From: Zygnema circumcarinatum SAG 698-1b
Lineage: Eukaryota; Plantae; Zygnematophyceae
DNA: 64,000 nt
Direction: 5' to 3'
Assembly (NCBI GenBank): GCA_037447605.1
Contig: CM074806.1
Span: 4,939,672 to 5,003,671, forward strand
Positions 1-64,000 of the stretch are shown in pieces. The first letter of the stretch is position 1; every line of letters begins with the position of its first letter. The position numbers and the translations under genes are program-made. Under the pieces are notes generated by a model that had not been told where the DNA came from, ran no database searches, and saw nothing but the letters and a program-made list of their open reading frames with translations.

Positions 1-341
1 TTGCAATACCAATGAAGGGGAAAACTAAAATAGTCAGGGACTGACGATTAGGGGGACGCCGCCCAGCTTTGGACCAATGATAAAAGGGAGACCCTTAGCC
101 GTTTCCAGTGACTTATAAAACATCCTAGCCATAGATATACGACTTATAAGAAATGGCTGGCCACACGTTAGCAACAGTTGGTCAGGAACTACCCAAGTTA
201 ATTTGATATTTTTGTTTCATAATCGCTTGGATTTTAGTGGCCACTCTTAGTTAGAATTTGCTAGCTAGGACCGATTTAGCTCTAGGAGTCACTTCGTGTA
301 AGCTGCTTGTACCGGACTGTTCCAGGAGGGGCCTTTCGGGC

Positions 342-387
342 CATGGGGCCATGCCGTCATGGGGCCATGCCACCATGGGGCCATGTC
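342..387. repeat. 16-bp CATG-rich tandem repeat (CATGGGGCCATGCCnn x3) upstream of the PGM gene
   Basis: CATGGGG recurs at 342, 358 and 374, about 160 bp upstream of the ATG at 543. Confidence 0.85.
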
Positions 388-542
388 CGTGCGGCTGTAC
401 GGGCTGAGGCGCGGGCGGGCCGCCGCGTACGCGAGCGGAGAGGCGTTCCGCCGCCGGCCGTCGCGGCGCTGCCCTCGTCCTTTCGCCCTCGCATCCTCCC
501 GCCTACGCCCGCCCACTCGCCCTCCCGCAGCGCAGCGTAGTC

Positions 543-3134
543 ATGGCGGCCGCTGCCAAGCTCCACTGCGCAGCGACCATGACAAGGGCGCCACCGCATC
601 ATCTGACTGCTGCCGCTGGATTTCGCTCTGCCCGCCCCGTGCTCCTCGCTGCTCGCGTTGCCTGCTCGCCGAGGAGAGGCAGCTGGAGACTGCACGTAGC
701 GGCAGCGGACGGCAGCGCCAATGGCAGCCCCAGCGTTGCTGAGGTGGCCACTGAGAGCAGTGAGTTCCGTTCTGCAGGGCGCTGCTGCTCTCTTTCTGCT
801 GAGCTTAACTTTGCGTCCAGTGGTGGTCCCCTGACGAAGCGGACAGGCTGGGCGCCATGGCAGAAGCTGCGGCGCTGATTCTCATCCGCCACGGCGAGTC
901 GCTCTGGAATCAGAAGAACCTCTTTACCGGCTGTGTAGACGTGCCATTGTCACAGAAGGGAGTGGAGGAGGCGCTGGAAGCTGGAAAGAGGATATCTGAC
1001 ATTCCCGTCGATCTTATCTTTACATCTGCTCTGATCAGGGCGCAAATGACCGCTATGCTGGCCATGACCCAGCACCGCAAACAGAAGGTCACTCTCTTGA
1101 CAACGCGAACATACCGGAAGATGTCTAGCAAGCTTAGTTCGCAATTTTGTTGCATCATCGTCACTTCATAATCTTGGATATGACGCTTTTTTGTCTCGCT
1201 TCCGTTAATTGCATCCATTGCCAACATCGATCGATAGAGTTCTCAGCACTGCAGGCGGCAATTGAAGATATGCTTCAGCATCTCTGGCTAGGGTGGTGCC
1301 CGTCACTTGCCGCCAATCCACGGTCCCTTCAGCACCACAGAAAGGATTTCTTATTCTGAAGCCGCAGCATAGAAGCATGTTGAATTGTCTGTCCGTTGTT
1401 GTGTTTGAAGGAGGCCTCGTTGAAGGCACTTGTCGAGGTCGTGTATCTATAGTTCAAGATTTAAAGGTTCTTAATGGTAGTAGTTATCTTGTTTCGAATA
1501 TCGGCTGACATTGTTGCACTTGATTGAATAGGTGCCCGTCATTCTCCACCAAGAAAGTGAAAGGGCGGTCAATTGGAGCACGATTTTCAGCAGTGAGACT
1601 GAAAAGGAGGTTATCCCTGTGGTTACGGCTTGGGAGCTTAATGAACGCATGTGAGTCTTTCCATTCAGAGGTGAATCTGATATTCTTTTAGAATGTACGT
1701 GGCAGGAGTTCTGACACTTTCTGAAAAGGCGAACACAGTTATCCTATCGGCCTTGTTGCTCGTTTATTGGTTTTAGGCACTGTTTGGTCCTGATTGAAAA
1801 CGTTTTTCTGCCTCTCTTCAAAGTCACACAGAACTTGAGGGATCCCAGTCATTTTGGAACGTAAAATGTTTGGACTTACGCCCGTGGCTAGAATATTTTC
1901 TTGGTCTTGCATAATCTTGTTGAAGACAGTTAATGTGCTGGATGGCCTTCACTTCCTTCTTCTCCCACTTGTTGTAATTGCATGGTATTTGTGATGATTT
2001 GTCCTTGCAGGTACGGAGAGCTCCAAGGTTTGAACAAACAAGAGACAATAGACAAGTATGGGGAGAAACAAGTAAAAGAATGGCGTAGGAGCTATGATAT
2101 TCCACCCCCGAATGGTGAGAGCTTGGCTATGTGTGCAGAGCGAGCAGTAGCTTATTTTAAGGAGAATGTGGAACCAGAGCTAAATGCCGGCAAGAACGTT
2201 CTTATCGCTGCACATGGAAACTCGTTGCGCTCTATCATTATGTATTTGGATCGCCTCACTTCGCAAGAGGTGAGTTACTTGCGGTATCCTTCCTGAAAGT
2301 ATACAGATTGCTATTTTGTTTGCAAGTACACCTCGTGATATGGGCGCTCATTTTCATTGCCCAACTTCTACTCTGCCGTCGGTGGTGGTTTGTTCCAACC
2401 TTGAACATGTAGAGGTTAAACTGGATCACGGCTCAACGGGCAACTCTTTTGCTCTTGATTGTTTGTGGTGCGCCTACTCTTCACTGTCATTTGCTCACCT
2501 CCAACTGGAACGCGTTCATGGAGAACGGCATTGACATGTGAGTGAATGGTGACTGCTACATGCCGCCTTGTTCAATCTTGTACTAGCGCAATGTGTCGGG
2601 CGCAGGTGATTGAGCTCGAACTCTCAACTGGCATTCCGATGCTCTACGTTGCCAAAGATGGGAAATTCTTCCGGAGGGGTTCCCCGCTGGGCCCTACCAC
2701 CACTGGAGTCTTTGCACTCACACCGGTAAGAAATTTGGAAAGGTCGACCACAAAGCAATTTGTTTATGCGAACGAACGTCGAGGCACTTACAAATGCACG
2801 ATCATAGTCATCGCTAGCGATTTGTATTGTCTTTTGTATTTGAGCCTTCTTTTGGGCCATGCAAGTTTTGAGCTCTAATCACCGATGAGTTATGTGTTGC
2901 TGCCAAGTGACAGTCAGACTTAGGGCAGCTGAAGGGTTGTTAGTGGAATGACTTGTTGTGGGAGGTGAGTGTGAACCTTGCCTCCCGTGCTAGATAGCTG
3001 CGCTCCTCCTTTGCTGCTCTCCTGCCTCCGGGAGCTGCAGGGGAACAGTAATGACCGCTTGCGTCTCATACGTTTCCACTGCCGCTTCGCAGGACCTTGC
3101 GCAATACCGCCAGATGCTGGACACAACATCCTAA
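543..3134 (+). CDS. gpmA: 2,3-bisphosphoglycerate-dependent phosphoglycerate mutase (histidine phosphatase family) with probable plastid transit peptide, 6 exons
   Basis: Exons 543-759, 864-1087, 1532-1650, 2011-2269, 2606-2725, 3093-3134 join in phase through GT-AG introns. Motifs: LIRHGESLWN, LNERMYGELQG, WRRSYDIPPPNGESL, AHGNSLRS, LSTGIP; C-terminus DLAQYRQMLDTTS*. The Ala/Ser/Arg-rich exon 1 looks like a transit peptide. Confidence 0.93.
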
Positions 3135-3940
3135 ATATGTGGAAGTGGTGGACGCGCTTCTTAGAGCTTAAAGCCGTGTCCATTGTCATATAGTGCTTGT
3201 GCAGCTTCACCTGTGGATCATTATTAATAGTTTGGATTTCTGGTGTGGCAAGTGCTGAACAGAAAGCTGTCTTAGCCCCGCTTCACTTTTTTATCGAACT
3301 CTGCACAAGCTTAGAAGTGGACTGTACAGACTATTAAAGATTACCCTTTCGGAGGAAGTTAGTTCTCTTTAGTGATTGTCGGATATGAGCTAAGAGATTG
3401 TAGAAAGTCAATCTGACAATGGTGCACAGCATTTTTAGGCAGTGACATCGATTAAGCAGTTGTTTATTATATCCACTTGTGGTGCTTTGCGAAGTGCGCA
3501 GAGAGTGTGCAATCCTGATATACGTCCTTCCGAAGGACATCCAATACGAGAGGTGGCAGCCTGTAGCAATCGGTCTTTACTCGATGCGAACTAAACGTTC
3601 CAAAGCCGGCTTGGAAATTGTGAGAATGTCACTTGTGCGACATCGGGAATCGCACCTGATTTCAATCCACCGCACCCGTTGAAAGATGCATCTTCCAAAG
3701 AAATGTATGTAAAGCAAAGCCATGGGTTATTTTTTGTACGATGTAGAGTGCATTTCACAATGGACTCTAGCCATCAACTATCGCAATAAGTAGATGGAGT
3801 TAGGGTGATGGGCGTTCAGGGTTGGAGCTACTCGTCGGCGAGGCCGCTTTTTGAAAAGACCAGCGTATGATGGCCAACGCTTCTCCATGGCAAGGTTGGA
3901 GTTTCCAACCAGCAGCGGTTGGACTTCGAGAGCACATGCG

Positions 3941-8791
<4,851 letters not shown>

Positions 8792-8982
8792 CGCGTCCCC
8801 CTCCTCTCCCCTCTCCCTCAACCCCCTCTTCCTCGCCCTCTCTGCCCTTCCCCCCCTCCCGCTCGCTCTCCTTTCCTCTCTCCCTTTCTCTCTCACCCCC
8901 GCTCGCTCTCCTGTCCTCTCTCCCTGTCTCTCTCACCCCCCCCCCCCGGGGCGGTCCCTCACCGCGGAGAGGCAGTCGCACA

Positions 8983-9000
8983 CCGTACGGCGCCGTACGG
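8983..9000. promoter_or_regulatory. Two palindromic CCGTACGG motifs 10 bp apart upstream of RIO2 (GTAC core, SBP/SPL-type site)
   Basis: ccgtacgg at 8983-8990 and 8993-9000, about 200 bp upstream of the RIO2 ATG. Binding is not shown. Confidence 0.45.
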
Positions 9001-9231
9001 CATGTGGAGGCGGCCGCCGCCCTCTCCCGCAGGGTCAAACGGCCCTCGATAATGGTATGGGTTGCGCTTGATAAAGTGAATTTAGTTACTTTGTTGAAAA
9101 AACAATGGGAAGAATGGGCATTGGTCTCGCATCACATGGACGTGGATAAAATCGAAATGGGAACCACGAAGAGCCTAGCCGGTCACAAGGGACCTGCGGT
9201 AAAATCAAATGAAAAAACGACGAGCTGAATG

Positions 9232-9247
9232 AAACCCTAAAACCCTG
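9232..9247. promoter_or_regulatory. Telo-box-like element (AAACCCTAAAACCCT) upstream of RIO2
   Basis: AAACCCTA at 9232-9239 plus a second partial copy. Telo-boxes are typical of plant ribosome-biogenesis promoters. Confidence 0.4.
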
Positions 9248-9803
9248 TTGTGGAAGTTGACGTTCAACGACGACGTGCTTGCGGATCTTCGATGGATGCA
9301 AGTCAGTCCGACCCGTTACCTCCACGCCCTTCCACGCTTCGTACAACTGCCCAGCTGTGCCACGATTGTGAACGGAGGAGGAAGCAACGACCATGTGTGG
9401 CGTTATCGTCTCCCCTCGCGAGCGCAGAGAGGCCGAGAGGCCGAGAGGCGCTGCGCAGGTGGCTGCCGATGGTGGACGACCAGTTGACGATTAAATCGTA
9501 ATAGAAGTGAATGCACCTCCAGCCAACAGATCGATTCACTCAAACGAGTAAATTTGTTGCACTATGCAATGATCCAAAGACAAAAATATGTTGACCTCAG
9601 CATTTTGGCCAAGTCACTTAACCGATGGTGCAACATACGCACCATGAACAGCCATGAGCACTGCACTTTCTACTGACATATGTCAGCTTTTCAGAAAATA
9701 TATGGAGCCTGACATTGACAAGGTTCACCCTACGCTCTGCTCGGCAATGACAGTGCCACGCGGAACCATCATCGTATCTGCTGGCGTGGTCCTGCGAGGC
9801 TCA

Positions 9804-12800
9804 TCATCGTTCCCACAGTGCCTTCACTTGCTCCTGCAAGCGCCTGAGCTGTGCGGCCACCTTCCCTGTCACGACTCCTCCCGCCAGCAGCGCGGCGTCA
9901 ACAGCGTCGGCCACAGCCTCCAAATCAACAACTTCATGGACGGCCTCCTTGGGGAAGAGCGCGGGCAGCGCTTCCAGTGCCGTCGCGCACATGCGAAGAG
10001 CCTCTGCCCGCCTCGCAGCTTTAGCAAACTCTGTGCGAGGAACAAGCAGCAGCAGAGAGCCCAGTGCGGGCAAAAGAGGACGGAGAGCTTCAGCGAGCCC
10101 AGGCAGGGTGGGGCGACGTTGGAATAAACGCTGGAGAAACTGACAAGCTTCCGCACGTACAAACTCGGTGCGCCCCTTGGAGCAATAATGCAGCAGAGGA
10201 GGGAGAATTTCAGCGCCCACCCAGGGATATCGCTCCACAGCGCGAGTGAAAAACGACATTGGGAGGTGGCTCCGCTTGCCCAAAGCAGTATCCATGGCTT
10301 TGGCCATCACTCCCTGCAAGGCCTGTGGCCCCCCTGCTGCTTGCAGGACCTTCAGGACCCACAAACAACAACTGCCAGCTGTCTCTGCCACTCGGTTGTT
10401 GAGTGCTCGAGCTGCGACATCCATGCACTCCTCCAGCACAGTTTGGACACGCGCCTCCTCGACATGTGAGCCCTTTGGATAATCGCCACGTCCAAACCGT
10501 CGTCGGAGCAGAGCTTCGATAGCAGAGGCAAGAGAGGCGGTGGGGGAGGCCTGGGCCCCCGCGAGCGCCTGCAGCAGCGGCACGGGGACTTCCAGGACTA
10601 GGGGACTCCCTGGACAGCGCCGCAAAAACGTGTCCAGCAAGCCGAGGACTCGCAGGCGGAAGTGCTCTCGCTGAGTCTGGAGGCTCTTGCTGCTGTCAGC
10701 CTCCTCCTTGGCCAGCTTCAGACGCTGAGCTAAGAGACCGTCGATTCGGAACATCGCCTCATCATCAAGCGGCTCATCGTCACTTTCATCGTTGCCATCA
10801 TCATGATTGCGAGCTGAGGAAACTTCTTCCAATGCTGCTGTAAGCTTGGCATTGCCATCGACACTAGGCTCTTCTTCTCCGTTCTCCAATTCGACTGGAA
10901 GATCGTCATCCTCTCCTTCCAAAGGGCTATCATCATCATCCTCCTCACTGCTGTCCTCAGCAATCAGTGTCTGTTCCTCACCTTCAACAGCACGCTGTCG
11001 GCGAGTATTGGAAGGGGTCTCTCTAATAACGCGAAGGAGGTCCTGGATAGAAGTTTGTGTGAGGTCATCACAGAAGGCATCAAAACACTGCTCCACAGCA
11101 CTGCGGATCGGGGGAGATGGCTGCGTGAGAAGCGAGAGCATGATGTCCAGCAAGACATCCATCGCCTGTGGAGGATCAGCATCAGCTGAAGGCCCCCCTT
11201 CTGCCTGAAAGGCTATAACCGAAGGGAAGATACGACAAGTGACAGCTGCGAGCTCTTCGGCAACTCCGAGGCCGGGGTCAGTAAAAAGCAGCCCGTGCAG
11301 CAGCGAGAGGGCGAATACCTCCTCCAGTGACTTCGCACGGCTGTCATTAGTTTCTACCTGAGGGAAAACCAAACCCCGCACTTCACGTCAGTCTCAACTC
11401 TGGAAGCCGGCGATTCTCATGCTGAAACAAGAAAAGACACTTGATGAAGAACAGGCTGAATTTGCAGACTTCTTCTATAAGAATAATGAGCTTTTTTAGT
11501 AAATATTTTTCTTCCGCTAAAAGTTCTTCTTTGTGGGAATCAATATTTTCTCCTTGTTTATAGTTTTCTTTTATTTCTTTAAAAAAAGTAATTAGTTGTC
11601 TAATTTCTTGCTGTAGAGAGTTAAAATGTGACAATAGAGTTTCATTAGGAATTTTGCAAGCTTCCACTTCCATCATTACAATCTCCGCCTCAGTGCCGCT
11701 AACAATCGTTTCTAAATTGTTCTCCTGGCTTATTAAATCAGCAGCAGCTAATAAAGGTGCTTGAAAGTTATGCTTCTCACCAGGTGGGAGCTCAAGCTCT
11801 GCAGACTCGCATGGAGCTGCTTCACAGTTTTGCGATTCTCAGGGGTGAGAGGAGTTGCGAGTGGGCAAGCAGCACTGCGGACACAGCGCACAGCGAGGCC
11901 GGCCAGCTGCGCCGGCAAGCGTGCAGCTTCCGTCTCAGCGCCGTCTTGCGCGCTAAGCTGTCGGCCCCCTGCCTTGGGAGCAGCTCGCCGAACAGCCGCC
12001 AGCAGAGCAAGGAGCCTTTCTCTGCACAGGGTACGAGTGGCAAGGGAAACGGCAACGTCTGGCCCCTCATTTGCCTCGGCTGGCAGCCACTTACATGAAG
12101 TGGGTCCTGGGGGCAGCTGACAAAGCGCATGCACAAGAAGAAAATGCAAGACCTCTCTCTGCAATCGGGTGCATATTCCCGCGGCCCCAGAAATTTGGGG
12201 CTGGCGGCATGCAGCGACCATTTGCTCCACAATGAGCCGCCTTCGCTCGCTCACTATGTCATTCAACTCGACTATTCTGGTCCCAGTCTCTCCTGTCGTC
12301 GTGCAAGCCTCCAGGAAAGATCTTCGAAGCGAAGCAACGAGAGTCTGAGCCCCGGCTGGATCAAGGCCCACTGTCAAACGGGCTACAGCACCAGTGTGAG
12401 TGAGAGCATCAAAACGGCCTCTCGAATGCTCCTGCAAAGCGCCCAAAAGAGCCGCGCGAGCAGCCCCATGCTCCTCTGCCCAGGCCTCCAGACGCGCTAG
12501 GCAGCGCTTGGCAGAAAAATGTAGCAGTGTCTTCTTGTCCTTGAGAGCATCCACGAGGCACCGCACAAGGGGCTTTGAGACAAGGGACGGCGCCTGCGCT
12601 GCGGGGAGCCGAGGCAGCATGAGCAGCAGCAGCTCCAAGGCCAGATGCCGCCTCTCATGGCTGGACAGCAGGAGGCCTTCATCCACCACCGTCCTCCAAA
12701 AGACCGCCACTTGTTCGAGTCCACATGGGGAGCCCAGCCTCTCCACATCCAGCGTCGATTTCTTTTTCTTCTTCTGATTCGTAACGTGTTTGTCCTCAGA

Positions 12801-14680
12801 GGGAGAAGGCAGTAGAAGTTCCAATAGAATGCCCCACACCGCATGCACACGGGGATGGCTACTGGACGAGGCCTGCACGCATAAGCAAGGGAGCCATTCC
12901 ATTAGAATAGATGACCTAAATTTTGAACAATCAGAAGCATTAGCACAATCATGAGCATGCAGGGGGAAGGGGAGAAGGAGAGGCAAGGGGGGGGGAGCTG
13001 AGAGAGTTCCAGGTATTATGTGCAGAAAAGGGTAGACGATAAATGTAAAGAAAAGGCAAGTTAAAAATAGAAAACGTTGCTCAAATGACGGCAGGAGAGA
13101 GGATAAAATAGAGAAAGAGAGTGAGGAGCCAAAGCAAGAGCCACGATGTATCTAGTCCAGTGTGGAGAAGAACTCAAACGCTACTGAAACTAGAACAGTG
13201 AACGCATGGAAAGGATTTTCGGCAAGGGAGTCAACCAAAGAGGTGACAGGGGGAAGTAGATATAGTTAGACACGATCGCATGATTGAATGCGCCAGGCCC
13301 AACTCGGTGGAGGTTATGACCTGCACGGAGATAGGAGGGATGAACATTTGCACACCTTAAGGATAGGAACAAGGCGTTCCAAATGTTCTTTTGAAAAAAA
13401 ATCGGTCACATTGGAAGTAGTCGGCAGCAAACTGCATTTAGAATGCACATCATCCGGGAGGCGACGCCATAGTTTTAATGCTAAGAGAAGGTTCTCCGGC
13501 GTTGCTTCCTCTGCCGGAACTTGAAGCCAGTCGATAAGCACGGCAGAATCTGCCAAACATCTTCTCAAAACGCTTTGTGGCAGCTGCAGGCCCAAAACAA
13601 GAAGAATTTCTTAAAATCTCTGAAGATGCAGGTGCATCGCAATACCGGGTCATTACTTCTCTTCATAACTTCAGCCGGGTAAGCTCGCCAATCACATGCC
13701 TCGCATGCTCCGAACAGGACCTCTGCAGCTCACCTGACGAGCCAGCTCGAGGAGCGCCTCCGCCGCGGGCTCCCTGAGGAACGACTTGCGCTGCGCCAGG
13801 CGGACGAGGGCCTCGGCGACCTGCTGGGCCGCCTGCCCCGCTTCCGCACCTTCTCTGCTCAGTCCGCCGGCGCGCACGAGCGCTGCGTAAGCAAACAGTC
13901 GTCCAAGGAGAACATCGTTCGTGTCCTGAACCCTAACCTCCCTCCACCCGGTCCCGTGAATCCCTTCCAGCTCCAGCAGCTGCAGAGGCTGTCTATCAAG
14001 CAAAAAGAATTTCCATATGTGAGTACCAGAGAAGTCTTACCTGTCCTTTCAGCTTGGCAGAAAGCTCCAAATGCTTCTCAATCAGCGGAAGAACAAACTC
14101 AGTTTCCATTCCTTCGACGGAAAGAAGAACAGCTGTAAGCGCGAGTGCATATCCTTGCCGCGCACCCTGCAGATGACAGTTTTCGTCCCCGCCCATTGCA
14201 AGCGTTAGAGCAGCAGCTTCAAAACCTGCCAGCAGCAGCAGCAGCAACGGCGGCGGCGGTGGCGGTGGACGCGGAGCTTACAGCGCGGGAGGAGCCGAGC
14301 CCGCGGAGGAGGCGCTTGAGCGCGTACTGCGAGTCCCCTCCGGCCTGCAGTTCGCGCACCAGCGCAGTGGCAGCCTCCTGGCGCCGCGCCGCGTGGGTGG
14401 AGGCGAGGTGGTCAAAGATTGCCAGCCCCACTGGAGGCTCATCAGAAGCCCCTTCCCCGCCTCCGGCACCATACCCCTCCCCCTCCGCCTCCGCCTCCCC
14501 CTCTGCCTCCGCCAAGGCAGCATCCTCTGCCTCCTTATCGTCCTGGGAGGCAGCCTTCTCCTCCGCCTCTGATCGCACCTCCAGGACCGCCTGCGCCTCA
14601 GAGTCCACCTGTCGCCGCCTGCGCTTGCGTTTGGGGGCGGCGCTAGCAGGCGCAGGCGCGTCGGGCAGGCGCTTGGCCAT
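9804..14680 (-). CDS. MYBBP1A: MYBBP1A / DNA polymerase V (Pol5) family nucleolar ARM-repeat protein, 6 exons, about 1,196 aa
   Basis: Exons (minus) 14680-14282, 14166-14041, 13925-13734, 13583-13356, 12872-11781, 11357-9804, all phase-0 GT-AG. Motifs: YALKRLLRGLGSSR-AGARQGYALAL, LLGRLFAYAALVRAG, SHPRVHAVW, LLSSHERRHLAL, LLDIMLSLL, acidic tract then DEAMFRID, HFRLRVLGLL. Confidence 0.9.
11460..11770 (-). pseudogene. pnp: AT-rich fragment resembling bacterial polynucleotide phosphorylase (end of RNase PH domain 1 and start of the helical domain) inside MYBBP1A intron 5
   Basis: Open frame reading NLETIVSGTEAEIVMMEVEACKIPNETLLSHFNSLQQEIRQLITFFKEI, which matches the PNPase pattern L.L.VAGT...I.MVE..A..V.E...L.......EI..LI.F..EI without gaps. 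Hand count gives about 26% GC over 11461-11640, with A/T-ending codons, against GC-rich flanking exons. Confidence 0.65.
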
Positions 14681-15071
14681 GGCGGCCGTCGGGAGGGCGG
14701 GAGGGAGGGAGAGGACAAGGGTGAGCGCGGCGGCGGAGGAACGACGGCGAGGGGCCCCCGCTGCCGTATAGTCGTCCGTACAGCAGCCGTACGACGGTAC
14801 CTCGAATGGCAGTACAGTACGACGGTGCGGCGCGAGTCGTATGCGAGCGAGGGCGGGCGAGAGAGAGCGAGAGAGGGGGCAGGGCCGACGGGCGGGAAGG
14901 AGAGAGGGAGAGAGTGGGAGGGATAGAGAAAGAGGGAGGGAGGGAGGAAGGGAGGGAGGAAGGGAGGGAGGGAGGGAGGGAGGAAGGGAGGGAGGGAGGG
15001 AGGGAGGAAGGGAGGGAGAGGGTGGAAGGGAGAGAGGGTGGAAGGGAGAGAGAGAGAGATAAAGGGCAGCC
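14681..15071. promoter_or_regulatory. Bidirectional promoter/leader shared by MYBBP1A (-) and DnaJ paralog 1 (+), with a GTAC cluster and (GGGA)n tract
   Basis: 391 bp between divergent ATGs. Five GTAC within 14777-14820; GA-rich microsatellite about 14880-15058. Confidence 0.7.
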
Positions 15072-18000
15072 ATGGTGCGGGAGACGGCGTACTACGACCT
15101 GCTGGGCGTGCCGCCGACCGCCTCGCAGGAGGCCATCAAGAAGGCCTACTACGTGCAGGTGCGCGCCTCACCGCCCCTTCTCGCCTGTTGTTCTCTTCTC
15201 CTTTGGAGCTTCCGCTCACGCGGCGCGCTCTGCGTGTGCTCAGGCGCGGAAGGTGCATCCCGACAAGAACCCCAACGACCCGCAGGCAGCGGCTAAGTTC
15301 CAGGTGAGCTTTGCGAATTGTGAGGTGCTTGGCCGCGCCATGGTTGCGGACTGCATGCAGCGCTCGTAGAGTCGTGCGAGCAAGGCATGAAGCATGATGG
15401 AAGGAAACACCTTGAAGCGCTACAGGCGGAGATTCTGGATTTGGAGGAGCTTTCAGGAGCTGGGAAATGCGTATCAAGTTCTCAGCGACCCGAAGCAGCG
15501 AGAGCGATACGATTCTGTGGGAAAACATGGCGTCTCCATGTATGCCTTTCGGCCCTCCTCGCGCCTTCTTTGCATAGTCTATCCCGCATCCATGGTGTGC
15601 GCAGGACTGGCCAGCCAGGACTTGTCACTGGCCTGAGGCCCGCTGCCACTCCCAGAGGCGATGCCGATCAACTGCTTTTCATGATTTCTTAGCTCATTTA
15701 GCTTATTTTCATGACGCTAAGTTTGCAAAATGATTTTAAGTATGGCTGCAAAAGTCACACAATGTGCAGTTAGTGCATTAGCTACCAGTCCGGTAGCTGA
15801 TCTTCGGCTAATCCCGTTAACGTCTCCCCTGAATCTACAGCATCAATAATAGTTTTAAATGAATGACCATGACGTTGACGCGAGTGGCGTTTCATGACAT
15901 GGCCGCAGGGAAATGATGGATCCGGTGCAAGTATTCGGAATGCTGTTTGGAAACGAGGTGTTTGAGGAATATGTTGGGCAGCTCCGCCTGGCCACATTTG
16001 CCTCAGTGGCCAGTGAAAGCGGTGGAAGCAGCTATGCGTCTGTAACGCATGGAGGAGATATTGGGGCAGATCCACAGGGGTTTAACATTCAAGATCTTCA
16101 GGGAAAGTTGAATGTAAAGCTACTGGACCATTCGTCCCTGCTAAGTCTAGTTGTACTGCATTCGTCTACAATGACTTGCTATTCCATAAAGACACGCCAT
16201 GCCTCCTTTCTCTCATCTGGCTCCCTGATTTCGGCTTCGAGTTATTATGGAAATTACGAAGGAGCGTCAGTAGCTTTGGCTGAACTAGCAATCAGCACGG
16301 TTTGGGATATGCGGGCTGTTGTTGAAGGGCCATTGACCCTTAACGTGTGTCATCTGTGCGGGGGATGCTCAGGCCACCCAGACAGAGCGAGTTGGAAAGC
16401 TGGTAGAGCAGCTGAGGGAGCGCCTGCAACTGCATGTGCTGGGAGCTAGAGAGGGCTTCCAGGCATGGGCCATGGGAGAGGCAGACCGGCTAGCCCACGC
16501 TTGTATGTGTGTGACCTTCTTCTCTTCGTCAAGGAAGTTGCTTAGTGCGTCAAACACCATTTGGTATTGAGGTTTGCATTTATGCCAGCCCTCCAACTCA
16601 TGCTAGCTTTTTGTGTTTTTGCGTAATTTGCAGCCTTTGGTGAAGAAATGCTGCAGACAGTAGGATACATGTACGAGCACATAGCTGCCAAGCACCTCGG
16701 CAAGAACCCTTCGTACCTCTTTCTGCCATATTTTGCAGAGGTGGTTTTGGAGAAAGCCCATTTAGTAAACACCAACTTTTCTGCAATCGGAGGTGCGCTA
16801 TCGTCCAACCTTTCCTGCGGAATATCACATTCAATTTATGTTTCTGTGACAGGGTCAGAGCGGGCCTATAGTCTTACAGAGTCTGATGTATTGTAGTGGG
16901 TCGTCTGATGCGTGGTGCAGGTGCCTTTCAGCTGATGCAGCTGCAGCTCAGCATGCGCGAGCAATTGGGCGCAGAGCAGATGGATGAATCAGCCATTGGG
17001 GCGTATTTGGAAAGCAAACAGCAGAGTCTGCTGAATTCGTTGTGGAAGCTGAACGTGGTGGACATCGAGCACACTCTGGTTGCTGTCTGCACTCAGGTGG
17101 GATGCAGGCCATGCTTGCTGACGGGCTTCATGCAGGTATCAGTGGTGGGGAGATCTCGTCCGTTCTCTTCAGTGAATGGCTTCCAAGGCCAGGCAGTGTG
17201 CAGTTTCGGGGCCTGCAGCTGCTCGCTGTGGTGGTGACTGTGCAGCATTCTGAAGAGGGTGCTTTCGGCCTCCCTGCTTGGAGGGGCAGGTGCTAACAGA
17301 GCCAGATGTGTCCCAAGAGATTTTACAGAAGCGAGCGGAGGCGCTGAAGCAACTTGGCATGACGTTTCAGGCACGGCTTATCCCTTTGCTGTGAACATGC
17401 GGCATTGGTCAAGATCGCTTACCGTTGTGGTAGTAATGGCGAGTGAGATTGGTCCCTTTTGTTGAATGAGGGGAGGTTGGAAAGGATAGTGAGGGATAAT
17501 TGAAGGAGAAGCTGAGCTGCCACATGTGGATTGCAGAATTACAAGAACAAGAATCACCACATTGGACGTATCAATGGGGGCTTTCATCCAAGTGCAGCTG
17601 CCTCTGAGCGCACTCCCTCTGCGGGCCATGGAGGAGGGGTGTTTGGCGGCTTCAGCTTTTTTTCACAACAACACCGGGTGATTGATCCTCTCATCTTCCT
17701 GATTTCAGGCACAGCTGTCTATTCCCAGTTTGCATTTCAATATTGCTAAGAAAGGCTTGACCCTGAACTACGGCATGCATTGTTTAACTTAGCATGTCTG
17801 GCTTTTATTCATCGTAGAAGAGGAGGACAACGGATCATAGCCTCGTGTTTTCTAGAGTTCTAGAATTATGTTGACGTCTCATTGGTCAATGTGACGGTCA
17901 GAGCAGGCAATGGAAGCAGCCTGTTGAGGTGACACAAGAAGGGACTCTGAGATTGCCTGCTGACATGTGAGCTGTTCATTTTTTGAGCTGCTCTCTGATG

Positions 18001-19071
18001 ACAGTGAGGGGGCGCTTGTCATCTCAGGATGGGAAAGCAGAGCAGGTAAGCGAGGAAACGTCCACTTCTGGGAACGAGGAGAAGCAGGAGAGTGGCGGTA
18101 GCAGCTTCTTCACCGCATTTTTCACACCCGCTCAGGTGAGTCGAATTGCAAGTGCCATGATGTTTATTTCATTCAGCTGAAATTGTTTAAGTTTACACCA
18201 GCTTCAACTCCGCTCTTAGGTCGTTTGTTATCTGTGAACTATCCTAGCATCAGGTGTATGTCAGAGAAACCAGGTGGCCAGTTATAGGCGAATTGCTGGC
18301 CTTTGGATACAATCGTTCCATTCGCAGTTTTTCTCTGTTGTTTTGTTTTGCGTGGTCCATTATTTATTTACTTGGGCTTCATTGGTGGTTCCAGTTTTAT
18401 TTCGCGATTGTATTATGTGTGATCTGTTAGTAGACGATTGAATCATTCTGATTTACAAGTTTTTTCATTCTTCATTCTTTTAATATGTGAAGATTCAACT
18501 GTTGGTCCTCTACGTATCGGATTGACTGCTGAGCATCAGGAATGCAGGATGTTTCGCATTTCTACGAGCATTAGACCTTGCCAGAAATGTTAACGTTGCG
18601 CTGTGTTGCGAGGCAGGGAGCCGAAGGCAAGGGGACGCAGGCGGCAGCTTCCGATAGCCAGAGCAGCGCGGCGCAGTCGTCGGACACCTCTCACGTCGCT
18701 GCGAACCCGGCAAAAGGGTTCTTCGACCTGTTCTCTCCTTCTGTGGTGAGCACTGGAGCCATCCACCTTCTCCTCTCTGCTTCCAAAGGGGTGAGGAATC
18801 CCTGCTGCTGTTGTTAAAAGTGAGGCACCTTTTGTGGTTGTGAGGGCAGAAGCCCAAGGACGGTACAGCTGCTTCAGCCGCTGCCGCCGCTGGGAGCACC
18901 TCCGGCACTGACTCTGCGGAGGCGTCGAAGCCTTCCACGTCCAAAAGCCTGACTGACATCTTCAATGACTTGAAGGTCAATTGGACACAGCCTCCAAAAG
19001 CACCCGTTCAAGCGCCTACTCTTAGTTCTTCGCCGCAAAATCCGACGGAGAAGAAAGTAAACCTGTCATAG
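15072..19071 (+). CDS. Chaperone DnaJ10-like protein, paralog 1 (J-domain + DnaJ-X domain + low-complexity tail), about 12 exons
   Basis: Exons 15072-15158 (YYDLLGV), 15244-15303 (HPD motif), 15457-15539, 15909-16113, 16373-16502, 16634-16792 ([13 protein letters not shown]), 16921-17096 ([10 protein letters not shown]), 17290-17370 (GC donor). Tail exons 17537-17677, 18028-18135, 18617-18745, 18850-19071 are phase-consistent but lack homology support, so the 3' end is less certain. Confidence 0.85.
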
Positions 19072-20092
19072 AGATGCAATGTAGTGTACAGTGTTTATAA
19101 TTACTTTGTGCCCGCCGCAGCTGTTGTCCTGGGCAGGGAGCTGCGCAACCGGGGCTAGATTGGTACATAAGATGATTATTTTCGAAATAATTGAAGGTTG
19201 CTATGTCACAGCACTCAAGTGATTTAACTGGCTTTGGATGCAATTTATCAGCGCACCGCACAGGCGAAGTCCTCTCACTCGCATGGCACGCTTCTTGTAG
19301 AGAATGCGTTCTTACTGGTGGAAGCCCGCCGCCCTCCCGCCCGGCCGGAGCCGGCAGGGAACGGATGCAAAAAGAGCTTGACACTTGCTGCCAACTTGGA
19401 AAAGCGCGAAGAGTAATTCCTTGTGAACGAAGCATCGCGCTCCAACGGAACTGTTCCTGCCCGCTATTGCATATTTTCTGAGTTCTGTCTGCATCTTTTA
19501 GCCACATCGGCTGGTCCACCGTGTTGCCGCCTGCTGCCGCTGTCCTGTGCTCTCCTGTCCGCCTCCGCCACTGCCTTGGGCGCGGCTCTGGCTCGGGCTC
19601 TGGCTCTGGCAGGCTCTGGCACCAGGTAGCCGCCCGCAGGATTTTGCCAACAGACTGCGCAAAGGGAGCTGCACTCGGCACAATGACCGATGCTTCAAGC
19701 AATGTGTGAATCAGTTCAGCTGCACGAGCAACCATTCGAGGTTCCTGACAGCAGTGCAATAAATTGAAGCAGTCTTTACGTTCGAAGTTCTCGTTATGAT
19801 TTTACTTAATAGGCAGACTCGTAGACACAATTGTGAGTCCAAAGTGCCGAGCCAAGGGTCAAAATAGGATAAACTTTTGAAACGGCTTTCGACAACCTTG
19901 ATGGACGCGCCTTGCTGAAACGTTCTGCGTGGGAACACCTTTCTTTCTGTTCCATTATTGGGGAGCAATGCAAAACTGGAGACCACCAAAATAGCTGGCA
20001 CTTTCTTGTGGTGCTGCAAAGGCAGAATTTGTTCTCAGGACAGTGAGAAGCGGCGAGGACAGCCGGCACTCCGCTGGGGAGCGAGGCCGGCG

Positions 20093-23000
20093 CTATGGGG
20101 CCGCCATGGGAAGCTTGGCGAGGTCCGGGATCCAAAGCGCGAGCAGGACGGAGGCGCTGGCGAACATGAGGCGGCGCGGGGCCCACTTCACCACCGCGGG
20201 GACGCCGGCGTGGCCGCTCCACAGGGCCACCTGTCCCCTTCCCATTGAGCCATGAGTCGCTGCACAGACAGACGGCTGCCCAAGAAGGCCAACACTGCAT
20301 ATCTCCAGAAGGTCATCCACAATTTTGCAAAGGAACCGTAGAACTGCGAAACAAGGAAACTGGACACACTGAAAATTTCAGAGGGATGAGGCAGAACAGG
20401 AAAAGTAAATGAAGGACGGGATTTTGAATAAATCGATTAAGGGATTTGATAGTGGCATCAGAATCCACAAACAGGAAGGAAAATGTTGGCGAAGTCCTGT
20501 TTGAGTCAGACGCGACCTTTCACAGTCAACTGCCCTGTGCAGGAAGTGAGATGTAAAAAGCAGGTGATGGCAAGCCATTTGCAGCCTGTTCAATTCCATT
20601 TCTAGAATTCTGCAAGGCTGGAAAAATGCGCAAGCCACTTGAATAAGGGAACATAAAGCTGCACGCACCTGCTGCCCATTTTCTGTACTCCATGCACGCA
20701 GGTTACCATCACCAGATCCTGCTGAGCCGGCGAGTGAAATCATTAGCATCAGAAAGCATGCGGATTGCAACCACAGCCGGCACGGAAAAGAGGCCACACT
20801 GCAGCAATGTGCACCTGACACAACGTAGCGGCCGTCCGGGCTGAAGCACGCCTCTAACGATGCACCGTCTGCATCAGGCAGCAGCGCAAATGTGTGCAGC
20901 TGCACCAAAGTCGTATCAGCCTTACAATGTCGCTGCTGACAATTCAGGTTCATCTCACATACGAGTCCCGTATTATGGACAGATAAGCAGCAGCATTATT
21001 CTGCGGAAACAATTCAGGAAGACCATTTGTGCAGTAGATGTGTTCTTGGATGTATCAAGAAGCCAAGCGTGCTAGTCATATGTGTGCCAATTCACCTTTC
21101 TCCCCGAGTATGCATCGAGTACGTAGGTTCTGCTGCTGCTGGTCGACAGCAGCATCATCTTCCCATCATTGCTAAATTTAATGCCTGTAACCTCCGCAGT
21201 GTCGCCACCGACCAAGAAGGTGTCGAACGGTCCCTGCAGGTTCACAAAAAGAGCCTTAATGTCTTACTTTGTCGTTAACAATCCCACAACGCTTGGCACA
21301 GTGCTGGCTATCAAATTTAAGCGGCCAGGCTCTTCAATCGTTACCAAGAATGAGAATATATCATTCGACAGACAAGGCAGCTGCCTTCGAGCAATAGAGT
21401 AATTTTCCCATCAAGTGAGCATTGGCTTTCTAGTCCCAAATCGAAGAAAAACAGAAACACAAGTCCTCGACTGACCTTATCATACGATCGCACATCAAAA
21501 AGTTTGATAGCTCCCCCCTCCATGGCCACGGCGAACACCAGGCCCTGCTGGTCGTACGCCACAGCAGGCCGCCCACGCACTCGCATTTGCCCCTGTTGTC
21601 ACACAGGCGCTTCTCAGGGCCCCGACCTTTGCACAACATTCTGAGCGAACAAGCATCCATCGTTCGAAGAATGCGATCAGTCTCTGAGGTGATGAGCTGC
21701 ACCTGACATGCATTGCTTCTTAGGTCCCAGAGGCGGACAGTGTGATCCAGCGATCCAGACATGAAGGAATCGTTCTTGGGCGACATGCAGAGTGCCACAA
21801 CTCTGCAATCCACAGACTCATCAATCAATCAATCAAACAATCAGCATTTCATGAACCAGCTTGGCCCTCAAAACGAAGGAAGGCTTTGTATCGAACTACT
21901 CTACTTTTCCAAAGAGCAAAGAATCTACCGCACTTCTTGTGACAAGAAAATCAGCAGCAATCAGAGGCAGAGAAATCGTGCAAAATGCTGCTCAATTCAA
22001 CTGAAAGAAAAATGACTTCTAAATGACAAACCACCAATACAGTATGTCATTTATCAGGGATGAGAAACAGAAAGTGTCACATCGTTCAGATTTTCTAGCA
22101 GGGAGACCCACTGCTGCTTCCCGCAATGACTTCTTCCTGCGTGTGGCAAATCAGCAGATGCACACTGCTGCCTACAGTCGAAGAGCTCACCTTGTCCAAC
22201 AGCAATTCAGTGATTATCTCACCCCTTATGCAGTGCAATAACCAATTTTACGATATCTTTTGTCTAAGGAGGAGTCATAGCACAAGTTTTTCTCTTCTTT
22301 TCTTCTCAAAACAATGAACTAATGTAAGAAAATTTTAAGAGTTCAGAGTGAATGTGGAAGGAACGAGTGCCAAACCGATCGCGATGACCCTTGAAGTAGC
22401 GAACGTAACGATTGTCATATAGGGAAAGGTACCGAAGTGACTCTACAACCCACAAACCTCAGCAATCAGCTGCGGGACCATGCTCTCCACCACCTTCACG
22501 TTTCTGATAACGGACACTCATGAAAAACGACAGTCTTATTAAGTCAATGACGCATTTTCACTTGCAGACCACTTCTAGGCTCTGTTGACGATCAGACGGC
22601 ATCGTTACCCTCAACAGCATGATGGTGTAAGCTGATACATACCATCCCAACCGTTCTTGGAGGAGTACAGCACAGAGCTGGCATGATGAGTGAAGCAAAT
22701 CTGGTCGACCCCATATTTCTTGCTGTGTATCACCTTCTCGCACCTGCGCCCAACACCGCCAAAAGCTGCAATAAAACGCTAGCGCACAGACGACCGGCCT
22801 GCAGGCGTGATGCCACTTCTAGCCCTAACCCTGTCCTGAAAAGCAGCGATTCCTACGTGGCAGAAGCAGTATTGTAAAGTCGGATCGCCTCGTCGTCGCT
22901 TGCAGTCACCAGCAGATCCTCGGTGCGATGGAAGTCTAAAGAGTTAATGCGTCCATTCTACATCCAAATGCAATTCGTCATCCAGGGAAGCTTCAAGCCA

Positions 23001-23237
23001 AACTAACGAACGTAATTCAAACCGGTCCTTCCACCCTTCCAAAGTATTACTAACTTCTTCTCACAGGGAGACACTTAGGTTTATGTACGGTGTAGCTGGT
23101 ATTGAAACAAGCATCCTGGAGGCCTGTCCTTTCAAAAATCCATGCCCATCTCCGCGTCTCCCCCGTATCTCACATACATAGTCCTTGAAGACAGCCCCCA
23201 TCGCCATGCTGCTGACAACAGCATCTGTCAGCTCCAT
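20093..23237 (-). CDS. WDR82: WDR82/Swd2 (plant APRF1-like) WD40 protein, 10 exons
   Basis: Spliced exons give [151 protein letters not shown]. Stop at 20093. Confidence 0.93.
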
Positions 23238-23894
23238 GACTCTTGAATAGTTTCCAACGTATGTTTGAACGGTCTGTCCTCAGAGTACGACTGAAGTCAA
23301 TTTCATAATTAGGCGAGAAACAAATTCACCTGCAACCGCAATATTATTGCATCAGCAATCGACTAGTGCTAGCTCTCTGTGGCTCCTCTTTCCACATGCT
23401 TTGCCCAACCCAAACCAACCCAACCCAGACCTGTCGTTCGCTGAACTTGAAACGCGATATTGACGGCTCATTGGAGTACAGCGAGAGCCCCATGAGCTCT
23501 CCCCCCCCGTCAGAACAGCCTCGAGCGAGGAGGCGGGGCCTTGCTGTGCCCGTGCCCCCCCCGACAGCCCGCCCGCTAGACGTACAGTACCGGACCGTAC
23601 CGTGCCGGCGGGCGGGCGGGCGCTTGCTGCTCGGGCTCGGGCTCGGGCAGGGAGGGGAGGGGAGCCGGCCCGATCGCTTGCCCGGCCGCCCGCCTGCCTG
23701 CCTGCTTGGAGTGAGTGGGGCTGCGCTGGGCCGGGCTGCACTGACTGACTGAGTCTGCGGAGGGAGGGAGGGAGGGATTGCGGCGCTGTTGCTTGCTCTG
23801 CCGCGCGCACATCTCCCAGTCCTGAGGCTGTCCGCCCGCGGCCGACACTAGGGGCGAGAAGGGGCAAGGACTGCGGCCCGCTGTTGGGGGGAGC
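23238..23894. promoter_or_regulatory. Bidirectional promoter/leader shared by WDR82 (-) and DnaJ paralog 2 (+)
   Basis: 657 bp between divergent ATGs. GTACAGTAC at 23582-23590 and GTAC at 23597; (CCTG)n and (GGGA)n microsatellites. Confidence 0.65.
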
Positions 23895-26800
23895 ATGTCT
23901 CCTGTGAAGGACACCGAGTACTACGACCTGTTGGGGGTGCCCTCGGACGCTGATGCAAGCGCCATTAAAAAGGCCTACTATATGCAGGTTGGTCAGCGTG
24001 CCGTGCAGGGGCAGAGCACGATACAGTAAGGGTACACGGAGCACGAAGAACTGCCCCTTCGGTGTTCGGATTTGAAATTTCATGGAGCACCTTCTCTTTT
24101 CAGTCTGTATGAATTGAGGCAGGCCATGATCCTGAGTGATAGTTGTGGAAACACGGCTGTTTCGGGTACAGGCACGCAAGGTTCATCCTGACAAGAATCC
24201 CAACGACCCGGGCGCTGCAGCGAAGTTTCAGGTTTGGACTTTTAACTCCTTAACCGGTCATACTAAAGCTGAAGAATGCTGCTCTTTGGACACTAGTTTA
24301 CCATACGGGGAGGGGAACAGGCGCTGGGAGAGGCATATCAGGTGCTCAGTGATCCGGAGCAGCGCAAGCGATACGATGAGGCGGGAAAGTCTGGCGTCTC
24401 TACGTAAGCGACGGCGCTGCTAATGTGCTGTTGCCCATTACCACTCGATATCAGGGTTGCTTGCAGAGGACACCTGAAAGCTTTTTAAATATTTTTCAAC
24501 GTTTACCGTATCTTCTTGTGTTATCTGCCCCTTGCAAGGTATGCTTATAATCTCTATTTTTGCTTGTCGTCGGTCAGGGAGCAAATGATGGATCCAACAC
24601 AGGTATTTGGAATGCTATTTGGAAGTGAGGTCTTTGACGAGTACGTCGGACAACTGCGGTTAGCGACTGTTGCGTCTATGGCTGCCGATGCCGGTGGAGC
24701 CTCTGCAGACGATCTAAGCAAGCCTGGAACTGCAGGTTCCATTGATACTGATCAGCTACAGCAAAAGCTTAACGTGTGCTTGCTCAACCATTCAACTTCG
24801 TGTTCACAGAAGTGCTTCTGAGAGTTCTTGGATCAGGCGAACCTTTCTGTTGACCTGGGATAGTAGCAAAGAGGCTGGCTTGGGGGGGGGGCAAGCAGAG
24901 TGAGATTTTTTGCTGATGGAGAAATTTAGCTGGCAACAGAGTGTCTTCGTGAATGTTTTGATATGTTTGAAACCGCGATACTTGCCTCAGTTTGTTTTTC
25001 GTGCAATCACTTGAGCTGAGAATAAGTTTTCGGTGGCCATTTTCTCGTAGTTTTTCGCTTATGCTTTCAATCTATATGTAATGAAAAGTCTTGTTTTACA
25101 GGTTTTTTCAGCTGTTTTTCAGCTTGTTGACATTTTAGAGGAGATTTGTTGGTCGAGGACAGGTAACACAGGAAGACCGGGTCAAAAAACTGGTTGAACA
25201 GCTGAAGAATAGGCTCCACTTATACGTTTCTGGGGATAAACAAGGCTTCCTTGCATGGGCAGAAAGCGAAGCGGAGCAGCTCGGTCATGCTGGTAAGCCT
25301 GTTACTTTGACCCTTAACGAGCTTTCAGTATGATGCAGGATAGGCCCATTTGTCTAAACAAGTACACTTTGAAAGAAGCATTGAACTCAAATTTCAACTT
25401 GAAGGAAGCATCCAAGAAGCATAGGATGTAGGTGAGTTGCAGCGGTATTCTCAAGGAGTTTTTGGGTATGGTCTTGGGCAGCATTTGGGTTGGAGATGCT
25501 GCAGACAATAGGGTACATGTACGAGCGTATTGCAGCTAAACAGCTAGGGAAGAATCCAATGTATTTGGGACTGCCATTCGTGGCAGAGTGGCTTCGAGAC
25601 AAAGGCCACCGCGTGCACAGCAGTGTCACTGCCATCCAGGGTGAGCTCTCTGCATTTCTGAACTTTGCTCTGCAATGTCTACAATGGCGTCCAATTGTCA
25701 CATGAAAGACCTTGATTTGAAAGTTGGAGATCCAGTTTCGTTGGGAACTTTTCCACGAAAGCAATGTTACCATACCACTGAGGGGTTAACATCAAAAGCC
25801 TATTCTGAGATCATTGATTAGAGAAGTGAAGTTCTGGCCAACTCATTCATCTCGAGCAAGAGTGCGAACGAGTTCTCTGTCAATGCACAAATGTTTATCA
25901 AGCAAAGTGCACAGAAACATAGCGTCATGTCCCTTTTTGTTACGAATGATAAAAACTATGTCATGGGGGGGAAATGCAGGCGCCATCCAACTCATGCAGC
26001 TTCAGCAAGAGGTAAAGGAGCAGTTCACAGGGGCGGAAACTGCTGATGAAACAGCCATGTCACAGTTCATGGAAAGTCGGCAGCAGTATGTCCTGCAGTC
26101 ACTGTGGAAGTTGAACGCTGTGGACATTGAGAACACCCTTACAACAGTTTGTACCAGGGTGAGTTGGATTAGAAGCTGTTCTGAAGCCAAGCGTATTCCA
26201 CTGAGTAGGAGCACTTACTTTCGGCATAATCAATCACGGGCTTTATTTCTTCTGGGGTAAACAAGAGTATTTCATGTCCAACAAGTTCATGACTCATGTC
26301 ATAAAGCTTTCTCACAGGAGGCTGCCTGCTTGCTGGAGTGGAAAGATATATAGACTGGCGACAACATATGTGTGGAAGTAAGGTTAAGGTGCCGTCCATG
26401 TTTACGTCAGAATAAGGTTTATTTTGAGCTGCAGTGAACGTAAACAGGGCGGCCCATCGTGCAGCAGTTGTTGGCTGAATAATATTACTAATTTCTGGCG
26501 TAGATAACTTGGCTGTTGCTGCTGTTGGCGAGCTCTATTTCTGGCCAAGTTTCATAGGTTGGTAGACGAAAGGACATGTGCGTATACTGCAGGTGACTCT
26601 TTTTGAAAGGTAGAAAGGCAATTTGTTCATTTCTTTGGCCAGAGAAAACGAAATCAGGCATAGGTTGGTGTTTTCATAAGCCGAAGTGAGAACTGTTTGG
26701 AAACAGGTGCTAGCAGAGCATGGAGTTCCGAAGGACATACTGAAGGCGCGTGCGAAAGGACTTAAAAAGCTGGGAGCGACTTTTCAGGTAAGGGCGGGTA

Positions 26801-28630
26801 GAGGGGTTGCCTATCACTGCTCGGCATGCATTAATTGAAAACAAAGGATTGTTTTTTTTTTATATTCAGTGAAAAGGAATCACCAATAATGGTAGCTTTA
26901 CCATTATTCGCGGTAAAGCGAATAGTCGCGGCATTTCGGGAGTTTCGAGAACTCCATTCGCAGTGGCCATCCTTGATTCAGTGGTCTTCCACGACTGAGA
27001 CACGTAGCTGCGTACGAAGAGAGAGCGACAACAAGGAAGTGGTAGAGGCCGGTTTCTGGGGCTAGCTGTGAACTGGAGAGGGTCCAGCGAATCTTGTGGC
27101 CATTATTCATATCACAACAGATGCATCACTGGCCGGTACCCCATCAAAATGAACTCGTGTATTTTCGAAGTACACTTATGGTTGGATGGGAAACGAAGCC
27201 TACATGGGCCACGAAAAGAAGCCTATGTTTTGATGGAATGAAGCACATCATTGATGATCTAGAATGAGCAGAAAATTTGTCCGTTATTACTAAACTATAG
27301 GACTAGAAGATAACAGTGCTGAATCCTAGGTGTAGATGCCAGATCCTTCAGGTCACATCAACAACATCTATTTCACAAACAGAGTTGAAGGTGAAACTTC
27401 GGAAGACTACGCATGGTAACTAGTGCATTTGCTTCATCGTATGTTTAGATGGAACGGGTCGGAGACAGACGTGTCATTAGAATGTAATATTGAGGAAATA
27501 CAAACTTGTGATCTTGAAGATAGCAGAATCATAACAGCAGAACACAAAAATTTACATGGTAAAGTCTATTTGCTGTGCAGAGCTGCCTACTTATTGCGAC
27601 ACATGTCGGGCGTGATTTTGTTTGGCGCTTACATGCAAAGCTGTGTTGCATGGACATTGCAGGCAGCGGTGAAGGGCGAGAATCAAAAACGAATACCAGG
27701 AGGGAATGGGAAATCTGGGAACAGGACTTATAGCATGCTGCACAGTGAAGAATCTGAGGCCTCGTCCAGCAACAATCCCCCACCTCGAAACTTTTTCAAC
27801 TTTGGAGGATCCACACAGCCCCCAGTATGACTTTCTTAGTCCCTGAGCAAGGGGTTGAAAAAGGTTGTTTTGTTTTAGTTGAACTGAACTGAACATTAAC
27901 TGCTGCCTGGCTGTCCTTTGTCCATCCTTTGGCGTCTTTGTGTTGTATTTCTATCATGAATTGGTGTTGGAGCTCTCCTGCAACATAGACCAGCATAATG
28001 ATGAAAGGGAGTTGGTCATTCACGATTTTAACACAGTTGTTTTAAAAAAGTAGCGATTGCTTCAATTGCTCCCCTATGTAGTTAGAGAGATTGGTGATCA
28101 GACCATTTTTGCAGCGGCCATTGCTTTGGGCAGGTGGTTGCTTCTGCGACCTAAAATAGCAGGCTTTGTGCATGCAAGTGATTGCAGGTGCAGCCTGGGT
28201 CGTCTTCAGAAGGCCATACGTATGCAGGATATCGACAGGGTGGCGCTCCTGCTGCGCCTCCTGGAGCGGCTCCTTCATCTGGGGACGGTCCTTTTGGAAT
28301 ACACCCTCCAAATCCAAATGCCTCGTATCAGGCGGGCTTTGCGTCGGTAAGTTCTGCTGAGCCCAGCATGTTGTATTGTTGACAACTAAGGGCTCATTTT
28401 GTATAAGCCAGAGTCCCCCTGCTCATGATCCTGATTACGTTGTTGGGGCCGGTTTCTGGATGCAGCAGTCTGGAGGCTCAGGCGCTTCAGCAGCGAGCTC
28501 CGGTGCTGCTCCAGCTTTTGAAACTATGACTATCAGTGAGCTGAAAGGTTTCCTGAGCAGTCGTGGGGTCTCTACCATTGGCCTTCTTGAGAGACAAGAT
28601 CTTGTGGCGCGCGCTAAGGAAGTATGTTAG
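23895..28630 (+). CDS. Chaperone DnaJ10-like protein, paralog 2 (J-domain + DnaJ-X + C-terminal SAP/ARMET_C-like helical motif), 11 exons
   Basis: Exons 23895-23987, 24172-24231 (HPDKNPND), 24321-24403, 24578-24773, 25163-25292, 25482-25640, 25980-26158, 26707-26787, 27663-27824, 28188-28346, about 28411-28630. The first eight intron positions match paralog 1. Confidence 0.9.
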
Positions 28631-29786
28631 GAATGGCGCTCATTCTCCTGTAGGGCTGATTTGAGTGAATGCAGAAGTTGCAGGACAGGTGGTCCAACTT
28701 CTCTCACTGCTTTGATCAGCATGCTGCCCATTGAGCCCATTGCTTAAGGGACACGCAGCCAGAGGATTCCTTCAATGCAAAGTGCTTTGCCTTTTGAATC
28801 CATTAGGGTGCAAAAGTGTAGGGGTACATTTTGGTCCATCGACCAAAATTGGTATTGCTCCCATAAACCCGCTGGTCATTCTCTAAATAAGGGATTAGAT
28901 ATGTTGTAAACGGTCCATGAATAAAGTTTCATGAATAAAGTTTCCGTTATGTTAGAAAGTTGTACCTGCATGCGTGGAGGAGAGGGCCCGGAGGTGGGCT
29001 TCTATTCCTGCTTTGGCGCAGTGCGTTCAGGCGACCAGCAGCGATGCCCTGCAACGCCCTTCACTGTCGCCATCCGCCGAGTAGGTGCTGCGTCGGGCGG
29101 CGCCTCGCCTCGCTCCCTCCCTCGGCTGCGGCGGCTGCCTGCGGCCGCTCGCGGAACCGTTGGATCATTTGTTTCAGACAACAACTAGATTTTGACAATC
29201 ATTGGCGTTGTGCGAGGTTAAGCTGACGGGAGTCAATTTAATCCATTATTGTTAGAATCTCAAGCCACAATAGGTTGGAATCCACATGGGCGAGTGCACA
29301 GAGATAATTCTACAACTTCAGCGAGTCTAATGTTCAAGCTTGCAGTATCAGTTTGAACAATTTATCTACTGTGTGTCGATGGTTGGGCCATTGCGAGTAA
29401 TGGCACTCAGAGAATCTGCCTATGTACTTACAGTTGCCAACCGAGTTATATCGAAACGTAGCGACACTTAAAGTTTTCACACCTGTACATTGCACATCAA
29501 CGAATTACATAACACACATGCAATACCCAACAATGTGTGTCGAAACAACAAACAAGTACCTACAACGCAACATCCATAACATGTACTATGTATGTATGGC
29601 AACAGCCATTGCACCAACATAAGACATGCGCAGCACCAGGAACAGGCCGTGCCACCGCCGTCCAATTTGGCACGCCCTCGCCGGCGCTACATTTAGTATT
29701 ACTGTACTGAATGGTCCCGGAGCTTGATTCGTCCTGTGCCGTACAGGGCTCCAGCACTGTACGGTACTGTACGAAACGCGTTCGTG

Positions 29787-29814
29787 GCCATGCCATGCCA
29801 TGTCATGCCATGCC
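29787..29814. repeat. (GCCAT)n pentamer microsatellite upstream of FREE1
   Basis: gccat gccat gccat gtcat gccat gcc. Confidence 0.85.
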
Positions 29815-29916
29815 GTCCCGTCCCTTCCTTTCCCTTGTCTTCCCGCCCGCCGTTGCGGGCCAGCGCCTTGCCGTCCCGTCCCATCCGCCGTCTGCACAGA
29901 CAGACACCCTTCCTCC

Positions 29917-30300
29917 CCTCTCGTCTCTCTCCTCTCGCCCTCCCTCTCCGTGTGGCATCCATCTTCCCCTCTCCTCGCACCCACTCGTCTCTCTTCTCGC
30001 CTTCCCTCCTTCTCCGTGCGGCCTCCCTCTTGCCCTCTCCTCGCGCCCTCTCATCTCTCTCCTCTCGCCCTCCCTCCCTCTCCGTGCGGCCTCTTTCTTG
30101 CCCTCTCCTCGCGCCCTCTCGTCTCTCTCCTCGCGCCCTCCCTGCCTCTCCTTGCGGCCTCCCTCTTGCCCTCTCCTCGCGGCCTCTCCTCACGCCCTCT
30201 CGTCTCGCGCCCTCTCGTCTCTCTCCTCGCGCCCTCCCTCCCTCTCCTTGCGGCCTCCCTCTTGCCCTCTCCTCGCGCCCTCCCTCCCTCCCTCCCTCCC
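29917..30300 (+). repeat. Pyrimidine-rich 66-68-bp minisatellite (about 5 imperfect copies) in the FREE1 leader
   Basis: Anchor G(T/C)GGC at 29952, 30018, 30086, 30154, 30250 (spacing 66, 68, 68, 96). It explains the spurious long ORFs 29699-30584. Confidence 0.85.
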
Positions 30301-30346
30301 TCTCCTCGCGGGCGCCCTCTCGCCCCGTGGCAGCCCTCTCGCAGCG

Positions 30347-33300
30347 ATGCAGCCATCTCCCACGGCCCCCGCCGTTGGCGGCTCGGGCTATCCATCGATC
30401 TCCATGCCACCTCCCTCGGCGCCGTGGCCTTTGCCTGAATATTCGCTCACCTCATCGTACACCGGCTACTCTCAGCCTCTCTCCACTAGCTACGAGCTGC
30501 CGCCTTCAGCCTCTGTGCCGGGCGACTATGTGCAGCCCTCTGCACCAGCAAGCTTTATGCCCTACTCTACTCCCGCTCCTGTGAATGCCAGGATGGAGAT
30601 GGCAGGAGGGATGGTGTATGGCGGTGCATACAACATGGAGCCGGGCGGCACAGACGGCACCGAGTACGGGGGTGTCGTGGCTTATCAGGGCGGCTCTGAG
30701 CCGTATGGAGCGCGCGGGACGGGCTCGGCCAGTTACTGGAGCGAGGCAGCCCCCTCTGGCGCTGCTCCCGCCCCTGCAGGTGCAGCTCCGGGGCCCAGCC
30801 CACCCCCTGCGGCAGCGGGGGCGCAGCGCTTCACTGTGAAGCTCTTGCCGGAGGGAGTCTCGTCAGAGCCGCCACGGACAGTGATCTGCCAGGTGCATTT
30901 TGGGGTCTTGGCCGCTGCTCGCCCTTTCTTGCAAGAGGCTATGAACTGGCAACTTGCTTGGGTGGGGGAGAGGTTCATGACCGCTCAATGAAAGTTTGCC
31001 CTTATGCAGATAGCTTTGGATGGCGTGCGGCTGCTGGAGCCCAGCAATGGACGGGTGCTCCGAGTGTATCCTTTGGAAACCATCATTTCGTGGGCGGTAG
31101 GTTTAGCATTCTGTTCAATCAGGGCGGCTTTTCACAATGAAGGTGGCTCTTGGTGATTCTGAGACTAGTGCAGCTGCCTGGGCGGGAATTAGTCTCTTCG
31201 GTAGGGGAAGACGTTTGTTGTTTCATGTTTTGTGGGGTCGTTTGGAGAAAGCAGGCCCTTTGTAAGTCCGTGGAGAGGGGTTGGTGTTCGGACAGGTGAA
31301 GGAGCCAACAGTGTTCACATTTTGGGCTCGCAGTGCTGTGGATGTCGAGCAGCGAGCAGTAAGGCTGCAATCGAGTGACTACACCACGGGGATTATTCTT
31401 GATGCTCTCACTGCTGCATGTGTTCAGGTATTTCTCCTTTCTTCCTTTGCTATGGTGGTGGACATTACTCGTAGTTAAAGCCCGAGGCCGTTTTCTAAAG
31501 CGACCCACCTACTGGGGGGTGTAGTTGCTTGAAATGGTAGGACAGGAAGGTTCCAAAGGAGGCAGCGGGAATGGCAGCAGCAGCAATACAGAGCCTGGAT
31601 CATCTGCACTTGAAAAAAAAAATGCAGGCCCAGCCGGGCTCATGGAGTGGGTGGCTGCTCGCGCAAAACCTCCAGTTCCCGAAGAGAAAGAGCACTGGGT
31701 AAGTCTTCTGCCAACCTGCTTATTCGGGAGCGAGGATGATGACTATGGGTGATGCTTCGAATGGAAGCCGTTTTGTCCTTTCTGGAGACAGGGCAAGGAG
31801 TGATTTGTGTGGAGGAACTGTGATTTTGGCAGGTTCCAGATGAGGCGGCGAGCAAGTGTGGAAGTTGTCATTCAGATTTCACAGCTTTTCTTCGGCGAGT
31901 GAGTTTATTCTGCTGGCTGCTGGCTTCTCGCTGCCCCTAATCCCAATAATCCCCTTATTTAATTCGTTTTGACTTTCTTTTTGCGCAGCTAGATTATTCC
32001 TATGTGATTGTGAAGAGACAGGCCTTAGCATTGTAACTGATTATGTAGAACATAATTTGTCTATCTGTGGGGCGAGATGTTGCAGCACCATTGCCGTAAT
32101 TGTGGTGGAATATATTGTGACAAATGCACACGTGGCCGCACTCCTTTAACATCAGAGCCAAATGCACCATCTGTGCGAGTTTGCGACCACTGCTTGGTAG
32201 GTTCTTATGAAAAATGAGCTCAGTTCTTCATTCGTTTCAGGCATGTTTTGATGCGTGCCCTATTGTTAATGCTCGTGTGTGTGTGCCGAAGTTTTGAGAC
32301 CTAAGTTAGGATTCGTTTTGTCCGTGGCGCAGGCGGAGGTAACCCAAAGGTTATCCAACGGCGGCGCTGAGACTGGCAGTCAGGGCGTGGCACGTTCTGC
32401 GTCACAGCGCACGCATGAAGATCTTGCAAAGAAGCTGCAGGTAGAGCGACCCTATCTGCCGGAGTTTGATGGTATCAGGCGGTGTTAGCACACACCCTGC
32501 CATATGTGTTTATTAAATTGAATTTACAGTGGTTTTTTGTTTTTAGCAGTCCCTGTCTACAAGCTAATGTTTTACATAGGTATGACCAAGAGATAAAGTA
32601 GAAGGTATGAAAATTAGAATCAGCTTCTGGTCGGCTTATTTCTTGATTGGAACATCTCGTAGTGCCTCGACGTCCTCAGCAAAGGGCAAAGAAACGTGAC
32701 TGGTAAGAGTGATTGAACAAGAAGAGGCAGAGAGGCAGGAAAGGGAGAGGCAGAAAATACTAGCATGGCATGTCTAATGCTTGTCCAGCAATAGTGGTGG
32801 ATATGGTAAAGCAGCAGGCATATCCCTGCATGGATGACAGACAGGGTGCGTGGCTAGAGATAGTTCTCAGTCTTGTTTGTTAAAGGCTGGTTAATGTAAT
32901 CCACCAGATGAGGCAGCTCCCTATGGAATTGTGAAGACTATGATCGAGGTTCGTCATATTCCTGGAGTGGAGCGTATGGAGAATGCTTGCACCTAGTATT
33001 ACAGATGAAGCAGCCGTGTCTGATCTGGCTCGTTTTTTGAATTGTTTGCTGGATTGCTCGTAGGAGGAGATGGAGCGTAACGCTGCTGCTCGACGAAATG
33101 TCGAAGTCTCTCGCACTCAGGGCTCAGATGGGCCGCCGCATGGAGCCTCGTGGATGCTCACTTGCTCGGGCTGCGGTATGGTGGCCATAGTGGCGGATGG
33201 AAGCAGCCGTTGCCCGGCATGTGGCAAAGAGAACGCGAGTCCTGGGGGAAGCGTCAAAGGAAATCCGGGCGTTCCCCAGGGGCCACCACATTTATGGTCT

Positions 33301-33607
33301 GATGTGCGACCAGTAAACGCCGATGGACGCGGTCGTACGCTGCGGGAAGTAGCATGCCCAACGTGCACTGTGCACCTGCAGGTGAGGATGACGGCTCCTT
33401 ATATTTCAGGAGGGATTGGATCTCGCTTGCTTCTTTCTAGCGCGTGATAGTGTTTTGTCGCGGGGGCTTCTGAGGGGGTGTCTGGCTGCAAAATGCGCCG
33501 TCTGATGCCACATTGGGGCCGGGGGTGGGCAGGTGGAGGTGCCCGCGGCCGGCACGGAGACGGTGGAATGTGGCGTTTGCAGACACCCTTTTCTGGTGGC
33601 GGCGTGA
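30347..33607 (+). CDS. FREE1: FREE1/FYVE1 plant ESCRT component (Pro-rich N-terminus with PTAP/PSAP, PH-like region, FYVE finger, coiled coil, C-terminal zinc ribbon), 9 exons
   Basis: Exons 30347-30892, 31010-31096, 31296-31427, 31525-31698, 31833-31898, 32086-32196, 32333-32440, 33064-33381, 33533-33607. Motifs: PTAP, PSAP x2, YPLET, HW-VPDEAASKC, RR-HHCRNCG, RVCDHC, EDLAKKLQEEMERN, EVACPTCTVHLQV, ECGVCRHPFLV. Confidence 0.93.
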
Positions 33608-34530
33608 CGCCCTCACAGTTTGGGGGGGTGGGGGGGCAGGCACGCGCGGACAGTGACACGAGGGTGTTGCGAGTCGTTAGCTGGAGCTCAACTGGAGCCC
33701 AATCCGCTTTCGCCCAAGTTCTGCCCTCACCCTGGAATGTGACATGGCATAGATTAGGAAAGCAATTCTGTTCTGGAGAACGCAACTTTACGAGGCGGGT
33801 AGCTGTTTTCTATGTTTAATCTTCATAGTGAATGTACATAGGTCATATATATTGAAAGGCTGTTGTAACTGACAAATTACCGTGCTGTCTGTATAGAGCC
33901 CTCTTCGTGAGCTTTGTTCCTTAATCTGACTGGTCTGTTGTGTTTATGCTTCGCGAGAAGTATTGTTGTTGTCTATTGTTGGGAAACTAATATTTATCCT
34001 GTTCTGCAAGAACAACCCTAGCATGCAAACTGCTGATGATGTGTTTGGCCCATAGCGGCCGTGTAATGCCATCGTTTGAGGATGAATGGGATCATTCGGG
34101 TGGACGTATGTACATGTTTTCGTATGCAACTCTTTCGTATGTTCATCTGCAGCTCTCTTTTAAATGATTCTCTGAACAATGCGCATTGCTTGAGGGAGGG
34201 CAGTGGGTGGCGGCCTTCCATGTTCTCTTGAAGCATCCAGCCCAGCTCAGCCATGAGGCACCGTTCTTACCTGCTGCGTCGGGGCTGCCACATCAGCGGC
34301 TCGCGGCCCACGAGCCATCCATCCATCCACCCATCCATTTTTGCTTGTGCTGGCTTCTTCGCAGCGCCTGCCTGCCTGCCTGCCTGCCTGCCTGCGAGTG
34401 AGTGAGTGAGGGAGCGAGGGGATGAACGATACCCCAACCGAGCGCTGCCCTATTGCTCGCTAGTCGCGCCGTATAGTCCAAGTTCGAGCTTGACCTTGTC
34501 TAGTCCTCCCTGTTGTTAAATTTGCATACC

Positions 34531-35460
34531 ATTCCTCAAGCATGGCTCGGACCACCACCATCATCATCATGGCATGATGCATTCCTCAAGCATGGCTCGG
34601 ACCACCACCATCATCATCATGGCATGATGCATTCCTCAAGCATGGCTCGGACCACCACCATCATCATCATGGCATGATGCATTCCTCAAGCATGGCTCGG
34701 ACCTCGGACCACCATCATCATCATCATGGCATGATGCATTCCTCAAGCATGGCTCGGACCACCACCATCATCATCATGGCATGATGCATTCCTCAAGCAT
34801 GGCTCGGACCACCACCATCATCATCATGGCATGATGCATTCCTCAAGCATGGCTCGGACCACCACCATCATCATCATGGCATGATGCATTCCTCAAGCAT
34901 GGCTCGGACCACCACCATCATCATCATGGCATGATGCATTCCTCAAGCATGGCTCGGACCACCACCATCATCATCATGGCATGATGCATTCCTCAAGCTG
35001 GCTCGGACCACCATCATCGTCATCATGGCATGATGCATTCCTCAAGCATGGCTCGGACCACCATCATCGTCATCATGGCATGATGCATGCCTCAAGCATG
35101 GCTCGGACCACCATCATCGTCATCATGGCATGATGCATGCCTCAAGCATGGCTCGGACCACCATCATCGTCATCATGGCATGATGCATGCCTCAAGCATG
35201 GCTCGGCATGATGCATGCCTCAAGCATGGCTCGGACCACCATCATCGTCATCATGGCATGATGCATGCCTCAAGCATGGCTCGGACCACCATCATCGTCA
35301 TCATGGCATGATGCATGCCTCAAGCATGGCTCGGACCACCATCATCGTCATCATGGCATGATGCATGCCTCAAGCATGGCTCGGACCACCATCATCGTCA
35401 TCATGGCATGATGCATGCCTCAAGCATGGCTCGGACCACCATCATCGTCATCATGGCATG
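34531..35460. repeat. 50-bp tandem array, 19 units, with two sequence variants arranged in blocks
   Basis: CTCAAG anchors at 34535, 34585, 34635, 34685, 34742, 34792, 34842, 34892, 34942, 34992, 35041, 35091, 35141, 35191, 35219, 35269, 35319, 35369, 35419. One 57-bp, one 49-bp and one 28-bp unit; no unique spacers. Confidence 0.97.
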
Positions 35461-35662
35461 ACGCTGTCATGGCCCCAACTTCCGAGCCCCCGCGGCGGCG
35501 CGGCCTCGGCCCCGGCCCCGGCCCGGCCCCTGTGTCCGAGTCCCGCACGCGGTAGGCCCGAGGTGAGGTGAGGCGAGGCGAAGGGAGCAGTGCGCATGGC
35601 CGCCCCTGCGCCGCCCTCCCGCTGAGGCGGTGCGCCAGAGCAGCCGACGCTTGCCGGCGGCC

Positions 35663-37123
35663 ATGGAGCATAGGCAGGAAGATACGGGCAGCAGCGAGCA
35701 GGCGCTTCTCTCAGGCGAGCACTTCAATGAATGCCTGAGCTTGCCTCGCTGGAGTGTCCTTCAGGGCCATTTTTCTCGCTGTTATCTTCTGGCAGCGGTT
35801 CCTTCACCTTATGCAAGCTCACATAGCTTGGGATCTTGTGAGCTTTTGCAACGTTGTCTGGAAATTGATGGATGTAACGCAACTGGAAGCCATCTCATGT
35901 TGTTCAACACCGGGATGCTGAGTGGGTACAGAGATGAGATCGAATAACGGTCTCAAAATCGGAAACCCGACAGCTGCATCCATGGGAGGAGATTCGTCGC
36001 TCCAGGGTGGTGAAACGACGCGGGAAGAGCGTTTTGACGCCTCTCAGTATGCTTTTTTTGAAGGGAGGAATGCTGTGACCTCAGAGGTGGAGCTGGGAGG
36101 ACTTGACGACGAGGATGATGGGGCTCTTGAGCCTACGGATGACGCATTTGATGCAGGAGCACTTGAGGAGCCATCGTCCGCGGTAGGCGTGCTGGAATTG
36201 TGGCTTCTGCGGCCGGCCCGTCCAGCTTTGTGTTTTTTATAATTTCTTGACAAGATAAGTATCTACCGTCAGTGGCCACATGCAGAAAGCGCTTATTTGG
36301 TCTGTCTTGCCTCGTCGTCCGTTTTGTTCAGGTGGACGTGCAGTACATTACTTCTGCTAATGAAGATCTCATACGCAGTTTTTCCAAGGTGCGTATCAGC
36401 TCAACGACCTGCAAGCAATCAAGGCATCTATGTTCTTTGCTCATAAAGCCCAGAAATGGATGAGCAAAGTCGAGCCTAGAAAGGACCATGACCCTGCTCG
36501 GTTGCGCAGATAGTTTGCGTCGTTGCCGGCGAATAGCAATTCTGTCAGTTCTCTCCGCGGCATAGGCCCGTTGTACCTCCAGTAATGTGTTGGCTTGCTA
36601 CTATGTCTGGACATGTTGTAAATGCGCATGGCGAAAGGTAATACGACGGCCATATGTTGCGCATTGTTTTTTGCAGTTGGACACTTCATGGGATGGCCCT
36701 CAACTCGGAGGAGAGGCTGACAGAAAAACAGGTGAAAAATGCCCTCTGCTCCTGAAGAGTTTGAGGAGGTTCTCAATTACACCAATGTGCTGACTGGTCC
36801 AATGTTAACTGATGCAAATTCGGGTTGATTTAATTGGGATGTGGACATGGATCATAGGGATTGGAGCACACCTCCAGCAAGATCGCCAATCTTTTCCTGT
36901 GCAGCCGAGCAGCCAATGGTGGGCCGAACAAGCAGCTAGCAATCACGGTTTCGGCGCGGAAGTAGCGATGGCTCCGCCGCTTGCACCTGAAGCGCTTAGC
37001 AGTTCATCTCAATGGTGGGATGATGGGCATCGCTCAGATCTTCTCCAACAATCAGCTCTGGCGTGGCACCTTAAGCAGCAAGAACAGCAGCTGCAGGTGC
37101 AGCAACAACAGCAACAGCAACAA

Positions 37124-37157
<34 letters not shown>

Positions 37158-37174
37158 TGCAACAGAAACAACAG

Positions 37175-37209
<35 letters not shown>

Positions 37210-37276
37210 ACAGCAAGAACAACAACAACAGCAACAACAGCAGCTGCAGCAGCTACAGCAACAGCAACAGCAACAA

Positions 37277-37314
<38 letters not shown>

Positions 37315-39227
37315 TCAGCAGCACTCAATGAACAGGCTATCAGCTGGCAGCCATCGCGTCCCGTATACTCTATCCCTTGAGGACTTAGAAGCGAGTCTGG
37401 CGCTGCAAGCCAGACGGGATCTTTCATACGGGAATGAACTGACTCCAGCGGCTCCCCAGGGTCCAGTATCCGCCCGCCTTGGCTCACTGTCAGGATATGC
37501 ATCTCACTTTCCCAGCCTTGGAGGAGTTAACTCCGGGCAACCACAGGCGGCACCCATGTTTGGAGGAGCAGGATATGCTGCATCTGCGGCGTATCTCTCA
37601 GCAGGGCTTCCAGGGCAGCAAATTCAGTGGCCGCCCTCGAGCTCTGCAGCCCTTGCCAGCCTCTCTGGTTCTGGTCTCATGCCGCAGCCCCGTGCACCAT
37701 ACCTGCCCCCGCAGTTGCTGCAGCCATTTCCACGAGGTGGAGGCCCTGCGCAGGCTGCTATGAATCCTTCATATGGGGGAACACAGCAGCCCACGTTTGA
37801 TTCTTTGGATGCCCAGCAGCAGCGCCACGATCTGCAGAGAGGAGTTCGGAGTGGCTATTCTCTGGGACTGAGCCATGGGAGACAGAGTCAGGGACCAGGA
37901 ATGCGCTCCAAGTACATGACAGCAGAGGAGGTGGAAGCAATTGTGCGAATGCAGTGGCAAGCTACTCATACTAGTGAGCCCTATTCAGACGACTATTACC
38001 ACCAGGCCGTCCAGTCTAAGCAGGCTGCGGTTGTAGGTGGCCGACGTCATTTTGCCCCTGGCAGCCTCCGTGAAGTGGGAGCACATGCTCGAACTAGCTC
38101 TGATCGCTCGCCAGCTTTTTTGCCTATCGAAGGCCTGGGTCGTGTGCCTCTTTCATCAATTCGGCGACCCCGACCTCTCCTTGAGGTGGAGCCCAATCAT
38201 GGTGTGGGCAGTGAGCGTGGTGGTGAAGGTGGTTTGCAGAGACCGCTTGAACAAGAACCCATGCTGGCTGCTCGGATAGCCATTGAGGATGGCATGTGTC
38301 TGCTTTTGGATGTGGATGACATTGATCGTCTACTTCTGGTCGCACATACACAGTCCCCTGAGTCTGTGGCTCAACTTCGTCGACGCCGCCAGCTGTTGCT
38401 TGAAGGCCTTGCAGCTTCTCTGCAGCTCAGTGATCCATTGGCTCCAGGCAGCGGGATGGCTCATCTTCACGACGCGGGAGGTCGCAGCAGTAGCGCCCGT
38501 GCATCTCCAGGTGGCCCCCGGGACGACCTTGTCTTTCTGCGTCTGGTCTCACTTCCTAAAGGCCGCAAACTTCTGGCACGCTATCTCCGGTTGCTCGTTC
38601 CCGGATCAGAGCTGCAGCGCGTGGTGGTCATGGCCGTATTTCGTCACCTCCGGTTTCTGTTTGGCGGCATTCAGAGCGACCCCGGGGCCAGCGGGGGCCT
38701 GGCCAATGCTGTGGCCATGGCGGTGGGAGGCTTGGCCCTGCCGGGGCTCACGGCCTGCCTGGCGGCGGTGGCGGTGGCCCCGGAGCAACCGCCTCTGCGC
38801 TCGCTGGGGCCCGCCAGCGATGGAGCGAGCCTGGTGCTCAGAGCCCTTTTAGACCGGGCAGCTGCAGCGCGAGGTGCTCTTGGGGTCACTCCTCAGCAGC
38901 AAGGCGCGTGGCAGGCTGCATTTGATGTATTTTTTGGGCGGCTTTCCAAGACGCTTTGCTTCGATTCTATCCTTGCATCTCTGCCCTTGCCTGCTGCAAC
39001 TGCTGCAGCCGTTAGCAAGGAGATTCCCCTGGAGCTCCTTCGTGCAGCGCTGCCTCATACCTCACAGGTAACTTTCAGTCGTTTGATTGTCCTGCTGCTG
39101 TTGTCTTGCAATTACGAAGTTGTGTAACTCGCAGGATTCCAACACTGCGATGGGAGGTGGCATGGCTGGACAGGATCAGCGCGAGCAGGTGGGAGCTCTT
39201 CTGCAGGGCCTGCTTCGCGCAGCGTAG
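35663..39227 (+). CDS. PAT1: PAT1 mRNA decapping activator with long polyglutamine insert
   Basis: FDASQYAFF...EVELGGL (35974-36182), RSKYMTAEEVEAIVRMQWQATH, DDYYHQA, GLGRVPLSSIRRPRPLLEV, EPMLAARIAIEDG, LPKGRKLLARYL, SKEIPLELLRAALPHT. Long exon about 36858-39067; last exon ends at 39227. Exon 1 (35663-35714, GC donor) and the last acceptor are less certain. Confidence 0.9.
37076..37324 (+). repeat. CAG/CAA trinucleotide tract encoding 83 residues, 72 of them Gln, in PAT1
   Basis: Read directly in frame with the 36812-39127 ORF. Confidence 0.95.
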
Positions 39228-39302
39228 CTGTAGTGTTTTACGCCTTTTGCTTTGCATCCTGCCTTGGCTGCCGCTCCGGCAGTCTGCAATCTGCTTCTCT
39301 CC

Positions 39303-40292
39303 TTATGCTGCCGCATTGCCTGAGCAAAGCAAAGAAAAAAAGCGTAGAGTAGAATAGGGCACGCCATAGGTTTTCTTGTTGGGACAGCTGTCGCGAAGCG
39401 AATAAGGCGGAGGGCCATCCAGAAGGAGCATCGCAAGCGCATCTCCTTGGCTAGAGTAGGGCACAGCATAGTAGAATGGGTGCGGGGCAAGCAGGTCTGC
39501 ATAGCGCTGCGGTTATCAGGCATTTTTTCCCCCCTTTCCCCCCTCCTCCCCCACCCTTTTCTTTTTTCCTCTTGCGGCCTATTGGGGGTGTCACCGCATA
39601 TTTAACATCCCAGCATGCAGGATCTGCGCGGTAGTAGAGCGTCATGCAGCTGTATGAGCACGCAGAAGATTCTTTCACTTCCAAAACTTTTGGCTTCTGT
39701 CGGGAGGCGATGGCATCGAAGTTGTTACACTACTCACAATTTTCTGGCAATCTCGTCTAAGGCGGCAGGACGCTGCCTTTCAGCCTCTTCCCCCTCCCCT
39801 CCCCCCCCCCTCCCCCCCGCCTTTCCTTTTCAGCGCACTTTTCCTGTAGGAGGTCTCGGCATGCTTTTGGAGGACAAGGACCAGCCCACTTGACGTCCTT
39901 CGTTGTAAACACCTGGCGACCCATGCCGTCCGGATTACGATGCAAAGCCTTCTAGCAAAAGGAGTTATTTTTTCAGTTTTGGAGGAGAAGGCAGTCGCTA
40001 GGTTGGGTCGAAATCACGTCTTGCAGGCGTATGTGCTTCTAGACACTGGGCCCCATCCCAAAGTTCGATTCATTCGCATTACAGGTGGCAGGCAGAGTTG
40101 ATGCAAGTGTTGCCAGGCGGAGCTACTGGCCAGCGTAGTTTTGAATAGTCGGCCGGCGTCATGGGGACGCAGAGGGGAGGCAGGTTAACAGCCTGCCTGA
40201 AACGCTTGTTGGGAACTGTTCTTTGTTGAAGTTGACAATTGAGTGGAGAACTGGGAACTGGGAACTGGGAACTGTTCGTCTGAACTGTCCAT
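39303..40292 (-). CDS. Candidate orphan six-exon gene, about 154 aa, no recognised domain
   Basis: Exons (minus) 40292-40204, 40125-40083, 39951-39913, 39772-39738, 39649-39595, 39506-39303 join in phase through GT-AG introns of 78, 131, 140, 88 and 88 nt. Core reads KALHRNPDGMGRQRPAALDEIARKFCMTLYYRADPACWDVKYARYADLLAPHPFYYAVPY. No homology support. Confidence 0.5.
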
Positions 40293-40553
40293 TGTTCATG
40301 AGTTTTTCAGACGAGCCTTGGTGGTTTTTGTTTTGTTCTCCTGTGTGCTGTCTTGCAAATCTTTTGAAATGGGGCCCATGGCCATGGCTCTGAGCGAGGC
40401 GCTCTGGGCAATCCATCCATCCATCCGTCGGTGCGGACGAGGGCGAGGGCAAGGGCAAGGGCGAGGGCAAGGGCAAGGGCGAGGGCGAGGCCTCGTGTGA
40501 GTGAGCGCGCGATCGAGGGCGGTCGTCGCGTCGTGCCTTCTCGACCCGCAGAC

Positions 40554-40766
40554 CACGGCATGGCATGGCATGGCATGGCATAGCCGCATGGCACGGCATG
40601 GCCGCATGGCACGGCATGGCCGCATGGCACGGCATGGCCGCATGCCACTGCATGACCGCATGGCATGGCACAGCATGGTCGCATGGCACGGCATGGCCGC
40701 ATGGCATGGCACGGCATGGCCGCATGGCATGGCATGGCATGGCATGGCATAGCCGCATGGCATGAC
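40554..40766. repeat. GCATG-based satellite: 18-bp unit CCGCATGGCACGGCATGG with (GCATG)n expansions
   Basis: Three near-perfect 18-mers from 40584, then variants. It lies between the divergent starts of the orphan gene and the aminopeptidase and generates the spurious AMPCH/MAWHG ORFs. Confidence 0.92.
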
Positions 40767-40910
40767 ATAAGCGCCAAATTGCTGACCGCAGGGCGTAGAG
40801 CTGACGTCACATCAGCGGGCGCTCGTTTGGCGGTTTGCGGCACGCACGTGTGGCGGGGCGAGACCGCACAGAGGCCGCCAGAGCGGAGCGGGGCAGTGTG
40901 TGAGGCAGCC

Positions 40911-43900
40911 ATGGCCGCGACCCCGCTCGCACCCTTCGCAGCAGCCCTCTCTGTCCCGTGGCGGCACCGCAGGACAGCGTTCGGTTCGAATGGAGCGTGC
41001 TCCATGGCTCGGCTGCTTCGGAGCTGCTCTCAGTCGCAGGTAGCGTGTCCGCCATAGAAAACCTGAGAAAAATGCCAGCTCTCTGTGATTTCAATTGTGC
41101 AGCTGCCCTCCGCAATTGAAGCTGGAATATAGCTCGGAAACAGTATGCAGGTAAGACGGGGACACACGTTTGCCCGCACGGCATTGTAGTATCTGCTGGA
41201 GGCTTGAGTGGCGCGTTGAGGCTAAGGAAACAGGTGAGCTGCCCAGCGAGCAAGACGGCAGTGAGAAGAGAAATGTGCACGAGCATCTTGAGGGCCTTCC
41301 CGCATCCAATCACGCTCTTTGCATCACTGGTATGCCTGCACGGACCAGCCGGAGTCGCAAAGGCTGTTAATTCACTAATTGGAGGCATTCCTCTCTGCAA
41401 CTTGACTGAATTCAAGGAAGTTTCACCTTTTCTGAGTGCTTGCACTGTGCCCGTCTGCCGATCAGCTTTGCCTGGACGTCTATTCATAAAGCGCACCTTG
41501 CGCTGAGGTAATGAAATTCTATCGATGACAATTTTACATTCCTCAGCGTATTTTACTTTTTCGTCTTTGCCTCCTGGAAAGAATGCCTACCTCAACAATT
41601 GACAATTAAGTAGTGTTGATACACTTTGAAATTCCATTTGCAATTTGCCAGCTACAGTACTTCTGATGCCTTAGGAGCCTCAGTTTATGCTTAGCTACTT
41701 ACGAGGTTGCATTATTTCTAGCGTATGCAACTTCAAGGATTTTGAACGTTCCGCTAAATTAATTTTGCTGATCACGTCAATGCACCCTTTTTAACAGTGG
41801 GGGACTTAGCTCTAATCCTAAAGTTGTCGGATGTTCCCACTATAACAGCAAGCCTGCGTTGACTTCCTCATCTTATGTCGACACCTATCCTTTTATTGAC
41901 AAACTTGTTGACTACCCTGTCCCTCACACTATCCCCCCCCTACTCTCATGACCATAGTAGAGTCTAATTGTTTGGCATTGCGATCACAATAATTCTCAAG
42001 GCCTTTAAACTTCCTTCTATTCAACCCGAGCGAGTAATGCATCATAGCTGACCTGACGGTCGCTCGTCTTGGCAGGCTCTGGGGACAGCGAGGCACGCGG
42101 CGTCGCGAGCGCGTCTGCAGTCAGTGAGCTCCCTCCCCTCCCCTCCCCTCGCCCGCCGCCCGCCGCGTGCTGCAAAGCGGCCGCGCGAGTGCCCGCAATG
42201 CGCGGCTCGCCTTGCTGATGTCTCCTCTGTCCTCCACGCCGCGCAGCTCCCAAAACTATCGCGCATCTTCTGCACAGCGATGACGCCGGTGAGCCGGTAG
42301 ACGCCACTCGACTTGCAGGTTTAGCTGTATCGTATTCGAACACCAATCTAGTTGCTCAGTGACACATGGCTGGACAGTGATTGTACTTGCGGTAGAGCGT
42401 CGAACCACTAGCCTCTTCATTACACGAGATTGAAGTGCTTCGGCTGAATGCACTTGAATGCACTCGCGCTTTCGCTTTGCAAAATTTGTCCACCTCAAAA
42501 TGTCTCATAGCAAAGCCTTAAGTAGAAGCTTATGCACGTGCGTGAAACTTTTCCTCAAGGAAGAGGACACATCACTTTGAGGCAATTTGATGTTTGTTCT
42601 TGCAGACTTGTTTCCGTCAATGTCTATATTGGTGTCATAAATGTGAAGGCTTAAGGCCACAAAGGTCCGATGACTATGAACCTTGGAACATGACCTTGCC
42701 AAAGAGTGCAGTCTCAAGGTGCAGCCCAGATGAGAGGGTCCTATTTGTGTAGCACAATTCAGCCGATAACCAGAAATCCGTGTGCCCTGTGCCTGGGATT
42801 ATGAGTGGGCTTAGAGAACCTGTTTTATAATTTATTAATTTGCTAGTGATTACTTATATATACCTGAAAGAGAAAGCTATAGTTTGAACGTTTGAGCAAA
42901 GCTCTTCGACGTATGCAGCAGCAGGTGTTAACGGCAGAGGAACTGGAGGTGGAGGTGGAAACTCCCAAGGAGATATTCTTGAAGGACTACAAGCCTCCCG
43001 CCTATGCCTTTGACACGGTCCAATCTCTTGCACCCTTTCACTCTGCCAAAGTTTTTCTAAGTTGAGGATGTTGAGCTATATCAGCTATATCATGTTGCCG
43101 CGAGAGGGAGGGCCTGAGTGCTGTCCCGGCCGAGTGCAGGTCCGGCTGCACTTTGAGCTCGGCGAGGCCGGCAGCGTGGTCCGCGCCGTTGTGGCCGTGC
43201 GCCCTCTGCGCCCGGGTGGGTGCCTCCCTCCCTCCCTCCTTGCGGCACTCGGGTCATTGTGCCTCCCGACCTCAACTTCTGTTTCAGTGTGTACATGATT
43301 TCCGAAAACTTACGATTCTGAGTCACATGTAATAAGGGGAACAGTTTCTTTCTTATTGGAGGATGAAGAATTATAGCTCTAGAAGCTTTGGTGTCTGTAT
43401 CTCTACTCTGTTTCTAGACATTGCGTAGCGCATGTTTTTTGGCCATTGTTAGTGGGGAAGTTTGGCAGGCAAGCCGGGTATTTGTTGAAATTCTTGTTTC
43501 AGGGCAGCTGGCAGATGGTCTCTGTATGTGAGATTGGGGGCATAAACGGACGCAGGTGAACCACTCGTGCTGCAAGGGGAGGAGCTGGAGTTGCTGTCAC
43601 TCCAAATGAATGACCAGGAAATGCCGGTCAGGCTCATAACTTTCTCTAAAAAATGAAGTTTGATTGATTTTGTGGAAGACGCAAAGAAATGCATAATGGG
43701 AAGACGTGACTAGAAAAACCGTAATGCTCAAAGAAAGAATGAAAGAGTGCGGGAGTGCTGATGGGACGGGAGAGTCTGGGCGAGCGCAGGAGAGCGCGTA
43801 CTCGCGGACTAAGAGCAGCCTCACGCTGCTCTCGCCTCCTGCAGAGCCTTTTCAGCTCTCGATGACGACGCGAATCCACCCGGAGACCAATACCTCTCTG

Positions 43901-46900
43901 GAGGCAACTTCCTCCCTCGAAGAAACTTATCGTTGAAGAGCATACAAACCAATGTTGAGAGGAGTTCCTTGCATCCCACTTCCAGAAAAGCAAACACCTT
44001 CATTGCATTTCTTGGGGCTAGCAAGCGTGGAGGATCCACTCAGTTGCTGCTTTGTGATATTGCCTGCTCGTGGGAGAGGAAGGCATCTAGAAAAGCTGCA
44101 GGATCTTCGTACTTTGTCCCCATCTCCATGCAGATGTACGGAGCACAGGAAGTTGTGGTGAAAGGACACACTCTTTCGGACGGAATGACATTTGTCCTCA
44201 GGAGAGCACACGCGCTGCGCAGGATGGGCCGTTGAGTGAAGGGAGCCATGATGGGCAGGCGCGAGTGGCGGCTCACGCGGCTCTGTTCGGGCTGCGCTGT
44301 TGTGCAGGGCCTGTACAAGTCCAGCACGGGCATGTTCACCACGCAGTGCGAGGCAGAGGGGTTTCGCAAGATTACTTTCTATCAGGTGATAGTTCGAAGG
44401 TGCTAATTTCAGTGCGTGCATCGCCAGTCAGCACAGCGGTTTTGATGCCACACAGATGGATGGCACCTTTGCAGGATCGCCCTGATGTAATGGCGAAGTT
44501 CGTTGTGCGCATTGAAGCAGCGAAAGAGGACTACCCAGTGCTACTTTCTAATGGCAACCTTATCGATCATGGAGCCCTGCCTGTACGACACCATGCCAAC
44601 AACTGCACATGCAAGACTCTAGCTGATCTTCCTGCTTAGAAAAGGACAAGAAATGGCTGGCAATATAACACGGTCGATGGATGGAAGCAGGACGGGCGGC
44701 ACTTTGCGGTGTGGGAGGACCCCTGGGCGAAGCCCTGCTACCTGTTCGCCCTCGTGGCGGGCCGCCTCGCCTGCAAGGAGGACACGTGGGTCACGGCGTC
44801 CGGGCGCCACGTGGCGCTGCGCGTGTGGACGGCTGAGCGGGACCTGCACAAGGCGGACTACGCGCTGCGCTCCCTCGCGGCGGCCATGCGCTGGGACGAG
44901 GAGGTGGGCCCCACACCACTTGAAGGAAAGCATGTATACGAATCAAAAGCATGCAGCGAACATTTCATGGATGACGGAACTTTGGTGCTGCTGGCCGTAG
45001 GGCTCAAGGCATTGATCAGAATTCACCCGAGTATTTTTCAACTTTGCTATAACCAAGAACCCCTAAAGCCCAATCTCTCTAATGACAGTGTCAGTTCCCT
45101 TGGCTTAGAGTATTTCCATGGGCACAACGGTCCATAGAGGTGGCCAAGTTATTTCACCTGTTTCTCCTCTCGTCGTGAAGAGGGCATGCGTTTCTCCTCC
45201 TACATTTTGATCACGGCCGTTTTTGTGTCCAGGAGAGGAGCCTCCGCCCAGACTGTTGGGCTATAGGCAGAAATATTGTTGACGGCAGTAAAGGCCCGGT
45301 TGGTTATTGTGGCTACTGTGTATGGGAGCTGTGAGTGCAGGTGTTTGGCCTGGAGTATGACCTGGACCTTTTCAACATTGTGGCTGTGAGTTTCGTCACT
45401 CCCTTTGTTGATTCACTTGTATGCGTGTGCGCGCCAATTTGTTGCAGCGGAGAGTGCGGTGCCCCAAGCCGGCGTGCGTGCTCACAGCAACTCGGGAGGG
45501 TGGGCAGGTCCCCGACTTCAACATGGGCGCTATGGAGAACAAGAGCCTGAATGTGCGTCCCCTCCTTCTCGCACTCTCGCCCGTCCGCAGCGCGTGTTTC
45601 GGCCGGTGACCGTAGCCCCTCCCTCTCTCCCTCTCTCCCTCTTTCCCTCTCTCCCTCTCTCCCTCTCTCGCAGATCTTCAACTCGCGCCTCGTCCTCGCC
45701 ACCCCCGAGACAGCCACGGACGGGGACTACGCGGCCATCGAGTCCGTGGTTGCGCACGAGGTGCGCCCGCACGCCCCCCCGCACTCCTCCCGCTTCTGCT
45801 GCGTGTGCGTGTGCGCTGGGGGCTGTGAGGGTATGGGCATGCGGCTGTCCTCGCATGGGCGCGTGTATCCTAGCTGTGGGTTTTTAGGTGTGGGGGATAG
45901 TGAGAAGGGTCACATGTGGTAGTCTTGGAGTTGTGGGCATCAAACTGATGTAAGGGTGAGGGTTTTGCGTGCAGTATTTTCACAATTGGACGGGAAACCG
46001 GTGAGTTGATCTTTTCATATTGCAAGACCACCTGACTTCTCAAACATGAACGTCTTTCGGACTGGTGACGGTGGGAGAAGTGCATCCTACTGCTGAAGGA
46101 GGGCAGTGGGGGGAGTGCTGCTGCAGTGTCACGTGCCGTGATTGGTTTCAGCTGAGCCTGAAAGAGGGCCTCACAGTATTCCGCGATCAGGTGCACACTT
46201 TGGAAGGCCTTCTTTGCTTCCGTAAAACACTTTTGCAGAGGCTGTGCGGCGCGGCTTGGTGCTGAGGGCCTGCACGGGGCGGCGCGGGGCGGTGCAGGAG
46301 TTCAGCGCGGACCTGAACGGCCGCGCGGTGCAGCGCATTGGGGACGTCGTGCGCCTCCGCCGCGCGCAGTTTCCGCAGGTCAACTGCCCCCCTCTGCCTC
46401 CTCCTCCGCCTCCTCCTCCTCCTCCTACGCCTCCACCTCCTCCTACGCCTCCTCCACCTCCTCCTCCGCCTCCTCCTTCTCCTCCTCCTACTACGCCTCC
46501 TCCTCCTCCTCCGTTGCTGCTGCTGCTGTTGCGGAGGTTCACATTCGCTTGCTTGCGTGTGTCCCCAATGGGACCGCTGACTCAGCGAGGGAGTGGAAGC
46601 TGAAGTGCAGGATGCAGGGCCGACCGCACATCCTGTTCGTCCGGAGTCTTACATTAAGGTAAGTCAAGCGCTTACAGGTGACTTATTGAGGTAGGATAAG
46701 GCATGGTGCAACCTGTTCGCACTCATCCACTGGGGCTAATGTTGTTATTGATGGGGGAGCTTATGGACAGATGGACAACTTCTACACAGGTAAGAGTTAC
46801 AGAGAAATACGATTGCTTGAAAATGTGCCAGAGAAACAATCCTCGAAAATGAGGACAACGTGCAGGTTTTTCTTTACCTTTGACAAAGGATGTAAAGGCG

Positions 46901-47195
46901 AGGGTAAATCCTTATTAGCGTGCTGAGGGGTGGCGGTGTCACGACGCTCTGTGAGACATGTGATGCAGTCCTGCTGTATGCAAAAACCCCAGACAGCTTA
47001 TTGATCCTTTAGCAAGCACTTCAAGAATCTACGAACTTTCTGCCCATACATCACGCGTTGCCAAATTCGTATCTGTCAGCCTACCAGTAGATTTGACAGT
47101 CTGAAAGTAGTTTTGTTCTGATTCTTTGACTGGGGCTTCGGGGGCGTCACAATGGCGGAATTTGGGCGAACCTTCCATCATCGCAGTGACGGTGT

Positions 47196-47239
<44 letters not shown>

Positions 47240-50200
47240 TCTCTCTCTCTTTCTCTCTCTCTCCTTTTCACTCACTCTCTCCCCCCTCTCCCGCCCTTGC
47301 TCCGCGCCTCAGCGTTGGACACCAGCAGATGCGCGGTCCGCTGATAGGGTCCCACCGGTGGCGCTGTGCTGTGCTGTGCTGTGCTGTGCAGGTCTATGAA
47401 AAGGTAATGTGCGGACAGCTCTGGGAGGGTGGGGGGGGGCGCTGCTGCTGCGGGGGGCGCTCTCCGGGGCCCGCCTCCACCCTGCCCGCGACGATGAGGG
47501 GGTGGGGAGGGCTTGGTGGAGGGGCGATGGCAGGGAGCGGAAGTCGTTCGAATGTATCAGACCCTGCTGGGCAAGTCCGGCTTTCGCAAGGTACGGACGA
47601 GGCCATCCCTGTGCTTCCCTGCGATACGTTTATCTGAGAAAGTCTTGTGTTTCATGTGCATCTTATTTTTGCATCGGTTTTTTTCTAGGGAATGGACCTG
47701 TACTTCGAGCGCCACGATGGGCAGGCGGTCACCTGCGATGATTTCCTCGCTGCCATGCGTGATGCCAACGGGGCCAACCTGGAGGGCTTCTCTCTTTGGT
47801 AACCTCTGGGGCTTAAAGAAGCAGGCACTTGTCCGGTTAACAAGAGGTATATGGCAGTGGCATCCCGGGCGAGTGGCTGCTACTTTCGCAGGCAGGCTAC
47901 GGATATTCCTGACAGGGGAGCGTAGAATGCTGAAGCAGGTGGTAAGGGTGGGCCCTCCTCTTCCGGGAAAGCGCAGGCTGGAGCAGGCCGGGACCCCCGT
48001 GCTGACTGTACGGAGTTCGTACGACGCAAATGCGCGCACCTTCACTCTCCATTGCCGGTGCCGCCACCGCTCATTTCCCACCGCCTCACTTTGAACTGCC
48101 TGCTTCCCCTGCTTCCCCTGCTTCCCCTGCTTACGCGGCCCTGTTTGGGGATGGCGGTGGCGGCCTGCAGGCAGGAGGTGGCGGCCACCCCCGGGCAGCC
48201 CCTCAAGCAGGCGATGCTCCTGCCGGTGGCAGTGGGCCTGCTGGGAGCGGCCGGCTCGGACCTGCCGCTCTCTGCTTTGTTCGATGGCGATTCTTTGCGG
48301 ACGATAGACCACTCTGACGGTTCCCCGTGTACGACCGTTGTTCTTCCGTTCCGCAAGGTGCATTTCGATAGATGGCGATATATCTTGATCAGATATCCAT
48401 GTGATAGGTTGACCCAATTTGTTATGAAGCTATCCGAGTCTCTGGCCAGGGATGCCGTAAATCACTCATTTTCCTGGCTTCGACCTCGTGACTGCAGGCT
48501 GAGGCTGAATTTACATTTCTGGACATTCCCGAGAAGCCAGTGCCCTCGCTGCTCCGGAACTTCAGTGCTCCCGTGCGGCTGGAGGCGGACCTCTCTGAGT
48601 CGGACCTGCTCTTTCTGCTGGCCAACGACTCGGACGAGTTCAACAGGTGGTCCTGCAGCCGCACCGCACCGCACCGCACTGGCAGCAGGGGGGGGGGGGG
48701 GGGGGAATGATCGCGGCGTGCTGCCAGAGAAGGGCGGGTCCTGACGGCAGATATGGGCCGCAGGTGGGAGGCGGGGCAGACCCTTGCGCGGAACGTCTTG
48801 CTCGGCCTCTTGGCAGCGCGGGAGCAGGGAGGGCCACTCTCTGTGCCTTCAGCCTTCCTCAAGGCTATGGCGAGTGTGCTGAGCGACTCAACTTTAGACA
48901 AGGTGACGCAAGCTTCTGCCTTTGCCCCCATGTGCGCAAAAGCTGGCAAAGCCAAATGCATGTGGTTTTACCTTTCCGCTGTGGCGTCTCGGCAGGCCTT
49001 TGTGGCGCGAGTGCTGAGCCTCCCCTCGGAGGGCGAGCTCGCGGATCTTGCTGACGTGGCCGACCCGGACGCCATCCACGCCGTGCACCGTCTCGCGACG
49101 CGCCAGCTGGCAGCGGCCCTGCGCCCGCACCTGCTGCGCGCGGTGCGCGCTGCTCCCTCCGCCGCCCTGCCCACCGCGCTGCTGCCACGTGGCGACCTGG
49201 GGCTGGCTGGCTGGCCTCCCTCGCTTACCCAGCTCGTGTTTGCGCAGGTGGAGAGTACTCGGAGTCTTGGACCGTACAGTCCCGACCCTGCCAGCAAGGC
49301 ACGGCGGTCGCTCAGGATCACTTGTCTAGGTGTGTTGCGCCTCTGGCTTCACGCTCCCTAATGCGATGGCATAGAAGCATTTTTCAGAGGGGGTTGTATT
49401 TTTGTAAACACGACCCACCAAAATTGCACATCATGATCACTTCTCCTGTGCAGTCTATCATTTCTAATTGGACCGATGGAACTGCGGTTCCTTGCGGTCA
49501 ACCCAAGAGCATGGCTTGGGTGGTCTCTGACTTGCAGCGAGCGGGCGGGCGGGCGGGCGGGCGGGCAGGCCTTCTGGCGGCCCTGGAGGAGGCGGAGGTG
49601 ACGGCGGTGGTCCTGGAGGAGTTCCGGCGCGCGCGCAACATGAGCGAGCAGCTCGGCGCGCTCGCGGCCCTCGCGCAGAACGCAGGGCCCGAGCGCGACC
49701 TCGCCTTGGGAGAGTTCTACGAGCAGTGGAAGGACGACAACCTGGTGCATACTCCTTCCACCTTCCACCTTCCACCTGGGCGCAGCCAGGATGCATGCAT
49801 GTACGCAGCGGCGTTACACACGCATGCCCTCAGGGTGTCTCACGTGTTGCTCGTACAACTAATGCAGGTGATGAACAAGTGGCTCGGTCTGCGCTCAACT
49901 GCTGCCATTCCTGGAAACGTTGCTGTGTGTCGAGAGCTGCTGAGCCATCCAGCATTCAACATAAAGGAGCCCAACAAGGCATATCTCCAGTTTCCTGTTC
50001 CTCCTCCATGGATCTGGCTCTGCTGCTTACCTTGAAAGGATTTTTCCAAGTATGGTCATCAATGTGGCGCGGCGGTTGTGCAGGTTTACGCATTGGTAGG
50101 AGGCTTTTCCTCCTGCGCTGTCAACTTCCATGCCCGCGATGGGAGTGGCTACGAATTTGTCGGGGATATGGTGCTCCAACTGGATGCGTTGAATCCTCAG

Positions 50201-50649
50201 GTGGTACTCGCCCCCTTGTGCCCTGCTCAAGAAAGGAGGAAACAAGGCAGGTGCTTTGATGCGTGTAGACTGCAGCAGCGAGGAGCTTTGCCTGTGCCGG
50301 ATCCAGTCTCATTGGAGGGCGGCCCCTGACAGGTGGCTGCGAGGATTGTGGGGGCGTTCACGCGGTGGCGGAAGTACGACAGCCACCGGCAGGCCCTCGC
50401 CAAGGCGAGTGCAGCGGCCCTTCCCGCCGAACAGCCGCCCACCTCCCACTCGTGCCATCAAATCGTACTGAAGGCCACAGAGAGGCATGCGCTTGAGGTC
50501 TATGCCATTTTCTTGATTGCTCACGTCATATCTGCGGGGAGGGGGGGATGTGCTTCTGTGTGATGCAGGCACAACTCGAACGCATAGTTGCCAAAGTGGG
50601 TCTTTCTGCAAATGTGTTCGAGATTGCATCAAAAAGCCTTTCAGGGTGA
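40911..50649 (+). CDS. pepN: M1-family aminopeptidase N (PepN-type, plant puromycin-sensitive aminopeptidase-like) with organellar presequence, about 32 exons
   Basis: Spliced motifs: [12 protein letters not shown] (42925-43017), [102 protein letters not shown] (HEXXH...E), [70 protein letters not shown]-terminal exons 40911-41039 and about 42076-42288 are less certain. Confidence 0.95.
46391..46512. repeat. (CCT)n microsatellite with CCTACG variants in an aminopeptidase intron
   Basis: Direct reading. It produces the false poly-Pro and poly-Gly ORFs at 46171-46603. Confidence 0.9.
47187..47191 (+). other. 5-nt microexon (TGACG) of the aminopeptidase
   Basis: CATCGCAG|TGACG|GTGTGC. It is needed to join the 19-nt exon 46771-46789 (phase 1) to the 12-nt exon 47392-47403 (phase 0) and restore MDNFYT-VT-VYEK. 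Confidence 0.9.
47197..47262. repeat. (CT)n microsatellite immediately 3' of the 5-nt microexon donor
   Basis: Direct reading. Confidence 0.92.
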
Positions 50650-51253
50650 TTCTGCCGGAAGTAGTTAGTAGCACCAGCGTCGTCATGCAAATGAAGGCGT
50701 CTTTGGATCAACAATCACTGAATACGATGTTTATTAGTGACGTGGCTCGCTGACAGAAAGTATGAAACAGCACTCCCCGCCCGCCCTCCGCCGTGCAACT
50801 GCAGCCGAAACGCATGCCGACACGAATCCTTGTCCCTACACGTGCATGAAATGTAAAATTCTCAACCCTGAAAAACTCGTTGCAGCCAGCCTATTGCAAG
50901 AAAAACCTATTTTTTAGGAATTAGGAATCGACTGATCCTGCACGTTTAGTCGTTCGAGTAGCGCCACATGCCACACGCTCCTCGGAAGGCCGCCGTCCGG
51001 GCCTGCCCGCGCTCCCGCGCGTCTGTCGCATCCGCGGCTCCACCACCGCACCGTGCACCGCGCACCGCGCTGTCGGGGCTGCCCGGGCACCCCGCCTCGG
51101 GACGACCAAAACCCTCCCTCCCTCCCTCCCTCCCTCCCTCCCTCCCGTCAGTTGGGCGGGGCGAGGGCTCACCCCCCTCTGCGCTACCGATTGCAGCGTA
51201 CACCGTCACACGTGCGCCGCCAACGGTGCCACTTGGACGCGGGCGAGCGGTGC

Positions 51254-51365
51254 CACGTGGAACCCCTCCCCTCTCTCGGCGGAGCCGGGGGCCGTCACGC
51301 GACGTCACTTGGCGTCACGTGGCGTCAAGTGACGATACATGACGCCACATGGCCGCGTGACGACA
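51254..51365. promoter_or_regulatory. G-box/ABRE and TGACG-like cluster upstream of INTS9
   Basis: CACGTG at 51254 and 51316 (ACGTGGC). The latter is flanked by the 8-bp inverted repeat GTCACTTG (51304-51311) / CAAGTGAC (51326-51333). Confidence 0.5.
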
Positions 51366-51381
51366 TGTGCGAGGGGAGGGG

Positions 51382-54300
51382 ATGCGCCTTCACTCCCTTT
51401 CCCTCGTGGGAGCAGCGAGTAGCAAGCAGCAAGCGCAGGGTGCGAGGCCGCGCGGCGAGGAGGCCATGGCGCCCGAGAACGAGGACGTTAGCCGCCGCCT
51501 CCTCGTCGGTGGCGCGGAGCTGCTCTTCCTTGCGCGCGGGCCGCCTCCTCCTTCCCTTTCTCTTTCGCCGCCTCCGCACGCGCTGCTCCTCTCCGCGCCT
51601 TCGGACATCCTGGCGCTGCCACTGCTCCCCGGCTCCTTCGCGCGCACGCAGGCATGTGCTGCTGCGCCTTCTCGGGCCTATCCTCGCTGGCGCTCCCGTT
51701 GCTAGGCCTTGGCACCCTCTCCAGGCAAATTGACTTGCTGCACGATATGGAGGAGGAAAGCGAAGAGTTTTTCTTGTTCGCTGTTAAGAGAAGGTTTTCT
51801 TTGCTAAGCATTCCTTTAGCTCAGGCAACAACATGCAGGCTTAAACACTACCGTGTATATATCCATGTTTTGCCAGACTAACAACATTTCCGAAGCACCT
51901 GCATTCAATATAAATTACGCTTTTTGACATCTGCGTTCGTATACATCCCATTCGATTTTATGTACGGTACTGTTTTGCCTGTTCATGTACCCTTTTAAGT
52001 AATAGGTTTGCCAACTGAAAGCAAAGCACAGACGCTTTGGAACGTCGTACTTCCCTGGCTGCAGCCTTTTGAAATCACGTTTGCATGTGAGCATGGACAG
52101 GAGAACCAACTGAACCAACTGTTTGTCTTTATTGAAAATGGCATTGTACGGGGCACTCATTTATCATCGCAATTCATGTGTAGTTTAATGTTTTTTCTGT
52201 TTGCTGTTTGTGCGCAAATCTCAATAACATATACTTGCTCACTGCGCGTTAGCCGCTGTATGCTGATCAGACGGCTTTTCCGTCTGACATCAGTTGGACT
52301 ACAAGGCCTTCCTAAGACTGACAGCACATTTTGAGTGCTGCTAGCCTATTATTCAGCTTCAGCCAGTCTAGCTGCCAGCCGTTGCCCTGGACTATCTTGC
52401 TTTGCCATGCCAAAAACATCCTATAGGCACGCCCTTGCACATGTCTAGAGGTGCAATGGGGTCAGCCTCACCGTAGACTGTTAGCATTGTACTCTTCAGT
52501 AACAACATTTGCGCATGACTTCAGCCGAGGCGAGTGCAGGAATGCTCTAAGCTGACACCGCATTGCATCTCAAGGGTGACCTTTTAGATATTTTATTATT
52601 CCCGTATACCACGACTATACTTAGCTGCACCTTTTCAGGTTGTGTTGGAATGATTGGACCTAAAAATATGTCTTTGCATTCTTACGCTTTGGATGCATGC
52701 ATGCATTTTGTGCTGCAACCCGCCAGCAAGAGAAAGGTAACGAAGTGCGGGCAAATCATTCTGATCTGCACTATTGTCAGAAATCCTCTGCAGATCTGCT
52801 TGTGTGAATGGTGTGGTATTGTTTGAACTGGCAGGTGTATGCCACTGAGGCATCCTTGCGTGTGGGACGGCTGCTTCTGCTCGAGTTGCTGGAGCTGAAG
52901 TCCGAAGGGCAGCAACTCTGGAGGGGTGCTGTGCCTTGTGTGGGCCCTTCTGCGTCTGAGAGATGCGAGCCGAACTTGGGAGGAGGCTGGGAGTCCATGT
53001 GCAGGTTAGGTCCGCTCCTGTGCACTGGGTGTTTTGCTGCTGGCACACACGCAGTCGCCCGTGACATAAGTTGCTCGCGTAAGGATAAGCACGTAGCTGA
53101 GAACGCAAGGCTGTGCGGGTCTGCCTGCAGCCCAGCGCAGGCGGAAGCGTGTTTGGCAAGAGTGCGCGGACTGCGTCTGGGGGAGGCTGCGCATTTGGAA
53201 TGCGGAGTGACAGTGACTCCCCACAGCGCAGGCGCGGGCCTCGGCTCCTGCGTCTGGGAGGTGGCGGGTTCGGCAAACAGCCGTCGGCTGCTGTATGTGC
53301 GCGATGCCGGCCGAGGAATGGATTCCTCTCCAGAACTGAAGGCTGATGCAGTGCGAGAGTGCAGCTCGCTTGTTTTGGAGCGTCTCGCTTTGCCTCAAGA
53401 ATCTACAGGAGATTATTCAGAAAGGCGAGGTGGAGGGCAGCAACAACGGGGTTCTTTGCCTGCTCCATATGGACACGAAGCCGCACTTTCGGCCATTGCA
53501 AAAGCAGCTGCAGAAACAGTATCTGCTGGAGGGCGGGTGCTGCTCCCTGTCGAGTGCTGTGGAGGAGTGCCTCAATTGTTGGAAAGACTGGGAGAGCAAC
53601 TGCAGGCTGCCGGGCTTGGGTACACTGCAACCACCTTTGAATCTTGCACCCACCACTCTCCATAGTGTTCCGGAAGTAGAAGGGTTAACTCCGCATCGAT
53701 TGGAATGGTGGGGGACCAAGGGCATTCCAGGCACGTGCCATTGTTCTACGTTTCACATGTTGCCGAAGAGCTGCTCGCATTAGCCAACACCTTGCCTGAG
53801 TGGCTCGGAACTGCCCGCAAGGCGAAGGTAATTTCACCCGCACTGCCACTTTTGCTGCCAACAGGGTTGCTGTTCTGCTTCTTCTCGTTGTGTTCTTGGG
53901 AACCTGAGTCTTGTATGCGTTGTCAGCATGAGCTGATCCCATAGGCACTGTACATTTCTGACCGACCTTGGCAGTTTAGTAGTGTGGAGAGATTGATCTG
54001 TTTTGGCGATTGATTTTACCTGCACGTTGGACTCTATATCATATCTAATCTCTCCACTGGGTTGCTTTTGGGTGCGTCCTACACTTTGAAACCTCACTCT
54101 CTTGTGACAAATGTGCCAAGTTTTGCAAATGATTTCCTGAGGTTGGTGTACAGTCTCGGTACCCTTCTGCATTTTGTAGTTGATCTCAGGTGTCACTGAA
54201 GCGCACAAATGCCTAGATCACAAGGCAGGGGGAGGGTGTTTCTCTGAGGTGCACATGAACTTGCAGCTGTATGCAGGGGAGGCATTGTGGGGTCATGTGG

Positions 54301-56788
54301 AGATGCAGCGCGGGGGGCGTTTGCGGTGTCTGAGCAATTTGCACTCGTCTTCCGGCAGGTACGGCCTCTGCTTGGGGATGCTCACAGACAGATTGAACAT
54401 GAAGACACAGTTTTTGTTTCAAATCTGTTAGGTTCACTGCTCAACGTGAGTAGAAAATGCAGGTTGTAGCCACATGCTCAGCCTCCGTTGGTGATGCGCA
54501 GGGAAGACTTGCAGCAGCCCTGTGTGGTGGTGGCTGCCCACCCCTCCTTGCAGTTTGGGCCTGCCTGCCACCTGATGCACAGCTGGGCCAAGCATTCTGA
54601 CTCGCTTGTCATCTTTACTGAGGTAAATTCATCCATTTTCTGTCTGCTCGCGGGTCACGACTCCAATGCTCACTGTTGACCACTGAGTATCTGAACAGAG
54701 GTTGATTAGCATGGAGATCATTTATAGGGTCTGATGCACAGGACTCTCCCGAGGACATCACAGGCTCTTTAATGCTGGGCAGTAGGCATGGTTGCTGAGG
54801 AGTAGGCCTGCTCGGATGCTTGCGGCTCGTAAGCCCTCCCATGAGCTGGCGAGGGGTGGTCTGCAGCCGCATGCGGACCCGCAGGTCCTGCTCAGCCCCT
54901 TCCGGCCGCTTTCTGTGCGCGTTCTGCACCTTCCCGTCAGCGCACTCTGGAGGTTTGCGCCTGCGCTCAACCCGGGGGCTGCTGTGCTGCCCTTGCTTTT
55001 CACTTTCAGTCTTGCATCTTTACTTAGGCTCATGGCTTTCAGGTGTTGGTCTTGACAAACTTTTGCTTGGAGGGGTCCGTAGAACTCAGAAAACAGTTAT
55101 GGTTTTGGACCTGTCCATTTTCTGCCCGGTATCCAGAACTTGTCAGTCCTAATGATCATTTTGAGGAGGTTTTACAACGTTTAGGATACCCGAAAGACCC
55201 TGCGGCTTTTTCCAAGAAACTCACTTTCGTATATAGGACTCGTGCTTTTGTTAAAACATTTTACTCGTTTCAGTTGAATTCTTAGAAGCATGCATTTTCG
55301 CGCATTTTTTCCGGTGCATTATGCGTATTATTCCGTAAACTTCCGTTACTCAAAATATGACTTGACTTGACTCAGCCAACTATGACCAGAACTGACTGAT
55401 TTTAACAGCGAGAACGGCTAAGGAAAATTGGGAACGCGCGTCCCTGAACGTGCCGCCGCTTTTCTTTAGCCGCAAAACGCTCCTATCCTCCCCGCTATAG
55501 GGCAGCCGCTTACTCGACCGTCATAGTCCTGAGGCTATTGACGATTGAGGGCAATGCCGATGCAATGTGAGGGAGTTTTTGGGTATGTCGACTTTGAGTA
55601 AATCGGCAGTAAGGAGGCCTTCCGAGGACTCTTGTCATAGAGAGGGAAAGTGTCTAATGTCTACTGATTAACACTTTATCGTTTTGTATTGATAATGAAT
55701 TAATGATCGATGCAATTCCTGCCATTGATTGATGCCACCGATGCTATGCCATGGTATTGCCATGCCATTATGCTCTATGCTTCCTTTTTTTTTTACATGA
55801 TATCCGAACGTACCATGTTGTTGTGTGGATTTGAGATGGTCAACGCATGGTCGACGAATTTATGCGCATGCAAAAGTTATTTTGAGATTGCTTGTCATGC
55901 GCCTGAAACGCACAGTGCTTCTATGGTCGAATCAGATCGCCCTTGATAGAATTGACCGAACGTGGACAGGTCCAAGTGAATGCATTCCATTGTTCCTCGA
56001 TTATCACATTCACAGATCCCATTTTTCACCCGATCCTCGTGACTATGCAACTTCTGTCAGCTCACCATCCTGTGGCCCGCGCAGTGTCTCCGACGCGGTG
56101 CAATTTGTCGAGGAGTTACAGCCGCAGCACATTTTGGTATGCACTCAATAGCAGACAGCATTACTGAAGAAACTCTGAAACTGATCAAGGAACTGATCGC
56201 ATCTGACTGCAGTGACTTTCCATGGCGCGCCTGCATGAGGAATGCAGAGTGGCGGGGTCTGACAACGGGGGGACACTTGTCTTGTGTGCTGCGAAGGCAT
56301 CGGCCCACGTGGCCAATCTTCTAAGAGCAGGAGGGACTGCTGCTAAGGTGACAGCCTATCACGAAGGGCAGAAAATGGAGGTCGGTGCATCGACAGAAAG
56401 CAGAGATGCTGCTGTCACAGACGAGCTGCTCACGTCATTTGGCAACAGTAGAAGAGAGTCTGGACTGAAGGCGGCGCGAATCTCTGGTAGCTTGCTAGAG
56501 CACAGACAAACGTGGGAGCTCCGACCTGAAGATGGCTCTCCAAAGAAGAAAGAGCAGCTCTGGGGGTACCTGGATTTTGACGAATTGGAGAGCCGTCTAG
56601 ATGCCGCAGGCTGCAGGACTATTCAGAAGAAAGGGCCTGGGTTTTTGTTGGAAGTAGAGGGACCCAATGGGAGCACTGCTGTTCTCTCTGGTGGAGGCGA
56701 GGGAGTTGAAGTGCGCAGCAATGACAGCAGAACACGGCATGCCATACAGGGAGCACTTTTGTCCTCACGAACGCTTAAGAGTCTTTGA
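51382..56788 (+). CDS. INTS9: Integrator complex subunit 9 (inactive metallo-beta-lactamase/beta-CASP), about 9 exons
   Basis: MRLHSLS start (alternative ATG at 51466); HALLLSAPSDILALPLL..Q|VYATE across a GC-AG intron 51652-52834; VTPHSAGAGLGSCVW, AGGRVLLP, VPLFYVSHVAEELLALANTLPEWL, QQPCVVVAAHPSLQFGPACHLMHSW, LSPFRPL, LQPQHIL. Stop at 56788. Confidence 0.85.
55105..55975. mobile_element. Candidate non-autonomous DNA transposon (MITE-like, 871 bp) in an INTS9 intron
   Basis: Perfect 13-bp inverted termini TTGGACCTGTCCA (55105-55117) and TGGACAGGTCCAA (55963-55975) bracket an AT-richer non-coding interior in the gene's longest internal intron. No target-site duplication found. Confidence 0.45.
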
Positions 56789-56987
56789 GGATGCGGTGTT
56801 TTACGACCCTCTGCCAGCTTCTTCCACAGCATGTTAAGGAACCGTAAGTGGTCGATGCTCTGCAGCGCCTTGCTTTCTTGCAAAACATCTCCTTGGCTGG
56901 GTTTTTAGGCCGAGTCCGAGCCCGAGCCCTCCTGAGGAGAGGAGGGCGTTACATGTGGGGCGTTCGTGTTAACGAATGAGTGGCGAC

Positions 56988-57003
56988 CACGTGGCGTCAC
57001 GTG
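56988..57003. promoter_or_regulatory. Tandem G-boxes CACGTGGCGTCACGTG between INTS9 and the RRM gene
   Basis: CACGTG at 56988 and 56998. Confidence 0.4.
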
Positions 57004-58383
57004 ATCGTGGGATGCCGCTTCTGCGCTCCACGTTGGAAACGAGCGAATCTGCGTCCTCAATCGATCGAGACGTGACGAGCCTTCATTCGGCGATGCCGTT
57101 AATGGGAGGCGACCGAAATCACGTACACAATGGGCAGGGCCCTGTGGCCCCGTCCTGCCTCTCTTTCTGGCCCGTGCACATGTACTGGTTGAGGCACTAG
57201 CCCTTTGCTTTTCCTATCGACTGGCGGGCTCGCCTCACCTTCCTGCTTGAATTGAATTTGTGCAGGACGCCATGCCAGGGCTTTGGAGACGCCCTTCCAC
57301 ATTCCAACCTGTATGTAAAACAACACTCAAAAGTTGTGGGAGACAAAGTTATAGCAGTAAAACACACCTGAACTGGCGGGAGAAATAAATTTGGGTCTTA
57401 GAGATTCTATTAGTAACTTGTTAAGAGAATTAGGGGAATGGTGTAGTATGCGTCATAGAGAGACCCTAGAATAGCAGCAACGAGCTGTAGAGGTGTGGTT
57501 TCGAGAATTTCCGTCACTGAAGCGATTTGTCTACTACTCAGTGCAAGGAGCCTGCCGCATGTAGCGCGCTTTTTTTTGTGCCCTTAGTCCCGAAATGTCT
57601 TGTTTCTTTTCGGGCTGTATCAATCAAGTACGAACCGCTGTTGACATTGATTTGCCTTTCATTTGTCACTAGCCTTATGGTGGAGTGACCAAGAACTCAT
57701 CTTTGTCCATGGAAAGATATTAAGGAGCCACGCAACCGGAAGTTCAATAATGAAGAAAATGAAGTGGCATTGATCTCGCGAAAACGACGCCATCAAATTT
57801 CCTCGACAAAGACGATAATGAGGATAATGCAGGCAGTATGCGGTCAATCCGCTGTCATTTTGGTGCGATGCATTTTATTCGCACTTCTGTTCATGCTTGC
57901 TTCGGTCCGCATGTTCAGACTGCGCTGCCGACTGTGCCCTCCCTCCCTCCCTCCCTCCCTCCATCCCTCCCTCCCTCTGGCTGATGGTCCGTCCGTCGGT
58001 CCGTCCGTCCGTCCGTCCGTCCGTCCCCTGGAGGGAGCGCGTCCCGGCGCGCCTCCCCATTCGCAAAAAGGCGATAACGCCGCGCATCGACGGCCCGAGT
58101 GCGGCGCGGACCGCCGCGGACGGACGGCCGCGATCGCGCGATTGCCCCCGCGGGGGCCGAGTGAGCGCACTGCCAGGTGGGCCCCGCCCGCCCGCCCGCC
58201 CGCCCGCCCGCCCGCCCCGCCTCATCTCGCCCCGCCTCGCCTCTTCCGCCTCCCCGTCTCCCTGCCCCTCTCGTGCTCCCTCTCTCTCTCGCTCGCTCCA
58301 CCTCCCTCCTCCTTCTCCCTCTCCCTGGCAGTCGCTGTCTCCCGCGCTGCGAAGGCACGAGGGTGGGCGGAGAAGAAGTCGCA

Positions 58384-61300
58384 ATGCAGTCGGCGGAGCA
58401 GCAGGCGGGGCACGAGCCTCAGGGGGCGTGGGGGGCCCAGTCGTACGGCCAGCCGGGGCCCAGCGGGCAGGACGAGCTGAAGACGCTGTGGGTGGGCGAT
58501 CTGCAGTTCTGGATGGACGAGACCTACCTTTGGAATTGCTTTGCGCACACGGGGGAGGTGAGTTGGGGAACGGCCTGCTCGCACGTGCGAGTTGTGGCAC
58601 AATTCGTATGTGTAAAAGCACAGGATGGGTAACAGCAGCAGTTTTACAGGCGAAGGGATGTGGAGAGGCTTTCTATCTGCGCAGTTCCTGCAATAACTAC
58701 AGCGCTTCCTTGCTTGGTCACAAAGAAATTCGCTGTATTCTTTTGCGTTATTCAGACTTGGCCACAAGGAGCCCGCAAATGCTTTGTACGGGATGAATAT
58801 TTCGGACGATGGGCATACACATGAAGCGACGATAATTTTCATGACTAAGCTATTTGACTGTGCCGCATCTTGAAGCATATGGCACGCGGAATTGGGATTC
58901 CAGTCGCGTAGTTCTTGTGATTACCTTCAGCTGACGTTTTTTGTCAGAATCACGAGCAAGTCATTCTTTACAGTTGTTGCATCAAAATTCCGTTGGGGTT
59001 GCCTGGATTGTCCTCCTTTCTGTCCTTTGACGACCTAGCAGTTGATTGCATCGTGCCAAGTTGGGGAATCAAGGGATTTCAAGATTAAAGCCTCGTCTAC
59101 CGGCTTGGGCCGTCTTGTTGTGCCGTCTGTGCTTTGTTCATAAACAACCAAGAATGCTTCACGCTGACATTCTTGCACGACTTGGCGGCTCATCTATAAA
59201 TCATCTCAAGAGCTTCTTTTTGCCATTTTTTGTCTTCTACCATGTTTCCACACTTGCGCTATCTGTGGCGCATGTAAACTATGGTCGTTTGTTGCAGTTA
59301 TGAACAAGGGTTTAGCTGGAATATACTCTCACCTCCCAAGGGCCATTTGATTTCATGCTTCTCCATAGCGGCTCCATGTTTCTCCTGTGTGCATTCTGGA
59401 GTAGTAGATGAGCCTGGCTGACACAATGGCGGATTCAACGCTTCTATTCTCAGGTTCAATCTGTGAAAGTTATCAGGAGCAAGGCAACGGGGCAGTCCGA
59501 GGGATACGGCTTTGTGGAGCTGGTCTCTCGTGCAGCTGCTGAGCGGCTTCTACAGAGTTTCAACGGGCAGCAGATGCCGCAGTCTGAGCAGGCATTTCGC
59601 ATGAACTGGGCCTCATTTGGGATTAACGAAAGGAGGTGGGTCCCGTTCTGTTTCAATAATACTGAAGGGCGTGCATTATGCATTGGGAGTCCAGATTCCA
59701 GTTTGATACAATTTTTATGCAAGATTCGCCATGCAGTTTTGTGATGTTGAAAGTAGCTATTTCCAGAAGGGCTATTTCCAGATTGACCTTCGACTCAAAT
59801 TGACTCAGTGAAAATAATTGAACTGCTTATTGTGACAACTTATTGCAGTCTGCATGTTTCAGGCCTGAACCCGGTCCAGAATTCTCAGTCTTTGTTGGAG
59901 ATTTGGCAAATGATGTAAACGACTACGTCTTGACAGAAACTTTTCGAGCTCGATATCCTTCCGTCCGAGGTGCAAAGGTATCCCTCACTACCATGCGCCT
60001 CCTATTTGCTAGTTTTCGATAGAAGAAGCTGTACCCGTTCACTCGAGGCGGAGCTTTGTCCTCGTTAAGTTGGAATTAAGGGTAATTATTCACAAATTGC
60101 CGATGAGGAAAACAACGTGATGCATGTCTTAGCTTGGAAGAGGAATGCGTGTGCCCCAATCGGCTGTTGTCTTAGGGTCCTATCACCAGCTTGCAGGGTT
60201 GGGATGCAACTGTAGAATGATGTGCCGCAGTGGTAGTGCGACACGACATTCCTTTCACCCTGCCCTTGTAGCTCTGACGTCGTTTGGATTTGCCCCAGGT
60301 TGTAACGGACACTGTAACGGGAAGGTCAAAGGGTTATGGTTTTGTCCGATTTGGCTTAGAGGAAGAGCGTGACCGCGCACTAAAAGAGATGAATGGGGAA
60401 TATTGCTCTAATCGTCAAATGAGGATCAGCGTAGCCACTCCCAAAAAAACTCCATCAGGTTTAACACTTGACCTTCAGCATGTCGCTGTCCACGCAAGCC
60501 CCGTAGAAAAGAAATTTCGACTGCACGTTTCTGTTGACTAGAGACATTTGACATTTGACATTTTTCCTCTTACATTGAAGGTGGAAATAGCAGTTTTCTC
60601 CATAATTTGTCTACGCATCTCTATACGCCCATCGAGTCCCTTTCCCTCCTATATTTTTAGTCTGACTTGTCGTAAGGCCGCTGTTGAAATTTGTGGGATG
60701 CAATTGGATAGCTCCGATGGCGGCTGCCCCTCAGCCAGGGTACGGCGCACAAGCATTCACCAGCACCGATAATGACCCCGGCAATACGACAGTATGCTCT
60801 GACGAATGCACTACTCGGGCTTGATTCAAGTTTTGGTGTTGTTGCGCATGTCACTTTGCCATTTGCTTTGTATCCTTCTGCTGTTCGTAGGTACTGCATT
60901 GCGGCAAGAATGGCTGGGTGATAACTTTTGCTCTGCTCGTCTGCACGGGGGGGATCTACCAGATTTTTGTAGGAGGATTGGATCCAACCGTTTCTGATGA
61001 TGAGCTACGGCAGGCTTTCGCCCCGTATGGAGAGTTGGTTTACGTGAAAATTCCGTATGGAAAAGGATGTGGATTTGTGCAGTTTGTGCACCGGTGGGTT
61101 CCATCAATATTTTTGTGGCCCTGTCTGTGTTTCTCAAACAATTGTAGTGATCTCATCAATGAGACGTAGGCTTCCCTTATCATGGCAATTTCAAGTTTCT
61201 GTTTTTCTTGTGATTGTATTTCGTTCATGTCGAGAAGTTCTTCTTCTTCATCAGCAGTGCTTGTGCTTTGCGCGCAGAGTGAACGCCGAGGAAGCCTTGC

Positions 61301-63198
61301 GGCGGCTGCACGGCACAGTCATTGGCCAGCAGGCGGTGCGACTCTCCTGGGGACGCAATCCTGCGGCGAAGCAGGTAGGCTGTTCTATTCACTTGCTGCG
61401 CGTACACTAAAAACCCTTTGTCGATAACCTGTTTTGGAGGAGAACCTTTGAAACCTGACCACTCATTCGCCAACCACTGGCTCGACCTATTGGGTCATGC
61501 ATAGTTAAGGTTGGTCTGTGTGCCAAGTAGTTGAACCGTAGATGGCTCAGAAGATTTAACCATATTTGTAACCGGATCACACATTTTTTGATAGTCGTTC
61601 ATGAAGCCGGAGGATTGTAGAACGTTGTTTAATTCTTGCTTTCATTTCTTGAGGCATGTTCTTGGATGAAAAAAGTGACTTGGAAAATTCACTAAATCAT
61701 GACCATGTATTTTGTGTGAACGAACACATATAACAGCACTTATTATTACAGGATACAAGTTCCACTTGTCGTCAGCGGGTGTTCAGTCTCCAGTTCTCGC
61801 TCACTCCATTTCATGCTTTTTTTCATGCTTTGGACTTCTTCCTTTTTATTGGAAATTTTTATCTATCACTCTTGACCTTCCTGCTACATTATCAAGTTGT
61901 AAGCGGCTATATATCGGAGCCAAGCTCCCTCCCTTTTTATCGGCGTCACATGAATTCACTTGTCCCGTCCATTTTTCAAGTCTTGCTACTTTGCGTGTGG
62001 TTCAGAGGCATTCTCAGGTTGGAGGGTGGTCGGGAGTTCCTCAAGATCCCAATGCCTGGAATCAGCAGCAGCAGCAGCAGCAGCAACAACAGGGATACTA
62101 TGGATACGGTCCTGGTTATGACCAGTACGGTTATGCCCAAGACTTCAATGCTTATGGCTATGGAGGATACTATGGAGGGTATCAGCAGCAGGTCAGTGTT
62201 TCACTATATCACGCTCATGTGTGTTCTCCCTTCTCTGTTTTTTGAGTCCTTTCGCTCCTGCGTCCTGGCGCAATGCACTTAAGGATTCAGGTTTTTTCGC
62301 TCGATTTCGTGATTGTTGTTTTTTTTTTTTTCTGTACTCCATTGCTCGTCCAGAAAGGAGTAGGAATGCTTTGTTCATTTATTGAGGTATCAACTGCTTT
62401 CTTTATCGGAGAATTTAATGTTGAAACCCTGGTGGCTGCGATCTGCCTATCGGCTTTCTTTTTGAGATGTCTTGGAGTGGTTGCCTGCAGCCAATGGCGT
62501 ATGGTGGGCCCAATATGGGTGGGGCTCCTGCTGCCCCTCCTCCCAGGCATGCCAAGGTGAGATAAGTTTCTAACCATGTACACAGAAAGCATTGCGTAAA
62601 TTGTTGATACTTGCAAACTTGTCGTTTGTTCAGAATTGTGTTGACGGCAGGTAGTTGTGCTCGTGTCATCGATGCGTCAAACACGACTTCAAGTTGACCA
62701 GTACATCCTGGAGCACGATCGTTCGAAAAATCTGTTTAATGTCGTAAGGTTTATTGAGTTGAGTTATGCTAACGAGGCACACTATGGCTGCAGCACGGAG
62801 GCCATCACCAGGGTGGCGGTGGAGGGGAGCGCAGAGAGGAGGAGGTGTTTGACCCCATGGCGCCGCCAAATGTGGACCGGTATGGCTTGAGAGGATTCTG
62901 TCCCTTGAACTCTCTGGTGGTGCCGCCGAGCCCATAGCTCCTGCTTCGTTGGTTGCGAGGTCAGGTCTGGTGGTGTTGCAATTACTTGACCGCATGCAGC
63001 CCGTGTTCCGATGTTGGCTGTGCTGGTCAGCAAACTGAAGGTCTGGAAGGACGGCCTCTTCTCTCTGGCTTTCTTTTTTGGCTAAAACTCCTTCCACTGT
63101 GTTTTGGCAGGATGAATCAGGCATACACAGCTTCCCACGATCCCTCCATGGGGCAGCATTTGTGGCTGAAGCCCCCAGAAAGCTCCATCACAGCCTGA
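58384..63198 (+). CDS. RBP45/RBP47-type polyadenylate-binding protein (3 RRMs, Q/G/Y-rich tail, TRNAU1AP-like C-terminal motif), 11 exons
   Basis: KTLWVGDLQFWMDETYLWNCFAHTGE, KVIRSKATGQSEGYGFVE, FRMNWASF, SVFVGDLA, GRSKGYGFVRF, DNDPGNTTIFVGGLD, KIPYGKGCGFVQF, VRLSWGR, EVFDPMAPPNVDRMNQAY. Stop at 63198. Confidence 0.93.
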
Positions 63199-64000
63199 TG
63201 CTGTACTCTATCGGGATTGTAGACTGACTTCCAGTAGCAGATTCCATTCGAGTTTGCGTTTTGTTCTGGGTTCCAAAGATGCGTTCCTGGAAATTTGCGT
63301 AGGCCAGCATGCTTTTGTTTTTCTTGTTTCAGGTCGGCTTTTTTGAATGGAGGCAGCAGCAGTAGAGTTTCACAGGACAGTTACGGAAGTGAAAGGAATT
63401 AGTGTACGATGTAGGATGCGAAGCGCAGGTGTAGGGGGGCGAGGGAGAGGGAGAGGGAGAGGGAGAGGGGCCGGGCAGCAACTCCCTCGCTGGCTGCTGA
63501 CGCTGAAGCGCGGCGCCATTGACAGCGGAACATCTGTTAGCAGAGGCCCGCCCACCATCGCACATTGCTGCGACTGAGACTAAGAGTTCCTCTGACACCA
63601 TACGTCCGAATGGTGTTTGTATTTTGCCATGTACCACTTTGTCCTTTGTCCTCTGTTTCGATTGGTTTTGTTCGAACTCCGAGTACCGCAATGCCCTGCT
63701 TGAGACATGAAAAAAAATTACTCATTCTTGAGCGCGACATACTATCTGTTGCCACGTTTCCGTTACCGACTTGAATCAGGTCCAAAGATGTGGGCATTGA
63801 ACGACGCAAATAGAAAAGCAAATTCCATTTGCTTGTCCAGAAAATCTACGTTGGAACATTGGACGACCGGCGATAGGGCGCAGGGCAGCTGGCCGGACCG
63901 CATGGGGGGGGATTGAGCCTTGGCCTCAGGAGCTGAACCAGACTTGATTGCAATGAGCCAGATTTTACAATTTTTAATTTTTGATTTTTAATTTTTTAAT

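What the first reader, a model, noticed from the sequence alone, without database searches (positions are those of the whole stretch)
11358..11780. An intron made largely of captured low-GC bacterial PNPase (pnp) DNA
Seen: MYBBP1A intron 5 (423 nt, GTGAGA...CCTCAG) is about 26% GC over 11461-11640 and about 32% over 11461-11760 (hand counts), between GC-rich exons. It carries one frame open from the donor to 11383, sense to the host transcript, with TTA/ATT/AAA/GAA codon bias. Known: the translation LETIVSGTEAEIVMMEVEACKIPNETLLSHFNSLQQEIRQLITFFKEI lines up without gaps to the end of the first RNase PH domain of bacterial PNPase as I recall it (B. subtilis-type [48 protein letters not shown]; 17 of 48 identical by eye). 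Inference: a piece of a low-GC bacterial genome (Firmicutes/Mollicutes-like or another endosymbiont) was integrated and either created or filled this intron. An intact frame with foreign composition suggests a recent event and possibly an intracellular associate of this alga.
Basis: partly seen in the sequence, partly recalled or inferred. Interest (0 to 1): 0.85.

Follow-up and report, generated by a model that had tools for sequence, protein, structure and literature searches.

The report
Foreign PNPase gene scrap in intron
A normally spliced 423-letter intron of a green alga's DNA-polymerase-phi (MYBBP1A-like) gene is about 70% filled by an AT-rich, still-open piece of a polynucleotide phosphorylase gene from an unidentified foreign donor, probably a bacterium. 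It is a small fossil of foreign DNA pasted into the algal nucleus, not a working gene.

Summary
The intron at 11358-11780 (minus strand, GT..AG) is real. Contigs from three independent studies skip exactly these 423 nt, and rarer unspliced contigs plus a DNA contig cross both junctions, so it is not an assembly chimera. Its core (11461-11757) has 32% GC, the lowest in the 64-kb window, between exons of 56-64% GC.

One sense frame is open for 131 codons. It is homologous to the end of the first RNase PH domain of PNPase plus the following linker:
- NCBIfam TIGR03591, E=3e-6.
- BLASTP against E. coli PNPase, E=1e-5.
- My own 81-sequence PNPase HMM, 24 bits against at most 5 bits for 2000 shuffles.
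- hhalign, 93% probability.

The homology is remote, at most about 35% identity to any sampled PNPase. No closer relative appeared in 1.84 billion representative proteins or in genome, metagenome or viral scans. Bacteroidota-like PNPases are no closer. The donor therefore cannot be named. A fast-evolving AT-rich intracellular bacterium is an inference, not a result.

Whether the insert created the intron or landed in an existing one could not be tested. Earlier notes of this scan report at least five other bacterial gene scraps in this genome, so this is one more member of a known kind.

The parts
11358..11780 (-). U2-type GT..AG spliceosomal intron, 423 nt, phase 0, of the DNA_pol_phi/MYBBP1A-like gene
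   Evidence: Sequence GTGAGA...CCTCAG. A joint that 'skips 423' appears in contigs of runs X7, X9 and X20 from three studies. Unspliced low-depth contigs cross the donor (X7, 11408-11808) and the acceptor (X9, 11329-11661). DNA contig X2 spans the whole stretch.
11461..11757 (-). Low-GC (31.6%) PNPase-derived patch, equal to the HMM envelope (ORF residues 8-106)
   Evidence: GC values. Envelope 8-106 in my own PNPase HMM. GC by codon position is 47/22/25%, the pattern of an AT-rich coding sequence.
11545..11727 (-). Core gap-free alignment to PNPase (ORF residues 18-78, E. coli residues about 171-231): end of the first RNase PH domain and start of the helical linker
   Evidence: TIGR03591 E=3.3e-6, profile 162-230. 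BLASTP E=1e-5. Own HMM 24.1 bits with 0/2000 shuffles above 5.1 bits. hhalign probability 93%, E=3e-7.
11383..11778 (-). 131-codon open frame, not in frame with either exon, closed by TGA at 11380-11382
   Evidence: Translation, shuffle test. The exon's own frame reads VRSITFKHLY then a stop (the ORF's end coordinate is 11748) if the intron is retained.
11358..11460 (-). 3' part of the intron with ordinary composition (48.5% GC), including the acceptor. Origin unknown: old intron sequence or other filler.
   Evidence: GC. No significant similarity to the flanking exons or to the rest of the window.
11781..12986 (-). Upstream exon (its 5' limit was not mapped), DNA_pol_phi profile 203-515
   Evidence: Pfam PF04931 E=1e-46. 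RNA-type contigs are contiguous here.
9804..11357 (-). Downstream exon running to a stop codon, DNA_pol_phi profile 522-765
   Evidence: Pfam PF04931 E=5e-39. 45% identical to P0121 of a related organism.

Best explanation
A fragment of about 300 nt from the coding sequence of a polynucleotide phosphorylase (pnp) gene was pasted into the alga's DNA_pol_phi/MYBBP1A-like gene. It covers the end of the first RNase PH domain and the start of the helical linker. The source was an AT-rich foreign genome, most likely a fast-evolving bacterium that is not represented in sequence databases. The most likely mechanism is capture as filler DNA during end-joining repair of a chromosome break. The fragment lies wholly inside a GT..AG intron that is removed efficiently, so it has no effect on the host protein and no function of its own: it is a neutral passenger. 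Shown: the intron, its splicing, its contiguity with host DNA, its composition, its open frame and its homology to PNPase. Inferred: the bacterial donor, the end-joining mechanism and neutrality. Open: whether the piece landed in an existing short intron of roughly 125 nt (which I judge somewhat more likely, because it needs no new splice signals) or itself became the intron.
For: Splicing and contiguity: three studies show the exact 423-nt skip, unspliced contigs cross both junctions, and a DNA contig spans the whole stretch. Composition: the patch is the lowest-GC place in the window, at 32% against 56-64% in the flanking exons and about 45% in other non-coding stretches. Coding origin: a 131-codon open frame, reached by 25 of 20000 shuffles, and codon-position GC of 47/22/25%. 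PNPase homology by four methods, at the same collinear position: NCBIfam TIGR03591 and NF008805 (E=3e-6 and 4e-6); three PNPase chains among the top four PDB hits at residues 171-213; BLASTP against E. coli PNPase; my own HMM with shuffle and reversal controls. In addition, about 75 of 81 PNPases give a collinear BLASTP hit and hhalign gives 93% probability. Controls: six other low-GC open frames elsewhere in the window give no NCBIfam hit at E<0.1. The host protein alignment has no gap at the site, since profile 515/522 and the relative P0121 run straight across it. Context: unchecked notes of this scan report at least five other bacterial gene scraps in this genome.
Against: No donor or near relative was found anywhere. 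The fragment scores lower against every sampled PNPase (phmmer maximum 23 bits, median 14) than PNPases of different phyla score against each other (typically 25-60 bits). A normal gene from a sampled phylum is therefore excluded. Either the donor gene was aberrant or fast-evolving, or the piece has decayed, and decay sits uneasily with an intact 131-codon frame: P(no stop) is about 0.11 at 10% substitution and 0.013 at 20%. Three of the most conserved PNPase columns in this stretch are not kept: N and P of the NPT motif, and an invariant Ala. Pfam gives no hit. My PNPase sample lacks Firmicutes, Cyanobacteria, Chlamydiae, Dependentiae, Patescibacteria and eukaryotic organellar PNPases.
Confidence: 0.6

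Rival explanations
1. De novo intron gain. The foreign piece was inserted into what was a continuous exon during break repair. It survived because it happened to carry, or sit next to, usable GT, branch and AG signals, so the insert itself is the intron.
For: The foreign patch fills about 70% of the intron and may reach to within 20 nt of the donor site. The intron is phase 0 at a ...CTG|GT... proto-splice-like site, and the host protein alignment is gap-free across it. The intron start GTGAGAAGC resembles the next exon's start GTAGAAAC (7 of 9 with one gap), as expected from a staggered-break duplication. Precedent: introns made of mitochondrial DNA in Daphnia and Bigelowiella, reviewed in PMC3443670.
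Against: The junction repeat is not significant: 1.8% of all 12-mers and 13.6% of G|GT-starting 12-mers in the window reach it. The 103-nt 3' part has ordinary host-like composition, as an older intron would. Insertion into an existing intron needs no lucky splice signals. The only relative found (L082) is probably a transcript, so its continuity across the site says nothing.
Confidence: 0.27
2. The donor is not a bacterium. The piece comes from an AT-rich eukaryote, a giant virus or the alga's own organelle DNA or organelle-targeted PNPase gene.
For: No bacterial lineage is detectably closer than any other, and no close relative exists in the libraries. PNPase also exists as nuclear-encoded organellar enzymes in plants and algae (established knowledge).
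Against: The host's nuclear genes are GC-rich (GC3 57% in the neighbouring exon against 25% in the patch). Organelle genomes of green algae are not known to encode PNPase (my own knowledge, not tested). A viral-contig scan found nothing. The representative library, which includes eukaryotic and viral proteins, gave no hit.
Confidence: 0.1
3. Chance. An ordinary AT-rich intron whose open frame and PNPase likeness are coincidental.
For: All scores are low in absolute terms (24-31 bits). Pfam finds nothing. The protein-atlas search gave no usable hit. The finding was picked out by eye from much sequence.
Against: Four methods agree on the same collinear position, at E values of 1e-5 to 5e-10 for single comparisons. 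0 of 2000 composition-matched shuffles exceed 5.1 bits, against 24.1 observed. The homologous frame is also the one open frame. The patch is the composition outlier of the whole window.
Confidence: 0.04
4. Assembly chimera or contaminant read-through.
For: None beyond the foreign composition.
Against: Independent contigs from four runs in four studies join the patch to both exons with 0 differences, and the patch is spliced out precisely as an intron.
Confidence: 0.01

Closest known systems
Spliceosomal introns containing organelle-derived filler DNA (Daphnia 16S-derived intron; Bigelowiella intron of mitochondrial DNA origin, Curtis and Archibald 2010, as cited in PMC3443670)
   Same: A stretch of foreign, AT-rich DNA of recognisable gene origin makes up most of a GT..AG intron of a nuclear housekeeping gene and is spliced out. 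Capture during end-joining is the likely mechanism.
   Different: The source is not the cell's own mitochondrion or plastid but a PNPase gene of an unknown, probably bacterial, genome. Creation of the intron by the insert is not shown here.
Nuclear integrants of bacterial DNA in eukaryotes (for example Wolbachia fragments in insect and nematode chromosomes; my own knowledge, not read here), and the other bacterial scraps noted by this scan in this same genome (gpmI, infB, sufB, EF-G, a two-gene fragment)
   Same: A short, non-functional piece of a bacterial housekeeping gene sitting in a neutral site (intron or spacer) of a host chromosome.
   Different: Those cases have identifiable donors (gpmI is reported as about 86% identical in DNA to uncultured Bacteroidota). 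This piece has none, and Bacteroidota-like PNPases are no closer than others. Unlike most of them, its frame is unbroken.
Bacterial polynucleotide phosphorylase (TIGR03591 / PRK11824)
   Same: Collinear homology to profile positions 162-230. It keeps the G-T, M-x-E and S/N-E landmarks of the strand-helix at the end of the first RNase PH domain.
   Different: Only about 100 of about 700 residues are present. The second (catalytic) core, KH and S1 domains are absent. The score is far below the family cut-off (25.8 against 525 bits), and the piece is more divergent than inter-phylum PNPase pairs.

Membership tests
PNPase (TIGR03591, polyribonucleotide nucleotidyltransferase) | Significant, collinear sequence similarity to the family profile | tested here: met
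   E=3.3e-6 with ORF 18-87 on profile 162-230. Own HMM 24.1 bits against at most 5.1 for 2000 shuffles. hhalign 93%.
PNPase (TIGR03591, polyribonucleotide nucleotidyltransferase) | Whole-protein score above the curated cut-off, and the full architecture (two RNase PH cores, helical domain, KH, S1) | tested here: not met
   25.8 bits against a cut-off of 525. Only about 100 residues of the first core and linker are present. It is a fragment derived from a family member, not a member gene.
PNPase (TIGR03591, polyribonucleotide nucleotidyltransferase) | Conservation of the near-invariant residues of this segment | tested here: inconclusive
   G21, M28, E30 and E38 are kept. N4, P5 and A44 are not (alignments A1 and A3).
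U2-type spliceosomal intron | GT..AG ends and precise removal from RNA | tested here: met
   GTGAGA...CAG. The exact 423-nt skip is seen in contigs of three studies.
Intron gained by break repair with filler DNA | Intron absent at the orthologous position in close relatives | tested here: inconclusive
   Only one distant relative was found (P0121/L082, 45% identity). It is continuous across the site but is probably a transcript contig.
Intron gained by break repair with filler DNA | Short direct repeats flanking the intron | tested here: inconclusive
   7 of 9 matches with one gap. This level is reached by 1.8% of all 12-mers and 13.6% of G|GT-starting 12-mers in the window.
Intron gained by break repair with filler DNA | Intron body recognisably derived from unrelated DNA | tested here: met
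   PNPase-derived, 32% GC patch.
Recent bacterium-to-nucleus DNA transfer | High nucleotide or protein identity to an identifiable bacterial donor lineage | tested here: not met
   No hit in 1.84 billion representatives, genome contigs, metagenome contigs, viral contigs or the 90% clusters of short proteins.
Recent bacterium-to-nucleus DNA transfer | Physical continuity with host DNA in independent data | tested here: met

The most novel reading that the evidence does not exclude
The patch is a nearly undecayed sample of the genome of an unsampled, fast-evolving AT-rich intracellular bacterium that lives or lived in this streptophyte alga, and its capture created a new spliceosomal intron in an essential gene. 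That would be the first intron shown to be built from bacterial DNA. Together with the other bacterial scraps in this genome, it would record an ongoing rain of symbiont DNA into the nucleus of a close algal relative of land plants.
Probability: 0.15. Interest if true: 0.75.

Novelty: new member of a known kind. Interest (0 to 1): 0.45.

Why it matters
It is a cleanly documented case of recognisable foreign coding DNA sitting inside, and making up most of, a working intron of a housekeeping gene in a green alga related to land plants. If comparison with sister species shows that the insert made the intron, it would extend filler-DNA intron gain from organelle DNA to bacterial DNA. Together with the other scraps noted in this genome, it suggests that this alga's nucleus repeatedly takes up bacterial DNA. 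That is raw material for horizontal gene transfer and may be a trace of past or present intracellular bacteria. On its own it is small, non-functional and of unknown source.

Tried and rejected
- Pfam on the open frame gave no hit. Rfam on 11200-11950 gave none, so there is no known intronic snoRNA or other known RNA family here. The protein atlas gave no usable hit.
- tblastn against plasmids found nothing.
- phmmer against 1.84 billion representatives gave nothing at E<=1e-3. By my calibration this means no representative reaches about 36 bits. That is roughly 25-30% identity over the 100-residue segment. A member hidden behind a 50%-identity representative could still be closer.
- The search for related loci with the open frame found no relatives in genome, metagenome or viral collections.
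- The search for homologous proteins with the open frame (proteins of 72-229 aa only) found none.
- The E. coli PNPase search returned only Enterobacterales, which were useless for diversity.
- Exon-duplication origin of the intron's 3' part: a 10-nt exact repeat TGAGAATCGC lies about 52 nt upstream of both splice sites, but alignment scores are not above shuffles (21 of 500). Rejected.
- Target-site duplication at the junctions is not significant.
- Bacteroidota as donor, a lead from earlier scan notes: three Bacteroidota-like PNPases (L085-L087; the phylum assignment rests on my recollection of their N-terminal motif) score 14-26 BLAST bits, no better than Proteobacteria.
- Ortholog comparison: only one relative turned up, probably cDNA with a frameshift. 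Its run accession is in no held paper.
- No phylogeny was attempted. At most about 35% identity over about 60 alignable residues cannot place a lineage.

Full report
**Observation**

On the minus strand the sequence reads ...CACCTG|GTGAGAAGC...TTTTCCCTCAG|GTAGAAAC..., giving a 423-nt GT..AG interval at 11358-11780. The neighbouring 300 nt of exon have 64% and 56% GC. In 300-nt windows this is the only place in the 64-kb window below 36% GC; other non-coding stretches sit around 42-48%.

One sense frame (11778 to 11383) is open for 131 codons and ends in TGA at 11380-11382. The other two sense frames have 13 stops each. Only 25 of 20000 dinucleotide-preserving shuffles give an open run of 132 or more codons in any of six frames. 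In the PNPase-like part, GC by codon position is 47/22/25%, the signature of a coding sequence from an AT-rich genome. The host exon next to it has 73/45/57%.

**The intron is real and the assembly is sound**

I laid Logan contigs of four runs from four studies on 10400-12800.
- A DNA contig (X2) covers everything with no difference.
- In X7, X9 and X20, high-depth contigs join 11355/11357 to 11779/11781, skipping exactly 423 nt with CT..AC on the plus strand (GT..AG on the gene strand).
- Low-depth contigs in the same runs retain the intron and cross the donor (X7, 11408-11808) and the acceptor (X9, 11329-11661).

The patch is therefore physically joined to both exons in independent data, is transcribed as part of the pre-mRNA, and is removed precisely. 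These runs are not on record as RNA; their behaviour (spliced contigs, 28-51 M letters) indicates that they are. If the intron is retained, the exon frame reads VRSITFKHLY and then a stop.

**Host gene**

Both flanking exons belong to Pfam DNA_pol_phi (PF04931), the MYBBP1A/Pol5 family. The upstream exon covers profile 203-515 and the downstream exon 522-765. The intron therefore interrupts the protein at a point where nothing is missing.

**PNPase homology**

Pfam gives no hit, but other evidence agrees on one collinear position.
- The two NCBIfam PNPase equivalog models are the only hits in that library. TIGR03591 gives E=3.3e-6, with ORF 18-87 on profile 162-230 of 689.
- Three of the four best PDB sequences are PNPases, aligned at chain residues 171-213.
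- BLASTP against E. coli PNPase fetched from NC_000913 gives 30.8 bits and E=1e-5. It matches 15 of 44 residues, ORF 18-59 on residues 171-214.

I then fetched 80 PNPase loci from named bacterial genomes. They include Gamma- and Alphaproteobacteria, Pelagibacter, Midichloria, Buchnera, Legionella, Myxococcota, Planctomycetota, Calditrichia and an Elusimicrobiota member. I built an HMM from them plus E. coli.
- The frame scores 24.1 bits (E=5e-10 for one sequence), aligned without gaps, residues 18-78 on profile 179-239, envelope 8-106.
- The reversed sequence scores -1.3, and the best of 2000 composition-matched shuffles scores 5.1.
- About 75 of the 81 PNPases give a BLASTP hit at the same collinear place.
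- hhalign against a 25-sequence profile of that segment gives 93% probability and E=3e-7.
- As natural controls, six other low-GC open frames elsewhere in the window have no NCBIfam hit at E<0.1. The antisense frame of the patch gives only a marginal hydrophobic match at E=0.008.

I conclude that the patch derives from a PNPase coding sequence: the last strand-helix of the first RNase PH domain and the beginning of the helical linker.

**How far it is from known PNPases**

Identity to any sampled PNPase is 22-37% over 30-70 residues and 10-26% over the whole 100-residue segment. Of the seven most conserved columns it keeps G, M, E and E, and has lost the N and P of 'NPT' and an invariant Ala.

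Calibration with real PNPase segments: pairs 25-30% identical score about 38 phmmer bits, and pairs 30-35% identical score about 46. The intron frame reaches at most 23 bits (median 14) against the same segments. From the PDB search (14.2 bits at E=0.46 in 177,635 sequences), E=0.001 in the 1.84-billion library needs about 36 bits. The empty phmmer result therefore means that no representative is more than roughly 25-30% identical over the segment. A close relative hidden behind a 50%-identity cluster representative is not strictly excluded.

Direct scans with the frame found nothing in genome contigs, metagenome contigs, viral contigs and the 90%-identity clusters of short proteins.

**The Bacteroidota lead**

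Earlier unchecked notes of this scan describe at least five Bacteroidota-like gene scraps elsewhere in this genome (gpmI, infB, sufB, EF-G and a two-gene piece). I followed that lead. Three PNPases recovered from viral contigs that look Bacteroidota-like, by an N-terminal motif I recall, score only 14-26 BLAST bits. That is no better than Proteobacteria. The donor lineage is therefore unassigned, and I did not attempt a tree.

**Age**

The frame has 65 single-base changes that would create a stop. The chance of staying open is 0.34 at 5% substitution, 0.11 at 10%, 0.013 at 20% and 0.0015 at 30%, before counting frameshifts. The composition has not relaxed towards the host's roughly 45% non-coding level. 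Both points argue for limited decay in place.

The extreme divergence then has to come mostly from the donor: an unsampled, fast-evolving AT-rich lineage or an already degenerate gene. Buchnera's PNPase in my set shows how far an AT-rich endosymbiont drifts (27% identity to a fellow gammaproteobacterium over this segment). This reasoning is inference, and a moderately decayed older insert that escaped stops by luck is not excluded.

**Created or filled**

The foreign envelope occupies 11461-11757. About 20 nt remain at the 5' end, and 103 nt of ordinary composition (48.5% GC) remain at the 3' end.
- The 3' part has no significant similarity to the neighbouring exons.
- A 10-nt exact repeat lies about 52 nt upstream of both splice sites, but it is within chance.
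- The resemblance between the intron start and the next exon's start (7 of 9) is reached by 1.8% of all 12-mers and 13.6% of G|GT-starting 12-mers in the window.
- The only relative recovered, P0121 on a 2528-nt Logan contig, runs straight across the site. It is 45% identical to the downstream exon and has 42% GC. It has a frameshift and a 3' untranslated tail and is probably a transcript, so it is uninformative.

I judge insertion into an existing short intron somewhat more likely than de novo intron creation, because it needs no fortuitous splice signals. The data do not decide.

**Mechanism and comparison with known cases**

Capture of stray DNA as filler during non-homologous end joining is the established route for organelle DNA into nuclear genomes. 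It has been proposed for introns made of mitochondrial DNA in Daphnia and Bigelowiella (review PMC3443670). The present case works like those but with a non-organellar source. It also resembles bacterial-DNA integrants known from hosts of intracellular bacteria (my own knowledge).

It is not a member of the PNPase family in the functional sense. It has about 100 of about 700 residues, no catalytic core, and 25.8 bits against a cut-off of 525.

**Verdict**

It is one more member of a class this scan has already met several times in this genome. The unbroken frame, the exact splicing evidence and the absence of any known relative are its notable features.

Noticed in passing
window 14841-15073 (both strands): A strongly strand-skewed purine/pyrimidine low-complexity tract (GC skew up to 0.84) sits just upstream of or overlapping the 5' end of the DNA_pol_phi gene. 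It reads as (LPPS)n on the minus strand and (GREE/GGRE)n on the plus strand.
   Followed up: no
window 18311-18560, 24951-25170, 61551-61770 and eight smaller patches: Other low-GC patches (34-37% GC over 150-250 nt) exist in the window. Open frames of 60 or more codons in some of them (18238-18438, 32478-32675, 55671-55859) have no NCBIfam match, so no further bacterial scrap was detected in those frames; the other patches were not tested.
   Followed up: partly
window 11410-11419 and 11832-11841: An exact 10-nt direct repeat (TGAGAATCGC on the gene strand) lies 51-52 nt upstream of both the acceptor and the donor, with spacing 422 against an intron length of 423. It is within chance by shuffle test.
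   Followed up: yes
L082 (Logan SRR8128904 contig, 2528 nt): The only detectable relative of this DNA_pol_phi gene is a 42%-GC contig with a frameshift in an A/G-rich homopolymer region around nt 335-420. Either it is an assembly error or the relative's gene is broken.
   Followed up: partly
P0017: A 946-aa 'hypothetical protein' of the fungus Astraeus odoratus is 93% identical to enterobacterial PNPase and also carries TPR domains like the neighbouring E. coli gene nlpI. It looks like bacterial contamination with a fused gene call in that fungal assembly.
   Followed up: no
window 11564-11761 (+): The antisense strand of the patch has a 66-codon open frame with a marginal hit to undecaprenyl-diphosphate phosphatase (E=0.008, 15.7 bits). 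This is most likely noise from a hydrophobic antisense translation.
   Followed up: no
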